Shown one piece after another: positions 1 through 64,000 of a stretch of DNA of 64,000 bases; position 1 is the stretch's first letter; the number at the start of each line of letters is the position of its first letter. This stretch comes from Verrucomicrobiota bacterium (GTDB lineage: Bacteria > Verrucomicrobiota > Verrucomicrobiia > Limisphaerales > Palsa-1400). The translations under genes were made by a program, and so were the position numbers. Below the pieces are notes generated by a model, which was not told where the DNA came from, searched no databases, and saw only the letters and a program-made list of their open reading frames with translations. Location of the stretch: positions 1 through 64,000 of the forward strand of contig JBEKYR010000022.1 of the NCBI GenBank assembly GCA_049510745.1, in the 5' to 3' direction.

Positions 1-1120
1 CCGGCACGCTGGAGGCGCAGAGCGGAACGCTGCAGTTAATCGGCGCTGCTTCTGGAACCGGCGCGGGTTTGTTCACGGCGGAGGCCGGGGCGACCCTGGC
101 TTTTGGCAACGGCTACACGGTCGGCAGCGGAGGCCAGATGACGGGAGCGGGCACCAATCTGTTGAACGGCGGCACGGTGACAGTGAACGGGACTGTGACC
201 GCGTCCAACCTGGTGCTGGCTGGGGCGGCGCTGGGGGGAACCAGCGGGGTTATCATGGGGGGAATGACTTGGACCAGTGGTTCCATTGCCAGCGGAAGCA
301 CGTTGACGCTGGCGACCAACGGGGTTTTGGCGCTGGCGGGCAACAATGGGAATAATTATGCCTGTTTGGGTATCTTGACCAACGCGGGAACCGTGCAACC
401 AACGCGGGAACCGTGCAGTTGCGCAGCGGGAATCTCCAGCTCTGGAGCGGCCAGTTGGTGAATTTGCCCGGCGCGTTGGTGGACCTGCAGGGCGACGTGT
501 CAATTCTCTGGGCTGCGGGCACCGAGGTGATTGTCAACGAAGGGACCGTGCGCAAGTCCGCCGGCACCGGTGTCAGCACCATCCAACCCATTTTCAACAA
601 CACCGGCACGCTGGATGCGCAGAGCGGAACGGTGGATTTGGCCGGGAGTCACAATTTGGCCAATGGCGCCCTGAACTTTGGGATCAGCAGCCTGACTACC
701 TTCGGAACGATCACTCTCTCCGGGAGCGCGGCGCTGACCGGGACCCTGAGCGCGAAGCTTAACAATGGATTCGTTCCAAGCATTGGCAATGCCTTTCAGA
801 TACTCACCTACGGCTCGTATTCGGGAAGTTTCACCAGCACGAACCTCCCACCGGGGGTCGTCTGGGAGGCCACCAATACCGCCACCGCCATGACCATCAC
901 GGTCCTGCAACTGACTCCGACGTTGCAATTCCACGCGCAAAGCAATCTGCTGGTGCTCTCCTGGACGACCAACGCCGTTGGTTTCTCTCTCCAAACGACG
1001 ACCAACCTTTCGAGTCCGTCCAGTTGGGTCCCGGTGTCCGGCGGCATCGTGATTGGCAATCAGATCGTCGTGACGAACATCATGTCCGGCCCCTCGGCAT
1101 TTTTCCGCCTGAAGCTATGA
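1..1120 (+). pseudogene. 3' part of a large Gly/Thr/Asn-rich secreted (autotransporter-passenger-like) protein with C-terminal ...FFRL domain, frameshifted by a 20-bp tandem duplication
   Basis: Frame 3 is open from the window start (GTLEAQSGTLQL...) to LTNAGTVQ and continues in ORF 413..1120 (VQLRSGNL...NTGTLDAQSGTV...SAFFRLKL). The frames are joined by a perfect repeat at 378-397/398-417. Could be an assembly artefact. Confidence 0.75.
378..417. repeat. Perfect 20-bp tandem duplication ACCAACGCGGGAACCGTGCA x2
   Basis: Read directly; 20 is not a multiple of 3. Confidence 0.95.
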
Positions 1121-1147
1121 CCTTATCCATGCCTTGAACTCTGAACT

Positions 1148-1286
1148 CCTGCGCCAGAGCCTCGGCGACGGCAGGTATCGCATTTTATTTCGCGCTCTTT
1201 CGGTTTTGGGGGATTCTGTCCGTTGCAAGTCGTTATCTCTGTGGTCTTTGCGCTCTCCCGTCCTCCATAGCTTCAGCGAAGGAGGA
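1148..1286. repeat. Two related short palindromic REP-like units (1148-1175, 1261-1286)
   Basis: CCTGC-gccagagcctcggcgacg-GCAGG and TCCTCC-atagcttcagcgaa-GGAGGA share the core CCA.AGC.TC.GCGA.GG and have self-complementary ends. Confidence 0.55.
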
Positions 1287-1456
1287 TGCGGCCAAATCCT
1301 CTTTTTTTGTAAGAATTTTCCTTCCATAGGTTTTTCCCGTTGACAGACCTGTGCTTAAATCGAGCCAGCATGAATTATACATGCAACAGGCAAAGTGCCG
1401 AGTGCGGCCCGGTCAACACCGGCCCGTGGATGGCAGACCTTTCCCATCGCATCAGC

Positions 1457-1492
1457 CATTCGTCGCATTGGTCCCATTGGTCCCATTGGCTC
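1457..1492. repeat. 9-bp tandem repeat (CATTGGTCC-like) x4
   Basis: cattcgtcg cattggtcc cattggtcc cattggctc. Confidence 0.75.
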
Positions 1493-1687
1493 CCCAATCA
1501 AGCCGGTCAAACCTTGGACGTTCGCCCTCACGTGCAACATTTGCCGTCATTGGCAGGTGACAGACTTGACGCAAAAACTCAATCCTGGACCGGTTCAAGT
1601 GCAGACCCGATCCGCCGCCAGCACCCGAAACGACCCCAAGAAGCGGCAAAAAATGCCGGATCCAACCCGGAAAACGAATTCAAGAAC

Positions 1688-1747
1688 CCGGACAAATCCG
1701 GAAAAATCCGGCCAAATCCGGGTAAATCCGGCCAAATCGGGCCAAAA
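1688..1747. repeat. 10-bp tandem repeat CCGGnnAAAT x6
   Basis: ccggacaaat ccggaaaaat ccggccaaat ccgggtaaat ccggccaaat cgggccaaaa. Confidence 0.9.
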
Positions 1748-1834
1748 ATTGAAATTCCACAAAATTCCCGGAATCGGCGAAAGCGACCGGTGACGAAAAA
1801 CCTCATGAATGCTACCACCGTCAGAGGGGTCGAG

Positions 1835-3685
1835 TCACTTTTTACCGTCGCTCGAACCAAAGACCTGAAACTCATAAAAACTTGCCCAAGAACCCTCCTC
1901 CAAACCGCCTATGACTATCCGCACATACCTTCCTTTGGCCGAAAAATCATCGGAACTTGTCTGGGCAGAGGTGGCATTGGCGGTCTTGTCAACCGCCACC
2001 GTCCAATTGGTCTGATCCGACGATACTTCAATCCTGTATTGGTAAAGGGCGCTATGCTCCCAAATGATTTGTGTGTTGGTGACGGTGGCTGTGCCTCCAA
2101 GGTCCACTTGCCACCATTGAGGGACATCTTCGCTGGAAGCGCACCAACGGGTCTCCATCTTCCCATCATTGCCGTCTTGAGCCGGGTGTCCGCTCTCCTC
2201 GCTGCTGGCCAGCGCCGCCTTGCCCAAGGCAATGTCACCGGCCGACACGGTTGCAGTTGCCGCGGAGCTGTTTGCGCCGGGATCGCTTTCCTCGAGCCGT
2301 TTTCCTTCGTGGCCGCCGCTCTCATGCCCCACCCAACGGGAGACCAGGTGGGAAACCTTGCCGGAGGCATCCTTCCAGAAAGTCACTTGGATATCCGGCA
2401 TCGCTTTCAAGAAGAAGTTCGTCTCCGACTCGGCAAGCATTTCGAACTTGGGCGCCCCGGTGGACTGCAGGAATAGTTGCTCCCCGCTCGCCGTTACGGC
2501 ACAAATGATCTCCGGCTTCTCCACCATTCTATACCGGCCAACGAAAGGCTCCAGTTGGCTGGCTTCCAGCTTGACCGCGGTCTTTTCTTTCGGCCGGCTC
2601 AACGGTTTATCCAGAAGCAAGCCCGCCAAATTGTTAGCCACTTCTCCCGCAACGGCCGAATCCGAATTGGCAAAGGCCGCCACGAAGACATCCGCGGAGG
2701 GAAGCCATCTCATCGCGGTGGCAAAGCCGTTGATCCCGCCGTCATGCCCGAGCACCTTCTGGCCAAAGCGTTCCGAGTGTTTTGCCTCGGAAACAATGAT
2801 CCCAAAACCGTAATCATTCTTCTCCGGCGTGGTCATGGCTTTCCACGACTCCGCCGAAACGAGCTTCTGCTCCCGCCAACACTGATACCAGCGGAAGAAA
2901 TCCTCGACGGTCGAATACAACGCCCCGGCTCCATGCGGAATGCTCATATCAACGTAAGCCGAATTGACCCAGGTGTCCCCGTCACGCCGCAACGTATAGC
3001 CCGTGGCTCGATGGGGCAGAATCGTCTCGAAATGGTCGTAACCGCTGTCCTTCATGCCGAGCGGCTTGAAAACGAACTGCTGGACGAATTGCTCGTAGCT
3101 CTGGCCCGAAGCCTTTTCCACGATGTAACCCAGCAGAACATAACCCGAATTGCTGTAAGCGAACCGCTCGCCCGGTTCGAATTCAAGGGGCTTGTCGCGA
3201 AAACGCTTTATCGTCTTTTCCGGCGGAGACGCCAGCATCTGCGTCGATTCATTGTCCGGAAAGCTGGTGAAGTTGGCAATGCCCGAAGTGTGGGTGAGCA
3301 GGTGCCGGACCTTGATTTTCGACCAGGCGCCCGGACAGTCCGGCACGAATTTGGAAATGGGGTCCTCCACGCTCAATTTGCCCTGTTCCTGGAGAATCAA
3401 GATGCACAAGGCGGTGAACTGCTTGGTGATGGAACCGAGCCGAAACTTGGTGTCCGGCGCGTTGGCAACCTCCAGTTCGCGGTTGGCCAAACCGTAACCC
3501 TTCATGAACACAATCTGGTTCGACCGGGCGACCATCACCGAGCCGGCAAACCTCCCCGAGTTCAACTCGGTTTTCAGGTAGTCATCCGCCTTTTGAGGAA
3601 AATCCGGCGACGACGACGGTTCGGTGGTTGGAGCCGCGGCGGCGAATCGCGCCGTCAACAATAAGAGGAGGGTCAATAATCGCAT
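1835..3685 (-). CDS. Secreted serine hydrolase (AmpC/beta-lactamase-related) with DUF3471-like and C-terminal F5/8 type C (discoidin) domains
   Basis: Signal peptide MRLLTLLLLLTARFAAAA; SxxK (GSITKQF), YSN, HDGGINGF; C-terminal ALGKAALASS...TRW...WWQVDLG...RYVRI. Confidence 0.88.
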   Translation of the reverse strand: MRLLTLLLLLTARFAAAAPTTEPSSSPDFPQKADDYLKTELNSGRFAGSVMVARSNQIVFMKGYGLANRELEVANAPDTKFRLGSITKQFTALCILILQEQGKLSVEDPISKFVPDCPGAWSKIKVRHLLTHTSGIANFTSFPDNESTQMLASPPEKTIKRFRDKPLEFEPGERFAYSNSGYVLLGYIVEKASGQSYEQFVQQFVFKPLGMKDSGYDHFETILPHRATGYTLRRDGDTWVNSAYVDMSIPHGAGALYSTVEDFFRWYQCWREQKLVSAESWKAMTTPEKNDYGFGIIVSEAKHSERFGQKVLGHDGGINGFATAMRWLPSADVFVAAFANSDSAVAGEVANNLAGLLLDKPLSRPKEKTAVKLEASQLEPFVGRYRMVEKPEIICAVTASGEQLFLQSTGAPKFEMLAESETNFFLKAMPDIQVTFWKDASGKVSHLVSRWVGHESGGHEGKRLEESDPGANSSAATATVSAGDIALGKAALASSEESGHPAQDGNDGKMETRWCASSEDVPQWWQVDLGGTATVTNTQIIWEHSALYQYRIEVSSDQTNWTVAVDKTANATSAQTSSDDFSAKGRYVRIVIGGLEEGSWASFYEFQVFGSSDGKK

Positions 3686-3713
3686 GGTATGGTGTGAAAT
3701 GGCTGTTTGGGGT

Positions 3714-5417
3714 TCAACGGTGGCGATTCCAGGCCAGCGCCAACGGGGCGATGGCCAGATCCGCCAGCGGAAGAATGAGGAATCCACCGAGCGCGGTCCA
3801 AATCCACAGGTCTGGTCTGTTGATCGTGTGACAAACATGGCCCGCATAGCCGGCCACGAAAAGGCCGCACACCAGCCAGCCGCCAACAATCCAACCGACC
3901 GCGCGGGCCGTGATGGCATTCCGACGCAACCCCAAAACAAAAGCGGTTGTCGAGACGGCAATCTTCGCCGCCAAACTCACAATCAGAATTCCTGGCAGCC
4001 AGGGCAGCAGTGCCGCCCTGAAATTTACGTTGGTCCAGGCGGCCCACGCCAGCGCGCCCAGCCCCTCAAGGAGAAACAGCCTCCAGATGCTGGACGCCAC
4101 GCCAACCCAGGAGCGCCCGGTCAAGCCCGCCCCGATCCCAGCCACCAGATTTGTCCAGGTCCAAATGAACAGCAGCAGCAACACCGGCACGCATCCGGTC
4201 ATGAATGCCACAGTCCCATACGGCGTGACCCATCCGGCCTTTGAAACCAGGATTCCCTTTCCCATGAGCGCCAGCATGAGACAAGCGGCCACTGTGACCA
4301 GCCAGGTCAGGGCGCTCGTCGCCAAAGCCATCGCCAGCTTGGCCATCACAAAACCGCCATTGGTCATGGGACGAACGGCGACGTAAACCGGCAGTTCAGC
4401 GCTGGCATGGAGGCGATCGAACTTTGCCAGCGCGGGAGACACCAGCACGGAAAGCATCAGAGGCACGATCAAGAGGGGAAGGATAAACATGCTCAGAACC
4501 ATCACCATTTCGGCATCACCGCCCTGCGGGGTTTCTCCCGAAATTTTGCGGACCACGAGAATCGCAAGCTCGAAAAGCCCGGCAATCAAAAATGCCATCC
4601 CGCCCGAGATGCCGGGAAGCAGCCATCCCTGCCTGCGCCATTCCAGCCAGAATTGCGCCCCGAACGCGGAACCAAATTTCCCGCGCCGCCCCGGCGCCCT
4701 TGCCAGGCGCAGGCGGCTCCAGACCATCGAAATCCGGGATGGGCCTTCCCATCTTCCCTGTCGCATCAGTTTCAGCCCGATCCACGCAGCCGGCACGGCG
4801 GACACGAGCAAGGCAGCCAGAATGGGCCACTGCCAACCGGACAAGGCATTGGCCCGCATCTGCGGCATGCGCCAGACGAAAAAATGAAACATGCCCATTA
4901 TGACCAATGCCAGCATTCTGCCCTTCGGCAACGGCAGACTCCAGGCAAGAGCCTGTATCCACCAAAAAAAAGACAGCAACACGGCGCCGGTCCAAAGCAG
5001 ATCGGAGGCGGAGAAGCCCACCACGTGCCGCCACACCAATTCGGCCCAGAGCGCAAAGAGGGTCACGATGACCGCACCGCCAATGAGCATCGGAACCAGG
5101 ACGAGCCGCGACGTGCCGACCGGTTTTAACAGGAGCCGTCCGGGAAAGCTGAACTGCACGGACCATTGATCAACCTCGAAGCAGCCCAGGCAAATCAGCG
5201 ATTGACCAAAAGCTCCCAGAAAGCAGAAGAACGCGGCGCAGCCCAACATTTCCCCCAATGCCGGGGACGCCCAATGATCTTTCCAGAGGACAAAGAGCCA
5301 GCTTGCCGCCAGCGCGGCTCCGTCCCATAAAAATTTCACTTTGTGCCTGCCCCAGATTTCCCAGAGCATCGCGCCGGTTGGCGTTCGCCACGCAAGTCTG
5401 CCCACACCCATAATCAA
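3714..5417 (-). CDS. Multi-pass membrane protein, probable ABC-2-type permease
   Basis: About 12 hydrophobic segments; overlaps the ABC ATPase stop by 4 bp. Confidence 0.75.
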   Translation of the reverse strand: MIMGVGRLAWRTPTGAMLWEIWGRHKVKFLWDGAALAASWLFVLWKDHWASPALGEMLGCAAFFCFLGAFGQSLICLGCFEVDQWSVQFSFPGRLLLKPVGTSRLVLVPMLIGGAVIVTLFALWAELVWRHVVGFSASDLLWTGAVLLSFFWWIQALAWSLPLPKGRMLALVIMGMFHFFVWRMPQMRANALSGWQWPILAALLVSAVPAAWIGLKLMRQGRWEGPSRISMVWSRLRLARAPGRRGKFGSAFGAQFWLEWRRQGWLLPGISGGMAFLIAGLFELAILVVRKISGETPQGGDAEMVMVLSMFILPLLIVPLMLSVLVSPALAKFDRLHASAELPVYVAVRPMTNGGFVMAKLAMALATSALTWLVTVAACLMLALMGKGILVSKAGWVTPYGTVAFMTGCVPVLLLLFIWTWTNLVAGIGAGLTGRSWVGVASSIWRLFLLEGLGALAWAAWTNVNFRAALLPWLPGILIVSLAAKIAVSTTAFVLGLRRNAITARAVGWIVGGWLVCGLFVAGYAGHVCHTINRPDLWIWTALGGFLILPLADLAIAPLALAWNRHR

Positions 5418-6325
5418 CTTCCCTTTCCACCGGCTCGCGCCACCAGGATTTCATCCAGCGTGGGCGTTCGTTCCTCGACCACGCGGGCGCCAATCAAGGC
5501 GGCAGCCGTTTCCAGTTCGAGACGCGAGCCGCCAAACAACACCCGCCATTCGGAGCCGTATCCCGCGACCGCATGCGCCCCGGCCAGAACCGGCGCCGTC
5601 GCCGGCGGTTCCGCAAAGGCCAGCACCGCCAGAATATGACCGCGCCGCACCTCCTCGGTCCGTCCGTTCAACACCACGCGTCCACGCTGGAGCATGACGA
5701 CGTCATCAGCGACACGTTCGACTTCGTCGAGCAGATGGGACGAGAACAGAACGGTTCGCCCCTCCTCGGCCACGATGCGAATGATCGCCTCCAGAATGTC
5801 CCGGCGCACCACGGGGTCCAAACCGGAACTGGGTTCGTCCAGAATCAACAACTCCGGCCGATACGCCAGAGCCGTCAGCAAGCCGGTCTTTGCCTGCTGC
5901 CCTTGCGACAGGGTCTTGATCCTTTGTGCCGGGTCCAATTGGAACTGTTCCAAAAGCTGCGCGGCGTATTGTTCATCCCATCCCGGATAAAATGCCTGGG
6001 TGTAGCGCATGAACTCGTCCACTCGCATCCAGCCGGGCAGGTCGCGCTGCTCCGATAAATAACCCACCCGGCCCAGCACGCCCACGGGGTCCAGCACCGG
6101 ATCGAGGCCAAAAACCCGCACGCTGCCCGTCTGGGCTTTGAGGGAGCCGAGCAGATGTTTGATCAGGGTGGTCTTGCCAGCCCCATTTTCGCCCACCAAC
6201 CCCAGCACGCTGCCGCGGGCGACGAAGACCGACACATCGTCCAGCGCCGCCTTGGGCCCGAAATGACGCGACAGACCGCTGACGGCGATGACGGCCTCGG
6301 CCGATGAGGGAGAGGGAAATTTCAT
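5414..6325 (-). CDS. ABC transporter ATP-binding protein (YtrB-like)
   Basis: GENGAGKTT, LSQGQ, LILDEP, SSH motifs. Confidence 0.93.
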   Translation of the reverse strand: MKFPSPSSAEAVIAVSGLSRHFGPKAALDDVSVFVARGSVLGLVGENGAGKTTLIKHLLGSLKAQTGSVRVFGLDPVLDPVGVLGRVGYLSEQRDLPGWMRVDEFMRYTQAFYPGWDEQYAAQLLEQFQLDPAQRIKTLSQGQQAKTGLLTALAYRPELLILDEPSSGLDPVVRRDILEAIIRIVAEEGRTVLFSSHLLDEVERVADDVVMLQRGRVVLNGRTEEVRRGHILAVLAFAEPPATAPVLAGAHAVAGYGSEWRVLFGGSRLELETAAALIGARVVEERTPTLDEILVARAGGKGS

Positions 6326-6714
6326 TTGGATGATTCCGGTTGCATGGTGGCATCCCGCTCGCGCAGGAGCATGATAACGTCCTCCAACCCAATGTTCAGG
6401 TGCCGCGCATTGGTCAGCAAGACATCGGCGGGTTCGGCCAGAATCCGGAGTTTTTCACGCCGGGGCAGGAGCGTCTTCACCTGGGCCACCGTGGTGCCGA
6501 AACCCTGCCGCATGGTAACGATCCCTTCCCGTTCGAGTTCGAGATAGGCGCGCGCCACGGTGTTGGGATTGATCCGCAATTGTTCGGCCAGCAGGCGGAT
6601 CGGGGGGACATCATCGCCGGGCTTCAAGCGGCCGGCGGCCACCAGGTACTTGACCTGAGCGACGATCTGTTGGTAGATCGGCGTGCCGTCCTGCACTGAG
6701 ATTCGGAGTTGCAT
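6322..6714 (-). CDS. GntR family regulator, YtrA subfamily
   Basis: PIYQQI...LKPGDDVPPIRLLA...NPNTVARAYLELE; short C-terminus; first gene of an ABC operon. Confidence 0.92.
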   Translation of the reverse strand: MQLRISVQDGTPIYQQIVAQVKYLVAAGRLKPGDDVPPIRLLAEQLRINPNTVARAYLELEREGIVTMRQGFGTTVAQVKTLLPRREKLRILAEPADVLLTNARHLNIGLEDVIMLLRERDATMQPESSK

Positions 6715-6755
6715 CGCACTTGAACCGTCGGGCCGCCCAAACCGGGGCCGTCCGG

Positions 6756-6796
6756 TTAATGTATCAATAGTCTAATACATTAATATAAACAGTCAA
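6756..6796 (-). promoter_or_regulatory. Sigma70-type promoter (TTGACT-N16-TAGACT) overlapped by a YtrA-type operator TTAATGTAT-N10-ATACATTAA
   Basis: Perfect 9-bp inverted repeat 6756-6764/6775-6783; -35 at 6796-6791 and -10 at 6774-6769 on the minus strand. Confidence 0.75.
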
Positions 6797-6938
6797 GCCC
6801 GATCTTTTGTCTGTTTTTTGTCGATGCGGATCGGGGGCGCGTTTCACTTTTTGGGTGGCGGTTCTTGATTCGTTCTTAATCTTAATGATTAAGAGGAGCT
6901 ACCCAAAAAATTGGTTTGCGGCGAACTACAGGCGTTTT

Positions 6939-7244
6939 TTATTCGAGATGTTTGTGGACCAAGGCGCACAGCTTCAGGGCCAACGGATCTTTCATGCCGT
7001 AAATGACATGCTGGCCCTGCTTTTGGCGCGCCAGGATGCCGGCGCCGGCGAGCAGGAGCAGATGCTTGGAAACATTGGCCTGAGTCGCGCCGACCGCGGC
7101 CACAATCTCGTTGACGGTGCGCGGCTTGCGGCAGACGGCCTGCAAAATCCTCAGGCGCATCGGTTCGCCCAGCAGGCGGAAGCGGAGGGCAACCTCCTCC
7201 AACTGGACCTCGGACAGCAAGCGGCTGGTTTTTCTGGTTGACAT
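6939..7244 (-). CDS. ArsR/SmtB family repressor (BigR/SqrR-like candidate)
   Basis: LGEPMRLRIL...QANVSKHL HTH; two Cys (ILQAVC, LKLC); divergent from sulfurtransferase genes. Confidence 0.9.
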   Translation of the reverse strand: MSTRKTSRLLSEVQLEEVALRFRLLGEPMRLRILQAVCRKPRTVNEIVAAVGATQANVSKHLLLLAGAGILARQKQGQHVIYGMKDPLALKLCALVHKHLE

Positions 7245-7249
7245 ATTCT

Positions 7250-7279
7250 TATATAGTTATATATTCATATAATGAATAT
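7250..7279. promoter_or_regulatory. AT-rich palindromic ArsR operator region between divergent genes
   Basis: Imperfect palindrome TATATAGTTATATATTCATATA (7250-7271) and perfect ATATTCAT-ata-ATGAATAT (7261-7279). Confidence 0.65.
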
Positions 7280-7865
7280 GAGCCATTTGCAAGCCAAAAG
7301 TTCCATTGGACCGCTCGAACTCCAGCGCCGCCTGGCGGCGGGCGGTCCCGCCCAACTGCTCGATGTCCGCACCCCGGGCGAGTTCGCCGCCGCCCACGTG
7401 CCGGGCGCGAAGCTCATTCCCCTCGACGACCTTGATCCGGCCGCCTTTCGACGGGAGCGCGGGGCGGAGGAAACTCCGCTCTATGTGCTCTGCGAGTCCG
7501 GAGGACGCGCCCGCCAGGCGATTGAAAGGCTCGAACGGGCCGGGATTCGCGGCTGCGTGCTGGTCGAAGGAGGCACCCAGGGCTGGATGGACGCGGGGCT
7601 GCCGGTCGATCGCGGCCGGAGCAAAGTTTTGCCGCTGATGCGCCAGGTGCAAATCACCGTCGGCCTCATTTCGGCCGCGGGTGCGGTCCTTGCGCTGGCC
7701 GTCAACCCGCTCTTTGCCAGTATCCCGCTCGTCACCGGCTGCGGTCTGGTGTTTGCCGGGATCACGGGCACCTGCGGCATGGCGCTGCTGCTGGCGAAAA
7801 TGCCGTGGAATCGTGCCCGAAGCTGCGGTTCTTGTTGCGCGGCAAACGCGGAGTCCCAATCATGA
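7272..7865 (+). CDS. Rhodanese domain plus DUF2892 membrane domain (YgaP-like sulfurtransferase)
   Basis: LLDVRTPGEF...HVPGA, YVLCESGGRA, RQVQITVG...GITGTCGM...MPWN. Start could be 7278. Confidence 0.9.
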   Translation: MNMSHLQAKSSIGPLELQRRLAAGGPAQLLDVRTPGEFAAAHVPGAKLIPLDDLDPAAFRRERGAEETPLYVLCESGGRARQAIERLERAGIRGCVLVEGGTQGWMDAGLPVDRGRSKVLPLMRQVQITVGLISAAGAVLALAVNPLFASIPLVTGCGLVFAGITGTCGMALLLAKMPWNRARSCGSCCAANAESQS

Positions 7866-9517
7866 AAAATCCTCACCGCATCGTGATTGTCGGGGGCGTG
7901 GCCGGAGGCGCTTCCGCCGCCGCCAAGGCGCGCCGGGTTGATGAAAATGCCGACATCCAGATCTTCGAGCGCGGCCCCTACATTTCCTTCGCCAACTGCG
8001 GCCTGCCGTATTTCATCGCCGGCGAAATTGACGACCGCTCCAAATTGATCGTCATGACACCGGAAAAATTCTGGGAGCGCTCGCGTGTTCGCGCCCACGT
8101 CAACCACGAAGTTCTTTCGATCAATCGAGCCGCCAAAACCATCTGTGTCAAAGAACCGGATGGCAGGCAGCGCGACGTGCCTTACGACAAACTCGTGCTG
8201 AGCCAGGGCGCGAAGGCCATCGTGCCGCCCATTCCCGGCGCGGACCTGCCGCATGTCTTCACCCTGCGCGACATCCCGGACATGGACCGCATCGCCGCCT
8301 TCCTGAACGAACGGCAGCCGCGTCATGCGGTCGTCATCGGCGGCGGATTCATCGGGCTGGAAATGGCGGAGGCCTTTCACCATCGCGGCCTTCACGTCAC
8401 CATTGTTGAGCGCAATCCGCACATTTTGCCGTTGCTGGACCGCGACATGGCGGTTCATTTGCAGAATCAAATCCGGCGCGACGATTTCGACTTCAAAAGC
8501 GGGGCCGAAGCGGCGCGGTTCACCGCCGGCGGCGTGGAGTTCGCCGATGGCAGCCGGTTGCCGGCAGATTTGATCCTGATGAGCGTGGGGGTGAAGGCGG
8601 AAGTGGAATTGGCGCGGGCGGCGGGCTTGGAGATAGGGGAAACCGGCGGAGTCAAGACCAATGGCCGTCTGGAGTCGTCCGACCCGAGCATTTACGCGGT
8701 GGGCGACGCGGCGGAGACGATGCATGCCTTGACTGGCGCGCGGGCGCGCATCGCGCTGGCCGGCCCGGCCAACCGCCAGGGACGCATCGCCGGCGCCAAC
8801 GCGGCGGGCGCGCGATTGATCTATCCCGGAGCGTTGGGCACCTCAATCGTGAGGGTTCTCAACATGACCGCCGGATTCACCGGGCTCAACAGCGCCCAGG
8901 CGAGAAAGGCGGGTTTCACCTTCTTCACCAGCCTGACGCGCGACCCCTGTCACGCGCACTATTATCCTGGCGCGAAACCGGTGCTGATCAAACTCGTCGC
9001 GGAGGAAGGCACCGGCCGCCTGCTCGGAGCCCAGATCCTGGGTGAAAGCGGCATTGACAAACGCGTGGATGTTTTGGCCACAGCCATCACCGGGAAAATG
9101 AGCGTGTTCGATCTGGAAAGTCTTGACCTTGCCTATTCTCCTCCGTTCGGTTCCGCCAACGATCCTGTGAACACGGCGGGATTTGTGGCCGGCCATATCG
9201 CGCGGGGCGACCTTGCGACCGTTGCGCCGGAGACTTGGCAACCCGATGGTGAATACTTGCTGGACGTGCGCGACGCCGATGAAGTGGAGAAATTCGGCAA
9301 GCTTAAAAACGCGGTAAACATCCCTCTGGCCCAACTGCGCGACCGTTTGGCGGAATTGCCGTGCGACCGGCGGATCGTGACGTATTGCCAGAAAGGGCAG
9401 CGCGGTTATCTGGCCGCGTGCGCTCTCCACGGGCGCGGCTTTGAAGACGTGGCCAATTTGCGCGGGGGCTTTCTTCAGACCAAACTACTCGACGAGACGC
9501 GCACAGAACATAAATAG
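7862..9517 (+). CDS. CoA-disulfide/persulfide reductase with C-terminal rhodanese domain (CoADR-RHD)
   Basis: GGVAGG, SFANCGLPY, GGGFIGLE, LAYSPPF, C-terminal YCQKGQRG; ATGA coupling to the upstream gene. Confidence 0.92.
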   Translation: MKNPHRIVIVGGVAGGASAAAKARRVDENADIQIFERGPYISFANCGLPYFIAGEIDDRSKLIVMTPEKFWERSRVRAHVNHEVLSINRAAKTICVKEPDGRQRDVPYDKLVLSQGAKAIVPPIPGADLPHVFTLRDIPDMDRIAAFLNERQPRHAVVIGGGFIGLEMAEAFHHRGLHVTIVERNPHILPLLDRDMAVHLQNQIRRDDFDFKSGAEAARFTAGGVEFADGSRLPADLILMSVGVKAEVELARAAGLEIGETGGVKTNGRLESSDPSIYAVGDAAETMHALTGARARIALAGPANRQGRIAGANAAGARLIYPGALGTSIVRVLNMTAGFTGLNSAQARKAGFTFFTSLTRDPCHAHYYPGAKPVLIKLVAEEGTGRLLGAQILGESGIDKRVDVLATAITGKMSVFDLESLDLAYSPPFGSANDPVNTAGFVAGHIARGDLATVAPETWQPDGEYLLDVRDADEVEKFGKLKNAVNIPLAQLRDRLAELPCDRRIVTYCQKGQRGYLAACALHGRGFEDVANLRGGFLQTKLLDETRTEHK

Positions 9518-9585
9518 GGATCGAATTTGAGAGGATGGATGCGCCCTTGAAATTCGCCCGCGCTTGCGTGAGGCTGGAGGGGTTG

Positions 9586-10296
9586 ATGGACCCGAACCAG
9601 ACTCCATTGCCGCCCTTGACGGCGGGGACGCTCTACCTGGTGGCCACCCCGATTGGCAACCTGGAGGACATAACCTTGCGCGCCTTGCGGGTGCTCAAGG
9701 AGTGCGACGTGGTGGCCGCGGAAGACACGCGCCATTCCGGGCGACTGCTTAAACACTTCGGCATCGCCAAGCCGCTCTTGAGCTACTTCCAGTTCAACGA
9801 GGCGCGGCGGAGCGAAGAGATTCTGGAACGGTTGCGGCGCGGGGAAAAGGTCGCCTTGGTGACGGACGCGGGAAGTCCGGGGATCAGCGATCCGGGGGCG
9901 CGGGTGGTCGCGGCGGCGCTGGCGGCGGGATTGCGGGTGGAAGCGGTGCCGGGGCCGTGCGCCCTGGTGGCGGCCCTGACGGCCAGCGGATTGCCCACCG
10001 ATGAGTTTCATTTCGCCGGGTTCCTGTCACATAAAAGCGGGCAGCGCCGGCGGCAATTGGAGGGGTTGCGGACGGTTCCCGGGACGCTGGTTTTCTACGA
10101 ATCTCCCTATCGAATAATGAAGTTATTGGAGGAGCTGGCTGAGTTGTATCCCGCACGGCGGACGGTACTTGCGCGCGAATTGACGAAGAAATTCGAGGAA
10201 GTCCGGGGGGGTGCCCCGGCCCAATTGCTGGAGGCGATGCGCCCCCGGGCAATAAAAGGAGAATTCGTTGTTTTATTGGGGCCGGAGTCAGGCTGA
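9586..10296 (+). CDS. rsmI: 16S rRNA (cytidine1402-2'-O)-methyltransferase
   Basis: LYLVATPIGNLEDIT, AEDTR, DAGSPGISDPG, YESPYR, RELTKKFEE. Confidence 0.95.
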   Translation: MDPNQTPLPPLTAGTLYLVATPIGNLEDITLRALRVLKECDVVAAEDTRHSGRLLKHFGIAKPLLSYFQFNEARRSEEILERLRRGEKVALVTDAGSPGISDPGARVVAAALAAGLRVEAVPGPCALVAALTASGLPTDEFHFAGFLSHKSGQRRRQLEGLRTVPGTLVFYESPYRIMKLLEELAELYPARRTVLARELTKKFEEVRGGAPAQLLEAMRPRAIKGEFVVLLGPESG

Positions 10297-10440
10297 AATT
10301 GAGAGCCGAATTTTTTCGTTGCGTCGCCCCGGGATTTCCCCTACGGTTGTGGCATTCAGCTTAATCCCAAAGCGGAACGTTCGGTTAAAAAACCCTTCAC
10401 GGGAACCGTTCGAGATAATATGGGTAAACAGTAAAGTAAT

Positions 10441-10800
10441 ATGTCAGCAAAACTATTCGTCGGTAACCTCACCTTCACCGCGACGGAAAACGACTTGCAG
10501 GATCATTTCGCGCAAGCCGGCGTGGTGGTATCCGTTAACATTATGCAAGACCGCATGACAGGGCGTTCACGCGGCTTCGCCTTCGTCGAAATGGGTTCGA
10601 AGGAGGATGCGGATAAGGCCATTCAGATGTTTAATTCCAAGGACTTCCAGGGCCGTCCCCTCACGGTCAACGAAGCTCGTCCTCGCGAAGAGCGTCCCCC
10701 CGGCGGCGGTGGCGGTGGCTATCGTGGCGGCGGCGGTGGTGGCGGCGGGTATCGCGGCGGCGGCGGAGAGCGGCGCGGCGCCGGCGGGTATCGCCAGTAG
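10441..10800 (+). CDS. RRM-domain RNA-binding protein with Gly/Arg-rich tail
   Basis: KLFVGNL (RNP2), RSRGFAFVEM (RNP1), VNEARPR, GGGYRGG repeats. Confidence 0.95.
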   Translation: MSAKLFVGNLTFTATENDLQDHFAQAGVVVSVNIMQDRMTGRSRGFAFVEMGSKEDADKAIQMFNSKDFQGRPLTVNEARPREERPPGGGGGGYRGGGGGGGGYRGGGGERRGAGGYRQ

Positions 10801-10869
10801 GCCGGCGCCTGGTGTGGGTTTGTTCTCCCTTTCGACGGCCGCGGCAACGCGCCCGGAGTTGGTTTTTCG

Positions 10870-12243
10870 TCAGACGAATTTGCCTGGATTCAAAATCCCT
10901 TTTGGATCCAGGCTTTTCTTTACCCGCCGGTGCAGGGCGCGCAAGGCCGCCGGGGCGGCCAGGGGCCACCAGCGTTTCTTGGCCAGCCCGATGCCATGCT
11001 CTCCCGTAATCACTCCGTCCCAGGCCAGCACCTGCCGGAACAATTCGTCCAGCGCCCGGCGCGTGCGCCCGGCCACGCCCGGCCACTCCTTGTCATACAT
11101 AACGTTGACGTGGATGTTGCCGTCGCCGGCGTGTCCGAAACAGGCCACCGGCAGATCGAACTTCTTTTGCAGGCGCGCGGTAAAGGCAAACAGGTCCTCC
11201 AGCCGGCTGCGCGGCACGGCAATGTCCTGGTTTAATTTGACCAGCCCGGTGTCGCGCAACCCGTAGGAAAATTCGCGGCGCAATTCCCAGAGCTTCTCGC
11301 ACGGCCCGCGCCCGCGGGCGCGCTCGACAAACACCGGCGCGTGTCCCCGGACCAGCCTCTCCAGGCTGCGCGCCTCGAACCGGACCGATTTCTCCTGCCC
11401 GTCCAGTTCCACCATGATTAAGGCGCGGGCGCCGTGCAGGCGGCGGCTTCCCGTCCGGCGGCGGGCGGCGTCCAGAGTGAACTCGTCGGCCACCTCCAGG
11501 GCGGAGGGCAAAAAGCCCCGCTGAAAAATCGCGCCAATGGCCCGCGCCGCAGCCTTCATCGAGTCGAATCCCGCCACCAGCAAGGCCCGGAAGGGCGGCA
11601 ACGGAATGAGTTTGACCGTCACCTCCGTCACCACGCCGAGCAGGCCCTCCGAGCCGACGATCAGACGTGTCAAGTCGAACCCTGTCTTGTTCTTGTGCGT
11701 GCGCCCGCCGAGCGCAACGGCCTCGCCGTCGGCCAGCACGACGCGCAGGCCCAGAATGTAATCGCGCGTCACCCCGTACTTCAGGCAGCGGGGGCCGCCG
11801 GCGTTGGTCGCCACCGTGCCGCCGAGGCTGCAATCGGCCCGGCTGGCCGGGTCCGGCGGATAATACAACCCCTGCCGTTCCACCGCCTCCTGCAGCGTCT
11901 GGAGAATCACCCCCGCTTCCGCAACCGCCACGAAATCACCCGCGTGAATCTCCTTGATCCGGTTCATGCGTTCCAGCGAGAGCACAATCCCGCCCCGTTG
12001 CGGCACGCACCCGCCGACGTAGCCGTAACCGGCCCCGCGCGCCGTGACCGGGATGCGATGGGCGGAGGCAAACCGGAGGATTTGCTGGACCGTCTCGGTG
12101 CGGCGCGGCAGCGCCACGGCGTCGGGCAGATGGGTGGCGGACCATTTGTCGCCGGAATACTTGCGCAAGACGGCGGGTTGGAGTTGGAGTTCGCCGGCGG
12201 GGAGGCGTTTTTTGAGTTGGCGCAGAAGGGGAGAAGGGTTCAC
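10870..12243 (-). CDS. FAD-linked oxidase (GlcD/D-lactate dehydrogenase family)
   Basis: YPPDPAS, NAGGPRCLKYG, GSEGLLG, GHAGDGNIH, GEHGIG, DPKGILNPGK. Confidence 0.92.
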   Translation of the reverse strand: MNPSPLLRQLKKRLPAGELQLQPAVLRKYSGDKWSATHLPDAVALPRRTETVQQILRFASAHRIPVTARGAGYGYVGGCVPQRGGIVLSLERMNRIKEIHAGDFVAVAEAGVILQTLQEAVERQGLYYPPDPASRADCSLGGTVATNAGGPRCLKYGVTRDYILGLRVVLADGEAVALGGRTHKNKTGFDLTRLIVGSEGLLGVVTEVTVKLIPLPPFRALLVAGFDSMKAAARAIGAIFQRGFLPSALEVADEFTLDAARRRTGSRRLHGARALIMVELDGQEKSVRFEARSLERLVRGHAPVFVERARGRGPCEKLWELRREFSYGLRDTGLVKLNQDIAVPRSRLEDLFAFTARLQKKFDLPVACFGHAGDGNIHVNVMYDKEWPGVAGRTRRALDELFRQVLAWDGVITGEHGIGLAKKRWWPLAAPAALRALHRRVKKSLDPKGILNPGKFV

Positions 12244-12257
12244 GAAAAGGGCGGGGC

Positions 12258-12464
12258 TTAGGATTCGAGCAGTTTCCGCGCGCTGGCGGCCTGATCTTCG
12301 GGCACTTGCACCAGGATGCCGCCGACGGCCATGGCGTAGCCGTCCATGCTGAGGGCGGCGTTTTCGTTTTTCATATTGACGAAAAACTCGTTGGCCTCCA
12401 GGCGGGAGCGCACCAGTTCGGCGTCGGCGGGATTGAACGCCCTGTAAACAGTGACAAAATCCAT
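12258..12464 (-). CDS. DUF2007-like small protein
   Basis: FVTVYRAFNPADAELVRSRLE...ILVQVPEDQAASARKLL pattern. Confidence 0.75.
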   Translation of the reverse strand: MDFVTVYRAFNPADAELVRSRLEANEFFVNMKNENAALSMDGYAMAVGGILVQVPEDQAASARKLLES

Positions 12465-12569
12465 GCCAGCAAGATCGGGCCGGACCCCGCGGAATTCAAG
12501 CCAAAGCGTGGCCTTCAAGGGGCCGGACGGGAATTATTATGTCATCGGCGAGGTTCCCACGGACCGAAG

Positions 12570-13136
12570 TCAGGCGGATTCCTTGCCGGCGTATTTCTTC
12601 GCGGCGGTGTCCACCCGGATGGTTTCACCTTTGGCGATGAATAACGGCACCATGATTTCGAGTCCGGTTTCCAGCTTGGCTTCCTTCCAGGTCGAATCAG
12701 AGCCGCCCCGGACGGGCGGAGCGGTCTCCACGACCTTGAGCGGAATTTGCGGCGGGAGGACGATGTCGAGCAGGCTGCCTTCGAGCAGCATGGCTTTGTA
12801 TTCCTGGTTCTCCTTGAGGAACCCGCGGCGCTCGCCCAGTTGCTCGTCGCTGATGTCCAGTTCATCGAACGTCTCCGCGTCCAAAAAGACGTGCAACCCG
12901 CCCTTGCTGTAACTGTAGGTGATGCGGCGGGTTTCCAATTGCACCACCGGCACGCGCTCGTTATCGGCGAAAACGCGGTCAATCATGTGGCCGGTCTTGA
13001 GATGACGAAGGCGGGTGTGAAGTTTGTGGCGGGTTTGCGCCGTGCCGCTGACGTGGAACTCCTCGACGACATGCGGGCCACCTTCCAGCATGAGCACCAT
13101 CATGCGTTTGAATTCGGACGGCAGAACCGTTTGCAT
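12570..13136 (-). CDS. efp: Elongation factor P family protein, divergent paralog
   Basis: FLDAETFD, LPPQIPLKVVETAP, AKLETGLEIMVPLFI..GE.IRVDT; GGAGG RBS upstream; loop is SGTAQTR instead of PGKG. Confidence 0.85.
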   Translation of the reverse strand: MQTVLPSEFKRMMVLMLEGGPHVVEEFHVSGTAQTRHKLHTRLRHLKTGHMIDRVFADNERVPVVQLETRRITYSYSKGGLHVFLDAETFDELDISDEQLGERRGFLKENQEYKAMLLEGSLLDIVLPPQIPLKVVETAPPVRGGSDSTWKEAKLETGLEIMVPLFIAKGETIRVDTAAKKYAGKESA

Positions 13137-13245
13137 AATGACCTCCGTCTTGAGCCGGGCGGGCCTGGCCTCAGCCGGCGTTTGTTGCACACCGAATTTT
13201 TAATGCCAACCATTGGCGGCGTCAAGCGCCACGCGGCCGCATGCT

Positions 13246-14082
13246 TTACTTGACGGAACCCTGCTGGTCTCCCTCAAAGACAAAGGCGCCATAGCCGACG
13301 ACTTGACTGCGCGGTCCGGCCGTGTCACCCGAATTGCGCAGGTCAACCGCCCGCGCGCGCAAGTGGTGCTGCCGCGCCGCGCGGAGCAGGCCGCGAATGG
13401 GGATTCGTCCGCAGGCCTGTTCTTCCTCGATGTCTTGAGGCCGCAGTTCCTCGATGGCGCGGCGGGTGACAGAGTCCAACTCCTGCGCACTGGAGTAGGC
13501 GTGGTAATGGCTCAGGTCCGAGCTGATGACAAAGCGGGTTTCCGGGCCGCCCCAAAGCGCGTCAATGACCCGGGCCACCGCCTCGTCGCCCGCCTCGTTC
13601 ACCACCAGAGGGACGATTCGGAAATCACCCAGCACGACTTGCAGGAACGGCAATTGAACTTCGAGCGCGTGTTCGCGGGCGTGCGCTTCGTCCAGAACAA
13701 TAACTTGTGGCAATGCGCAAATCTGCCGAACGGCGTCCGTGTCCACCGGCACCAGGCCAATCGGTGTGGCGAACGCTTCCGCGCTGGACGCCGCCAGGCC
13801 TTCAAAGGGCACAAAATGCGACGGCCCGATCAAGACCACCCGTTGGATGACCGGGCGCGCCGACGCAAACCGCGCATAGGCCGACGCCGCGATTGGGCCG
13901 GAGTATATGTAACCCGCGTGCGGCGCGATGATGGCTTTTGGCGCCACAGCATTGTCCGGTTGAACCAGGCTGAGGAAACTCTCGATCACGCGGCGCAGTT
14001 CGGCCGGATCGGCGGGATAGAACCGGCCCGCGACTGCCGCCGGCCGCACTTTCGCCGGCTTGATGGATGATGCTCTGGCCAT
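13246..14082 (-). CDS. amrB: AmmeMemoRadiSam system protein B (MEMO1 family)
   Basis: RPAAVAGRFYP, PHAGYIYSG, GPSH, EHALEVQLPFLQ, SSDLSHY, ACG, VVGYGA. Confidence 0.93.
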   Translation of the reverse strand: MARASSIKPAKVRPAAVAGRFYPADPAELRRVIESFLSLVQPDNAVAPKAIIAPHAGYIYSGPIAASAYARFASARPVIQRVVLIGPSHFVPFEGLAASSAEAFATPIGLVPVDTDAVRQICALPQVIVLDEAHAREHALEVQLPFLQVVLGDFRIVPLVVNEAGDEAVARVIDALWGGPETRFVISSDLSHYHAYSSAQELDSVTRRAIEELRPQDIEEEQACGRIPIRGLLRAARQHHLRARAVDLRNSGDTAGPRSQVVGYGAFVFEGDQQGSVK

Positions 14083-14094
14083 AACCGAACAGAC

Positions 14095-15231
14095 TTAGTT
14101 CAAAGGCACACGCCTCGGCCGGCGCGTGAACCAATCCCGGACCAGCTCGCCCCGTCTCGCCTCGACCACCCCGCCTGCCGGCCAGATGCCGGGAATGGCC
14201 GTCTGACACTTTGGGCATTTGCCCTCGCCGGTGATCCGGTACTCCCGCACCGAATAGCCGGCGCGTTCAATGAGCGCCGCGCGGCATTGGGGGCAAAAGG
14301 TGTTTTCCCACGGGCCGACGCGGCCGGGCAAGTTGCCGGCATAAACAAAATGCAGCCCTTCCTCCGCGCCAATTTCCGCCGCGCGAACGAGTTGGCGCGC
14401 CGTCGTGGCCGGGGCGGCGGTCGTCTTGAAGTCAGGATGAAAGGCGGTGACGTGCCAGGGGATGTCGGGGCTGACCGAGGCGAGGAATTGAGCCATCGCG
14501 CGCAACTCCGCGTCACTGTCGTTGAAGCCGGGCACGACCAACGTCACCACTTCCAGCCACAGGCCGCGTGCGTACACCATGCGAATGCCCTCGGTCACGT
14601 GTTCGAGCGTTCCCCCCAGCGTGCGATAGCGCCGGTCGTCGAACCCCTTGAGATCAATTTTATAGGCGACAATCCACGGGCGCAGAAAATCGAGCGCCTC
14701 GGACGTGGCGTTGCCGTTGGAGACAAACGCGCAGGCAAGACCGGCCCGCCCGGCCTCCTGAAAGACGGCGACGGCCCATTCCGCCGTGATGAGCGGTTCG
14801 TTGTAGCTGGACACCACGAGCCGGGCGCCGTTCTCTCGCGCGGCCTTTACGATTTGCTCGGGGGTCAATTCGAGGATAGGTGACGCCGCTTCCTCCTCGC
14901 GCAGCGCCTGGCTGGTGACCCAGTTCTGGCAATAGGGACAATGAAAATCGCAGCCGAGCATCCCGAACGTCAGGGCGTCGCTGCCAGGATGGACGTGGAA
15001 AAACGGTTTCTTCTCGACCGGGTCGCTGGCCAAGCCGCCGGCCACGTAACCGAACGGCACGCGCAGTTGGCCGCCGTCGTTGAAGCGGACTTTGCAGATG
15101 CCGCGCCGCCCCGCCGCGAGGAGACAGCGATGCCCGCACGCCACGCAACGAACGCGCCCGTCTTCGGCCCGCCAAAGCGTTCCGACGGTCGTGTGCCGAT
15201 CCAGCGTCTCGGCCAATGAATGGTTGTTCAC
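14095..15231 (-). CDS. amrS: AmmeMemoRadiSam system radical SAM enzyme
   Basis: CVACGHRC, DPVEKKPFFH, GCDFHCPYCQNW, SYNEP, C-terminal CPQC/CPKC. Confidence 0.93.
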   Translation of the reverse strand: MNNHSLAETLDRHTTVGTLWRAEDGRVRCVACGHRCLLAAGRRGICKVRFNDGGQLRVPFGYVAGGLASDPVEKKPFFHVHPGSDALTFGMLGCDFHCPYCQNWVTSQALREEEAASPILELTPEQIVKAARENGARLVVSSYNEPLITAEWAVAVFQEAGRAGLACAFVSNGNATSEALDFLRPWIVAYKIDLKGFDDRRYRTLGGTLEHVTEGIRMVYARGLWLEVVTLVVPGFNDSDAELRAMAQFLASVSPDIPWHVTAFHPDFKTTAAPATTARQLVRAAEIGAEEGLHFVYAGNLPGRVGPWENTFCPQCRAALIERAGYSVREYRITGEGKCPKCQTAIPGIWPAGGVVEARRGELVRDWFTRRPRRVPLN

Positions 15232-15338
15232 GGCTCAATATACTGCTACTCGCCCCCGATGGCGAGGGCTGTCGCTCCGCGTGCCTTGAAACCGTGCGGG
15301 ATATTTTGAAGCGGCATAATTGGACCGGAGCGGGCGGT

Positions 15339-16772
15339 TCACTGGCTGCGCAGGCGGAAGAACTGGGGCGCGCCGCCCAGTTCCAGATCGACGGTAAACT
15401 GTTCTCCATCCAGCGCGGGGGTGTTGGTGATTGGGTTCCAGGTCGAAGCCGGCAGCGATGACGCGGCCTCCAAGCCGAAGCCGGCAGCGTTGGTTGTCCA
15501 AGCGAGCCTGACGTGGAGCGGGTCGGGCTGCTGGATTTGCAGTTCGGGCAAGACCCCCAGGGGGCCGTTTGTGGGGGTGGCAATGGCGATGCCTTCGACG
15601 CCGTTCGCCAGCGAGTACAGGAAGACGATTTGACCGCTGTTGTTCAAGCCGTTGTTCCCTGGCCCGCCCAAGCTGATAACCGTGGAGCCGAACAGGGAAT
15701 CGCCTTCCGCAATCACCTTGTCAACAACGGGGCCGGTTCCCGCCAGAACCGCCCACTGGCCGTTGGAAAGGCTGCCGAAGCCAGCCACCGTGCCGGCGGC
15801 ATTTATGGAGGGGAACTGGTCGTCAACCTCGCCGCCTCCTGCGACGGTGATCTGTGTCACGGCGCCCTCGCTGCTCATGAAGTCGCCATCACTCATGTTG
15901 GTGAGGGTGGCCCAGAATACGACGGCGCCGCTGTCGCTGATCTTCGGAAAAGAGTCCAGGGAATAGAACTGCGACCCGGCGCCGGTCTGCGCCAGGTTCG
16001 TGGCGCCGTCCGGCCCGACAAAGATACCCGACGTGCTGTCGGCGAGATAGCCGCAGTAGGCAATCTGGCCGCCGGCGTTGATGGAGGTGCCGCCAAACGG
16101 GCTGCCGCTCAAGAATTTGCCGCCATCCTGCGCGATGGTGGTGTAGGCCCCCCCAGCAGCCGGTTCAGTGAAGACGCCTTCCGGGCCGAACGGGTCGCCG
16201 CCGCTGTCGTTCAACCTTCCGGAGAAGGAAACCACGCCGTTGCGGATGGAGGGATTGTCCCAAGCGACATAGAACGGATTGTTGGTGTCCGCCGATTCGG
16301 CGATGACGGCTGTGGGTCCGCCGCTGCCGGTGCGGATACTGGGGTTGTAATTGTGGTAAATGAAGAACGCGACAGTGCCATCATCGTCAATGGCCGGCAG
16401 GCTGACGAGGCTGGCTCTGCCGGCGAAGAAGGAGAACTCGCCGGTGCTGGTGTCCAGGATCGTGCTGATGGTGGTCCCGTCGGTGCGGTAAATGCCCTCC
16501 ACGCCGGAGGTCGTGTTCCCTCGAAAGGCGACCACCCCCGCATTATTGATGGCGACCGCGCCGAAGTCGTTGAATTGCCCGGTGTTGTCGATGACGTTGG
16601 TGAAGGTGTAGTTGCCGGCCCAAGCCGGGCTGTTCCACAGCGGAAGCAGCCACAACAGACTCAGGGCGGGAGCACACCACCGTGACGCCGCGAGGGCAAC
16701 CCGTCGCGCGAGGGCATAAGGCAGCTTCCGGTGAAGGATCGAGGGTTGAAAGCCAGGAAGAACGGGTTTCAT
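15339..16772 (-). CDS. Secreted protein with NxxGxxAF-type tandem repeats and C-terminal ...FFRL domain
   Basis: Signal peptide ending PAWA; INNAGVVAF, IDDDGTVAF, INAGGQIAY, ISDSGAVVF, LNNSGQIVF. Start uncertain. Confidence 0.82.
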   Translation of the reverse strand: MKPVLPGFQPSILHRKLPYALARRVALAASRWCAPALSLLWLLPLWNSPAWAGNYTFTNVIDNTGQFNDFGAVAINNAGVVAFRGNTTSGVEGIYRTDGTTISTILDTSTGEFSFFAGRASLVSLPAIDDDGTVAFFIYHNYNPSIRTGSGGPTAVIAESADTNNPFYVAWDNPSIRNGVVSFSGRLNDSGGDPFGPEGVFTEPAAGGAYTTIAQDGGKFLSGSPFGGTSINAGGQIAYCGYLADSTSGIFVGPDGATNLAQTGAGSQFYSLDSFPKISDSGAVVFWATLTNMSDGDFMSSEGAVTQITVAGGGEVDDQFPSINAAGTVAGFGSLSNGQWAVLAGTGPVVDKVIAEGDSLFGSTVISLGGPGNNGLNNSGQIVFLYSLANGVEGIAIATPTNGPLGVLPELQIQQPDPLHVRLAWTTNAAGFGLEAASSLPASTWNPITNTPALDGEQFTVDLELGGAPQFFRLRSQ

Positions 16773-16990
16773 AGGTTTCGTAAAAAAGTTCTGTTTTTAC
16801 TCCACCATGATCTTTGGTCCGGGATAAAATTCGGTCAATCCACAATTCTTGTCTGACGGCGAGCAATCGGGTGCTGGCGAGAATCGGAGTCAACGTTCGC
16901 GCCGAAGTTCGCCGACTCCGAGTCCAAAAGGCCGGTTGGAGCGGATTGACCGTCTTCGAGACACGGTTTTGACCAAAAACCCGGGAGAAC

Positions 16991-17671
16991 TTAGAATTGG
17001 CGGGTCGCGCCGATTTTCAAGAGATGCAGTTTTTTGCCGGCGGCTTGAAACTTCTGCCGCGCCGCCTCGTGATCGATTTTTATGGGCGGAAACGTGTCGT
17101 AATGCACTCCCACAATCTCATTGCAGTCAATAAAACTCGCGGCTTTGACCGCGTCCGCCGCGTCCATCGTGAAATTGCCGCCGATGCACAAGGCCGCAAA
17201 CGTCAGGCGGGTGGATTCGCCGATCAGTTTCATGTCCATCGTCAGCGCGGTGTCCCCGGAATAATAGAAACTGCCCTGCGCGCTCTCCACCACAAAGCCG
17301 CCCGGATTTCCGCCATAGGAGCCGTCGGGCAAACCGCTGGAGTGAATGGCGTTGACGTATTGGACGCGTCCGAAATCAAAACCGCACGCGCCGCCGTGGT
17401 TGAGCGGATGGATTTTGCCCGCGCCTTTTCTGCCCAGCCACGTCGCCACCTCATAATTCGAGATGACCGTCGCTCCGGTCCGTTTGGCCAGGCCCACCGC
17501 GTCGGCCAGATGGTCTTCGTGGCCGTGCGAGACCAGGATATAATCGGCCCGCACCGAATTGACATCCACGCCGGCGGCCAGCGGATTGGGGGTGATGAAC
17601 GGGTCGAACAGCAAGGCGCGTCCGCCCAGCTCGACCGCAAAACAGGAATGACCATAGTAAGTGAAGTTCAT
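16991..17671 (-). CDS. Metal-dependent hydrolase, metallo-beta-lactamase fold (UPF0173-like)
   Basis: YYGHSCF, DPFITPNP, SHGHEDH, AIHSS, SGDT, GVHYDTF. Confidence 0.92.
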   Translation of the reverse strand: MNFTYYGHSCFAVELGGRALLFDPFITPNPLAAGVDVNSVRADYILVSHGHEDHLADAVGLAKRTGATVISNYEVATWLGRKGAGKIHPLNHGGACGFDFGRVQYVNAIHSSGLPDGSYGGNPGGFVVESAQGSFYYSGDTALTMDMKLIGESTRLTFAALCIGGNFTMDAADAVKAASFIDCNEIVGVHYDTFPPIKIDHEAARQKFQAAGKKLHLLKIGATRQF

Positions 17672-17956
17672 AGGAAAGAATTCAAGGTTCAGGTTCTCAC
17701 TTGTGTGCGGCCATCCGGCAGACCCTGTCGATCGCGCGGATCAAGGCCGCCGCCAGCATGACATATCCGGAAAAATATTCCATGCGCAGCAATGTTTCTG
17801 CGGAGAATCTACCATGTCCGCGCGCGGCCGCCCAGTTCAATCCGCTGAAAGTCGGACTCCGCTGACTGGCATCGGCCTATTCCTGAAAGACGGAGCCAAG
17901 GGCACCCCAGGCCTGAACTTGCCATCCCGCCGGGAAGCGTGGAGATTGGGAGCAGG

Positions 17957-18508
17957 ATGACAGAAACGCAGAGTGGGACATGGCAGGCGCGCCGCTCCGG
18001 CTCGTGGCTTCGGATTCTGGCCATTGGCCGGAATCCAAAAGCAACCCTCCTCCGCGCCGCCGTTTTGGCGGCGGTATGCGTGGTGGTTTTCAAGTGGGTG
18101 CTGCTGCCCGTGCGGGTGGATGGCATCAGCATGGCGCCCACTTACGCCGATCATTCCTTCAATTTCGTCAACCGGCTGTCGTACCTCTGGCACGAGCCGA
18201 GACGCGGCGATGTGGTAGCCATTCGTTTGACGCCCCCGCACGGATGGTCCGCCCCGCACATCATGTTCTTGAAACGCGTCATCGGGCTGCCTGGGGAAGC
18301 CATCTCCTTTGTTGACGGCCGCGCGCGCGTCAACGGCCAGCCGCTCGACGAACCTTATGAGAAGGGGCCCTGCGATTGGAACGCGGCTCCAGTGACGCTC
18401 GGGCCGGAGGAATACTTTATGGTCGGTGACAACCGCTCGATGCCACAAAAAGAACATACCTTCGGCAAAGCGGAGCGAGGCCGGATTGTGGGCAAGGCGC
18501 TTTTGTGA
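17957..18508 (+). CDS. lepB: Signal peptidase I
   Basis: One TM helix; VDGISMAPT (Ser), LKRVIGLPGE (Lys), GDNR. Confidence 0.88.
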   Translation: MTETQSGTWQARRSGSWLRILAIGRNPKATLLRAAVLAAVCVVVFKWVLLPVRVDGISMAPTYADHSFNFVNRLSYLWHEPRRGDVVAIRLTPPHGWSAPHIMFLKRVIGLPGEAISFVDGRARVNGQPLDEPYEKGPCDWNAAPVTLGPEEYFMVGDNRSMPQKEHTFGKAERGRIVGKALL

Positions 18509-18999
18509 AACGATCGCGCCTGCTTCTGCTGGCCGCCGTTGCGGCGCTGGGCGTCTGGGCCTGGATGGCTTTGCATCCCAGCCCCGAACGGCTGATCCGC
18601 AAGCAACTGGAAGGCGTCGCCCACGCCGTCTCCTTCGGGCCTCACGAGGGCAATCTGGCCAAACTGGCCGCCGCGCAACGCCTGGGGGATTTCTTCTCGA
18701 TAAATGTCGATGTCCAGATCGACGTTCCGGGCGTTCAAGAGCACCGGCTGGCGGGACGGGAGGAGATTGTGCAGGCGGCGCTGGCGGCGCGCGCGTCGGT
18801 GCAGGCTTTGAACGTCGCCTTTCCTGATGTCACCGTCATGGTGAACGCGGACCAGGAATCCGCCGTGGCGGATTTAACCCTCCAGGCGCGAGTCGCCGGC
18901 GAGCCGCAGATGATCGTGCAGGAAATGAAATTCACCCTGCGCAAAATCAACGGCCAATGGCTGATTGTCAGAGTGGAAACGGTGCGCACCTTGTCGTGA
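18505..18999 (+). CDS. Membrane-anchored hypothetical protein, possible NTF2/SnoaL-like fold
   Basis: N-terminal hydrophobic helix; GREEI...; C-terminal FTLRKINGQWLI; GTGA overlap with lepB. Confidence 0.7.
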   Translation: MKRSRLLLLAAVAALGVWAWMALHPSPERLIRKQLEGVAHAVSFGPHEGNLAKLAAAQRLGDFFSINVDVQIDVPGVQEHRLAGREEIVQAALAARASVQALNVAFPDVTVMVNADQESAVADLTLQARVAGEPQMIVQEMKFTLRKINGQWLIVRVETVRTLS

Positions 19000-19017
19000 A
19001 GCCGGGAACCAATTCCC

Positions 19018-20055
19018 TCATGGATGTGCCGCCAGCAGTTCGTTGGCTTTTGCCACCACCGCGAAGGCGTCGGCCACGTAAAGCACGTCGGCCTTGCCGC
19101 GCGCCCAGCCGCAGTTCGGGTCGAGGCTGATGGCGCGGCGCTCGCCGATGAAACGCCAGCCGACTGTATGCGGCTCTTCGCCGTGGCAGCAGGTGCTCAA
19201 ACCTTTGGCGTGCCGCGGGGTCGCGCCGGTCTGGCCGATCTGGTTCAGATGGGAGAGGAACGGCAGCACCGCCTGCCCTTCGCCGCCCAAATCCACCAGC
19301 GATTTGCTGCTGCCCAGCGAAGCGCGCGTGACCTTGAGAAAATCGAGGATCAACTTCTCCGCCTCGGGAACGTGCGTCCGGCCATCGGCCTGTTTCTTCG
19401 TCCAGCCCGCGCCGGTGACGAAGAGCAGGGGCGCGTCGGGACGGATGGTTTGCGCGTCGGCCTTCGGCTCGCGGATGCCAACCACCGTGGTGCGCGGGCC
19501 GGCCCCGGCCAGGTTGACCGGAACCATTTCAACCGCCGCCGCGCCCGCGCCGCAGTCGCACGCCGTCTGGCTGCCGGGGTCAATGAGCATGAACCACGGA
19601 CGCTGCGTTCTGGTCAGCGTGGCCTCCATCCGCTGGCGATAGAACCAGCGGCTGACCGCAGGCTTCCCGCCGGCGTCGCCGATGCCGGTCACATGCGAAT
19701 CCACCCGTCCGCCTAACCGTTGCGCAACCCCGGCCAAAACGCGATTCCAGCGTGAAGTGGCCGGAGCGACGACCAGGGTGGCCTGCGCCGCCCGGCAGAG
19801 GGCTTCCGCCGCCGCCGCGTCCGTGCAATAGCGCGACTGGCCAAATTCCGCGCCCGCCACGCCGAAATACTTGGTGGCGGGACAGGCGGCGATGGAATCC
19901 GCCGCCGCTTGCACGCTTTCGCCGGCCAGCCCAACGAACAGATTCGACCCGGCGATGGCTTTGTTCAGAGCGCGCGCGGCGTGCAACGCTTCGCGGGCGG
20001 TCCTGGCGAGCGCGCCGCCGGCTTCGACGTGAGCGAGAAGAAGAATGGTTTCCAT
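19018..20055 (-). CDS. etfA: Electron transfer flavoprotein alpha subunit (FixB-like, divergent)
   Basis: SRWFYRQR, GAGW, LGSSKSLVD, QIGQTG, AISLDPNC...KADV; follows etfB. Confidence 0.82.
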   Translation of the reverse strand: METILLLAHVEAGGALARTAREALHAARALNKAIAGSNLFVGLAGESVQAAADSIAACPATKYFGVAGAEFGQSRYCTDAAAAEALCRAAQATLVVAPATSRWNRVLAGVAQRLGGRVDSHVTGIGDAGGKPAVSRWFYRQRMEATLTRTQRPWFMLIDPGSQTACDCGAGAAAVEMVPVNLAGAGPRTTVVGIREPKADAQTIRPDAPLLFVTGAGWTKKQADGRTHVPEAEKLILDFLKVTRASLGSSKSLVDLGGEGQAVLPFLSHLNQIGQTGATPRHAKGLSTCCHGEEPHTVGWRFIGERRAISLDPNCGWARGKADVLYVADAFAVVAKANELLAAHP

Positions 20056-20060
20056 GATAA

Positions 20061-20091
20061 TTTTTGGGCCTTTTGCGCCTTTTTGCGGCAA
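20061..20091. repeat. Short degenerate tandem repeat (TTTTGCGCC-like) in the etfB-etfA spacer
   Basis: tttttgggcc ttttgcgcct ttttgcggca. Confidence 0.55.
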
Positions 20092-20096
20092 CGTTT

Positions 20097-20906
20097 TTAT
20101 TTCTTGATCCACTCGACGATTTCCTTCGCAATGTCGTCAGGCGATTGGTCCTTGACGATTCTGGTGGCGCGAAGCTGTTTGGGCAGCGTCACGCTCGCGA
20201 ACGTCAGTCCTTCGCTCGTGAGTTTCGCCGATTTGGCCTTCTGCAACGCCGGCATGACGGTGCGCATGTTGGCCGTCCCGACCTGTGGATTATTTTTCGG
20301 CTCGGGCAAATTGCCCGTGGCCCACCCCAGCAACGCCGGCGGCCCGGCACACTTGGACACCTGATGCCTGCCGCCTTCGATGCGCTCCAGAATTTCCAGC
20401 GAGCCGTCCGGGTTTACTTTCAGTTCGTCCACGCCTTGAAACTGATCCACGATGCCCAGCCGTTCGCCGACCATTTGCATCGTCGCGCCCGCGCCGCGCG
20501 AGGCGGATTCCCAGCCGCCGAAAACGAGCAGCCGGGATTTGTCGAGGCCGGAAATGGTCTGGATGGCCTCAGCCAAAGCGGCGGCGACTTCAGCCGCCTC
20601 GGTGAAACCGCTGGCCGGACCGTCGAGTGCCACGAGTTCAAAGGGCACTTTCTGCGCGACGGTCATCATCACCTGCTGGAGCTTGGCCTTCGGGCCGAGG
20701 CTGACGAGCCAGACCTTGCTGCCGGGGGCGTTCCTGGCCAGGTTCGCCGCCTCGTAAAGCGCGTGGCCCGCCCACGGATCGAGGACGGCGGGCAGCATCA
20801 TTTCATTTTTCAACGCCGGGCCGGCCGGCGACGCTATGGGTTCCAGCGTCTGCAACGGATCGGGCACGATGCCGGCGCAAACGATGATTTGGTATGCGGC
20901 GCTCAT
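20097..20906 (-). CDS. etfB: Electron transfer flavoprotein beta subunit (FixA-like)
   Basis: IIVCAGIVPDP, LDPWAGHALYEA, SLGP, GGWES..G, ERIEGG. Confidence 0.85.
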   Translation of the reverse strand: MSAAYQIIVCAGIVPDPLQTLEPIASPAGPALKNEMMLPAVLDPWAGHALYEAANLARNAPGSKVWLVSLGPKAKLQQVMMTVAQKVPFELVALDGPASGFTEAAEVAAALAEAIQTISGLDKSRLLVFGGWESASRGAGATMQMVGERLGIVDQFQGVDELKVNPDGSLEILERIEGGRHQVSKCAGPPALLGWATGNLPEPKNNPQVGTANMRTVMPALQKAKSAKLTSEGLTFASVTLPKQLRATRIVKDQSPDDIAKEIVEWIKK

Positions 20907-20916
20907 AAATGTTTCC

Positions 20917-21519
20917 TTACTTCAAGTCGTTTGGAAAACACCCGGCCACGATGGCCCGCACTTCCTGCAACCAGGCGGCGCGCTGTGCCGGCGTGCTTGT
21001 AATCACCACGGAGAACGTCCGCCGCCGGACATTCTTGACGCCGCACAAATCGAAGACGCATTTTTTCCAGAGCGTCTGCAACGGGTCGCCAAAGATTTCC
21101 CGCTCGCGGTCATCCGGCGTGTTGGCGGTGTTGAAAACAACCGCGGCTTTGGCCTTGAGCAGGCCGAGCGGAACGCCCTCGCCCTGATCGTTGGCGACAA
21201 ACCGGTAGGCCACTTCCGGCCGCAGCACGCGGTCGATCCACCCCTTCAAAATCGCCGGCGGCATGCCCCACCAGTTCGGATGCACGATGATGATGCCGCC
21301 GGCTTGGGCGATTTCGTTGCAATGACGGACAATGGCCGGATCGAGCTTCGCGTTGGCCTGCAATTCGGCGGCGGAAAAGAGCGGCGGAAATTGTTCCTGG
21401 TATAGATCGTGGAGCACGGCTTCGTGGCCGTTCTGGCGAAGCGCTTCCGCCGCCGTGTTGGCGATGGCGTGGTTGAAACTTCCGGGATTCGGATGGGCGA
21501 GGATGATCGAGATGTTCAT
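20917..21519 (-). CDS. NAD(P)H-dependent (quinone) oxidoreductase, flavodoxin-like fold
   Basis: ILAHPNPGSFNHAI, DLY, HPNWWGMPPAILKGWIDRV. Confidence 0.92.
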   Translation of the reverse strand: MNISIILAHPNPGSFNHAIANTAAEALRQNGHEAVLHDLYQEQFPPLFSAAELQANAKLDPAIVRHCNEIAQAGGIIIVHPNWWGMPPAILKGWIDRVLRPEVAYRFVANDQGEGVPLGLLKAKAAVVFNTANTPDDREREIFGDPLQTLWKKCVFDLCGVKNVRRRTFSVVITSTPAQRAAWLQEVRAIVAGCFPNDLK

Positions 21520-21569
21520 TAATTTTCGGCTGAATGTAATCCGCCCGTGCCGGCGCGCAAGGCGACAGA
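21519..21569 (-). repeat. Orphan duplicate of the last 17 codons of the ETF-QO gene (SVALRAGTGGLHSAEN*)
   Basis: Aligns to 22267-22317 (SVAFRAGTGGLRSAEN*) with 10 differences in 51 nt; its TAA overlaps the ATG of the next gene. Confidence 0.88.
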
Positions 21570-21574
21570 CGTGC

Positions 21575-21991
21575 TTACGGGGTCACCAGCGCCACCTTCG
21601 GGAAATATCTTTTGAACCGCTCCTGGTCGCGCGTGGCAAGCTTCCAGCCCATGATTTGCGCCTGCGCGCCGATGAAGAAGTCCGGCAGCGGCATTTTGGG
21701 GGGCGCACTGCCGCCGGAGCCGCGCCGCGCTGTGACATAGCGGCGATAAGCCTTGCCGCAAATGACCGCCACCGCGGCAGGCACATCATGCACGGTGATT
21801 CCCAGGCGTTTGACTTCCGGTTCCACCTCTTCCGGGTCGCGCGCTCCGGCGCACAGTTCCGCCAGTGTCACCACACTGATTCCCCCGCCTTCGGCCACCA
21901 CGGCGTCCTCAATCTGCTTTTTCGCCCACGCGTGGTGCGGCTGGCTCTTGTCGAGGGCATCCACAATTACGTTGGTGTCCAACAGGATCAT
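21575..21991 (-). CDS. vapC: VapC-like PIN-domain toxin
   Basis: MILLDTNVIVD, VTLAEL, LPDFFIGAQA, LATRD..RF..YFP. Confidence 0.9.
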   Translation of the reverse strand: MILLDTNVIVDALDKSQPHHAWAKKQIEDAVVAEGGGISVVTLAELCAGARDPEEVEPEVKRLGITVHDVPAAVAVICGKAYRRYVTARRGSGGSAPPKMPLPDFFIGAQAQIMGWKLATRDQERFKRYFPKVALVTP

Positions 21992-22218
21992 GGCTCGCGC
22001 GTCATCTCGCGCAGTTCGTCCCACGACAGGTCAAACTTCAGCTTGGAAGCCGCGATGGCCTTGCGCACCTCCGCCCGGTTTTTTTTCTTCGGCGGAGCCG
22101 GTTTGTTCAGGCGCACCAAAAGGAAATGGCCGTTGCCTTCGTCCTCCCATGCAAACACATCGCCCGGCCGGGCGCCTGGCATGACCACCCGCTTCTTGCT
22201 GTCGGCGATTACCGTCAT
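21988..22218 (-). CDS. Putative AbrB/MazE-like antitoxin
   Basis: 76 aa, DSKKRVVMPGARPGDVF; ATGA overlap with the toxin. Confidence 0.75.
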   Translation of the reverse strand: MTVIADSKKRVVMPGARPGDVFAWEDEGNGHFLLVRLNKPAPPKKKNRAEVRKAIAASKLKFDLSWDELREMTREP

Positions 22219-22266
22219 GGTGGGATAATCCCACATTTACGGCTGGGATGCAAGCGCGTTTCCGAT

Positions 22267-24138
22267 TCAATTCTCCGCCGAGCGCAATCCCCCCGTGCCG
22301 GCGCGGAAGGCGACGGACATGCGTTCGGGATTTTCCGGCGAGGCGGAGGCGCAGTTCCACAGGCACGCGCCGCAGTGAACGCATTTCTCGCGGTCGAAAT
22401 TCGGCACGCCGTTTTCGCCGGGCGTGATGGCCTGGCCGGAACAGACCTCAACGCACAGCTTGGTGCCGCACTGCTGGCATTGGTTCGGAAAAACAAACGC
22501 GACGTGATCGGCGTAACCGTGCGGGGCCTGCACTTTCCCGCCCATCAGCAATGCGTCCTGATGCGAGACGAGCAACTGGCCGTCGTAGGGAATCGCCGGC
22601 CAGCCCGCCCGTTCCATGAGCGCGGCGTGCGCGGAAACGCCGCGCGCGTAACAGTCGTCGCGAATCCGCCGCACTTCGCCGGGCGGGATGCGGCCGCGGA
22701 AATAATCTTCGAGCGAGGGAATGCGTTCCCAGGGATGCAGCGGTTTGCCGGGCAGGACGAGCCGTCCGCCGCTCAAACCGGCCAGCGCCATGCCAATCAT
22801 TCCGGGGACGACGCCGCGTTGAAAACCGTCGCGCGATTTCTCGGCAGCGCGAGCTTCCTGTTCCACCCAGCTCGCGCGGCGGCGTTGCACGTAGGTCGCT
22901 TCGAGATTTTCCTTCGTGAAAGGTTTCTTCGCCTTGAGCAATTCGAGCACGGCGTGGGCGAGTTGCGCGCCGCTGGCCCAGGCCTCGTCCACGCCCGATC
23001 CGGTAAGGACGTTGGTGCTGCCGCTGCCTTCGCCGATGCGCGCGTAGCCGTCGCCGGCCAGATGCGGTTCGCCGCGGCGGCCGGATTCGCCGAGCGTCTT
23101 GGCGCCCCAGGACCGGAGTTTGCCGCCCTTGAGAAAATGCCAGAGATACGGGTGCGTCATCCAATGCTGAAGGTAGCGGTAGGTCGTGCGCACGGGGCTG
23201 TCAAACCACGACGGGACGAAGATGCCGAGGGAAGCGACGCGGTCGGGATGGACGTAGAGGAATCCGAAGATTTCCGGCTCGGGATAGCCGAAGGTGTGCA
23301 GCACCGTGCCCGGTTTGAGCGGCGTGTCCTCCGGCAAATCCACGACGAACTTCATGCCCACCGCCCAGTCGCGCGCGTGATGGTTTTCCGGCAGACCGAA
23401 AAGGTCATCCAATTGCCGGCCGACCGGGCCGACCGGGCCGTCGCCCACAACGGTCAGCGCGGCGTGGATGTCCATGCCCGGCGTGAAGCCGTCGGCGGGC
23501 GCGCCTTGTTTGGTCACGCCTTGATCGAGCAGGCGGACGCCGACGACTTTTTTGTTTTCGATGAGCGCCTGCGAGACGGGCGTGCCGGGCCAGATTTGAA
23601 CCGTGCCCGTGCTTTGCACCCGCGCGCCGACCCATTGCATGAATTGTCCCATCGAGAGCACCATCCCGCCGCGCTTGTGGAGGAAGCCGGGCGTCCACGG
23701 CAGATTCAACGCCTCGCGCTCGAATGGCAGCGCCCATTTGCAGGCGTGAATGAAGCCGTCGGCCAGCCGCAGCATGGCCGGGCGCCGGCTCGCGCCGACG
23801 GGATCGAGCAGGTAAAGCACTTTCTCTTCGCCGACCGGCGCGGCCATTGGGATGCCGGCCTTGTCAATATCCGGGATGCTCGCCCGCAAGGCGCGGGCTT
23901 TGGTGACCACGCCGGAAACGCCGAAGCCGATGTCGTCCGCGCGCTCGTAGCAAAGCACCTGCGGCGGCAGGCCAGGCGCGACGGCGCTTTCGACAGCGGG
24001 CGTGCCGTCGGCATTGAGGAGTTGTTTGGACAGCGTGGTAAGGAACCCGGCTGTCGCCGGGCCGAATCCGACGCAAACGATGTCCGCGTCGATGCGGGGG
24101 CGGTCAATGGTCGAGGTTTCTGGTGCTGGCTGCGACAT
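22267..24138 (-). CDS. ETF:quinone oxidoreductase-like flavoprotein with C-terminal 4Fe-4S ferredoxin (FixCX-like)
   Basis: DIVCVGFGPA, GMKFVV, WGAKTL.ESG, CQQC...CVEVC...EKCVHCGAC...GTGGL. Confidence 0.88.
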   Translation of the reverse strand: MSQPAPETSTIDRPRIDADIVCVGFGPATAGFLTTLSKQLLNADGTPAVESAVAPGLPPQVLCYERADDIGFGVSGVVTKARALRASIPDIDKAGIPMAAPVGEEKVLYLLDPVGASRRPAMLRLADGFIHACKWALPFEREALNLPWTPGFLHKRGGMVLSMGQFMQWVGARVQSTGTVQIWPGTPVSQALIENKKVVGVRLLDQGVTKQGAPADGFTPGMDIHAALTVVGDGPVGPVGRQLDDLFGLPENHHARDWAVGMKFVVDLPEDTPLKPGTVLHTFGYPEPEIFGFLYVHPDRVASLGIFVPSWFDSPVRTTYRYLQHWMTHPYLWHFLKGGKLRSWGAKTLGESGRRGEPHLAGDGYARIGEGSGSTNVLTGSGVDEAWASGAQLAHAVLELLKAKKPFTKENLEATYVQRRRASWVEQEARAAEKSRDGFQRGVVPGMIGMALAGLSGGRLVLPGKPLHPWERIPSLEDYFRGRIPPGEVRRIRDDCYARGVSAHAALMERAGWPAIPYDGQLLVSHQDALLMGGKVQAPHGYADHVAFVFPNQCQQCGTKLCVEVCSGQAITPGENGVPNFDREKCVHCGACLWNCASASPENPERMSVAFRAGTGGLRSAEN

Positions 24139-24415
24139 TTGCGAATTTGTTTCGTTTCATTGTTTCCCGGCGAACCGGCGGCCGACTTGAGGTCACAAAT
24201 TGTGACCTCAAGATTGCCACCTCTTGATTTGTAAGCTGAAATGCAAAGTCGACCGGGAACCGATCCTGATTTCGTTTGACTGCCTGATTCAGCCGCTTCG
24301 TCGTCACCCCATACACCTGTGCCAGATCGGCATCCAGAATGACTCTCTGGCCGCGAATGAGGTGGATTAGAATTTCGACGGGTTCAATCTGCAAATTGGT
24401 GTGCCCTGTCTTCAT
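24104..24415 (-). pseudogene. Truncated ORF6N-domain DNA-binding protein
   Basis: IHLIRGQRVILDADLAQVYGVTTKRLNQAVKRNQDRFPVDFAFQLT...LRSQFVTSS; the usual GGRRY.PYAFTE.G half is absent. Confidence 0.85.
24186..24212. repeat. Perfect 13-bp inverted repeat CTTGAGGTCACAA-A-TTGTGACCTCAAG inside ORF6N
   Basis: Read directly. Confidence 0.95.
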
Positions 24416-24421
24416 GCCGTT

Positions 24422-26620
24422 TCACGCCGGATAATCCAGCGCCTCGCGCGTCATCACCTTGGTCAGCGAGTCGGCGGCGCGGTCTTTGGCGAGGCGGCAG
24501 CCGGTGAGGCAGGTGTCAAGCTTTGCGCGCAGAGCGACGAACCCTTCCAGTCCTTCGCAGGTCACGCACGGGCCGGCTTTGGGCGGATGCGCTTCGCCGG
24601 GTTCGGCCACGTCGGAATAGGCGCGGGCCGAGCCGTCGATGCCGGGAATGATGCCTTCGAGCGCCGTGAGTTCCTCGGCGCCGTAACAGCCCTGGCAACT
24701 CGCTTCGTCCCACGCGGGGTGGCGATTGTAGCCGTGAACGATTTCGGCGGAGATGCGTCCGACTTCGCCCGCGGCGCGGGCCGTTTGCACGTGGCAAAGG
24801 TCAGTGAAGAACGCCACCGTGCCGGCGAGTCCGTCGGCCAGCGCGGGGTTTTGCGCGCCCTTGGTTTCCAGCTCGATGACGTCGAGGATGAATTGCCGCG
24901 CGGCCAGCAACCAGCACAGCGCGTCGGCCAGCGGGAAGGTCACGCCCTGGCGCGTCTTGTGGTAAAGCTTGGCGCCGCCGGCATCGGTGGCCGTTTGCAC
25001 GTGTTGTAACGTCCAAAGCCAGAGTTTCATGGCCGTGCCGAGCGCGCAGGCGCCGGTGCCGGGGCGATCGGAGGCGATGCGTTTCATTTCGGTGATCCAT
25101 TGCCGGAACTGGGCGAGGAACAGTTCGTTGGTCATGGTGATGGAAAGCTGCAAACGCTGCACCGCCTCCGGGCCTTCGTAGGTGGCTTCCAGTTGGGCGT
25201 CCATCCATTTCTGGCCGAGGAACCCGGGGCAATCCTCGGTCAGGCCGTAGCCGCCCATGAGGCTGACGGCTTCGCGCATCATGTTGGCGCCGTGGCCGGT
25301 GTTCCAAAGCTTGCAGGCGGGGCAAAGGACGTTGGCGAGCGAATCGAGTTGGGCGAACCCGGCGAGCGGACTTTCAACCGGCTTATGCGCGTTGAGCAAC
25401 TGCAACGCTTCCTCCTGAGCCTTGGCCAATTCCTTGAACGCGGCGCGGCCGGCCAGTTTTTTCCCGGCAAGGATGCGGTCCTTTTCCTTTTCCAGCGGGT
25501 CGAGTTGGTCGAACAATCGCGCCGCCTCGAAGCCCAGCGACGCGCTGGCCTCGCCCGTGGCCCAGACGTCCACCAGGCGGTGAAGGGCGTCTTGCTTTTG
25601 CTGGATGCCCAGTTCGTAACGCGGCGTGCCGGGCGCGCCCTGGCCGCCGCGAAAGCGCCGGCGGTGATAAAGAATCACCGGCTCAACGGCGGAAAGCAGT
25701 TTGGCCGCAGTCATCAAGCCGACGGTCACGCGGGTGCGGCGGAAGACGGCTTCAATGATTTCGCTGTGCGAGTAGTTCGGGATGATGACCCCATCCTGAA
25801 TGGTGTAGCCGCCGACGATCCGGCTGGCGGGCACTTTGAGGTTGAAGACCGGATCGTTGGTGGAGGAAAGCTGGTGAACGAGTTTTTTTGTCGGCGTGCC
25901 GCGATCCCAGGTGCCCGGATCGCCTTCTTCCAAAATCACCATGCAACTGCCCTTGAGCTTGGGGTCGTCGGACTCGACGGCGGCGGTGACGACGTTGGCA
26001 AAACCCATGTTGGTGATGAAGCGGCCGCGTTTGTTGACTTGCAGGAGCGGTTCCCGGCCCTCCTGCCATTCGGCGATGCGCACTTTGCCGGCCAACATGC
26101 CGGTCTCGACGCCCACGAACGGAATGGGTTCGGTGAGCGCGAAGGCGGCGCGAACCTGCCGGCGGCTTTCGCCGGGCTTGAGCGGAGCGGCGTTGGCCAC
26201 ATATTTGGCGCGTTGCTCCGGCGTGCCGCGCTCGTGAATCGGGGCCAGGCCGAGCTGGCCCGCCAGACTGCTGGTGGCCGCGCCCGCGTCCACCCAGGAT
26301 AATTCAAACGCGATCAGCGCCAGCGCGAGATTCTTTGGCCCGGCGATGAACCCGCCCTGTTCCGGATCGAGGAACGCGGCGGTGATGCCGCTTTCGTCGA
26401 AGTGCGGCAGGAGACTGGCCTTGGCCGCCGTCCACTCGTGCGAGTTGCGGCCGCCGTTGGCGACGAGCCTGGCGACCGGCCCGCGGGCGACGCCGCGGGC
26501 GGCTTGCACGAGCATGTGCAGTTCGTAACGGTCGGCAAAGCGCCACATGATCTGGCGGAGATCGTCGGAGGGCAGCGTGGTCAGCGCCGGGGAGAGTCTT
26601 TCTTGAGCGATGTCATTCAT
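24422..26620 (-). CDS. Large acyl-CoA dehydrogenase family protein
   Basis: AFALTEP..G, GRFITN, AVSLMGGYG, ATYEGPEAVQ; Cys-rich C-terminal extension. Confidence 0.9.
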   Translation of the reverse strand: MNDIAQERLSPALTTLPSDDLRQIMWRFADRYELHMLVQAARGVARGPVARLVANGGRNSHEWTAAKASLLPHFDESGITAAFLDPEQGGFIAGPKNLALALIAFELSWVDAGAATSSLAGQLGLAPIHERGTPEQRAKYVANAAPLKPGESRRQVRAAFALTEPIPFVGVETGMLAGKVRIAEWQEGREPLLQVNKRGRFITNMGFANVVTAAVESDDPKLKGSCMVILEEGDPGTWDRGTPTKKLVHQLSSTNDPVFNLKVPASRIVGGYTIQDGVIIPNYSHSEIIEAVFRRTRVTVGLMTAAKLLSAVEPVILYHRRRFRGGQGAPGTPRYELGIQQKQDALHRLVDVWATGEASASLGFEAARLFDQLDPLEKEKDRILAGKKLAGRAAFKELAKAQEEALQLLNAHKPVESPLAGFAQLDSLANVLCPACKLWNTGHGANMMREAVSLMGGYGLTEDCPGFLGQKWMDAQLEATYEGPEAVQRLQLSITMTNELFLAQFRQWITEMKRIASDRPGTGACALGTAMKLWLWTLQHVQTATDAGGAKLYHKTRQGVTFPLADALCWLLAARQFILDVIELETKGAQNPALADGLAGTVAFFTDLCHVQTARAAGEVGRISAEIVHGYNRHPAWDEASCQGCYGAEELTALEGIIPGIDGSARAYSDVAEPGEAHPPKAGPCVTCEGLEGFVALRAKLDTCLTGCRLAKDRAADSLTKVMTREALDYPA

Positions 26621-26796
26621 ATTCTATTATCAGAGGTTTTCGCAGGGCAAATTTTCCATCACGATCCGGCCAGAGAGGGTCGGCGAGCGGGCCGTAAGAA
26701 TCAATCTTATTTCGCCGCGCCTGCAACGGTGCCGCGCGAATGAGCTTGCGGCGGCGCGCCCGGCTGAGTTTCATTGGCCGTCGCGAATTGAATCGG

Positions 26797-28257
26797 ATGC
26801 AGCATTATCCAAAACATTACTGCGGTGTTTTCGGCGTTTACGGCCATCCCAATGCCGCGGAACTGGCCTATTACGGGCTTTACGCCTTGCAGCATCGCGG
26901 CCAGGAAAGCGCCGGCATCGTCTCCTGCGACGGCCGCCAGTTCCGGGAATACAAGCGCATGGGGCTGGTCTCGCAGGTTTTCACCGGCGAAATCCTCCAC
27001 GGCCTGGTCGGCCACGTGGCCATCGGCCACACGCGCTATTCCACCACCGGCTCCTCCCACCTGCGCAACGCCCAGCCCCTGACCGGCGACGGCAAACGGG
27101 GGCAGATCGCCATCGCCCACAACGGCAACCTGACCAACGCCGCCAGATTGCGCGAGGAACTCGAGGAGAAGGGCGCGATTTTTACCACCACCGTCGATAG
27201 CGAAATCATTCTCCACCTCCTCTGCCAGCCCGCCGTCGATGGCAACGAGAACAACCTCCTGCAAACCGTCCGCCGGCTGGAAGGGGCTTATTCGCTGGCC
27301 ATCATGACCGAGCAGGAATTGATCGGCGTGCGCGACCCCTTCGGCTTCCGGCCGCTCTGCCTGGGCCGGGTGGGCGACGGCTGGGTCCTGTCCAGCGAAA
27401 GCTGCGCGCTGGATTTGATTTCGGCCAAATTCGAGCGGGACATCGAGCCGGGGGAAATAGTCATTATTGACAAAAAAGGCCCGCGCAGCCTGCAGGCCTT
27501 TCCCGCCCACGCCGCCCGCGCCTTCTGCATCTTCGAATACGTCTATTTCGCCCGGCCCGACAGCAACATCGCCGGGCGGAACGTCTATAAAGTGCGGGTG
27601 GAAATGGGGCGCGAACTGGCGCGCGAGCATCCCTTGGAGGCCGACGTGGTCGTGCCGGTGCCCGACAGCGGCAATTGCGCGGCCCTGGGCTACTCGCTGG
27701 AATCGAGAATCCCCTACGAAATGGCCTTCGTCCGCAACCACTACGTGGGCCGGAGCTTTTTGCAGCCCTCGCAGTTGATCCGGGACTTCAACGTGCGGGT
27801 AAAGCTCAACCTCATCACCGAACTGGTCAGGGGCCAGCGCGTCATCGTGGTGGATGATTCGATAGTGCGCGGGACGACCTGCAAGGCGCGCGTCAACAAT
27901 TTGAAAGAGGCGGGGGCGAAGGAGGTCCACGTGCTGGTCAGTTGTCCGCCGCACATGAACCCGTGCGTCTATGGGATTGATTTTCCCGACCGCCGCAAAC
28001 TGATGGCGGCCAACCACACGGTGGACGAAATCCGCCGTTATCTCAGCGCCGATTCCCTGGCCTATTTGTCGGAAGCGGGGATGGTGCGGGCGACCGGCCT
28101 GCCCGCCGATTCATTTTGCATGGCCTGCTACAACGGCAAGTATCCGGCGCCCTACGATCCGCAGGTGGACAAGCACATCATGGAGCGCCGCCGCGCGCGC
28201 ATCGAGGGGCTGACCGAGGGGCTGGAGAAGGAGAAGATGCAGATCACGCTCTTGTAG
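26797..28257 (+). CDS. purF: Amidophosphoribosyltransferase
   Basis: Short propeptide then CGVFG, LQHRGQESAG, GHTRYST, HNGNL, CIFEYVYFARPDS, VVDDSIVRGTT, CMAC. Confidence 0.97.
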   Translation: MQHYPKHYCGVFGVYGHPNAAELAYYGLYALQHRGQESAGIVSCDGRQFREYKRMGLVSQVFTGEILHGLVGHVAIGHTRYSTTGSSHLRNAQPLTGDGKRGQIAIAHNGNLTNAARLREELEEKGAIFTTTVDSEIILHLLCQPAVDGNENNLLQTVRRLEGAYSLAIMTEQELIGVRDPFGFRPLCLGRVGDGWVLSSESCALDLISAKFERDIEPGEIVIIDKKGPRSLQAFPAHAARAFCIFEYVYFARPDSNIAGRNVYKVRVEMGRELAREHPLEADVVVPVPDSGNCAALGYSLESRIPYEMAFVRNHYVGRSFLQPSQLIRDFNVRVKLNLITELVRGQRVIVVDDSIVRGTTCKARVNNLKEAGAKEVHVLVSCPPHMNPCVYGIDFPDRRKLMAANHTVDEIRRYLSADSLAYLSEAGMVRATGLPADSFCMACYNGKYPAPYDPQVDKHIMERRRARIEGLTEGLEKEKMQITLL

Positions 28258-28265
28258 GGTTTTCC

Positions 28266-30386
28266 TTACGGCTCCCAGACGGCGCGCCAGAATTGGCGGG
28301 GCGTCCCGGCGGACACGGCGTTGGTCAGGCTCACCAGCGTGGCGGACGGGGTGTTGGTGGCGGCGGGCGTCCAGATCGTCAGGTTGGTGGAAACTTGCAG
28401 GACATAGGGAGCGCCGGGCTGGGCGCGCAGTTGCAGGACGAATTGGCTCGCGCCGGGCGCCATCGGCAGCGCCGACAACGCGGGCGCGGCGGGCGCAAAG
28501 GCGAAAACGGTGACCGAATAGGGCGCGAAGACGCAGGTGAAATTCGTGCCGGCCACGGAAAAACTGGTTTGAGCGATGTCGCACGAGCCAACGCCGGTTT
28601 CGGCCGCGTTGTCCTGGGGCATGCCGTAGGAATAGACGGTGGCGGCGGCGTTGGGCGCGAAGTTTGTCAAGACGATTTGCGCGGTGAAACTGGCAGCGGA
28701 GTCCTTGTTGATGACCAGCAGGGTCAGCGACCCGTTGGTCCGCCGGGCGGCGTAGGCGGAAAGGAGGCCGTAGTCGCTGGATGCGTTGAGGAAGGTGTCG
28801 CCGCCGCGGATAAAGTGCTGCATCAGCTTGGCGGTGAAAAACTGCGGGTAACGATTGGACAGGGTCGTGCCCAGCCCGTTGATTATGCCGAGGTCGCCAT
28901 ATTGGCGCCAGCCGTAGAGGTTCGGGTCCATATTGCCGGCAAGGTCCACGCCGTTGCGCAGGTCCCACCAGACGAATGAATTGAACTCCGTCTTCATGAG
29001 CTGGCAACAGCTCTCGGCGTAGTAGAGGCCGTTGACCAGGCTGACGGATTGCTTGCCTTGACTGCCGGCGTTGCTGTTGTTCTCCGTGACGAGCAGTTCG
29101 ATGTTCGTGCCGCCCGCGCCGAAATAGCCGGTGATTTGCCCGCGCAAATCGGCGGCGTCGCCGCTCCAATTGCCGGCCCCTTGCAGCAGGAACGGATCGC
29201 TCTCCGTATCGGTGTATTCGGGATACCAATGGTAAATGGCGAAGTCCGGCGTCACCCCAAGCTTCTTCAATGTGCTCAGCAGGACAGGAGTCCAGCCGTA
29301 ATGGACCTGGCCGGTGGCTGCATTGGTGGCGGGATGGTTGGTGTAGCCGTTGGCATTGGCGTCCTCGCCGGTGGTGACGACGACGCCGACCTTGATGGTG
29401 GGATCGGCGGCTTTCATTTGCTGGATGTATGATTGGGCGCGCGTGGCGTAGGTGTAGGGATCGTGGGGGTAGGTGTTGCTGTCGGTTTCCCAAGTGCCGT
29501 AGAGTTCGTTGCCGATTTCCCAGTACTTGAAGCCGTAATGGTTGGTCACGTTCGAGTTCCTGACCCAGGCGGCGGCCTCGGCGGGCGACCCGTTGCCGTA
29601 ATTGGCGGTGATGATGACGCGCGCGCCGATGTTGGTGGCCACCTGCGCAAAACTCCTGAAGGAAGTGGCCCATTGCCAGGTGTTGGAATCCGTCGTGTTG
29701 GACGCCCAATGATAGTCGTCGGACTCGGAGCCGCCCGGAAAGCGCAGGAACTGAAAGCCCGCTTCGTTCAGTTCGGAAATGGTTTCCGCGGTGTCGAAGT
29801 CGCCGTCCCAAACGGCGGTATTGATGCCGAACCAGCGAGGATCGGCCACGCGCAGGGCGTTGGTGGCGTCGAGGCCGATGTGCGTGGGGGACGGAGCGGG
29901 CACGAAGTTCAATTGGACGGCGGCGACGAAGAAGGTGTTGGTCGAACCGGAATCGGTGAGTTGCAGCCAGAAGCCATCGCAATTGGTCTGGTCCACGATT
30001 CCCAGGGCGGAGAAGGGAACGGTGAATTGCGCCCAGTTGTTTGGCGAAAAGGCCGGCAAAACAAAACTGGACTGCGGGTTGCCGTCGAGCTCGCCGAAGA
30101 CCTGGATCACCTGGCCGCCGCCGGCGCCGCCGTTCATCCAGAAGCTGAGGTTTGTGTAGGGCGCCGTGCTGAAGTCGGAGTGTTCGAACCGGAGCGCCTG
30201 CCAGTTGGTCGCGCTGGCGCTGATGCAATTGCTGCCGGCGTACGTGGCGCTGAAATTATTGGGCGCCCAACTCCAGTTCTGAAAACCATTGAGAAGCTCA
30301 TCCGTATAGATCGGCAGCGGCGCCTGGGCGGCAACCTTTTGCAGCAGCATCAGGCTGCACGCTGTCAGCAGGACGCGGAAATTCAT
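28266..30386 (-). CDS. Secreted glycoside hydrolase (clan GH-A, GH51/alpha-L-arabinofuranosidase-like) with N-terminal CBM-like module and C-terminal ...FWRA domain
   Basis: Signal peptide; LRFPGGSESDDYHW, YWEIGNE, VTENN, LLVINKD. Confidence 0.82.
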   Translation of the reverse strand: MNFRVLLTACSLMLLQKVAAQAPLPIYTDELLNGFQNWSWAPNNFSATYAGSNCISASATNWQALRFEHSDFSTAPYTNLSFWMNGGAGGGQVIQVFGELDGNPQSSFVLPAFSPNNWAQFTVPFSALGIVDQTNCDGFWLQLTDSGSTNTFFVAAVQLNFVPAPSPTHIGLDATNALRVADPRWFGINTAVWDGDFDTAETISELNEAGFQFLRFPGGSESDDYHWASNTTDSNTWQWATSFRSFAQVATNIGARVIITANYGNGSPAEAAAWVRNSNVTNHYGFKYWEIGNELYGTWETDSNTYPHDPYTYATRAQSYIQQMKAADPTIKVGVVVTTGEDANANGYTNHPATNAATGQVHYGWTPVLLSTLKKLGVTPDFAIYHWYPEYTDTESDPFLLQGAGNWSGDAADLRGQITGYFGAGGTNIELLVTENNSNAGSQGKQSVSLVNGLYYAESCCQLMKTEFNSFVWWDLRNGVDLAGNMDPNLYGWRQYGDLGIINGLGTTLSNRYPQFFTAKLMQHFIRGGDTFLNASSDYGLLSAYAARRTNGSLTLLVINKDSAASFTAQIVLTNFAPNAAATVYSYGMPQDNAAETGVGSCDIAQTSFSVAGTNFTCVFAPYSVTVFAFAPAAPALSALPMAPGASQFVLQLRAQPGAPYVLQVSTNLTIWTPAATNTPSATLVSLTNAVSAGTPRQFWRAVWEP

Positions 30387-30434
30387 TCCAGTCTATAACC
30401 CAATCCGCCGCAGAAAGCAAACCACCCCGCGCCC

Positions 30435-31385
30435 TCAGCGATGCGCGGAGGTGAGGGGCGCCAGGTATAGGAGATCTTTGTCAGCCGGGGACTGTGCGGT
30501 CCCGCCTGTGCCGCCTTGGCCGGGTAATAAATCTGACGGGGTGGTGTAGGTGCGCGGATCCAGCCACCTGTGAATGATCGAATGGCCGTCGGCAAAAGCT
30601 ATGCCGGCTGCCCGATTATGATTGCCGGAGGGCCAATCAATGATATAGGTGGTTGAAGCCGAATAGGCCGCCGATACCGCCAGGGACGCGTCGTTGATGG
30701 AGTAAGGGTTTTCGTCCATGATCACCCATGTGTTGCCCGGGCCTGGTTTGGTGAAGGCTGACGTTTTGCCATAGGTCAACCACGTGCTCTGAGGGACGGT
30801 GTAGCTGGTGCCGTCCAGCCATCCGCCTTGGACCGGCGCGCCGAGCGCGGGCGTTCCGCCGGCATAGTATTGGTACCAAGTCGTCCCAACGGCGGAGTTC
30901 ATGGACATGCTCCGCACATGCACTTGGTGCGATTGTGGGTCAATGTACTGGTCCGCCGGACAATGGTAAACGCCAGGGCTGGTCACATAATGAGCGAGCG
31001 CCGTGCCGACGGGGTCCGTGAGTTCGGCGATATTTGTCGAGTCAATCGCCTGTTCCATCGTGCCGCAAACCCAATTCTTCACATTGTTTTTCCTGGCAAA
31101 GGTCGCATAACAGGTCTCGTACGGATAATCATTGGGGGCGAGGATGTCATTGTTATCGTCCGCGTACATGCGCCAGCCCACCATGAGCTGGTGGCCGTTG
31201 CTCATGCACTGGGATGACTGCGCCTGCTGTTTGGCGAGCGCCAACGCCGGGAGGAGCAGGGCCGCCAAAATGGCGATGATGGCAATGACGACAAGCAACT
31301 CAATGAGTGTGAAACCGCCAGCCTGACAAGGCTGGCGCCGGCCTGAACCGGCCCCCAGCGTATTGGCAGATAAGATCATACGCAT
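30435..31385 (-). CDS. Prepilin-type N-terminal cleavage/methylation protein with H-X9-DG motif
   Basis: [38 protein letters not shown]. Confidence 0.92.
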
Positions 31386-31399
31386 TTGTGTTTTTTTCC

Positions 31400-31439
31400 A
31401 ACCAAAGAAAGGCGCCGGCCGGCGGGCCGGCCGGCGCCT
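31400..31439 (-). terminator. GC-rich hairpin followed by TTCTTT on the minus strand; probable partial intrinsic terminator
   Basis: AGGCGCCGGCCGGC-gg-GCCGGCCGGCGCCT (31410-31439). Confidence 0.6.
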
Positions 31440-31452
31440 CGCATCACACCAA

Positions 31453-33816
31453 TCAAGGATTCTCCAATTCGAAGAAGAAGTTGCCGCTGGTTGGCAGGTT
31501 GGTGATGTCAACTTCCGATGAGAAATAAGTCGCATCAAGATACGCGCCAGCGGTCAGAGTCGCGTTCGTGCCCCAACCGGACGGCCCCGCGGTCGTGTTG
31601 GTCAGCACCATCAAACCGGCTCCAGCATTCGCTGTCCAGTTCAGGGAGAACATGGTGTTGGTCCCGATGAGATAGATGCCATTCGCTGTTTTGCTATCCG
31701 ACGTGTCGTCCCATTGGACGCCGCTGAGAGTCCCAGTCCAGGCCTGACCCTGGCCGGGGATGGCATTCCCCCCGCTGCCGGCGGGGCCTGCTTCGCCGCC
31801 ATTGGCGGCGGAGCCGGTATTGGCCTCGGCCACAAAGTCTTGCGAGAGCGGGGTGACACCACCACCCGAGATGGAGACTTTCTGGAGGACCCATCGGGTG
31901 CCTTCGCTGGCGGCGCCGTTGCCTTGCGCGCCGAAATAGACATACATGTTACCCGGCGGGAAATTGGCTTCCACATCAGCCGATTGGAGGCCCAACGGGA
32001 ACGGCAGGGTGACGGAGTCGTGGTTGGGAGCCACGCAAAGGATGCTGGTGTTACCCGAGATGGTGAACGACCACGTTCCCACAGTCGGCCCGTAATTGGT
32101 CCACGTCGGGTCCGGGAAGGCATTACTGGTTACGGTGGCCCCATTTATCTGGGTGGGAGAATCGTAGAGATCCCCATTGCTGTTAGCCTGATTCGTTTTG
32201 CACTGCAACTGGACGATGGAAGCTGTGCCATTATTGGTGGGAGTGACGGTGATCTTGAAAATTGACTCGTCAGCCCAGTCCGGTTCATAAGACGTGCCGT
32301 TTTCATCAAAGGCGATTACACCGAAGCTGGAGTTTGTGCCCGGAGTATAGCCATAGGTCACGCTGTAGGTAACCGGGCCGGTGGCGTCCACGAATGAGTA
32401 GCCAGAGGCCAGCGTGCAGATTTGTTCGCGATCATACTGGGCATTGCCGGCCGTTCCGGTAAAGTTGCACTGCAAGCCGGGAACAGGCTTGGCCAGCGTC
32501 ACGGTCGCCTGATTAGGATGCGTGGGTATGACGGCTCCATCGAAGGTGATGTTATCGATCCAAAATGCCACGGTGCCATTGATATTTGGTGTCCCCACCC
32601 ATTTCTTGAACCATATGCCAAGCATCTGGACATCGGCAGGCTTAACAGTAGTAATCGGACAAACGATATGCTGCCATGAGTTGGAGGCCGCATCCGGGAT
32701 GTAGGTGGTCTTGGTACCGCAGATTTCATCCTGACCGCCGCCGCCGGTGGGATTGGGAATGGGACTGTTTTCGTAGGCGCCAATGGGAAACCCGGCGACG
32801 TCTCCCTCGAGGTTGAAGGTGTCAATGTCCACGGTGGAATTGTTGGTGTCCCAGAGCACATCCAACTCAATGGCGGAGTACTGCGCGGCATTGATTAGAA
32901 AGGCAGCGTTGGTTTCGACTTCGAAATTAGCGAGATTGGTGTCGAAAGGAATGCCCAAGACGAGGGCGTTGTTGCCGGAGGCGAATTGGGCTGAAATATA
33001 GAGTGAACCTGAATTGGTGTTGCCCTTGGAATCGTTGGTGCTCCAGGTCACGTAATTGGTCTCGCCATACCACGGGTTGGACAAATCAGTGATCCCGTTC
33101 AGGGTGGCGCCCTCAATCGCCACGACGCTCGAGGAGTCGTTAAACTGGAACGTGGCGGGGGCGTAGTTCGGGTATGTCGCGGCGGGGGCGGTGAACTTGA
33201 CGTTGGCAATTTCAACGATCAGAGTCCCGGCGTTGGTGTAATTATTGTCATACGGATCAATGTCGAGGGCCTTGATATCATTCCAATTGGTGGCCGCAGG
33301 GGGGCCTCCCATGCTGCTGGCCGGCCAGATGACATGCATCCAGCCGTTATTGGTGGCAACAGGGGCCAGGTTAAAGCCGGGGCTGCCTTGCCAGTTCCAG
33401 CCGCCACCTGTCTTGAGTGCCCCTTGGAACCAGCAGGCAGTGCCGTATTGGTCCAAAGCCGAACCGGGGGCGACTTTGACGTCCATCTCGATGGCGGTGT
33501 AGGTGCTGGCGTTAAAGTCATTCAAGCCAATAGTGATTCCAATATTGGCGTCTGTGCCCCCGGGGCCATAGGAGCTTGTTAACACCATGCAACCGGTCGA
33601 GGGGCCGCCCGCAGGGGCGTCACCGGCCTTAAAAGTGATGGTGGTTCCGGGTACGTTTGGATTTCCAAAGTCATACGACCATGCATTGATGTCTGCGCTG
33701 CTGTCGAAGGTGCTGACAACGTGAATAATCTGGCCGTAAGCGGCCCCGGCGCCGGCGGTGAAGATCAGACATGCCAGAGCGGCATGCGACCAGCATTTTT
33801 TAAAGGATGTTTTCAT
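31453..33816 (-). CDS. Large secreted Thr/Asn/Gly-rich protein with two CBM-like modules and C-terminal ...FFFEL domain
   Basis: Signal peptide MKTSFKKC...AAYG; two similar segments ([46 protein letters not shown]). Confidence 0.78.
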
Positions 33817-34140
33817 AACGCATTTTTCCGACCGATTCTTATACGATGCTGAGTTTATTTGGATGTTTGCCATGCGCTTTTCGATTCGGACCCGAAGCCA
33901 AAAGACGCATGTATTCTCATGGAATGCCGCGATTCTCGGCTTTCGCGCCGGAATTGTCACGCACGCATTGGTCACGCCCTCTTATCATACTAAAGTATAG
34001 GTCTTTAGTAACCGGAGTGCCGTATTGACGGAAACGCCGATTTGTTCAGACTGCTCCCGACCATGGTTGTCATCTCCTCATTTCGATTGGAGGTCAATCG
34101 CCGCATTGATGTTTCAGCGATATTCTGGCACGATGGCAGC

Positions 34141-36294
34141 GTGAAAGCAAGCTATTTTGATCCGGCAAAAAGCCCCTTTTCCCTGTGGATTGTCCTGCTG
34201 CCCACCCTGGTGTTTTCCGTCGCGGCCAGGAGGGCGGCGGCGCAAACGGCGGAACTTCCCACCCTCACTTCGGTGCGCCAGGTTCGGGAAGTGACGCCCG
34301 AACAGGCCGCCAAACGATACCCGGTGCGTCTGCGGGGGGTCGTGACTTTTTGCGAGGCATCGTATGACATGGGAATGTTTATTCACGACGCCACCGGGGG
34401 GATTTACGTCAAGCTGAACGAGGGGACAATCAACCTCAACGCGGGCGACGACGTGGAGATCGAGGGCCGCAGCGGGCCGGGAGATTTTGTGCCGGTGGTG
34501 CGGCTTGAGCGGGTGAAAGTTCTGGGCCGGGCGGCGCTGCCCGACCCTGACCGCGTCACTTATGAGCAGTTGGCCACCGGCAGCGAGGACGGCCAATGGG
34601 TCGAACTGCGTGGAGTGGTGCGCTCGATTGTTCCTTCGGTGCGGGGGCACATGCTGGTTGATCTGCTGACCGATGGCCAGCGGCTGAGCGCGCTGGTCAC
34701 GCGATTCGATCCGGCCGACGCGGAGAAGCTCATTGCCGCGACCGTGCGGGTGCGCGGCGTCTGCCGCACCAGTTTCAATAACCGCCGCCAAATGCGCGCC
34801 CCGTTCCTAAGCGTGACCAGTTCCGATGACCTGACGATGGAAACGCCGGCGGCGGGCGGGACGGTGGAAGTGCCGCTGGCCCGGCTCTTCCAATTCAACT
34901 CGCAAGGTTACTATGGCCGGCGGGTCAGAGTGCAAGGCGTGGTGACGGCGCAGAAAGGGACCTCGCTGTTCATCCAGGACCAAGGCGAGGGCCTGTCGAT
35001 CAAAACCCCCCAGACCAACCTGTTCTTTCCCGGCGATCTGGTGGTCGTGGCCGGGTTTCCCACCGTCGGCCAGTATTTGCCCGTGCTGGAGGACGCCATG
35101 GTGCAGCGCCTGGGCCATCGCTCTCCGCCGCCGCCCATCAACGCGAGGATTAATCAGTTGATGTCCGAGGATTATGACGGCGCGCTGGTCCGGTTGCGGG
35201 GCCGGCTGATGAACCGGGCATTGCGCGGTGACGAGCAGGTGCTGGTGCTGGAGGCGGAGAACCTGATTCTGAGCGCCCGGGTGGACACCGCCAACACCGA
35301 CCGCCGCTTCAACGCCTTGCAGATTGGCAGTGAATTGGAGTTGACAGGCGTTTGCCTGCCGCAGCCCATGGAAAACTGGAATCCCTCCATTGAAACCCAC
35401 CCCGAATCGTTCCAATTGTTGCTGCGCTCCTCCAACGACGTGGTGGTCCTCCGCAATCCGCCGTGGTGGACGCTCTCCCGGCTGCTCTGGACGCTGGGCG
35501 TGATGACGGTGATTCTGCTGGCGGGCTTCGCCTGGGTTTTTGTGCTGAACCGGCGGGTGCGCCACCAGACGGCCATCATTCAACAGAAACTCCAGCGGGA
35601 GGCGGTGCTGGAAGAGCGCACGCGCATCGCGCGCGAATTTCACGACACGCTCGAGCAGGAACTGGTGGCCATCACCATCCAACTGGAAACGGTCGCCGAC
35701 CAATTCAACACCGCCCCGCGCATCGCGCGCCAGATGCTCGAACTGGCGCGGCAAATGAGCCGGCGCAGCCTCTTTGAAGCGCGCCGCTCGGTCTGGGATT
35801 TGCGCTCGCACCTGCTGGAAAACAGCAACCTGGACTCCGCCTTGCGCGAAGTCACCAAACTGATGTCGGCCAGTTCGTGCGTGCCCATTGCGGCGGAGAC
35901 CAGCGGCGTGCCGCGCAAATTGCCGCCGCAAGTGGAGAACAACCTGCTGCGCATCGCCCAGGAAGCGCTGGCCAACGCGCTCAAGCACGCCCGCGCCAGC
36001 CAGATCACCGTCCACCTGGCTTATGACCCCGGCAAAGTCTCTTTGCGGGTGGAGGATGACGGGGTGGGGTTCGACACCAACAACAGCGCGGTCGTTTATG
36101 GCGGCCATTTCGGATTGCTGGACATGAGCGAACGGGCGGAAAAGATGGGCGGCTCTTTCACGATGATCAGCGCGCCCGGCCAGGGCGCCAAAATCATCGT
36201 CGAGTTCGCGGAAAGAGGCGCGGCTGTGGCCGCCGCCGCCGGGCCGGAGCGCCAGTTGCATTTGCCCGCCGCCGGACGATCTGAATTTTTATGA
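34141..36294 (+). CDS. Membrane sensor histidine kinase (HisKA_3) with repeated extracytoplasmic modules
   Basis: EERTRIAREFHDTLEQ, QEALANALKH, DDGVGF, GHFGL; repeats VRLRGVVT/VELRGVV/VRVQGVVT/VRLRGRL. Start uncertain. Confidence 0.9.
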   Translation: MKASYFDPAKSPFSLWIVLLPTLVFSVAARRAAAQTAELPTLTSVRQVREVTPEQAAKRYPVRLRGVVTFCEASYDMGMFIHDATGGIYVKLNEGTINLNAGDDVEIEGRSGPGDFVPVVRLERVKVLGRAALPDPDRVTYEQLATGSEDGQWVELRGVVRSIVPSVRGHMLVDLLTDGQRLSALVTRFDPADAEKLIAATVRVRGVCRTSFNNRRQMRAPFLSVTSSDDLTMETPAAGGTVEVPLARLFQFNSQGYYGRRVRVQGVVTAQKGTSLFIQDQGEGLSIKTPQTNLFFPGDLVVVAGFPTVGQYLPVLEDAMVQRLGHRSPPPPINARINQLMSEDYDGALVRLRGRLMNRALRGDEQVLVLEAENLILSARVDTANTDRRFNALQIGSELELTGVCLPQPMENWNPSIETHPESFQLLLRSSNDVVVLRNPPWWTLSRLLWTLGVMTVILLAGFAWVFVLNRRVRHQTAIIQQKLQREAVLEERTRIAREFHDTLEQELVAITIQLETVADQFNTAPRIARQMLELARQMSRRSLFEARRSVWDLRSHLLENSNLDSALREVTKLMSASSCVPIAAETSGVPRKLPPQVENNLLRIAQEALANALKHARASQITVHLAYDPGKVSLRVEDDGVGFDTNNSAVVYGGHFGLLDMSERAEKMGGSFTMISAPGQGAKIIVEFAERGAAVAAAAGPERQLHLPAAGRSEFL

Positions 36295-36929
36295 CAGCGG
36301 ACGCCAAAAAGAAAATCAGCGTCATGGTGGTCGATGACCATTTCGTGGTGCGCATGGGTTTGAGCGGCTCGATCAACGTCGAAGCCGACATGGCTGTCAC
36401 GACCGAAGCCTCCACGGGCGAGCAAGCCGTGGCCGCCTACCGCCAGCACCGGCCGGACATCGTTTTGATGGATTTGAAACTGCCGGGCATAAGCGGGGTG
36501 GAGGCGACCAAGGCCATCTGCACCGAGTTCCCCGGCGCGGCCGTCATCATGCTTTCGACCCACGACGGCGAGGAGGACATTTATCGCTCGCTCCAGGCCG
36601 GGGCGCGCACCTACCTCCTCAAGACCGCCGCGCGCAACGAGTTGATCGACACTATCCGCGCCGTCCATGCGGGCCAGCGGGCCATCTCGCCGGCGGTCGG
36701 AGCGCGCCTGGCCGAACGGATGATGCACCCGGACCTGACGGCGCGGGAGATCGACGTGTTGCGCTTGATCGTCAAGGGCCGGAGCAACAAGGAAATCGCC
36801 GCCGACTTGTTCATTGCCGAGGTCACCGTCAAGCTGCACGTGGGCCATATTCTGACCAAACTGAGCGTCAACGACCGCACCCAGGCCGCCACCACCGCCC
36901 TGCAACGCGGCCTCATTCATCTCGAGTAA
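36291..36929 (+). CDS. NarL/LuxR family response regulator
   Basis: VVDDH, DIVLMD, LTAREIDVL...SNKEIA...DRTQA. Confidence 0.95.
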   Translation: MTADAKKKISVMVVDDHFVVRMGLSGSINVEADMAVTTEASTGEQAVAAYRQHRPDIVLMDLKLPGISGVEATKAICTEFPGAAVIMLSTHDGEEDIYRSLQAGARTYLLKTAARNELIDTIRAVHAGQRAISPAVGARLAERMMHPDLTAREIDVLRLIVKGRSNKEIAADLFIAEVTVKLHVGHILTKLSVNDRTQAATTALQRGLIHLE

Positions 36930-36939
36930 CCCCCCCATT

Positions 36940-39141
36940 GTGAATAACCAATCCATCTTGTTCGCCGCTTTCATGTCGATAACAACTGCCCCTTTGCTCC
37001 CGGCCGCGGAACAGCCGCTTTACCTGGACGCCCGCCAGCCCCGCCAAGCGCGGGTGGAGGATTTGCTCCAGCGCCTGACCCTGGAAGAGAAGGTGTCGCT
37101 CGTGCATGGAGACTCGTATTTCGGCACGGCCCCCATCCCGCGCCTGGGCATCGCCCGCCGCTGGCTTTCCGACGGCCCTCACGGAGTGCGGGAAGACATC
37201 GGGCCGGATACTTGGAGAACGGCCGGGCACACCGATGACTTTTCCACTTGCATGCCCGCCGGCATTGCGCTGGCCGCAACCTGGAATCCCGGCCTGGCGC
37301 GCGCGGAGGGCGAAGCCATCGGCCAGGAAGCGCGCCAGCGCGGCAAACAGATCATGCTCGGACCCGGCCTCAACATCGAGCGGACGCCGTTGTGCGGACG
37401 CAGCTTCGAATACATGGGCGAGGACCCGTTTCTGACCGCGCGCATGGCGGTGGATTACATTCGCGGCGTCCAATCCCAGGGCGTGGCCTCCTGCGCCAAG
37501 CATTTTGCCGGCAACAACCAGGAATGGGACCGCTTTACCATCAACGTCGAGGTCGATGAGCGCGCCTTGCGGGAGATTTATCTTCCGGCCTTCCGGGCGG
37601 CGGTGCAGGAGGCCGGCGTCTGGGCCGTCATGGGCGCCTACAACAAACTCCGCGGCCAGTTCTGTTGCCAAAACGATTTTCTCCTCAACAAAATCCTCAA
37701 AGGCGAGTGGGGCTTCCAAGGACTGGTCGTCTCCGATTGGGCCGCCACCCACGACACCCGGGAAGCGGTCTTGAACGGTTTGGACCTCGAAATGGGAACC
37801 CAAACCAATTTCGACCGGTTTTTCCTGGCAACCCCTTATCTGGATGGCTTGCGCAAGGGCCAGTTCCCGATGTCGGGCCTGGACGACAAAGTGCGGCGCA
37901 ATCTCAGGGTCATGATGGCCGCCCACATGTTTGATCCCGGCCCGCCAGGCTCCCTGAACACCCCCGAACACCAAGCCGTGGCCCGCCGCGTCGCCGAGGA
38001 AGCCATCGTCCTGCTGAAAAACGACGGCGGCGCGCTCCCTCTGGATGTGTCCGCCATCAAGTCCCTGGCCGTCATCGGCGAGAACGCGGTCGCGTTGCAG
38101 GCGCATGGCGGCGAGAGTTCGGCGATCAAGCCGCTTTATGAAATTACGCCCTTGCAGGGCATCCTTCAGCGCGCGGGCAGCCGCGTCAACATCACTTACG
38201 CGCGGGGTTACGGCGAGAACGCCGACGCCGGCCTGGTCGAGCAAGCGGTGCGGGCCGCCCGGCAAGCGGACGCGGTCATCGTGGTGGCCGGGTTGGGGCA
38301 TGGGCCTTTTTGCGACACCGAAGGGACGGACCGCAAAGACCTCAAGCTGCCTTTCGGGCAGGACGACCTGATCGACAAAGTCCGCCAAGCCAATCCCAGG
38401 ACCATCGTGCTCGTGGTGGCCGGTTCGCCGGTGGAAATGGACCCCTGGCTGGCGGGCGTGCCGGCGGTTTTGCAGTGCTGGTATTCGGGCATGGAAGGCG
38501 GCAACGCCATCGCGCGGGTGCTCTTCGGCGACGTGACCCCTTCGGGCAAACTGCCCTGCACCTTTCCCAGGCATCTGGCCGACTCGCCCGCCCATGCGCT
38601 GCACGCCTATCCCGGCCAGGACGGCACCGTGCGCTATGAAGAGGGGTTGCTCGTTGGATACCGCTACTTCGACACGAAAAACGTCGAACCCCTCTTTCCG
38701 TTCGGTCACGGCTTGTCTTACACCCGGTTTGAGTATTCCAAGTTCGAGCTGGCCAGGAACACCTCGGCGGGAGACCCCGTCGTGAGCGTGAAATTCGAGA
38801 TGGCCAACGTCGGGGACCGCAACGGCGGCGAGGTGGCGCAAGTCTATGTGCATCAACTCCATCCGGGACTGCCCCGCCCCCTCAAGGAACTCAAAGGCTT
38901 CAGCAAGGTCTTCCTGGCGCCAAACGAGAAGCAGGCCGTTTCCATTCCGTTGGACGAGAGCGCCTTTGCCTATTACGACCCGGACAAGGGCGGCTGGCTG
39001 GCGGAGAAGGGCGACTTCGAAATCCTGGTCGGCAGCTCCTCGCGGGACATCCGATGGAAAGGCACATTCACCCTGGACCAGACGACGTTGCGGCCGCCGG
39101 CGCTTTCCGCGCAATTGAAAACGCAGACCGCGCCACAGTAG
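36940..39141 (+). CDS. Secreted GH3 beta-glucosidase/beta-xylosidase with Fn3-like domain
   Basis: SDGPHGVR, GRSFEYMGEDP, AKHFAGN, VVSDW, EGTDR, PFGHGLSYT, LKGF.K. Confidence 0.94.
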   Translation: MNNQSILFAAFMSITTAPLLPAAEQPLYLDARQPRQARVEDLLQRLTLEEKVSLVHGDSYFGTAPIPRLGIARRWLSDGPHGVREDIGPDTWRTAGHTDDFSTCMPAGIALAATWNPGLARAEGEAIGQEARQRGKQIMLGPGLNIERTPLCGRSFEYMGEDPFLTARMAVDYIRGVQSQGVASCAKHFAGNNQEWDRFTINVEVDERALREIYLPAFRAAVQEAGVWAVMGAYNKLRGQFCCQNDFLLNKILKGEWGFQGLVVSDWAATHDTREAVLNGLDLEMGTQTNFDRFFLATPYLDGLRKGQFPMSGLDDKVRRNLRVMMAAHMFDPGPPGSLNTPEHQAVARRVAEEAIVLLKNDGGALPLDVSAIKSLAVIGENAVALQAHGGESSAIKPLYEITPLQGILQRAGSRVNITYARGYGENADAGLVEQAVRAARQADAVIVVAGLGHGPFCDTEGTDRKDLKLPFGQDDLIDKVRQANPRTIVLVVAGSPVEMDPWLAGVPAVLQCWYSGMEGGNAIARVLFGDVTPSGKLPCTFPRHLADSPAHALHAYPGQDGTVRYEEGLLVGYRYFDTKNVEPLFPFGHGLSYTRFEYSKFELARNTSAGDPVVSVKFEMANVGDRNGGEVAQVYVHQLHPGLPRPLKELKGFSKVFLAPNEKQAVSIPLDESAFAYYDPDKGGWLAEKGDFEILVGSSSRDIRWKGTFTLDQTTLRPPALSAQLKTQTAPQ

Positions 39142-39213
39142 TGGCGGAACTTGGGCAGGTTGAATGGCGCAACCAACCTTTGCGGCCATAGGAGTTTGCA
39201 GACACGCTCTTAA

Positions 39214-40395
39214 CTATTTGGTTATTGTTCTATCTCTATTAAGTTCAGCGCCGATCAACGCTGTCACAGCATCATCAATTGCTTTTTTGTACTTGTCGCC
39301 AGGCCCAACTTTTTCAGGTGCAATCCCATTGATACGAGTGAAAACGTCTTGCCAGCCAGAAGAACCATCCACTCCAACGGACCCTACATCGCAACTTATT
39401 GTCAAGACATCTTCCATATTCCTAAAATTGCTGTGAAAAATGACACTAAACTTCCAATTAACATTTGTGCGGAGATTAAGTTCTTCAACGGCGATGTTTG
39501 TCTCTGTTTCCCAGTCAATCACAAGCGGCAGTCCGTGATAATTCTCTTCCAGTGAATCCATTTTTAATTTTGCGACATTGTCCATTGCTGTGTTCAAAGC
39601 GGTGATAGCATATTGAAAAGCAGCGACATGTTCTTGATGGTTGAAGTGAAATGTTCTTATTTGTTTGTCATGGTCGAGCTGGATCGTTGCACGCTTATCT
39701 CGATATTTTCCAATCATGCCTTCTTCCCAAGTTTTCAAATTCGTGCTTTCGGATTTTATGTCTTGCAAGCGTCTATCAACATCAATAACGTTGTTCCGTA
39801 AATCTGGCGAAGCCAACGGATTGTTTGCGATTGCGTCTCGAATCCCTTGCTCTGTCGCGGAAAGATTACTAATAAGCATATCCTGAACGTCTATTCTTTC
39901 CATGAGCTTTTTTTCTCCCGCGCTTATAGGCGGCGGGGAATGTTGTTTGCGATATTGACCGGCAATGCCGTGCCGACTAAGCATAGAAATGCTTCCCCAT
40001 ATAGCTATAATGGCAAATATACGGATGCCGATATTTACCCGTTTTATACGCAGCCAAATCCAAATAGCATGAGATGCAAAACAAAGAGCCGCACCCCAAC
40101 AAATACATGCGCCTACAATGCTTGATTCCAGTCCACTCATTGCATATCCTTGGGCAACAAGGGCCGAAATAACTGCAAAAAGCAAATCTCTCGTATATGG
40201 CCCCAAGCCAGTCCCAGGGGTGGTTCGTTCACCTTGCGGCTCCGGTGAATTATTTGGCGCTGGCGCGGTGGGGGCTGGCGTTGTTGGTGGCGCTGGCGGT
40301 GCGGTGCTTGATGGCCCGGAAGTTGCCTGAGCATCAGGCGCGCTTGGTCTGCCCAAGAGCTTGTCTTCTTCACCCATAAAGCCCAAGATTGACAT
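39214..40395 (-). CDS. Hypothetical membrane protein, low GC (Pro-rich N-terminus, three TM helices, coiled-coil-like region)
   Basis: 393-aa ORF in visibly AT-richer DNA; start may be 40377. Confidence 0.7.
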   Translation of the reverse strand: MSILGFMGEEDKLLGRPSAPDAQATSGPSSTAPPAPPTTPAPTAPAPNNSPEPQGERTTPGTGLGPYTRDLLFAVISALVAQGYAMSGLESSIVGACICWGAALCFASHAIWIWLRIKRVNIGIRIFAIIAIWGSISMLSRHGIAGQYRKQHSPPPISAGEKKLMERIDVQDMLISNLSATEQGIRDAIANNPLASPDLRNNVIDVDRRLQDIKSESTNLKTWEEGMIGKYRDKRATIQLDHDKQIRTFHFNHQEHVAAFQYAITALNTAMDNVAKLKMDSLEENYHGLPLVIDWETETNIAVEELNLRTNVNWKFSVIFHSNFRNMEDVLTISCDVGSVGVDGSSGWQDVFTRINGIAPEKVGPGDKYKKAIDDAVTALIGAELNRDRTITK

Positions 40396-40460
40396 GTGAA
40401 GTTCACGGCGTAAAGCTGAAAATTACTTATGTGGAGGGGATAATTCCGAAACTTTTTATT

Positions 40461-40500
40461 TTAGCTCCGTTTTACTCCGTTTTAGTCCGTCTTACTCCGT
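40461..40500. repeat. 10-bp tandem repeat TTTACTCCGT-like x4 overlapping the stop of the gp27-like gene
   Basis: ttagctccgt tttactccgt tttagtccgt cttactccgt. Confidence 0.8.
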
Positions 40501-41190
40501 TTTGGCTGGGTCAAAGCCGGCTTCTTTTGCGGCTTGGAGGAGGAGTTTGCGGTGTTGCAGGTTCATGGTTTCGGCGTTGGGGCCCGACCAGGTTTGGCTG
40601 ACCGGGTCGAAGGTGTTGGCTTCCGCCGAGCCGGCGACGCCAAGGAGATCGTTGATGGATTCGTCTTGTTCGTCGTCGGTGAGGGGCCGGTCAAGGCAGG
40701 GCTGGCCGGCTGCGGCTGGGTGATGGAGGCGATGATGGAGGGCGACGGTGGCGAACTGGTAGCGGCGAAGGGAGGCGAAGCTGAGGCGGAATTGGCGCCA
40801 AAGGTTGGCAAGCTGATCGGGGTCTGCGATGGCGTTCTGGGTTCGCTTCATTTGCGCGAGCATCTGTGAGGCAAAGAGAGTAGCCATGCGGTCAATCAAG
40901 CCGCCTTGCAGTTCCGTGAGTCTATCGGCGGGAAGTTGGTTGATGCGGTGGAACATATCCTGAGCCATGCGTTCGGCTTTCCATTCCTGGTGGCCGCCTG
41001 CGCGCCATTCGTTGAGGTTGTCTTCGGTAACGGGGCGGCCTTCAAAGTCCTGGTCGAGGATGGCTTTGACTGAGGGATCGGAGTTGAGCCAGTCGGCAAT
41101 GGGTCTTGAGGGTTCGCCTTGTTGGAGGCGGGTGTTGACTTGTTCGCGGATGGCCAGCGGGAGCCGGGCGATTTTACCTATGCGTGACAT
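40492..41190 (-). CDS. Phage Mu gp27/DUF3486-like protein (putative small terminase or DNA-binding protein)
   Basis: MSRIGKIARLPLAIREQVNTRL...IADWLN...NLNEW resembles the gp27 N-terminus; family call is inference. Confidence 0.6.
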   Translation of the reverse strand: MSRIGKIARLPLAIREQVNTRLQQGEPSRPIADWLNSDPSVKAILDQDFEGRPVTEDNLNEWRAGGHQEWKAERMAQDMFHRINQLPADRLTELQGGLIDRMATLFASQMLAQMKRTQNAIADPDQLANLWRQFRLSFASLRRYQFATVALHHRLHHPAAAGQPCLDRPLTDDEQDESINDLLGVAGSAEANTFDPVSQTWSGPNAETMNLQHRKLLLQAAKEAGFDPAKTE

Positions 41191-41211
41191 AAGTTTCTTT
41201 GCAGGCAGATG

Positions 41212-42780
41212 TTACAAAAAATCGGAGTTTGGTTTTTGGGGGACGTAGTGGCGGTCGCGCATTCTCTCTTCTTCGAAGTGAGCGGCTGTGGGGATTATGC
41301 CGAGCGGGTACGGCCAGCCGTCGCCGTAAAGGGCGTGGTGGGGGTTGATATTGATGCCCGCCACGGAGACGGTGGCGCAAAGGTTCGTGGCCGCGCGCCA
41401 GGCGAGGGCGAGGGCGGTGCAGCGGTCGGCGTGGCCGTCGTCAGTGTGGGCGGCCCGATAGGAGACGTAACCGGAATTGGAGCAGACAAGGACAACGCTG
41501 TGGAGGTCTTCGCGGATGGCGCGGGAGACGGGGATACGGAGTTTATGTTTGGCGAAGGCGTCGCGCAGGTTGGCGAAGAGGGCGCATTTAACGGGGGCGG
41601 TGAAGGAGAGGAGTTCAATTTTGCCGAATTTATGTTGAGGAGGATTCCATTGGCCGAAAAGCTTGACGAGGTAATCGCCCAGACCGATGCCAGGTCCGGT
41701 GTAATCAAAGCAAACGCGGTGGACGCGCCTGATTCTGCGGGAGAGAATATCGACCTGGTCTTGGGTGGGAGTTTTGGAGAGTTCAAGAACTTCGACGGTG
41801 TGCTCGACGTCGCCCACAGTGGCGGTGGTCCAGGCGACGGTGAGGTTGCGTTTTCTGCCGAAATCGATGCCCATCTTGAGATTTGCGTTTACAGATGTTT
41901 CCCAGAAATCGGGCGGACAGAAAGCGGTGGCATCGAGGCTTTCACATTGGGCGATGAGGTCGTAAGGGAGGAGGATGCTTTGGGCGTCGAGGAATAGGCA
42001 TTCGAACTCCTGATCCCAGCCATCCGGGTCGTCGAGGGCGGATTTGAGGTCTGGAATGTGGATATCGAGGCCGTTGCGGACGGCTTCGCGGATGGGGACG
42101 AAATGGCAGGACCAGATGGGGGAAATAGTTGAAGTTTGAATTAGTGATTTGTTGAGTGGGGCAGTCAGTTTTCCCCCGGCATTCACTGATTCACTAATTC
42201 TCACTTCACTAATTCGTTTGTAGTTCTTGATCCAGAGGTCGTGGGCTTTGTTGCCGATGCCGTTGGGGGTGGTGATGAGGCGGACTTTTTTGACGCCGCC
42301 GCGCAGGGGATTTGTGATGGCGGGGAGAATGGCGCGCCAGGTGGCGTCGGGGTTTTCGAAAAAGGCGAACTCAGAAAGAAGCACGTTGGCGCTGTAGCCG
42401 CGGACGGTGTCGGGCTTGCCGGGGACGGCGATCACGCGCGAACCCTTGGGAAAAGTGATAGTGGCCGAGTGGAGAAGGGCTTCCGGGCCGCCGTCGCGGT
42501 TCTCGTGATAGTTGTGGATGGCGGCATTGAAGGTATTGGCCCAGGACTTCCATTTTTCAAGGCTTTCAAGGGATTGTCGTTCGGAAGGAGCGGCAATGAG
42601 CCAGGTGGTGGGTTTGCGGGAGGCTTCGGCTTGGATGCAATCAAGGATGCCTTCGTAGGCTGCGGAGAAGTCTTTGCCGACCTGGCGAGCCATGAGGCCG
42701 AATTTCCAGCGAGAGGAGTCGTCCACCCATTTTTGCTGGTAGGGGAGGAGTTTTTTGCGGAGATTTGCGGTGATGGTCAT
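41212..42780 (-). CDS. Terminase large subunit, Mu gp28-like
   Basis: LLPYQQKW, ARQVGKDF (Walker A), VLLSEFAF (Walker B variant), ITTPNG, QEFEC.F, GIDFGR, DYTGPG, HADRCTAL. Confidence 0.9.
   Translation of the reverse strand: MTITANLRKKLLPYQQKWVDDSSRWKFGLMARQVGKDFSAAYEGILDCIQAEASRKPTTWLIAAPSERQSLESLEKWKSWANTFNAAIHNYHENRDGGPEALLHSATITFPKGSRVIAVPGKPDTVRGYSANVLLSEFAFFENPDATWRAILPAITNPLRGGVKKVRLITTPNGIGNKAHDLWIKNYKRISEVRISESVNAGGKLTAPLNKSLIQTSTISPIWSCHFVPIREAVRNGLDIHIPDLKSALDDPDGWDQEFECLFLDAQSILLPYDLIAQCESLDATAFCPPDFWETSVNANLKMGIDFGRKRNLTVAWTTATVGDVEHTVEVLELSKTPTQDQVDILSRRIRRVHRVCFDYTGPGIGLGDYLVKLFGQWNPPQHKFGKIELLSFTAPVKCALFANLRDAFAKHKLRIPVSRAIREDLHSVVLVCSNSGYVSYRAAHTDDGHADRCTALALAWRAATNLCATVSVAGININPHHALYGDGWPYPLGIIPTAAHFEEERMRDRHYVPQKPNSDFL
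42122..42215. repeat. Palindromic repeat element inserted in frame in the terminase gene
   Basis: gaaatagttgaagtttgaattagtga matches 57781-57806 at 23/26; the other end is made of ttcactga/ttcactaa units. Confidence 0.7.
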
Positions 42781-42852
42781 AGGGGGGGTTGTTGGAGGGG
42801 CCCCGGCCGGTTGCCGATTTCCTTCACCGCATATTGGCGCTTTAGCGTCATG

Positions 42853-42889
42853 GTGTTATCCGATAACACATATTACGGGGTGATGTCAA
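42853..42889 (-). promoter_or_regulatory. Putative promoter/operator of the terminase cassette
   Basis: Perfect palindrome GTGTTATC-C-GATAACAC (42853-42869); TTGACA at 42889-42884 on the minus strand; -10 unclear. Confidence 0.5.
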
Positions 42890-42920
42890 GCGATAATCTG
42901 TTACTAAATAACAATTTTCA

Positions 42921-43245
42921 AAATGGACCCCGAAAGGGCTGAAGAAAGGGACGGAAAGGACCAAAAGGACAGACACGGACGGACACGGACGGACACGGAC
43001 GAATGGACCGCGGAATGGACCGCGAATAGGCTGAAAAAGGGAACGGAAGGGATGGGGATTATGATTACGATGAGGAAAAGGACGGAAGGGACGGAAAGGG
43101 CCAATAGGACGGACACGGACGGACACGGACGGGCACGGACGGACACGGACGGGCACGGACAAATGGACCGCGAAAAGGCTGAAGAAGGGGACGGAAAGGA
43201 CGGGGATTACGATTACGATGAGGAAAAGGACGGAAGGGACGGAAA
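42921..43245. repeat. Mosaic purine-rich repeat array (blocks A-B-A-C-B-A-C)
   Basis: A=aatggaccgcgaa..ggctgaa.aa.gg.acggaa (42921, ~43013, 43161); B=(ggacacggac)n (~42967, ~43107); C=ggggatta.gattacgatgaggaaaaggacggaagggacggaaa (43054, 43202). Confidence 0.92.
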
Positions 43246-43313
43246 CAGGCGCTTTCGCACGTCGGCACGGCTAATGCTCTCTCAATGGCATGATATCAGT
43301 GAGGAGTCATCAA

Positions 43314-43484
43314 ATGGGGGCATCCGGGGTGATCCAGGCCGTGGGACTGGTGGCGCTGATTGGGTTCATCTACCGGCATTTCGGACCGCAGGCACAGGGG
43401 CCGGTGACGCCATCGGTCGTCGCCGTTATGGCCACCGGGGTGATTTTGTTGCTTTGGCCGATGAGCTTGAAGACAAGGCACTAA
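43314..43484 (+). CDS. Small two-TM membrane protein
   Basis: GAGGAG RBS at 43301-43306; 56 aa with two hydrophobic segments and a basic tail. Confidence 0.55.
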   Translation: MGASGVIQAVGLVALIGFIYRHFGPQAQGPVTPSVVAVMATGVILLLWPMSLKTRH

Positions 43485-43512
43485 CGCATGGGCGGGAATG
43501 TCCGGCGTGGGC

Positions 43513-44676
43513 CTATTTTTGCATTTCGGTCGCGTGATGGTATTCGATTAAACTAAAGAGCAAGGCTGCGACTCCAAAAAAGAGAAGCGGGGCGATAACC
43601 AGGGCGGCAATGGCGGTCGCCACGCCGCCGGGTTGCCAGTCATAAGTTCCCTGAAGTGCCGCATTGTGGGACAAGAGTGTCTTGATATGGCGCATGAGGG
43701 AGAGGGTGTTGATATTGGTGGGGATGCGGCCGATGCCCATTTCGACAATCGCGCCATAGACCAGGGCGGCGGCCATGAACCGGCTGGTGACTTGTCCGAA
43801 CAGCACGCCCAGCGCGCTCCAGGCCGGGATGGCCAGAAACTGGACCGCCAAGAGCAGCGGCAGCAGCGCGCCCAATGCGGGAATTTGCCGCGCCTCACCG
43901 ACCGCGAACAGAAGGAGCGTTTCCAACAGGAGGAGGATTTCCAGCCAGGCCGTCTGCGCCAGGTACTTGGCCAGCAGGAGCCGCGCGCGGCTGACTGGGC
44001 GCGTGATGAGAAAACCGAGGGTGTCGGCCTGCAATTCATCGCGAATGAGCGCGCCGGACCCGCGCACGCAGGTCAGGGGCAGGATGATGAAAAAGTAGAA
44101 ATCGACCAGCCAATGATAAAACGGGGCCGTCCGCCCCCAGGAAGGGGCCGGCTCGTTGAGGCGGGCGACGATGGCGGGGCGGTTTTTTTTCTCGAAATCC
44201 TGGAACTCGGCCAACTGCTTGGCGTTCAGCATCAGTTGCGCGCGGGTCACCATTCGTTCGCCGCAGGCGTCGATCTGGTCTTTGAGGCGTTGCGTCCTGG
44301 ACTCGGCGCTTTCGCCCGGCTGCTCCTGAAAAGAATTCCCGGCCCGCGCGTATTCCTCGGCCAGGATGACTTTGAGCTGCGCCCTTTGTTGGGGGGAGAG
44401 CGGGAACCCCTTGCGGGCCAGGCGGCGGCCGAAACTGGTGACCTGGGCGCCGGCGTCGCCAAAGGCCAGTTGCCGCCGCGCCCAACTCGTCGGCGAGGCG
44501 GTCGTCAGCAGCACCAGGGCGGGCAGCACGAGCATCGCCCCCGCCAGCCCCGCCAGGCGCCGCCAGTTCCACTGCGCCTTCCACGTCAGCAGCCAGACGC
44601 CGCGCAGGACGGCGAAAAAGCCGGGAAGCGGCGGTGGGGGCGGAGGGGAGGGCGGGGAGGGCGGGCCGGGGTTCAT
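43513..44676 (-). CDS. ABC-2 type permease
   Basis: IRDELQADTLGFLITRPVSRARLLLAKYL; multiple TM helices. Confidence 0.87.
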   Translation of the reverse strand: MNPGPPSPPSPPPPPPLPGFFAVLRGVWLLTWKAQWNWRRLAGLAGAMLVLPALVLLTTASPTSWARRQLAFGDAGAQVTSFGRRLARKGFPLSPQQRAQLKVILAEEYARAGNSFQEQPGESAESRTQRLKDQIDACGERMVTRAQLMLNAKQLAEFQDFEKKNRPAIVARLNEPAPSWGRTAPFYHWLVDFYFFIILPLTCVRGSGALIRDELQADTLGFLITRPVSRARLLLAKYLAQTAWLEILLLLETLLLFAVGEARQIPALGALLPLLLAVQFLAIPAWSALGVLFGQVTSRFMAAALVYGAIVEMGIGRIPTNINTLSLMRHIKTLLSHNAALQGTYDWQPGGVATAIAALVIAPLLFFGVAALLFSLIEYHHATEMQK

Positions 44677-45599
44677 GCCGTGACCTTATCGTAGATGTTT
44701 TGCAGGGAACGGCTGCGGCCGCGAAGGCCGTAAATGGCGGCGCCGCTGGCCAGGAGCAGGCCGGTCCATTGCTCGTAGAACGAGGCGGCGTCGCGCACGC
44801 GGATGCGCAGGCGGCCATTCTCCGGGTCGAGGTCGAAGCCGGCCAAAACGCCGGCGTCGAAGAGACGGCGGAGGAGCATTTCCGGGGAGTCGCACTCGAT
44901 CTCCAGTTCCTCGGACCAATTGCGGATGTCGGAGCGGATTTCTTTTTGACTGCCGGAGGCGAGGATGCGGCCCCAATTGAGCAGGAGGATGCTTTTGCAG
45001 AGCGATTCCAATTCGGCCAGGATGTGGCTGGAGATGAGGATGCTGACGCCGGCGGAGGCGAGGTCCTTCAAGATGTGGGCGACTTCCTGGCGGCCCATCG
45101 GGTCCAGGCCGTTCATCGGTTCGTCCAGGACCAGGAGTTCGGGCCGGTGGAGCAGGCCCTGGGCGAGTTTGACGCGCTGTTTCATGCCCTTGGAATACTG
45201 GCCCATGCGCCTGCGCCAATGTTCGCGGGGCAAGTTCACCTCGTCCAGGACCGCTTCGGCGCGGGCGGCCGCCTCGCGGGGCGGGACGCCGGAGAGCAGC
45301 GCCAGGCCGCGCAGCCAATCTTTGGGCTGCAGGTCCTTGGGCACGGCCTCGCCTTCCGGGCAATAACCAATGCGCCGCAGCAAGGGGGGATTGTTCCAAG
45401 GCCGCCCGCCAAAGACGGTCAGGGCGCCGGAACTGGGCTGAAGCTGGCCGGTAATGATTTGGATGAGGGTGCTTTTGCCAGCGCCATTGGGGCCGACCAA
45501 GCCGGTCAGGCCCGGCTGGACCTCGAAGCTGACGTTGTTCAGCCCCATGACGATGCCGTACCAGCGGCTCAATTCGTGCGCCTGGATGAGAGGGGTCAT
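44673..45599 (-). CDS. ABC transporter ATP-binding protein
   Basis: GPNGAGKST, YSKGMKQR, LDEPMNGLD, SSH. Confidence 0.93.
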   Translation of the reverse strand: MTPLIQAHELSRWYGIVMGLNNVSFEVQPGLTGLVGPNGAGKSTLIQIITGQLQPSSGALTVFGGRPWNNPPLLRRIGYCPEGEAVPKDLQPKDWLRGLALLSGVPPREAAARAEAVLDEVNLPREHWRRRMGQYSKGMKQRVKLAQGLLHRPELLVLDEPMNGLDPMGRQEVAHILKDLASAGVSILISSHILAELESLCKSILLLNWGRILASGSQKEIRSDIRNWSEELEIECDSPEMLLRRLFDAGVLAGFDLDPENGRLRIRVRDAASFYEQWTGLLLASGAAIYGLRGRSRSLQNIYDKVTA

Positions 45600-46577
45600 T
45601 CGGGTGAAACACGTTCCACGACGACCCATCCGGCCAGGAGCAGCATCAACGCCAGCCCGGCCAGCGCGCCGCCCAGCATGGGATGATCCAGGGCGAACAT
45701 GGTTTCGGGCCGGATGTTGCGGAGCATTTCCCCGAAAATGGGGATGTTGTCCTGCGCCGTTTTCAAATCGTTGCCAAGCCGGAAGGAGGCCAGGCCGATC
45801 TGCTTCAAATCGTAAGTGAAGCTCAGGTGGCGCAGCCACGGTTTGGTTTGGAGGGCGATCGGCTGGATGACCCCGCCCAGCACCCACCACATGAACCAGA
45901 GCGCCGGGGTGGATTTTTCCCGGCTGGAAACGGCGGACACCCCCAGGGCCAGCGCGCTGAGGATGACCATGCTGCTCAGGACGTAAAGGAGGGCGTGGGC
46001 CAGCGCCACCCGCGCGTGCCAGAAGAAGCGCCAATCCGGCGCCAGCAAATTGCCCACCAGCCAGGCGCCGCACACCGGCCCCAGCCACGTCAGCGTCAAC
46101 AATCCGAACGCGACGCAGAATTTTCCCAGCAGATAATCGCCGCGCGTCACGGCCTTGGAGGCGTAAATGACCATGGCGTTGCTGGCCAAATCGCGGGTGA
46201 TCAGCGCCGGCATGGCCATGCCCAGGGCAAAAATGCTCAACGGCGTCGCATAGACGCAAAACAAATAGAAGAGAAGGTTCTGGGTCGTGCCGACGGAGAT
46301 TTCCGGGTGATCTTGCAGCCACGACGTGAGCATCCGGGCGAAGGACTGGAGGCCGGGATTCAATTGCGCCACCCACTTGACCACCATGCTGTCGGCCACC
46401 AGCAGTTGTCCGACCAGAAAGAGGAGGGCGGCCATGGCCAAACCCGCCAGCCAAGAGAGGGCGATGACGTTGCGCATGGCTTTGTTCTGCAAGGCGGCGG
46501 CCAGGCCGTTGCGGGCAATGACCCAGCGGCGCGCCCAGATGCCGACGTGCGCGCCGTCCCAATGCTGGTAATGGGTG

Positions 46578-46591
<14 letters not shown>
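45596..46591 (-). CDS. ABC-2 type permease
   Basis: LITRDLASNAMVIYASKAVTRGDYLLGK; TM helices. Confidence 0.87.
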
Positions 46592-47510
<919 letters not shown>

Positions 47511-47670
47511 GTTGCGCGGAGAATTTGGGAGCAAACCCGCGCTTTGGCCAGCGCAAAGTGACGCGGCGGAGCAACGCTGGCAGGCGGACTGGCCGGGAAG
47601 AGGAGCAGGATTAAGATGAGGAACCAAGACCGGCGCCGGGTCCCGGCGGCGGTGACGGTCGAGTCCGGTT

Positions 47671-48897
47671 CTACTGCGGGGGGGCGTTGGTGGAGTCGGG
47701 CAGCAATTCCAGGGGCGCGGCTTGCTCTTTCTTTTCTTCCTTCGAGTCTTCCGGCTTCTCCGCCTTCTTCTCGACCATGAGTTGCGCCCGGTCGCGAATA
47801 AGAGGATCAATCAGCCAGCCATTGACCAGGTAGGTCCACTGGCCCAGAGCCTGTTCGCGTTTGAGCTTGTCTTGCAGGGGCTTGTTCTTCTCCTGGAACT
47901 CCTTGTCCAGTTTCTTCTTGTCATCCGGCTTTTCGTCCTTGCCCGGCGTTCTCTCCGAGGGCAGGGCGCCGGCGACGCCCACCTTGAGGTGGTAATCGTT
48001 CTCCGGCGTTTTATTGCCGATGTCGAGCGTGTAGGTGAAATGATCGAAGGTCTCGATGCTCACGGCCAGCGGTTTGTCCATGCCGGTCTTGTCCGGGGCC
48101 GGGTCCGACGCCACATCGACAAAACTCGGGTAGCTCAGGGTGCCGGCGAGCGAAGCCACCTTGTTGGTGTCAAGAACCTCGCCGGGTTTGGGGTCGGCCA
48201 GAACCCAGGGGGCGGACTCGGACTCGCGGGTGAGTCTCCAGGAATTGGCCGCGTTGGTGGAAACGAACGCGATGGCCTGGGGTTTCTCGACCTTGAAAAA
48301 GTCCTTGTCCAGCCATTCGGCCGGTTTGGGGTCCAGATTATTCAGGGGGTCCGAGACGGTGAGAAGGTCCTGGGGATCGGTTTTGAGCATGACGTACCGT
48401 CCGTCGGGAAAGCCCTCGTCGCCAAAGCGCATGGGGGAGGGCCGCTCGGATTTCTGAACGTGTTTTTTGCCCAAAAGGAGCGATTGCAGCACGTTGCCTT
48501 GGGCGTCCTTGAATTCGACCAGCACGCCCGAGTCGGGTCCGCGGCCCGGCTCGGCCAGGTGCATGCGGGCCAACTGCGCGGCGGCAATCGGCTCGGATTG
48601 GACGATTTTCAAATCGCTGATTTTGAGCAGCAGTTCGCTGATCTGGGAAAAATTGGCGGGATAATTGCCCTTCTCCAGCACGCACCAGCCCTCCGCTTTC
48701 CGAGCCAGGGTCAGTTCGCTCTCGCCCTTGAGATGAATGGCGGCGACGTCGTTGACCTGGAAATTCTGCAACAACTTTTTCCCGGTCTGGCCGCCGGGCG
48801 CGGACCAGGATTGCTCGTTGCGCCGGAGCAGAAGCAGGCACGCCCCGCCGATAAAGGCCAGGGCCACCAAAAGCAGGAACAATTGTTTGCGATTCAT
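47671..48897 (-). CDS. DUF4340-like membrane-anchored protein
   Basis: N-terminal TM helix; LLLGKK...GRYV...WLDK; typical fourth gene of GldAFG-like operons. Confidence 0.75.
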   Translation of the reverse strand: MNRKQLFLLLVALAFIGGACLLLLRRNEQSWSAPGGQTGKKLLQNFQVNDVAAIHLKGESELTLARKAEGWCVLEKGNYPANFSQISELLLKISDLKIVQSEPIAAAQLARMHLAEPGRGPDSGVLVEFKDAQGNVLQSLLLGKKHVQKSERPSPMRFGDEGFPDGRYVMLKTDPQDLLTVSDPLNNLDPKPAEWLDKDFFKVEKPQAIAFVSTNAANSWRLTRESESAPWVLADPKPGEVLDTNKVASLAGTLSYPSFVDVASDPAPDKTGMDKPLAVSIETFDHFTYTLDIGNKTPENDYHLKVGVAGALPSERTPGKDEKPDDKKKLDKEFQEKNKPLQDKLKREQALGQWTYLVNGWLIDPLIRDRAQLMVEKKAEKPEDSKEEKKEQAAPLELLPDSTNAPPQ

Positions 48898-50789
48898 TTT
48901 GCGGCTGTGCGTTTGCGTTTGACGATGGCCAGGACGATGCCGGTCACGGCCACCAGCGCCGGCATGGCGCCGATGTTGACCACTTTGGTCCAGAATTCCA
49001 GCGCGTCGGTTTCCTTGCGCAATCTCTTGCGCACCGATTTCAGGTCCTTGTTCACGTCGGCCACCGCCTTTTGATAGTTCTCCAATTCCTTTTGTTGCTC
49101 CGGCGAGAGAATGAACTTCTGCTCCTTGCCGGACTTGCTGGCCTGCAACTCGCTGATCTTGCGTTCGGTTTCGGATTTTGTGGCCTCAAGCTGCTTGAGT
49201 CTGTCCTTCCATTCCTCGCCGGCTTTCGCCTCCATGTTCTTGAGGCGGGTGAACGGGCGGTTGAGGCTGGCGCGGCTGCGCAGGCTGATGAGATCGCTGT
49301 CCCCGGCCAGTTGCTCGACGAAGCTCTGCACGAGGTTCAAATTGCCGTTCATGGGCTGCACCATGCGATAGCCGAAAATCTCCTGCACCCGCACGCACAC
49401 CTGGTCGTTGAGCAGGTCGGTGTCGCCCACCAAAATGACCGCGCCGTCGGCCTTGGATTCCTTCAAGGGCGGTTCGGCGGGCTGGTTTTTGGCTTCCTCC
49501 TTGTCGTCCTTGGCCTTGGGCGGGCCGTCGGGGAAGGCGGTTTTGAATTTTCCTGTCAAACGCACGGCCAGGGCGTAGTCGATGTGCGAGGGCTTGAAGT
49601 CCTTGACGATCTGCTCGGCGGCGATGGTCGCGGTCACGCCCTCCACCAGTTGCGACTCGTCGGAAGTGTGGACCAGCACCGTCTCCTTCAAACCGTCCGC
49701 CGGCTTGCCCGTAAAGACGCCGGCAAAGGGCAGGACCAGATTGTCGATCTGGCTGGTGACAATGTCGTCGTTGTTGATGCCGTTCCTGTCCATCACCAGC
49801 ACGGTGGGCATGGCCGCGCCGCTCTGCGGGTTGTGCCCGGCAAAGGTCATGTCGGCGGCCACTTTGTTCACGTCCATCTCCAGCCCCCAGGCCTTGAGCA
49901 GTTTGTCGAGGGTGGATTGGCCCGAGCTTTCCCCGAGGACCTGCGCCATTTGATCGTGTTTTTGATCGAAATAGGCGTGCGGGTCCAGGAAGGCCAGCAG
50001 TTTCCCGCCCCGCAAGACGAATTGGTCGATGGCGAACTGCGCGCTGCCGGAAATGTCGCGCGGATGGACGACCAGCAACACGCGCACATCGTCATCAATC
50101 CTGGCCGCGGTCATGGGAATCTCCTTGACAGTAAAATCCTTTTTCAACTCGCTGACGAACGCCCACGGTTCGGACGGGTTCTGGCCCATTTGCCGCATCA
50201 TGGGATTGGGCATCGAGCCAAAGACCGGCAATTCGCTCATCAGGCCGATGACCGGGGGGGTGGGATTGACCACCCGCGCGATGGCGCGCGACAAGTCGTA
50301 TTCGAGCAACCGCTCCCGGTCCGGCGGCAGCCACGGCAGCGCCACTTTCTCATCCAGCATGCTCACGACCAGTCCCATGTAAATCTTGTCCCCGCCGAAA
50401 GGCGAGGTCGCCTGCCCTTCCACCCCGTCCAGGCGGGCCGAGTCCTCGGCGTCGGAATCCGGTTTGGGGTCGAGTTTTTCCAGGACGATTTTGCCCTTGG
50501 CCGCCTGCTGGTATTCAGCGAGCAAATCCTCGATGTGCTGCGCGTAGGTGCGCAGCGAGGGCGGCATGGCGGTGTCGCCCTGCGTGCAGTAAAAACGGAG
50601 GGTGACGCGGGACTCGAGTTTGCCCAGGATCTTCTTCGTCCCCGGCGAGAGCGTGAAGGCCTTCTCGGCTGTCAAGTCGATGCGGCCCTTGCAGGCGCTG
50701 GTCACGACGTAAAAGGCGAGCAGGACGACAAACATGACGGCGACGCCGGCGGTGGAATAGAGGATCGTTTCGATATTTTTCTGCTTCAT
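48894..50789 (-). CDS. GldG-like ABC transporter auxiliary component
   Basis: RIDLTAEKAFTLS.GT, LEYDLSRAI, IDQFVLRGG, VGDTDLL, LISLRSR. Confidence 0.88.
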   Translation of the reverse strand: MKQKNIETILYSTAGVAVMFVVLLAFYVVTSACKGRIDLTAEKAFTLSPGTKKILGKLESRVTLRFYCTQGDTAMPPSLRTYAQHIEDLLAEYQQAAKGKIVLEKLDPKPDSDAEDSARLDGVEGQATSPFGGDKIYMGLVVSMLDEKVALPWLPPDRERLLEYDLSRAIARVVNPTPPVIGLMSELPVFGSMPNPMMRQMGQNPSEPWAFVSELKKDFTVKEIPMTAARIDDDVRVLLVVHPRDISGSAQFAIDQFVLRGGKLLAFLDPHAYFDQKHDQMAQVLGESSGQSTLDKLLKAWGLEMDVNKVAADMTFAGHNPQSGAAMPTVLVMDRNGINNDDIVTSQIDNLVLPFAGVFTGKPADGLKETVLVHTSDESQLVEGVTATIAAEQIVKDFKPSHIDYALAVRLTGKFKTAFPDGPPKAKDDKEEAKNQPAEPPLKESKADGAVILVGDTDLLNDQVCVRVQEIFGYRMVQPMNGNLNLVQSFVEQLAGDSDLISLRSRASLNRPFTRLKNMEAKAGEEWKDRLKQLEATKSETERKISELQASKSGKEQKFILSPEQQKELENYQKAVADVNKDLKSVRKRLRKETDALEFWTKVVNIGAMPALVAVTGIVLAIVKRKRTAAK

Positions 50790-50808
50790 GGCTTGATCTC
50801 CCGCGGCG

Positions 50809-51555
50809 TTACCCCGCGCGGTGGCTGCGGAGGATGACCCCGGTGGTAAACAGGGAAAACCCGATGACGCTGAGGAAGAAAATCACGTCCCGCGAATCAA
50901 GCACCCCTTTGGCGAAATACTCGAAATGGGTGATGACGCTGAAGGCCGCCACGGTGTTGACCAGCCACGGCAATTCCCAGCGTGTCAACAAATTTGTCAC
51001 CGGCGGGAAGCCGCAGAGCACCAGCAGCAGGCAGAGGACGAAGGAAACAATGAAGCTGACCACCTGGTTGCGCGTCATGGCCGAGGTCATGCAACTGATG
51101 GCCAGGTAAGCCCCGGCCATGAGGAAACTGCCCACGTAGGAGGCCAGGATGACGCCGTTGTCCGGCGAGCCGAGATAATTGACCGTGATCACCACCGGAA
51201 AGGTCAAGGCCAACGCCAGCAGCAAAAACAGCCAGGAGGCGAGGAATTTTCCGACGATGGCTTGCCAGGCGGTGATGGGCAGGGTCAGCAGCAGCTCCAG
51301 GGTGCCGGTCCGGCGTTCCTCCGCCCACAAGCGCATGCCCGCCGCCGGCACCAGGAACAGGTAAAGCCACGGATGCCAGATGAAAAACGAATTTTCCAGG
51401 CTGGCCTGGCCCCGTTCAAAAAAGCCGCCCGCCATGAACGTGAAGAAGCCCGCCAGCAGGAGAAAAATGACGATGAAAACATAGGCGACCGGCGACGAAA
51501 AGTACCCGCCCAGCTCGCGTTTGGTGATGGCTCTGATGTTGCTGATGGAATTCAT
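50809..51555 (-). CDS. GldF-like ABC permease
   Basis: KRELGGYFSSPVAYV, MRLWAEERRTGTLELLLTLP. Confidence 0.9.
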   Translation of the reverse strand: MNSISNIRAITKRELGGYFSSPVAYVFIVIFLLLAGFFTFMAGGFFERGQASLENSFFIWHPWLYLFLVPAAGMRLWAEERRTGTLELLLTLPITAWQAIVGKFLASWLFLLLALALTFPVVITVNYLGSPDNGVILASYVGSFLMAGAYLAISCMTSAMTRNQVVSFIVSFVLCLLLVLCGFPPVTNLLTRWELPWLVNTVAAFSVITHFEYFAKGVLDSRDVIFFLSVIGFSLFTTGVILRSHRAG

Positions 51556-52511
51556 GGCTGGGCTGGTTTGGCGGTTTCAGGAAGGGTGATGCTGCGGAAG
51601 ACTTCGTCCAGGCGGCCCTCTTCGGTGTGCAATTCCTCGACCTGCCAGCCGGCGGCGGCGGCCAGGACGTTGCGGGCCAGTTCGCCGTTGCGGTTTTCGG
51701 TTTTGGGATAGACGCGCGCCCAGACCTTGCCGTGTTCCTCTTTGACAATGGCCGCGCGGCGGGCGTTGGCCACCCCGGAGAGCCGGTCCACCAATTGCGC
51801 CCCGCCCACGCCCCGCACCACCAGCAGCACCGCGCCCGCCACGTCGGATTTCTGCTTCAATTGTTGCGGCGTGCCGTTGGCCACGATCTGGCCGCGGTCA
51901 ATAATAATGGCCCGCGAACAGACTGCCTCGACCTCTTCCAGAATGTGGGTCGAAAAAATGATCGCCTTCTTCTCGCCCATGCGCCGGATCAACCCCCGCA
52001 CCTCGTGTTTTTGATTCGGGTCCAGGCCGTCGGTCGGTTCGTCCATCACCAGCGCTTCCGGGTCGTGGATGATCGATTGGGCGAAACAAGTGCGGTGCCG
52101 GAAGCCCTTGGAAAGGGTATCGACGCTTTGGTAGAGAACCGATTCCAGGAAACACATTTCGACCACGCGATGAATCGCCCTTTTTTTGGCGTCCCCGTGC
52201 AGCCCGCGCAATTCGGCGATAAACCCCAGGAAACCCTCGACTGTCATATCGGTGTAAGCCGGGGCATTTTCCGGCAGGTAGCCGAGGAGGCGTTTGGCCG
52301 GGATGGGGTCGTCAATCATGTTATAGGCGCCGACGGTGACCTTGCCCTCGGAAGGGGGGATAAAGCCGGTAATCATGCGCATGGAGGTGGATTTGCCGGC
52401 GCCATTAGGCCCCAGAAATCCAAGCACTTCGCCCCGTTCCACCGTAAAGGAAACGCGATTGACGGCCACTTTCGGGCCAAAAGACTTGCTCAGGTTTTCG
52501 ACTTTAATCAT
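51552..52511 (-). CDS. GldA-like ABC ATP-binding protein
   Basis: GPNGAGKST, LSKGFRHR, MDEPTDGLDPNQ, STHIL. Confidence 0.92.
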   Translation of the reverse strand: MIKVENLSKSFGPKVAVNRVSFTVERGEVLGFLGPNGAGKSTSMRMITGFIPPSEGKVTVGAYNMIDDPIPAKRLLGYLPENAPAYTDMTVEGFLGFIAELRGLHGDAKKRAIHRVVEMCFLESVLYQSVDTLSKGFRHRTCFAQSIIHDPEALVMDEPTDGLDPNQKHEVRGLIRRMGEKKAIIFSTHILEEVEAVCSRAIIIDRGQIVANGTPQQLKQKSDVAGAVLLVVRGVGGAQLVDRLSGVANARRAAIVKEEHGKVWARVYPKTENRNGELARNVLAAAAGWQVEELHTEEGRLDEVFRSITLPETAKPAQP

Positions 52512-52701
52512 TCCTGTTTCTCCGCTCCGCGCCGCTGGGCTGCGGATGTATAATTCTGACTGATTAACAGGCAAACTGTTCAAACGCAACTCCCAAGCCC
52601 CAATGGCTGTTTTGACATTTTCCGAAAAAAACGTTCAAAGAGAATTTTCCCCTCGCCGTTTCTGCTGGCGAGCGGCGGGAGGGCGGGGTAACTTTGGCGG
52701 A

Positions 52702-53643
52702 GTGAATGTATTGCCGCGTCCAGAGGTCATCCTGACCCATGAGAGCGATTTGGATGGGTTTGTCTCGGGCTTGCTGTTGCAACGCCTGGCCAAACGTCTT
52801 TTTGACACGGATGTCCGGCTGGAGGCCTACCATTACAACAATTGGCGCCTGCGCGAGCCGCGCGAGAAATCGGGCTGGGTCTGCGACCTGAGTTTCGAGC
52901 CGCGCCTGGATAAGGCGGAGTGGGTGGTGATCGACCATCACGCCACCGAGGCCCAACCCAAAAGCGCCCTCCTCATCCATGATCTGGGCAAATCGGCCGG
53001 GCTGCTCTGTTACGAGTTGTGCCAGCAACACGGCCTCGGTTCGCCCGCCCTGGACCGCCTGGCGCATTTGAATAACGTCGGGGATTTGTTCCTGGAGGAC
53101 GACCCGGATTTCATCCTGGCCAACGATTACGCGAACCTGGTCAAGTCCTACCAGTTTTGGAATTTGCACGCGCTGATCGGCGGCCAATTGGAACGGTTGC
53201 TGGACCACCCGTTGCTGGAGGTGATGGCGGTCAAACGCCGCATCGAAGACCCGATGGGCTTCGAGTGGAGCCGGAACAATATCGTGGAAATCACTCCCGC
53301 CATCGGCTTCGTCGATACGGTCGTCGGCAACACCAACCTGATTGTGCATCAACTGCTGGAAAAACAGGCGACCAAATATCCGGTGCTCCTGACCCTCTTT
53401 CGCAAAGCCAACAACACGGTCGTGGCCAGCTTGCGCAGCCGCAACGGCGAGGCGCTCAAGATCGCGGAGAAATTGCAGGGCGGCGGCCACGCCAACGCCT
53501 GCGGCGCCACCCTGCCGCGCTCTGTCAAGAACATCCCCGACGCGGTTGATTACCTGCGCCATCTTTTGGACCCCGCCCCGAAAAAGGACACCCCGCTCAA
53601 CAGCCTGGAAGGGCTGCTGGCCGGGCTGGAGATCAAGGGCTGA
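52702..53643 (+). CDS. DHH/DHHA1 family phosphoesterase
   Basis: THESDLDG, IDHH, SLRS, GGGHANACG. GTG start inferred. Confidence 0.87.
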   Translation: MNVLPRPEVILTHESDLDGFVSGLLLQRLAKRLFDTDVRLEAYHYNNWRLREPREKSGWVCDLSFEPRLDKAEWVVIDHHATEAQPKSALLIHDLGKSAGLLCYELCQQHGLGSPALDRLAHLNNVGDLFLEDDPDFILANDYANLVKSYQFWNLHALIGGQLERLLDHPLLEVMAVKRRIEDPMGFEWSRNNIVEITPAIGFVDTVVGNTNLIVHQLLEKQATKYPVLLTLFRKANNTVVASLRSRNGEALKIAEKLQGGGHANACGATLPRSVKNIPDAVDYLRHLLDPAPKKDTPLNSLEGLLAGLEIKG

Positions 53644-53712
53644 GCGCGCTTTACGGCCGCAAGCGCGCCCAAAGGTCCCCCGGCGCCAGGCGCAGGTCGA
53701 TGAAAACAGGAG

Positions 53713-54084
53713 TCACTCGACGTTGAGAATCTGGTCCAGCAATTGGGGCAGTTGTTCGGCCACGGCGGCGGTGCCGGCCAGCACGCCGACGCCGGCTTCC
53801 CTGGCTTTGGCCTGGACGGCCTCATCGTGCGCCGGGGAAAAGGCCAGCACCGAAATATGCCGGGTGGCGGGATTGGCTTTCACCTGGGCCACGGCGGCGC
53901 AGACCTCGTCCGGCGGCGACAATTCCGCAATGAGCACCAGGGGCTTTTCGCGCTCGCAGGCCGGGGCGAGCGCGGCCACGCTGTTGAGCGACTGAACGCG
54001 ATAACCCAGGTCCTGCAACCGGTTGGCCAAGTGGCTGCCCGGCAATAGATTCGAGTAATAAACGAGAGCCAGCGGCTTGCTCAT
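53713..54084 (-). CDS. Receiver-like (pseudo-receiver) protein
   Basis: LGYRV...EKPLVLIAEL...KANPATRHISVLAF; canonical acidic pocket and phospho-Asp absent. Confidence 0.65.
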   Translation of the reverse strand: MSKPLALVYYSNLLPGSHLANRLQDLGYRVQSLNSVAALAPACEREKPLVLIAELSPPDEVCAAVAQVKANPATRHISVLAFSPAHDEAVQAKAREAGVGVLAGTAAVAEQLPQLLDQILNVE

Positions 54085-54194
54085 GCCCAACAGAATGGAG
54101 CAGCCCGCCGCAAATTGCAAAAATTTTTGCGCCGGAGCAACGGCCGGCCTTAAATGTATAGCAGTCTCGCGGCCGCTCGGAGTTTGATTTGGCT

Positions 54195-56108
54195 TCAGGG
54201 ACAGCGCAGGCGGTAGAAACGTTGCGAAAGATTGGTGCAAGCCAGATCGATAAACTGGAATTGGCCGGGCGCGATTTCAGGAAACGAGCCGAGGACAGTC
54301 CACGCGGGTAGTGGCAGGGCTGGGCTGGCAGCGCCGAGCAACGTGAGGCTCGCGCCAGGCAGGTTCGTGAGAGTCATCTGAATGGTGCCGTTGGTTGTTC
54401 TGGTGATGGAGGTGAAGCAAAGTGGGAGAGCAGCTCGCTGGAGTTCGAAAGCCCCGATATCGACGTGCGAACCGGACCTGCGTGGCAGGCCACGCTCGTC
54501 GGTCGTGACGCTCAACGGCGGGTCCAGCAACGTGTCATCGCCGCTGTCGAGAGCGGGGCTGCCGGCCAGAAGGGCACATGTCAAGGCGAAGCCACCGTTA
54601 TTGGCAAGTGGTCCAAGCCGAGCGTCGAGCGGTGTGCCGGACCCAACAATGTCGCCCAAAACGCCGTCGGTGAAGCCAGAGTTGCCATCGGCCAGACCGA
54701 TGAGGTTGTGACCGTTGGAAGTAAAATCCCCGAGCAGATCAGGGCCTGATCCATCCGGGCCGTTGGCGCCTGCCGAGCCGTTGGCGCCACGCGGGGTGCC
54801 AGGGCCTCCGGCCCCACCACTCCCAGGAAGTCCTCCGGCACCGCTGAGGTTCTGCGCCGCCAAAACATTTTGGAACGTGGTTGAGCCGCCGCCTTGGTTG
54901 TTGACGCCACCGCCGCCTCCACCGCTGCCCCCGTTGCCGCCATTGCCACCGTTTCCACCGGCACCTCTGGAGTTGGGCAAAGCAGTTCCCCCTTGGCCTC
55001 CGTTGCCTCCTTCTCCGCCCACATTGGTCGTGATGGTGCAGGCGATTGTCTGGAAGAAGCCAAGGCAGCAAATGCCACCGCCGCTGCCACCCGTTCCACC
55101 ATCGCCACCAGAGCCGCCAGCGCCCGGCGGGTAGATGGATTGGAAACTGGAATAGCCACTTCCGCCCGCTCCCCCGGACCCGCCAGGGCCAGCGGTATTC
55201 CCGGCAAAGGTGCAAGACGTGAGAGTGGGGCTGCTCTGGTCGTACAGGCCGCCGCCGGAACCTGCGTCGCCGCCCCGGCCGCCGCCACCGCCGTCTTGCG
55301 AACTGGCAGCGCCGGAGCCGCCGCGGCCACCGGCACCTCCAGCGCCGGCGTTGTTGAAGCCAAAAGTGCAGGCAGTGGCTGTCAGAACTCCCGCATCAAA
55401 GATTCCACCGCCATTTCCTCCGCTCCCTCCCGCCGACCCCGGCAGACCACCGCTCCGGGGCGACCCGCCGTCGCCGCCGCTTCCACTGCTGTTAGTGATG
55501 AAGTTGCAACTGTCCAGTGTCAGCGTGCCGGCATTGTAAACTCCTCCGCCGTTGCCACCCGGCCCGCCGTCGCTGCTGCCGGGGCCACCGAACGGGAGGA
55601 TCGGGCTGCTGTACCCGAGGCCCCCTCGGCCGCTGCTGCACTGGGTAACGACGCAATTGCTCAGGGTGAGCGTGCCCGAATTATAGATGCCGCCACCGTC
55701 GTTGCCGGGACCGCCCGGGGTTGCAGAATTCGTGCTTTCAGCGCCATCAGCGGCGTGCCCATTGAAGATGGTCAGGCCGGAAATACTCACCACCGCCCCG
55801 CCGGAAATGTTGAACACGCGGCTCAAGTAGTTTCCACTGACTGCGAGGCTGTTCGGACCAGGGCCGATGATGTCCAGGCTATTGCCAATGAGCAACTCGC
55901 CCGCAAGATTGGTGATCGTGCCGGAAATGGCGAAGGTGATGGCATCCCCGTCGCTTGCATTGGCGATGGCCGACCGCAGCGAGCCAGTCCCGCCATCCGC
56001 TCCCGTCGTGACCACGAAGGTGTTTTGGCCCCTGAGCGGCTGTATTAAGGTCCCGCAAATGGTCGCAACCAGCAGCGGTCTCCAGATGAGGAATGAGTGT
56101 GTACTCAT
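54195..56108 (-). CDS. Secreted Gly-rich protein with choice-of-anchor Q-like domain and C-terminal ...FYRL domain
   Basis: VVTTGADGGTGSLRSAI; GGGIYNSGTLTL repeats; LGPLANNGG...SPALDSG...DERG.PR...DIGAFE. Confidence 0.85.
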   Translation of the reverse strand: MSTHSFLIWRPLLVATICGTLIQPLRGQNTFVVTTGADGGTGSLRSAIANASDGDAITFAISGTITNLAGELLIGNSLDIIGPGPNSLAVSGNYLSRVFNISGGAVVSISGLTIFNGHAADGAESTNSATPGGPGNDGGGIYNSGTLTLSNCVVTQCSSGRGGLGYSSPILPFGGPGSSDGGPGGNGGGVYNAGTLTLDSCNFITNSSGSGGDGGSPRSGGLPGSAGGSGGNGGGIFDAGVLTATACTFGFNNAGAGGAGGRGGSGAASSQDGGGGGRGGDAGSGGGLYDQSSPTLTSCTFAGNTAGPGGSGGAGGSGYSSFQSIYPPGAGGSGGDGGTGGSGGGICCLGFFQTIACTITTNVGGEGGNGGQGGTALPNSRGAGGNGGNGGNGGSGGGGGGVNNQGGGSTTFQNVLAAQNLSGAGGLPGSGGAGGPGTPRGANGSAGANGPDGSGPDLLGDFTSNGHNLIGLADGNSGFTDGVLGDIVGSGTPLDARLGPLANNGGFALTCALLAGSPALDSGDDTLLDPPLSVTTDERGLPRRSGSHVDIGAFELQRAALPLCFTSITRTTNGTIQMTLTNLPGASLTLLGAASPALPLPAWTVLGSFPEIAPGQFQFIDLACTNLSQRFYRLRCP

Positions 56109-56183
56109 AGCCCGCTTGACGACACAACAACACCCTGACGGGCTTGTCAAGGCACAAATTCCCATGCGTGCCTCCCCGGCCGG

Positions 56184-56990
56184 TCAGCCGCGCAGTTTCG
56201 GAAAAAACTCGTGCGCCGTCTGGCAGGTCATCGCGCTCAACTCGTCCACCGAACAGTTTTTGACTCCGGCCGCCAGTTCCGCGATTTCCTTGACATGGGC
56301 CGGTTCGCAGCGCTTGCCGCGATAGGGCGCCGGCGCCAGAAACGGGCAGTCCGTCTCCAACATGAATTGGCCGGGCGCCGCCGCGGCCAGCGCTTCGCGC
56401 ACGTTGGCGCCGTTCTTGAACGTGACGATGCCCGTGAAACTGACCAGCGATCCCAAGGCAAAAACACGCCGCATCGACTCGACGCTCTCGGAAAAGCAAT
56501 GGAACACGCCGCGCGTCCGCCCCGCGAACGGCGTCAGCGCCGCCAGCGTGTCCGCAAACGAATCGCGCTGATGGATGATGCAGTTAAGCCCCAACTCGGC
56601 CGCCAGTTCCATTTGCTGCCGGAAAATTTCCGCCTGGCGTTTTTTGTAAACATCGAGGTCCGCCTCCGTCATCGCAGAATCGCGGCGGCGATGGTAATCC
56701 AGGCCGGTTTCGCCGATGGCCACGACTTTGGGATGGCGGGCCAGTTCGCGCAAGGCGGGCCGCACATCCTCCGGCGCTTCCCGCACGTGGGTGGGATGCC
56801 AGCCAACGGCCGCATAAACGCCGGGAAACTCCTCCGCAATCCGGATGGCGCGCGCGCTGCCTTGCAGGTCGGTGCCCACGCAAATGATTTTGGCAATCCC
56901 GGCGGCCTGCGCGCGCTCGACGGCAGCCGGGAGGTCCGCCGCAAAATCCGGAAAGCCAAGATGCGCGTGGGTATCGTAAAAAATTGCCAT
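56184..56990 (-). CDS. tatD: TatD family hydrolase
   Basis: [36 protein letters not shown]. Confidence 0.95.
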
Positions 56991-57146
56991 GCCGGCCGGA
57001 AAAATAGCGCGCCGCCGCCCCGCGCGTCAATGCGGCGGAAAGCAGCCCCTTGTGTTTGGCCGGTTCCTTTGCTACGTTGGAGGAGTCGATTGACAAGACC
57101 GGAACCGTCACGACTGAAACTCAAATTCGAAAACAAGAGACACATT

Positions 57147-57773
57147 ATGGCATACGAACTACCTGCTCTGCCCTACCCGAAGGAGGCGCTCGAACCTTAC
57201 ATCGACGCGCTGACCATGGAAATTCACCACGGCAAACATCACGGCGCTTACGTGGCCAACCTCAACAAGGCCCTGGCCGGCAAAGCCGACCTGGAAAAGA
57301 AAACGCTCGAGCAACTCATCGGGCATCTCGATGCGGTCCCGGCGGACATCCGCGGGCCGGTGCGCAATAACGGCGGCGGCCACGCCAATCACTCGCTGTT
57401 TTGGAAAATTCTGGGGCCGAAAGCCGGCGGCGCGCCCACCGGCCCGCTGGCCGAGGCGATTGCATCGGCTTTCGGCAGTTTCGACGCTTTCAAGGAGAAG
57501 ATCGAGGCGGCGGGTCTGGGCCGTTTTGGCAGCGGCTGGGCCTGGCTGCTGGTCCACAACGGGAAGCTGGAAATCGCCTCGACGCCCAACCAGGACACGC
57601 CGTTGATGGGCAAAGCCGTCGCCGGCTGCGAAGGCCGTCCCATCTTGGGGGTCGATGTCTGGGAGCACGCCTATTATTTGAAGTATCAGAACCGGCGGGC
57701 CGATTACCTCAAGGCCTTCTGGAACGTGGTCAACTGGACCGAGGTCGCGAAGAATTACGCGGCGGCCAAATAG
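57147..57773 (+). CDS. sodA: Superoxide dismutase, Mn-type signature
   Basis: [33 protein letters not shown]. Confidence 0.95.
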
Positions 57774-57780
57774 GCGGGAA

Positions 57781-57864
57781 GAAACAGTTGAAGTCTGAAT
57801 GAGTGAATCAGTGAAGGCGGCGGTTTTATGTCTTCCGCCCTCACTGGTTCTCTGACACTCATTC
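57781..57864. repeat. Long palindromic intergenic element between convergent sodA and nucleotidyltransferase genes (may also act as terminator)
   Basis: gaatgagtg/cactcattc, aatcagtga/tcactggtt and ggcgg/ccgcc arms. Confidence 0.75.
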
Positions 57865-58179
57865 CTTTAACTCTGGATAGATGGCAATTCCTTCGTGCTC
57901 GATCTTATCCTTGAGGCGTTGGCTGATGGTCTGTTCCGGGCGCACCACGTCCAGCTCGTAGATGATCGGCGCGTTTTCCAGGGCCTCACACAGGTCCGCC
58001 CATTCGGTGAAGGTTGCATGGGGCGCGTAAATGGCCAGGTCAACATCCGAGGCGCGGCGGAATTGCCCCGTGGCGAGCGAGCCGAAAAGGCGCACTTCAC
58101 GCACGGCGGGGAAGCGGCGGAAGGTCGCCCGCAACGCCGCCAGGTCTTTCTCCCGAAGCGCCACAGTTTTCATGGTCAT
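57859..58179 (-). CDS. Minimal nucleotidyltransferase (MNT) domain protein
   Basis: LFGSLATG...SDVDLA...LDVV; no adjacent HEPN gene. Confidence 0.88.
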   Translation of the reverse strand: MTMKTVALREKDLAALRATFRRFPAVREVRLFGSLATGQFRRASDVDLAIYAPHATFTEWADLCEALENAPIIYELDVVRPEQTISQRLKDKIEHEGIAIYPELKE

Positions 58180-58292
58180 TCGCAGTTCAGTGTGCCGTTT
58201 CCCGGTTTCGGCGCACAGCTTTCTTCATTCTGCCTCCGCTGACAAGACAACAAAGCGCGCATCCCCGCTTAACCCGAATGGCGACTTGCGAG

Positions 58293-58655
58293 TTACACGC
58301 CCATTACTGCCGCACAACCTGCTGACGCCGCCGCCGCCTCTTCGTCTTCGCGGCGGCGTTTCTCGGCCAAGACAGGCGCGTTGCCGCCGCCCGGATTGGA
58401 GGCCGTCGCGATGGTGGCCAACCCCGTGCCAAAGCCCTTGAGGGGGTTGTGCCAGCGCACGTTGCCCGTGAGCGGATCCAGACAGAAGATTTCGCCGTCG
58501 CACGAGGCGAGAAGCGCGTCGTTTTGCAGGACGACATTGACGAAACCCACGCCTTTGAGATCCGTCGCCCATGCCTGCGCGCCGCTGGCGCAATTGAGCG
58601 CGACGACCGATCCGTTGATGCCGATGAACACCAAGTCCGAAGATTGCTTCTTCAT
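58293..58655 (-). CDS. Small PQQ-like beta-propeller repeat protein
   Basis: VVALNCASGAQAW; IFCLDPLTGNVRW. Confidence 0.75.
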   Translation of the reverse strand: MKKQSSDLVFIGINGSVVALNCASGAQAWATDLKGVGFVNVVLQNDALLASCDGEIFCLDPLTGNVRWHNPLKGFGTGLATIATASNPGGGNAPVLAEKRRREDEEAAAASAGCAAVMGV

Positions 58656-58771
58656 GCGCGTCATCCTGGCACGCCGCCTCCCATCAATCAAGCAGTCAGG
58701 ATTGGGGCGTCTCGCGCGTTGCGGTTTTTGAGTTTCTTAATTCTTCCTTCCTGCTTCATCCTTGTCCGCGA

Positions 58772-59647
58772 ATGAGTTTCAACGTCATCGGCCTCGGGGA
58801 GATTCTCTGGGACTTGCTGCCCGCCGGCAAACAACTGGGTGGCGCGCCCGCCAATTTCGCGTTACACGCGCGCGCCTTGGGAGCGCGCAGCCGGGTCATT
58901 TCGCGCGTCGGCCTGGACGCTCCGGGGGCGGAAATCCTGCAACGGCTGCAAGCTCTCGGCCTGCCCATCGCGGAAATACAAGTCGATCCGTCCGCCCCGA
59001 CGGGGACCGTCAGCGTGGAACTATCGGCCGATGGCCAGCCGCGCTTCACCATTCACGAGGATGTCGCCTGGGACCGGCTGGCGCTGGAAGAAACCGCTCT
59101 CGCCGCCGTCGCCGAAGCGGACGCGGTGTCCTTCGGCACGCTGGCGCAGCGCCGGGAGCCGGCGCGGGGGACGATTCGGGCGCTGCTGGGCGCCGTTCGC
59201 CCCGGGGCATTGCGGATTCTGGACCTCAACCTCCGGCAGCATTATTTTTCGCGGGACATCATTGAGACATCATTGCGCCTGGCCAACGTCGTGAAATTCA
59301 ACGATTCCGAACTGCCTGTGTTGGCGGAATTGCTGGGGCTGCGGGGGAATGCGCGCCAGCAAATCGAACAACTGGCGCGGCAGCACGCCCAGCGCCTGGT
59401 GTGCCTGACCCGCGGGGCGCATGGGAGCGTGCTCTATTCCGGGGGCCAATGGGCGGATGATCCCAGCCAACCCGCCGCGGTCAAGGACACTGTCGGGGCA
59501 GGCGATGCGTTTACCGCGGCGCTGGCCATGGGTATGCTGGCAGGAAAGCCGCTCGACGCCATCAACCGCCGGGCCAATCAGGTGGCCCGGTATGTCTGCT
59601 CGCGCGAGGGCGCGACTCCGGCGCTGCCGGAATTTCCGGACCCTTGA
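58772..59647 (+). CDS. PfkB family carbohydrate kinase (fructokinase-like)
   Basis: GEILWD, GGAPANFA, DLNLR, KFNDSE, DTVGAGDAF. Confidence 0.93.
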   Translation: MSFNVIGLGEILWDLLPAGKQLGGAPANFALHARALGARSRVISRVGLDAPGAEILQRLQALGLPIAEIQVDPSAPTGTVSVELSADGQPRFTIHEDVAWDRLALEETALAAVAEADAVSFGTLAQRREPARGTIRALLGAVRPGALRILDLNLRQHYFSRDIIETSLRLANVVKFNDSELPVLAELLGLRGNARQQIEQLARQHAQRLVCLTRGAHGSVLYSGGQWADDPSQPAAVKDTVGAGDAFTAALAMGMLAGKPLDAINRRANQVARYVCSREGATPALPEFPDP

Positions 59648-59681
59648 GCCTACGGCCGCAGGTGATTTGTCGGGGCTGAAC

Positions 59682-61544
59682 TCACCGCCCCAGCCAGTGC
59701 GGCAGGAAGGTGGTGAGCCAGGGCAAGTAGGTGATAAGCAGCACGCCGACGAGCAGCACGCATTGCATGGGAATGACGGCCCGCGAAACTTGCAGGACCG
59801 GTTTGCCGAAACGGTAGGAAGAGAGAAAGATGTTCATCCCGACGGTCGGGGTGAGCAGGCCCAGTTCCATGTTGGCCAGGAAAATGATGCCCAGGTGAAC
59901 GGGATCGACGCCGTAAGGCATGGCGAGGGGCACGATCAGCGGCACGACCACGATGATGGCCGAATAAATGTCCATCACGCAGCCCATGGCCAGGAGGCAA
60001 AGGTTGAGGGCGAGGAGGAAGGCGTATTTAGACTTGACAACGGCCGTGACCCATTCCACGGCGCGGGCCGGGACCTGGGCGTCCACCAGGTAGTTGGTGA
60101 AGCCCAGTGCGACCCCCAGGATGAGCAGCACGCCGCCGACCAGCAGGCCGGCCTCCGCCATGACGCGCGGAATGTCGCCCGCCCGCTTGAAATCGCGATA
60201 GACAAACGTCTCCACCCCGAAGGCGTAAAGAGCCGTGACCGCCGCGGCCTCGACCGGCGTGGCCAATCCGCCGAACAACGCCGCCAGCGCCACGACCGGC
60301 AGCAGCAGCTCCCATTTTGCCGCCCAAATCGCGCGGCCCGCCTCCGCGCCGTCGAACTTCGCGGCCTCGGCCTGCTTTTTTGGGCCCAGCCAGATGCCCA
60401 TCAATGAGGCCATCGTCACCAGCAGCAATCCCGGCCCCAGCCCGCCCAGGAACATCCTTTGAATCGTCACCCCGCCCGCGCCGGCGTTGGCGTTGGCCAC
60501 GACCGCGTAAAGAATCAACGGGAGCGACGGCGGGAACAACAACCCCAGGCCGCCCGACCCCGTGACCAGCCCGAGGGCGGAGCGCTCCGTGTAACCCGCG
60601 CCCAGCAACACCGGCATGAGCAGCCCGCCCAAGGCGAGGATCGTCACGCCCGACGCTCCCGTGAACGAAGTGAAGAAGGCGCAGGCGATGACGGCGACAA
60701 TCGCCGGCCCGCCCCGGAGCTGGCCGAAAAGCGCGTGAAAGACCCGGATCAATCGTCTGGACGCTCCGCCTTCCGCCAGAAAATATCCGGCCAGGGTGAA
60801 GAGCGGCACCGTCGGCAGGGTCGGATTGGTGACCATCGAATAATGCGTCAGCGAAAGGGAGGCGATGGGCGTGCCGCCGCCCCAGAAGAGAATGAGCGCC
60901 GCCCCGCCCAGGAGCGCAAAGATCGGCGCCCCCAGGATGACCGCCGCCAGCAGCCCGATCAGGCCCGGCATGACCAGCCGTTCCGGGCCGACAAAGGGAT
61001 GAAGGCCGATCCCGGCAATGGCGGCTGTCAACAATAACGCGGCCAGCCGGCCGCCCCATTGGCCGGAGGCGTTCCAGAGCAACCGCAGCGCGATGACGGC
61101 GAAGCCGATGGGCATGATCAACTGCACCGTCCAGATCGGAATCTGATAAGCCATCAGGTTGCCGCCCTCCCTCTCCGAGGCCACCAGTTGGGAGGCGGCG
61201 ACGCAGAGGAAGACGCTGATGGCCGCGGCGACGGCGCTGCTGTAAACGCGCGCAAAAATCTGCCAGCGCCCCTTGAGAAACTGGGAGAGCGTCGAAAGCG
61301 AGAGGAGGCGGCGGTCGCGGGCGGCCAGCATGCCGCCCAGCAGGCTGATGACCAGGGTGAGATGTTGCTGGATGGCCGTGGCCCCGCTGATGCCGCTGTG
61401 GAACCATCGGCGCAGCACGATTTCCAGCAGCGGCAAGACCGCCAGCGCGGCCAGCGCGAGCGTGACGAGCGAGTCTTCGCCGACGCGCAGCCACCGGCGC
61501 CAGCCGAGCGGCGCCGGCGCAGGCGGATTGGGCGCGCCGCTCAT
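59682..61544 (-). CDS. TRAP transporter fused small+large permease (DctQ-M)
   Basis: PLFTLAGY, FTGASGVTILALGG, GLLFPPSLP, TPVEAA, LTPTVGMN. Confidence 0.92.
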   Translation of the reverse strand: MSGAPNPPAPAPLGWRRWLRVGEDSLVTLALAALAVLPLLEIVLRRWFHSGISGATAIQQHLTLVISLLGGMLAARDRRLLSLSTLSQFLKGRWQIFARVYSSAVAAAISVFLCVAASQLVASEREGGNLMAYQIPIWTVQLIMPIGFAVIALRLLWNASGQWGGRLAALLLTAAIAGIGLHPFVGPERLVMPGLIGLLAAVILGAPIFALLGGAALILFWGGGTPIASLSLTHYSMVTNPTLPTVPLFTLAGYFLAEGGASRRLIRVFHALFGQLRGGPAIVAVIACAFFTSFTGASGVTILALGGLLMPVLLGAGYTERSALGLVTGSGGLGLLFPPSLPLILYAVVANANAGAGGVTIQRMFLGGLGPGLLLVTMASLMGIWLGPKKQAEAAKFDGAEAGRAIWAAKWELLLPVVALAALFGGLATPVEAAAVTALYAFGVETFVYRDFKRAGDIPRVMAEAGLLVGGVLLILGVALGFTNYLVDAQVPARAVEWVTAVVKSKYAFLLALNLCLLAMGCVMDIYSAIIVVVPLIVPLAMPYGVDPVHLGIIFLANMELGLLTPTVGMNIFLSSYRFGKPVLQVSRAVIPMQCVLLVGVLLITYLPWLTTFLPHWLGR

Positions 61545-62662
61545 TTCTTGGCCTGTCCGGCGCGAAAGAGGGCCAACTGGTTCGTCACCTCGTCGAAAAT
61601 GTCCGCCGGCACAATGGGTCCGCGGATTTTGAGATAAACGGCCTCCATTTCGCGCCGCCATTGGGCCTCGGCCTGCGGTGTCAAGGGGTTGACGATCAAG
61701 CCGCGTTTGCGCATCGCATCGACCGACTCGACGCTCTCGCGGCGGCCCTCGGCCTTGATGTGGGCGCCGGCCTCGACGGCGGCCTGGCGCAAGGCATCGC
61801 GGGTTTCCGGGGCAATGGCATCCCAGGTTTTCTTGGTGATAACGAGCGCGCCGACCAGCGCCGTCCACGCCAGATCGAGCATGTTGGGCGCGGCCCGGTC
61901 CACCTGGCCGGCCAGGGCGTAGCTGGGCGGGAGGGGAACGGCGTTGATCAGGCCGGTCTGCAAATTGGGCAGAATGTCCACCGTTTCCAGCGGCACCGGG
62001 TTCAGACCCACCGAGCGGTAAAGGTCCACTTGGGCGGGGCTGCCGGCCCCCAGGAACAGCTTGGTCTTCCTCAAGTCGTCCGGCCCGATGACCGGGTCTT
62101 TGGAAAAGAACCGCACCCAGCCGGTGTCGCTCCAGAACAAGGCGACAAACCCCTTGGCCTCCAGGCGCTGTTCCAGCATGGGCTGGAGTTTCTGCACGAT
62201 GTAATCGACTTCCTCGAGGGTGCGGAAGGTCATCGGCATGAGTTGGAGGCCGCTCACGCCCGGCTCGATGTCCGCCAGTCCCGGGGCGGTGAGCAAGCCG
62301 GCCTGCAATTGGCCCAGCCTCATGCGTTGCACCATGTCCGACTCCCCGCCCATCGTCCCGTCCGGATAAATCGTCAGCAACACGCCGCCGTCGGAGGCCA
62401 AGCGCCACTTTTCACCCATGGCCGCCAGTTCCTTGTAGTAGGAAGAGCCTTTCGGGGCCAGCGTGCCCAGGCGCACTCTGATCGGCTTGGGCGCCGCCAA
62501 GGCCGCCTTGGCGCCGGCCAGCAATCCGAGTCCCACGGCCGCCGCCGCGGGAAGGAACCGGCGCCGCGACAATCGCCGTTGGCCGCCGCGAGATTGGGAC
62601 GAGCGTTGGCTGATGGGCGTCATTTGGTGAAATTGAGTATTGACTGGGTGAACATGACTCAT
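61541..62662 (-). CDS. dctP: TRAP substrate-binding protein DctP (TatP-type) with twin-arginine-like signal
   Basis: LSRRRFL; LGTLAPKGS, IYPDGTMGGESDMV, LQTGLI. Start uncertain. Confidence 0.88.
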   Translation of the reverse strand: MSHVHPVNTQFHQMTPISQRSSQSRGGQRRLSRRRFLPAAAAVGLGLLAGAKAALAAPKPIRVRLGTLAPKGSSYYKELAAMGEKWRLASDGGVLLTIYPDGTMGGESDMVQRMRLGQLQAGLLTAPGLADIEPGVSGLQLMPMTFRTLEEVDYIVQKLQPMLEQRLEAKGFVALFWSDTGWVRFFSKDPVIGPDDLRKTKLFLGAGSPAQVDLYRSVGLNPVPLETVDILPNLQTGLINAVPLPPSYALAGQVDRAAPNMLDLAWTALVGALVITKKTWDAIAPETRDALRQAAVEAGAHIKAEGRRESVESVDAMRKRGLIVNPLTPQAEAQWRREMEAVYLKIRGPIVPADIFDEVTNQLALFRAGQAKK

Positions 62663-63663
62663 GGCGCAATTAAAAAAAGATCCGATTTCCGGGACAAAAG
62701 CCAGCGCGCCCGGCGCTGCATGACCAGGTTGAGCAGCCGGGTTTCAGGATGGGCGTCCGGGTTGATCGCCAGCGCCTGCTGGAGCAGGGAATCGAATTCC
62801 TGGACATCCTGTTTTTGCACCGCCACCGATTCCGCCAGGGCCAGCAGCGGCGCGGCATCCGTGCCGCCCGACAGGGCCATCGCCCGCTCGAAGTGTGATC
62901 GCGCCCGCGCCGCGGGATCGCCCGCCGCCCCTTGGCGGCTCATTTCATAGGAGATCAAAAAGCCGTGGATGGCGCCGTGGTCGAAACTTTCGTCCAACTC
63001 CAGCGCCCGGTCAATCAGCGCCTCCATGGCGGGGACTTGGGCGACCAGGTGCGGATTGTCTTTGGAAAGTGAAATCGCCCCCGCCCACGCGCAGGCCGTC
63101 CAGTAGAGCAGCGGCACATCTTTTTTGGCGGCGCATTGCGCGGCGGCCCTGGGATGGGCCAGCAGCGCGTCCGAGAATCCCGGGTGGCCGACTTCCAGCC
63201 CGCGCAGGCCGTAACGTTGCGCCCGCAGGTAGAGCCGCCTGGCCCGCGTCCGCAGCGCCTCGGCCGCAGCCAGATCGCGCGCCTCCGTTTCGTCGGCCTC
63301 CTCCTGCACAAAGGCGAAGGCGTACTGGGTGAAGCCGCTGGCGGCGGCCAGGAGCAGCCCGCGATGCCGGGGATTGTCGTTGAGCAGACTCTCGATGAGC
63401 TTGAGACTGAAGGGCGACGCCGCGCACACCAGGTCCGGATCGTCGTCGCTGGCGAAGACAGCCCCGCTCTGGCTGACGGCGTCGGAAAACTGATTGACGG
63501 CGAAACGGTGAATGGAGCACCCGCTGCCTGCGATCCACGCCAGCACGCCCAGGCAGGGCAGCATCCACCCCGGCAACAACCGGCGCGCGCTGCATTGCTT
63601 CCGTCTGGCGCTCAAGCGGCGGCGCCAGCGCTCGGTTTTCGGTTCATCGGTCTCCGCGAACAT
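62659..63663 (-). CDS. TRAP transporter TatT component (TPAT system), probable lipoprotein
   Basis: IAGSGC lipobox-like; SDDDPDLV..A.PF.LK..ESLL, GFTQYAFAFV, RALELDE, ARSHFERA. Start uncertain. Confidence 0.82.
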   Translation of the reverse strand: MFAETDEPKTERWRRRLSARRKQCSARRLLPGWMLPCLGVLAWIAGSGCSIHRFAVNQFSDAVSQSGAVFASDDDPDLVCAASPFSLKLIESLLNDNPRHRGLLLAAASGFTQYAFAFVQEEADETEARDLAAAEALRTRARRLYLRAQRYGLRGLEVGHPGFSDALLAHPRAAAQCAAKKDVPLLYWTACAWAGAISLSKDNPHLVAQVPAMEALIDRALELDESFDHGAIHGFLISYEMSRQGAAGDPAARARSHFERAMALSGGTDAAPLLALAESVAVQKQDVQEFDSLLQQALAINPDAHPETRLLNLVMQRRARWLLSRKSDLFLIAP

Positions 63664-63841
63664 TGTCGAGAGGCTACCACGACATTGCGTTCGCCAAAAT
63701 GAAAAACGTTCCCGCCCGGAAAACGCGCGCACCTCAGTTTTTGGCAGGGATCGGACATGGTCGGAGGAGGTCCAAAAACCGAGACACGCGTCGGCCCGCC
63801 CGGATTCCATATTTTTCTCGACAGAAGGGAGATTTGAATTT

Positions 63842-63878
63842 AGACTCCCCGCATTCCAGCTTTCAATGCGGGGAGTCT
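63842..63878. repeat. Perfect 14-bp inverted repeat AGACTCCCCGCATT-N9-AATGCGGGGAGTCT
   Basis: Read directly; flanked by gaatt/aattc units. Confidence 0.85.
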
Positions 63879-64000
63879 CAATTCTGAATTCGCCTAAATT
63901 CATGGCGATGCCCTCACTCTGTTCACCCAATGGCGCCTGTCGCCGCGCCCTGATTTCCGCCGGTGAGATGCCGGCGGGCGGGACCGATCCCGCCTGCGCG

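Follow-up and report, generated by a model that had tools for sequence, protein, structure and literature searches.

The terminase cassette

The window analyzed here is a stretch of 64,000 nucleotides from a verrucomicrobial genome (G000; 5.6 Mb, 94% complete; C3, C8, C10, C15 and C23 denote its contigs). Between host genes for a beta-glucosidase and an ABC permease, it contains a cassette of two genes that encode a large terminase (TerL) and a small-terminase-like (TerS-like) protein, here gene 2 (Table 1). An earlier note, made from the window alone, had described the uninterrupted TerL with ATPase and nuclease motifs, the adjacent gp27-like gene, the upstream palindrome, the tandem repeats on both sides and the flanking host genes, and all these features are indeed present. 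The open reading frame directly downstream of gene 2 shows no similarity to any family in Pfam or PHROG and gave no lead in Atlas.

Table 1. Features of the terminase cassette (window coordinates) and of the unlinked modules in the same genome (contig coordinates)
Feature	Position	Strand	Description
393-aa ORF, low GC (about 46%)	39214-40395	-	Directly downstream of the cassette; two predicted hydrophobic segments
10-bp tandem repeat x4.4	40459-40507	.	Overlaps the gene 2 stop
Gene 2, gp27/small-terminase family	40492-41190	-	232 aa; starts 21 bp past the TerL stop
TerL, Mu gp28-type large terminase	41212-42780	-	522 aa, no stop, intact
Repeat-derived hairpin, in-frame in TerL	42130-42208	.	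About residues 190-220; loop with differing insertions in relatives
Copied early promoter/operator region	42781-42943	-	76% identical to G000:C3:209041-209163; 5' stubs of both flanking genes
Start of opposite gene, stub	at 42851	-	Within the copied promoter region
Palindromic operator-like site TGTTAT-N3-ATAACA	42854-42868	.	Also borders the repressor gene of G000 and of relatives
Second operator-like site, imperfect	42899-42913	.	Copy of the palindrome
Repressor-start stub MDPERAE	at 42923	+	Within the copied promoter region
Upstream tandem repeats	42944-43245	.	148-bp unit x1.9, internal 10-bp repeats
Module A	C10:72735-77119		Two small lipoprotein-like genes, Lipase_3, two small genes, TerS, TerL (lysis-TerS-TerL); host gene after
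Module B	C23:47607-64072		Starts exactly at Portal_Mu; Mu-like (Mu I) protease, capsid-like, Gp36, further genes without family match
Module R	C3:208678-210611		HTH_3 repressor, small ORF, short AAA_22 protein, Phage_Mu_Gam

TerL matches the Terminase_6N family (PF03237, E 3.6e-8, above the Pfam cut-off) and the large terminase subunits of phrog_2 (E 4e-32). Most of its named homologs are annotated as 'phage FluMu gp28-like protein', with a few from Verrucomicrobiae; the named records in the close TerL clade come from Verrucomicrobiota, several of them from Limisphaerales. We take R32-QVGK36-D to be the Walker A motif, NVLLS-E137 the Walker B motif, T170-T-P a further motif, and D306, D359 and D452 the acidic residues of the nuclease. 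K36, E137, D306, D359 and D452 are invariant in the TerL alignment, and the position of the Walker B aspartate is occupied by T or S across the entire clade. By these residues, the protein qualifies as a Mu gp28-type large terminase with a predicted ATPase and a predicted RNase H-like nuclease.

The gp27-like nature of gene 2 holds at the level of the family. Taken alone, the protein has no match in Pfam and shows a weak match to the small terminases of phrog_426 (E 0.02, residues 1-37). When the members of its family, which comprises 3280 clusters at E <= 0.001, are aligned, 73 of 107 match phrog_426 and 19 of 107 match PF11985, Phage_Mu_Gp27 (DUF3486), at E <= 0.01; an HHalign comparison with the TerS of module A gave E 2e-4 and a probability of 46. 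The predicted model (mean pLDDT 87) has the usual order of TerS elements, namely, an N-terminal helical domain of the DNA-binding type (residues 12-70, pLDDT 96-98), a helical hairpin (88-156) and a C-terminal helix with the gp27-type LTxxE..I..LLG pattern (170-184), followed by a subfamily-specific tail (185-228). The C-terminal helix corresponds to the terminal stretch of the bona fide TerS proteins of the modules, and in one gene 2 paralog the last 17 residues are identical to the end of the C10 TerS. In a Foldseek search of BFVD with this model, the top match was a DUF3486 protein (E 0.02, not significant), and a PDB-wide fold search retrieved only generic helical hairpins (Z about 8, none significant). 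A complex prediction for TerL residues 1-470 with gene 2 residues 75-232 scored 0.00, which decides neither for nor against contact between the two proteins. Judging from the model, gene 2 probably binds DNA via its N-terminal domain.

The cassette is a mosaic of an early promoter, TerL and the TerS-like gene. Its promoter region matches that of the repressor gene on C3, and the palindrome is, by sequence comparison, a copy of the putative operator of that repressor. An early promoter implies an odd timing for a packaging gene. A scan for sigma-70 promoters yielded one 9/12 site, which is not above chance. The upstream tandem repeats are built of repeat words that are present elsewhere in the genome, and short arrays similar to the one at the end of gene 2 follow most of the gene 2 paralogs. 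A repeat-mobilizing role, one of the options listed in the earlier note, found no support; the flanking repeats consist of genome-wide intergenic repeat words.

The cassette is inserted behind a conserved small gene, at a site that is empty in one relative (G001; homology to the empty site stops at about 43262) and arranged otherwise in another (G002). An assembly chimera was rejected: in other peat metagenome runs, single contigs span gene 2 and TerL (40511-42278) as well as gene 2 and the adjoining host DNA (38800-41151), with 0 differences. L137, which is 98.6% identical overall, has 0 differences in both cassette genes and thus carries no within-species selection signal. A metagenome scan returned 5 loci, none of them for P0030 or P0031, two orthologs of the window TerL.

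Unlinked modules of a Mu-like system

The earlier note stated that portal, capsid, tail and integrase genes are lacking. For the virion genes this is correct at the locus and incorrect for the genome: a search of the rest of G000 identified portal, capsid and tail genes in module B, on C23. The lysis-TerS-TerL module A and the repressor module R, likewise beyond the reach of the note, are located on other contigs, and host genes flank each of the three modules. The capsid-like protein of module B was recognized by Atlas (0.97-0.98). No transposase is encoded between the repressor and Gam in module R, and there is no room for MuA between these genes in G000, G002, G006 and G012. A DDE_2 search of G000, 94% complete, was empty, as was its control; a Mu-transpos_C remnant of 242 aa is present, unlinked, on C15. 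Family searches of G000 detected neither a Mor/C-type activator nor a Mu-like gpT. Neither the cassette nor any of the modules, by their gene content, is a complete contiguous Mu-like prophage with a transposase, a TerS-TerL-portal run, head and tail genes.

This layout is conserved. Among 24 relatives in the family, TerL has a match in 21 and the portal in 12; in 10 of the latter, the portal is 68-82% identical and single-copy. In nine of these 10 relatives, the portal is the first gene of module B and no terminase precedes it; the exception is G001, where modules A and B lie 2.2 kb apart and the genes are more diverged. Module A ends after TerL in G002, G004, G012, G017, G020 and G024, and in G006 the contig stops there. 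In four genera of peat and soil Verrucomicrobiota from this family (g1, g3, g5 and g8), each module occurs once and is mostly unlinked to the others, and three unlinked modules are evident in G000 and in the long-contig genomes G012 and G017. Module B has the same host neighbors in G006, G015 and G020, presumably an rsfS/nadD-like block. The best copy of the repressor is 47-76% identical in nine of these genomes and is accompanied by the same type of operator. Viruses do not normally show this split, given that the portal is the next gene after this type of TerL in 38 of 39 viral loci (from a set of 77, a crude caller gave the next ORF in 55, and 39 were tested after near-duplicates were dropped). 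The earlier note is right that the gene order of the cassette is reversed relative to that in Mu-like phages.

The capsid is as conserved as a core host protein, with a median identity of 90%, dN/dS of 0.06 and dS of 1.05 (55 pairs) compared to 91%, 0.05 and 1.19 for GyrB (45 pairs); in the same comparison, dN/dS of the portal, the protease and two further genes is 0.13-0.20 (all dN/dS figures were obtained with NG86). In the module-B tree of nine genomes, g3, g8 and the G000-G002 pair are recovered with support of 99-100. Capsids at 83% identity or more were found only in these genera, among 301 genomes of the order. Given the dS equal to that of GyrB, the recovered genera and the shared neighbors, the sequences point to vertical inheritance and co-diversification of module B in these nine genomes, with G001 as the outlier. 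The system is decaying in G002, where the capsid is frameshifted and TerS is missing; the split capsid in G017 is probably a read error because gyrB of this genome is split as well. The family also has complete, free Mu-like prophages that belong to a sister type (L050, L167 and L168) and whose TerL is 54-63% identical.

Promoter motif, terminase copies and selection

Modules A and B share an upstream dyad motif that varies between genomes and is alike within each of them; this was the case in seven of the eight genomes where both could be read, G001 being the exception. Single-copy, mostly unlinked modules, a capsid as conserved as GyrB and a co-varying late-promoter motif are, at the level of sequence, the hallmarks of a domesticated Mu derivative that resembles a gene transfer agent (GTA) or PBSX.

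The motif is not confined to the two modules. In G000, it occurs 26 times with up to 2 mismatches and 25 times with 1 mismatch (0 for the reversed control), preceding modules A and B, the C8 TerL, two gene 2 copies and 16 mini-elements without genes. The latter are 369-450 bp long, 83-93% alike (median 88%), and finish with the gene 2 3' tail; the skew of their flanks, looked at for replication-strand bias, is weak. The own motif variants of G006 and G012 are present in 81 and 25 copies, respectively, compared to only two in G002 (at A and B). Eleven copies were read in G006: one lies ahead of the portal, another ahead of a TerS-like gene that occupies the position of the window cassette behind the ABC permease, and nine have no match behind them; of 11 read in G012, two precede genes of the gene 2 family, one module A, one module B, and seven have no match.

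Terminase genes are multiplied as well. G000 contains four full TerL copies at 57-65% identity, three of them beyond module A, as well as a fragment on C3, several solo TerS-like genes, and five full gene 2 paralogs with many 3' pieces. A neighborhood survey, which the earlier note had proposed, identified further pairs of TerL and a gene of the gene 2 family without a portal (L169, L058 and L059), with gene 2 in its canonical upstream place, and broken solo terminases are common (the C3 fragment, L051, L053, L178 and L180). The segment C23:164-453 is a deletion derivative of the cassette, in which the gene 2 3' end follows the same upstream DNA (92% identical). Each solo TerL copy has a different promoter and different flanks; the sister copies carry the late promoter and the window cassette carries a copy of the early one.

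This deletion derivative, which retains both ends at 92% identity, the 16 mini-elements and the parallel amplifications in G006 and G012 are compatible with a self-mobile element, in which the RNase H-fold nuclease of TerL would act as a transposase and disperse the cassette along with the mini-elements and the repeats. We consider this explanation very improbable: no long terminal inverted repeat was found, inspection by eye revealed neither fixed ends nor target duplications, the promoters and flanks of the solo copies differ, and four TerL copies that are only 57-65% alike are not recent copies.

The phylogeny accounts for the origin of the cassette. In a tree of 133 TerL proteins (quick IQ-TREE and FastTree reconstructions; eight distant-clade and two viral rows were left out), P0030 and P0031 (73-77% identical) form a group with the window TerL (support 1.0). 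This group is the sister of the C8 copy and P0040 (0.83), within the clade of module-A TerL of the genus (0.98). Thus, the trees place the origin of the cassette in a duplication of the module-A terminase of the genus, and the cassette is, by sequence, an intact, diverged duplicate of the DNA-packaging motor (TerL and TerS) of the split Mu-like system in G000.

Both reading frames have stayed open over a long stem (0.49 changes per site for TerL). The dN/dS of the window TerL is 0.24 against the C10 copy and 0.42 against the C8 copy, compared to 0.14-0.28 for module-A pairs, and a three-point estimate assigns 0.51 to its branch and 0.23 to the module-A copy, with the caveat that a strong C-rich skew common to the solo TerL copies deflates their dS. 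Nine of 161 invariant columns have changed in the window TerL (baseline 0.8%, maximum 2.4%) compared to 107 of 132 variable ones. These figures indicate that selection on TerL is relaxed yet clearly purifying. The earlier note regarded relaxed selection as evidence against its reading; relaxation did occur, with a branch dN/dS of about 0.5, and purifying selection persists. The view of a cassette that is retained rather than simply rotting stands.

The relaxation is what would be expected of a duplicate without a role, copied piecewise by recombination between intergenic repeats and decaying so slowly that it has not yet been broken. The patchy presence of the cassette, the many broken solo copies, the mini-elements, the C23 derivative and the promoter copies without a terminase gene behind them (most of those read in G006 and G012) all fit such a scenario. 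It appears unlikely considering the open frames on the long stem, the changes that avoid invariant columns, the intact TerL orthologs with the same derived residues in two other organisms and the intact homologs of gene 2 at 63-75% identity, subfamily tail included.

These derived residues, about a dozen (D312, R347, P348, E374, L397, S403, K404, M407, E410, R412, N430 and R431), are common to the window TerL, P0030 and P0031 and cluster in the nuclease domain; the pattern looks like change followed by conservation. They could reflect a loss of portal or DNA contacts, which counts against a role in packaging. They are among the points in favor of a repurposed terminase, either a decoy or inhibitor of packaging by incoming related Mu-like phages or a repressor-gated early DNA-cutting kill switch. 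Other such points are the early, repressor-type promoter, the presence of free Mu-like prophages in the same family and the existence of a satellite-encoded inhibitor of TerL, described in PMC11417361. Given that all catalytic residues and the two-subunit make-up are retained and that the sister solo copies lie behind the late promoter rather than the early one, repurposing, too, seems improbable.

Predicted role and relation to known systems

The explanation that we favor, with about an even chance of being correct, is that the cassette is a duplicated terminase pair from a host-kept, split virion system of the Mu type that serves as an in-trans accessory unit of packaging initiation for the predicted particles of that system. 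Lifting of the C3 repressor would trigger transcription of the cassette; the TerS-like protein, with its retained predicted DNA-binding domain, would select the sites at which packaging begins, which may lie at its own locus or close by; and TerL would cleave chromosomal DNA and load proheads made from the C23 module. The outcome would be a wider or biased choice of the chromosome pieces that are packaged. Several observations speak against this explanation: the relaxed selection on TerL, the insertion site that is empty in G001 and otherwise arranged in G002, the frequency of broken solo terminases along with the C23 derivative, the decay of the domesticated system in G002, the odd timing implied by an early promoter and the lack of a Mor/C-type match in G000. 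That module B makes DNA-filled particles at all is quite probable, in our assessment from its genes. Expression upon derepression followed by action in trans on the module-B proheads is, as a whole, about equally likely to be right or wrong. Steering of packaging toward the own locus is a tentative proposition, more doubtful than the preceding ones; such a bias would account for the multiplied TerS-like genes, the extra terminases and the late-promoter mini-elements. Spread to new sites probably would occur via recombination between the genome-wide intergenic repeats because no fixed ends were seen.

Among the options listed in the earlier note, a GTA-like helper and a packaging hijacker fit best. 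According to PMC9662315 and PMC11841831, GTAs are endogenized, often at several loci, inherited vertically and devoid of replication and integration genes; the known GTA TerS lacks a DNA-binding domain (PMC11841831). Like RcGTA, BaGTA, VSH-1, Dd1 and VTA, as described there, the system analyzed here appears to consist of phage-derived head, tail and packaging genes that are fixed in the host, distributed over several loci and vertically inherited; its sequences agree with the multi-locus and vertical features of GTAs given in PMC9662315. It differs in the Mu-like transposable ancestor, the verrucomicrobial host and the multiplied terminase genes and promoters. Unlike the TerS of the described GTAs, the TerS here keeps an N-terminal domain of the DNA-binding type in the predicted model.

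The system shares TerL, gp27-type TerS, Portal_Mu, the Mu I protease, Gp36, Gam and the repressor with phage Mu, where the late genes are arranged as gp27-gp28-gp29. In contrast to Mu, the modules are unlinked and lack a transposase between the repressor and Gam, and in the window TerL precedes TerS under an early promoter. The late promoters of Mu carry a C-binding dyad upstream of the start, according to PMC2582627; the late-module dyad is alike in position to these C-activated promoters, and G000 has no match to the Mor/C family.

The TerS of SaPI and PICI is a stand-alone gene that redirects packaging and relies on the virion genes of a helper. The cassette would resemble satellites in this respect, including PLE with its Gpi and GpsAB proteins (PMC11417361), with stand-alone packaging-specificity genes that rely on the virion genes of another element. 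It is not, however, a satellite of the PICI/SaPI type: no ORF for an integrase or a replication module was found between 39141 and 43513, there are no att sites, the cassette brings its own TerL, and the helper would be a resident domesticated system rather than an infecting phage. We tentatively suggest, with considerable doubt, that a split GTA, derived from a domesticated Mu-like phage, exists in this verrucomicrobial lineage and has been colonized by minimal packaging parasites, which would amount to packaging drive within a GTA. These parasites might comprise TerL-TerS cassettes like the one described here, solo TerS-like genes and late-promoter mini-elements, all plugged into the GTA regulon and directing packaging to their own loci, an idea that we hold with equal reserve.

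Their resemblance to prophage debris makes new GTA lineages difficult to detect; in the present candidate, whose host belongs to an abundant peat and soil group, the markers are the GyrB-level conservation of the capsid, the split layout and the co-evolving promoter motif. No published description of the system or the cassette was found in the open-access literature, and none of the GTAs covered in the literature consulted has an ancestor of the Mu type. The multiplied terminases and promoters make an old question testable, namely, whether GTAs are selfless or are exploited by elements that bias packaging.

PBSX is a host-kept, repressor-controlled, non-replicating prophage at a single locus that packs host DNA and kills neighbors rather than transferring genes. 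The system described here appears similar to PBSX in being host-kept and repressor-controlled, and would likewise pack host DNA without replicating, but is split over several loci; it may transfer genes as a GTA does or kill neighbors as PBSX does. The 25-81 mapped motif copies per amplified genome provide a reference for reading packaging bias from virion DNA.

The split virion system and the solo terminase copies

Three modules of the source genome, which encode lysis proteins, TerS and TerL (A), the portal-to-tail region (B), and a repressor and Gam (R), together form a split Mu-derived virion system that is inherited vertically and is a candidate for a GTA or a PBSX-like element. This system, scattered over contigs C23, C10 and C3, is arguably a bigger discovery than the window cassette.

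The sense-strand GC skew is -0.22 to -0.29 in every solo copy (window 40492-42780; contigs C8, C70 and C29). Modules A and B show a skew of about 0, and their values contrast with the solo copies, as do those of the flanks, which range from -0.01 to -0.05. In the C8 locus, the interval between TerL and gene 2 (gp27/small-terminase family) contains pieces of a Y1/REP-associated transposase-like gene and a methyltransferase-like ORF with a low coding score.

Coordinates of the modules, terminase features and adjoining ORFs
Feature	Position	Strand	Locus or remark
Module A	G000:C10:72735-77119		L001
Module B	G000:C23:47607-64072		L012, L013
Module R	G000:C3:208678-210611		L133
C8 TerL and its gene-2 copy	G000:C8:61993-69223		L002
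In-frame repeat insertion, TerL loop	window 42130-42208		
440-bp mini-element	window 1318-1760		one of 16 copies across the G000 genome
Orphan ORF, 393 aa	window 39214-40395		low GC; two predicted hydrophobic segments; adjoins cassette
Small hydrophobic ORF, 64 aa	window 43290-43484	+	convergent with ABC permease

Terminase sequences and late-promoter repeats

Residue 136 of the TerL Walker B motif is threonine or serine throughout the clade, including viral members matched by pattern; the Walker B residue preceding the catalytic glutamate is usually aspartate. In the TerL alignment, the loop between the ATPase and the linker carries differing in-frame repeat insertions in many relatives. Other genera have tandem arrays in which short repeats lie between the TerS-like genes, two or three per array (L082, L083, L086).

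The window mini-element combines the late-promoter motif (the genome-specific dyad upstream of modules A and B) with repeats, the gene-2 3' tail and a 10-bp tandem repeat. Two relatives have amplified their own genome-specific variants of this motif, with 81 copies in G006 (L278-L288) and 25 in G012 (L290-L300), most of which are followed by mosaic repeats without a gene.

Adjoining ORFs and strain-level variation

Family and fold leads were sought for the 393-aa ORF, and none were found. The DNA of the 64-aa ORF is retained in two relatives, G001 (75%) and G006. Elsewhere in the window, positions 35028-36360 (sensor kinase region) differ by approximately 15% from a second assembly (L137) that is otherwise near-identical, and the sequence divergence suggests a recent recombination tract.
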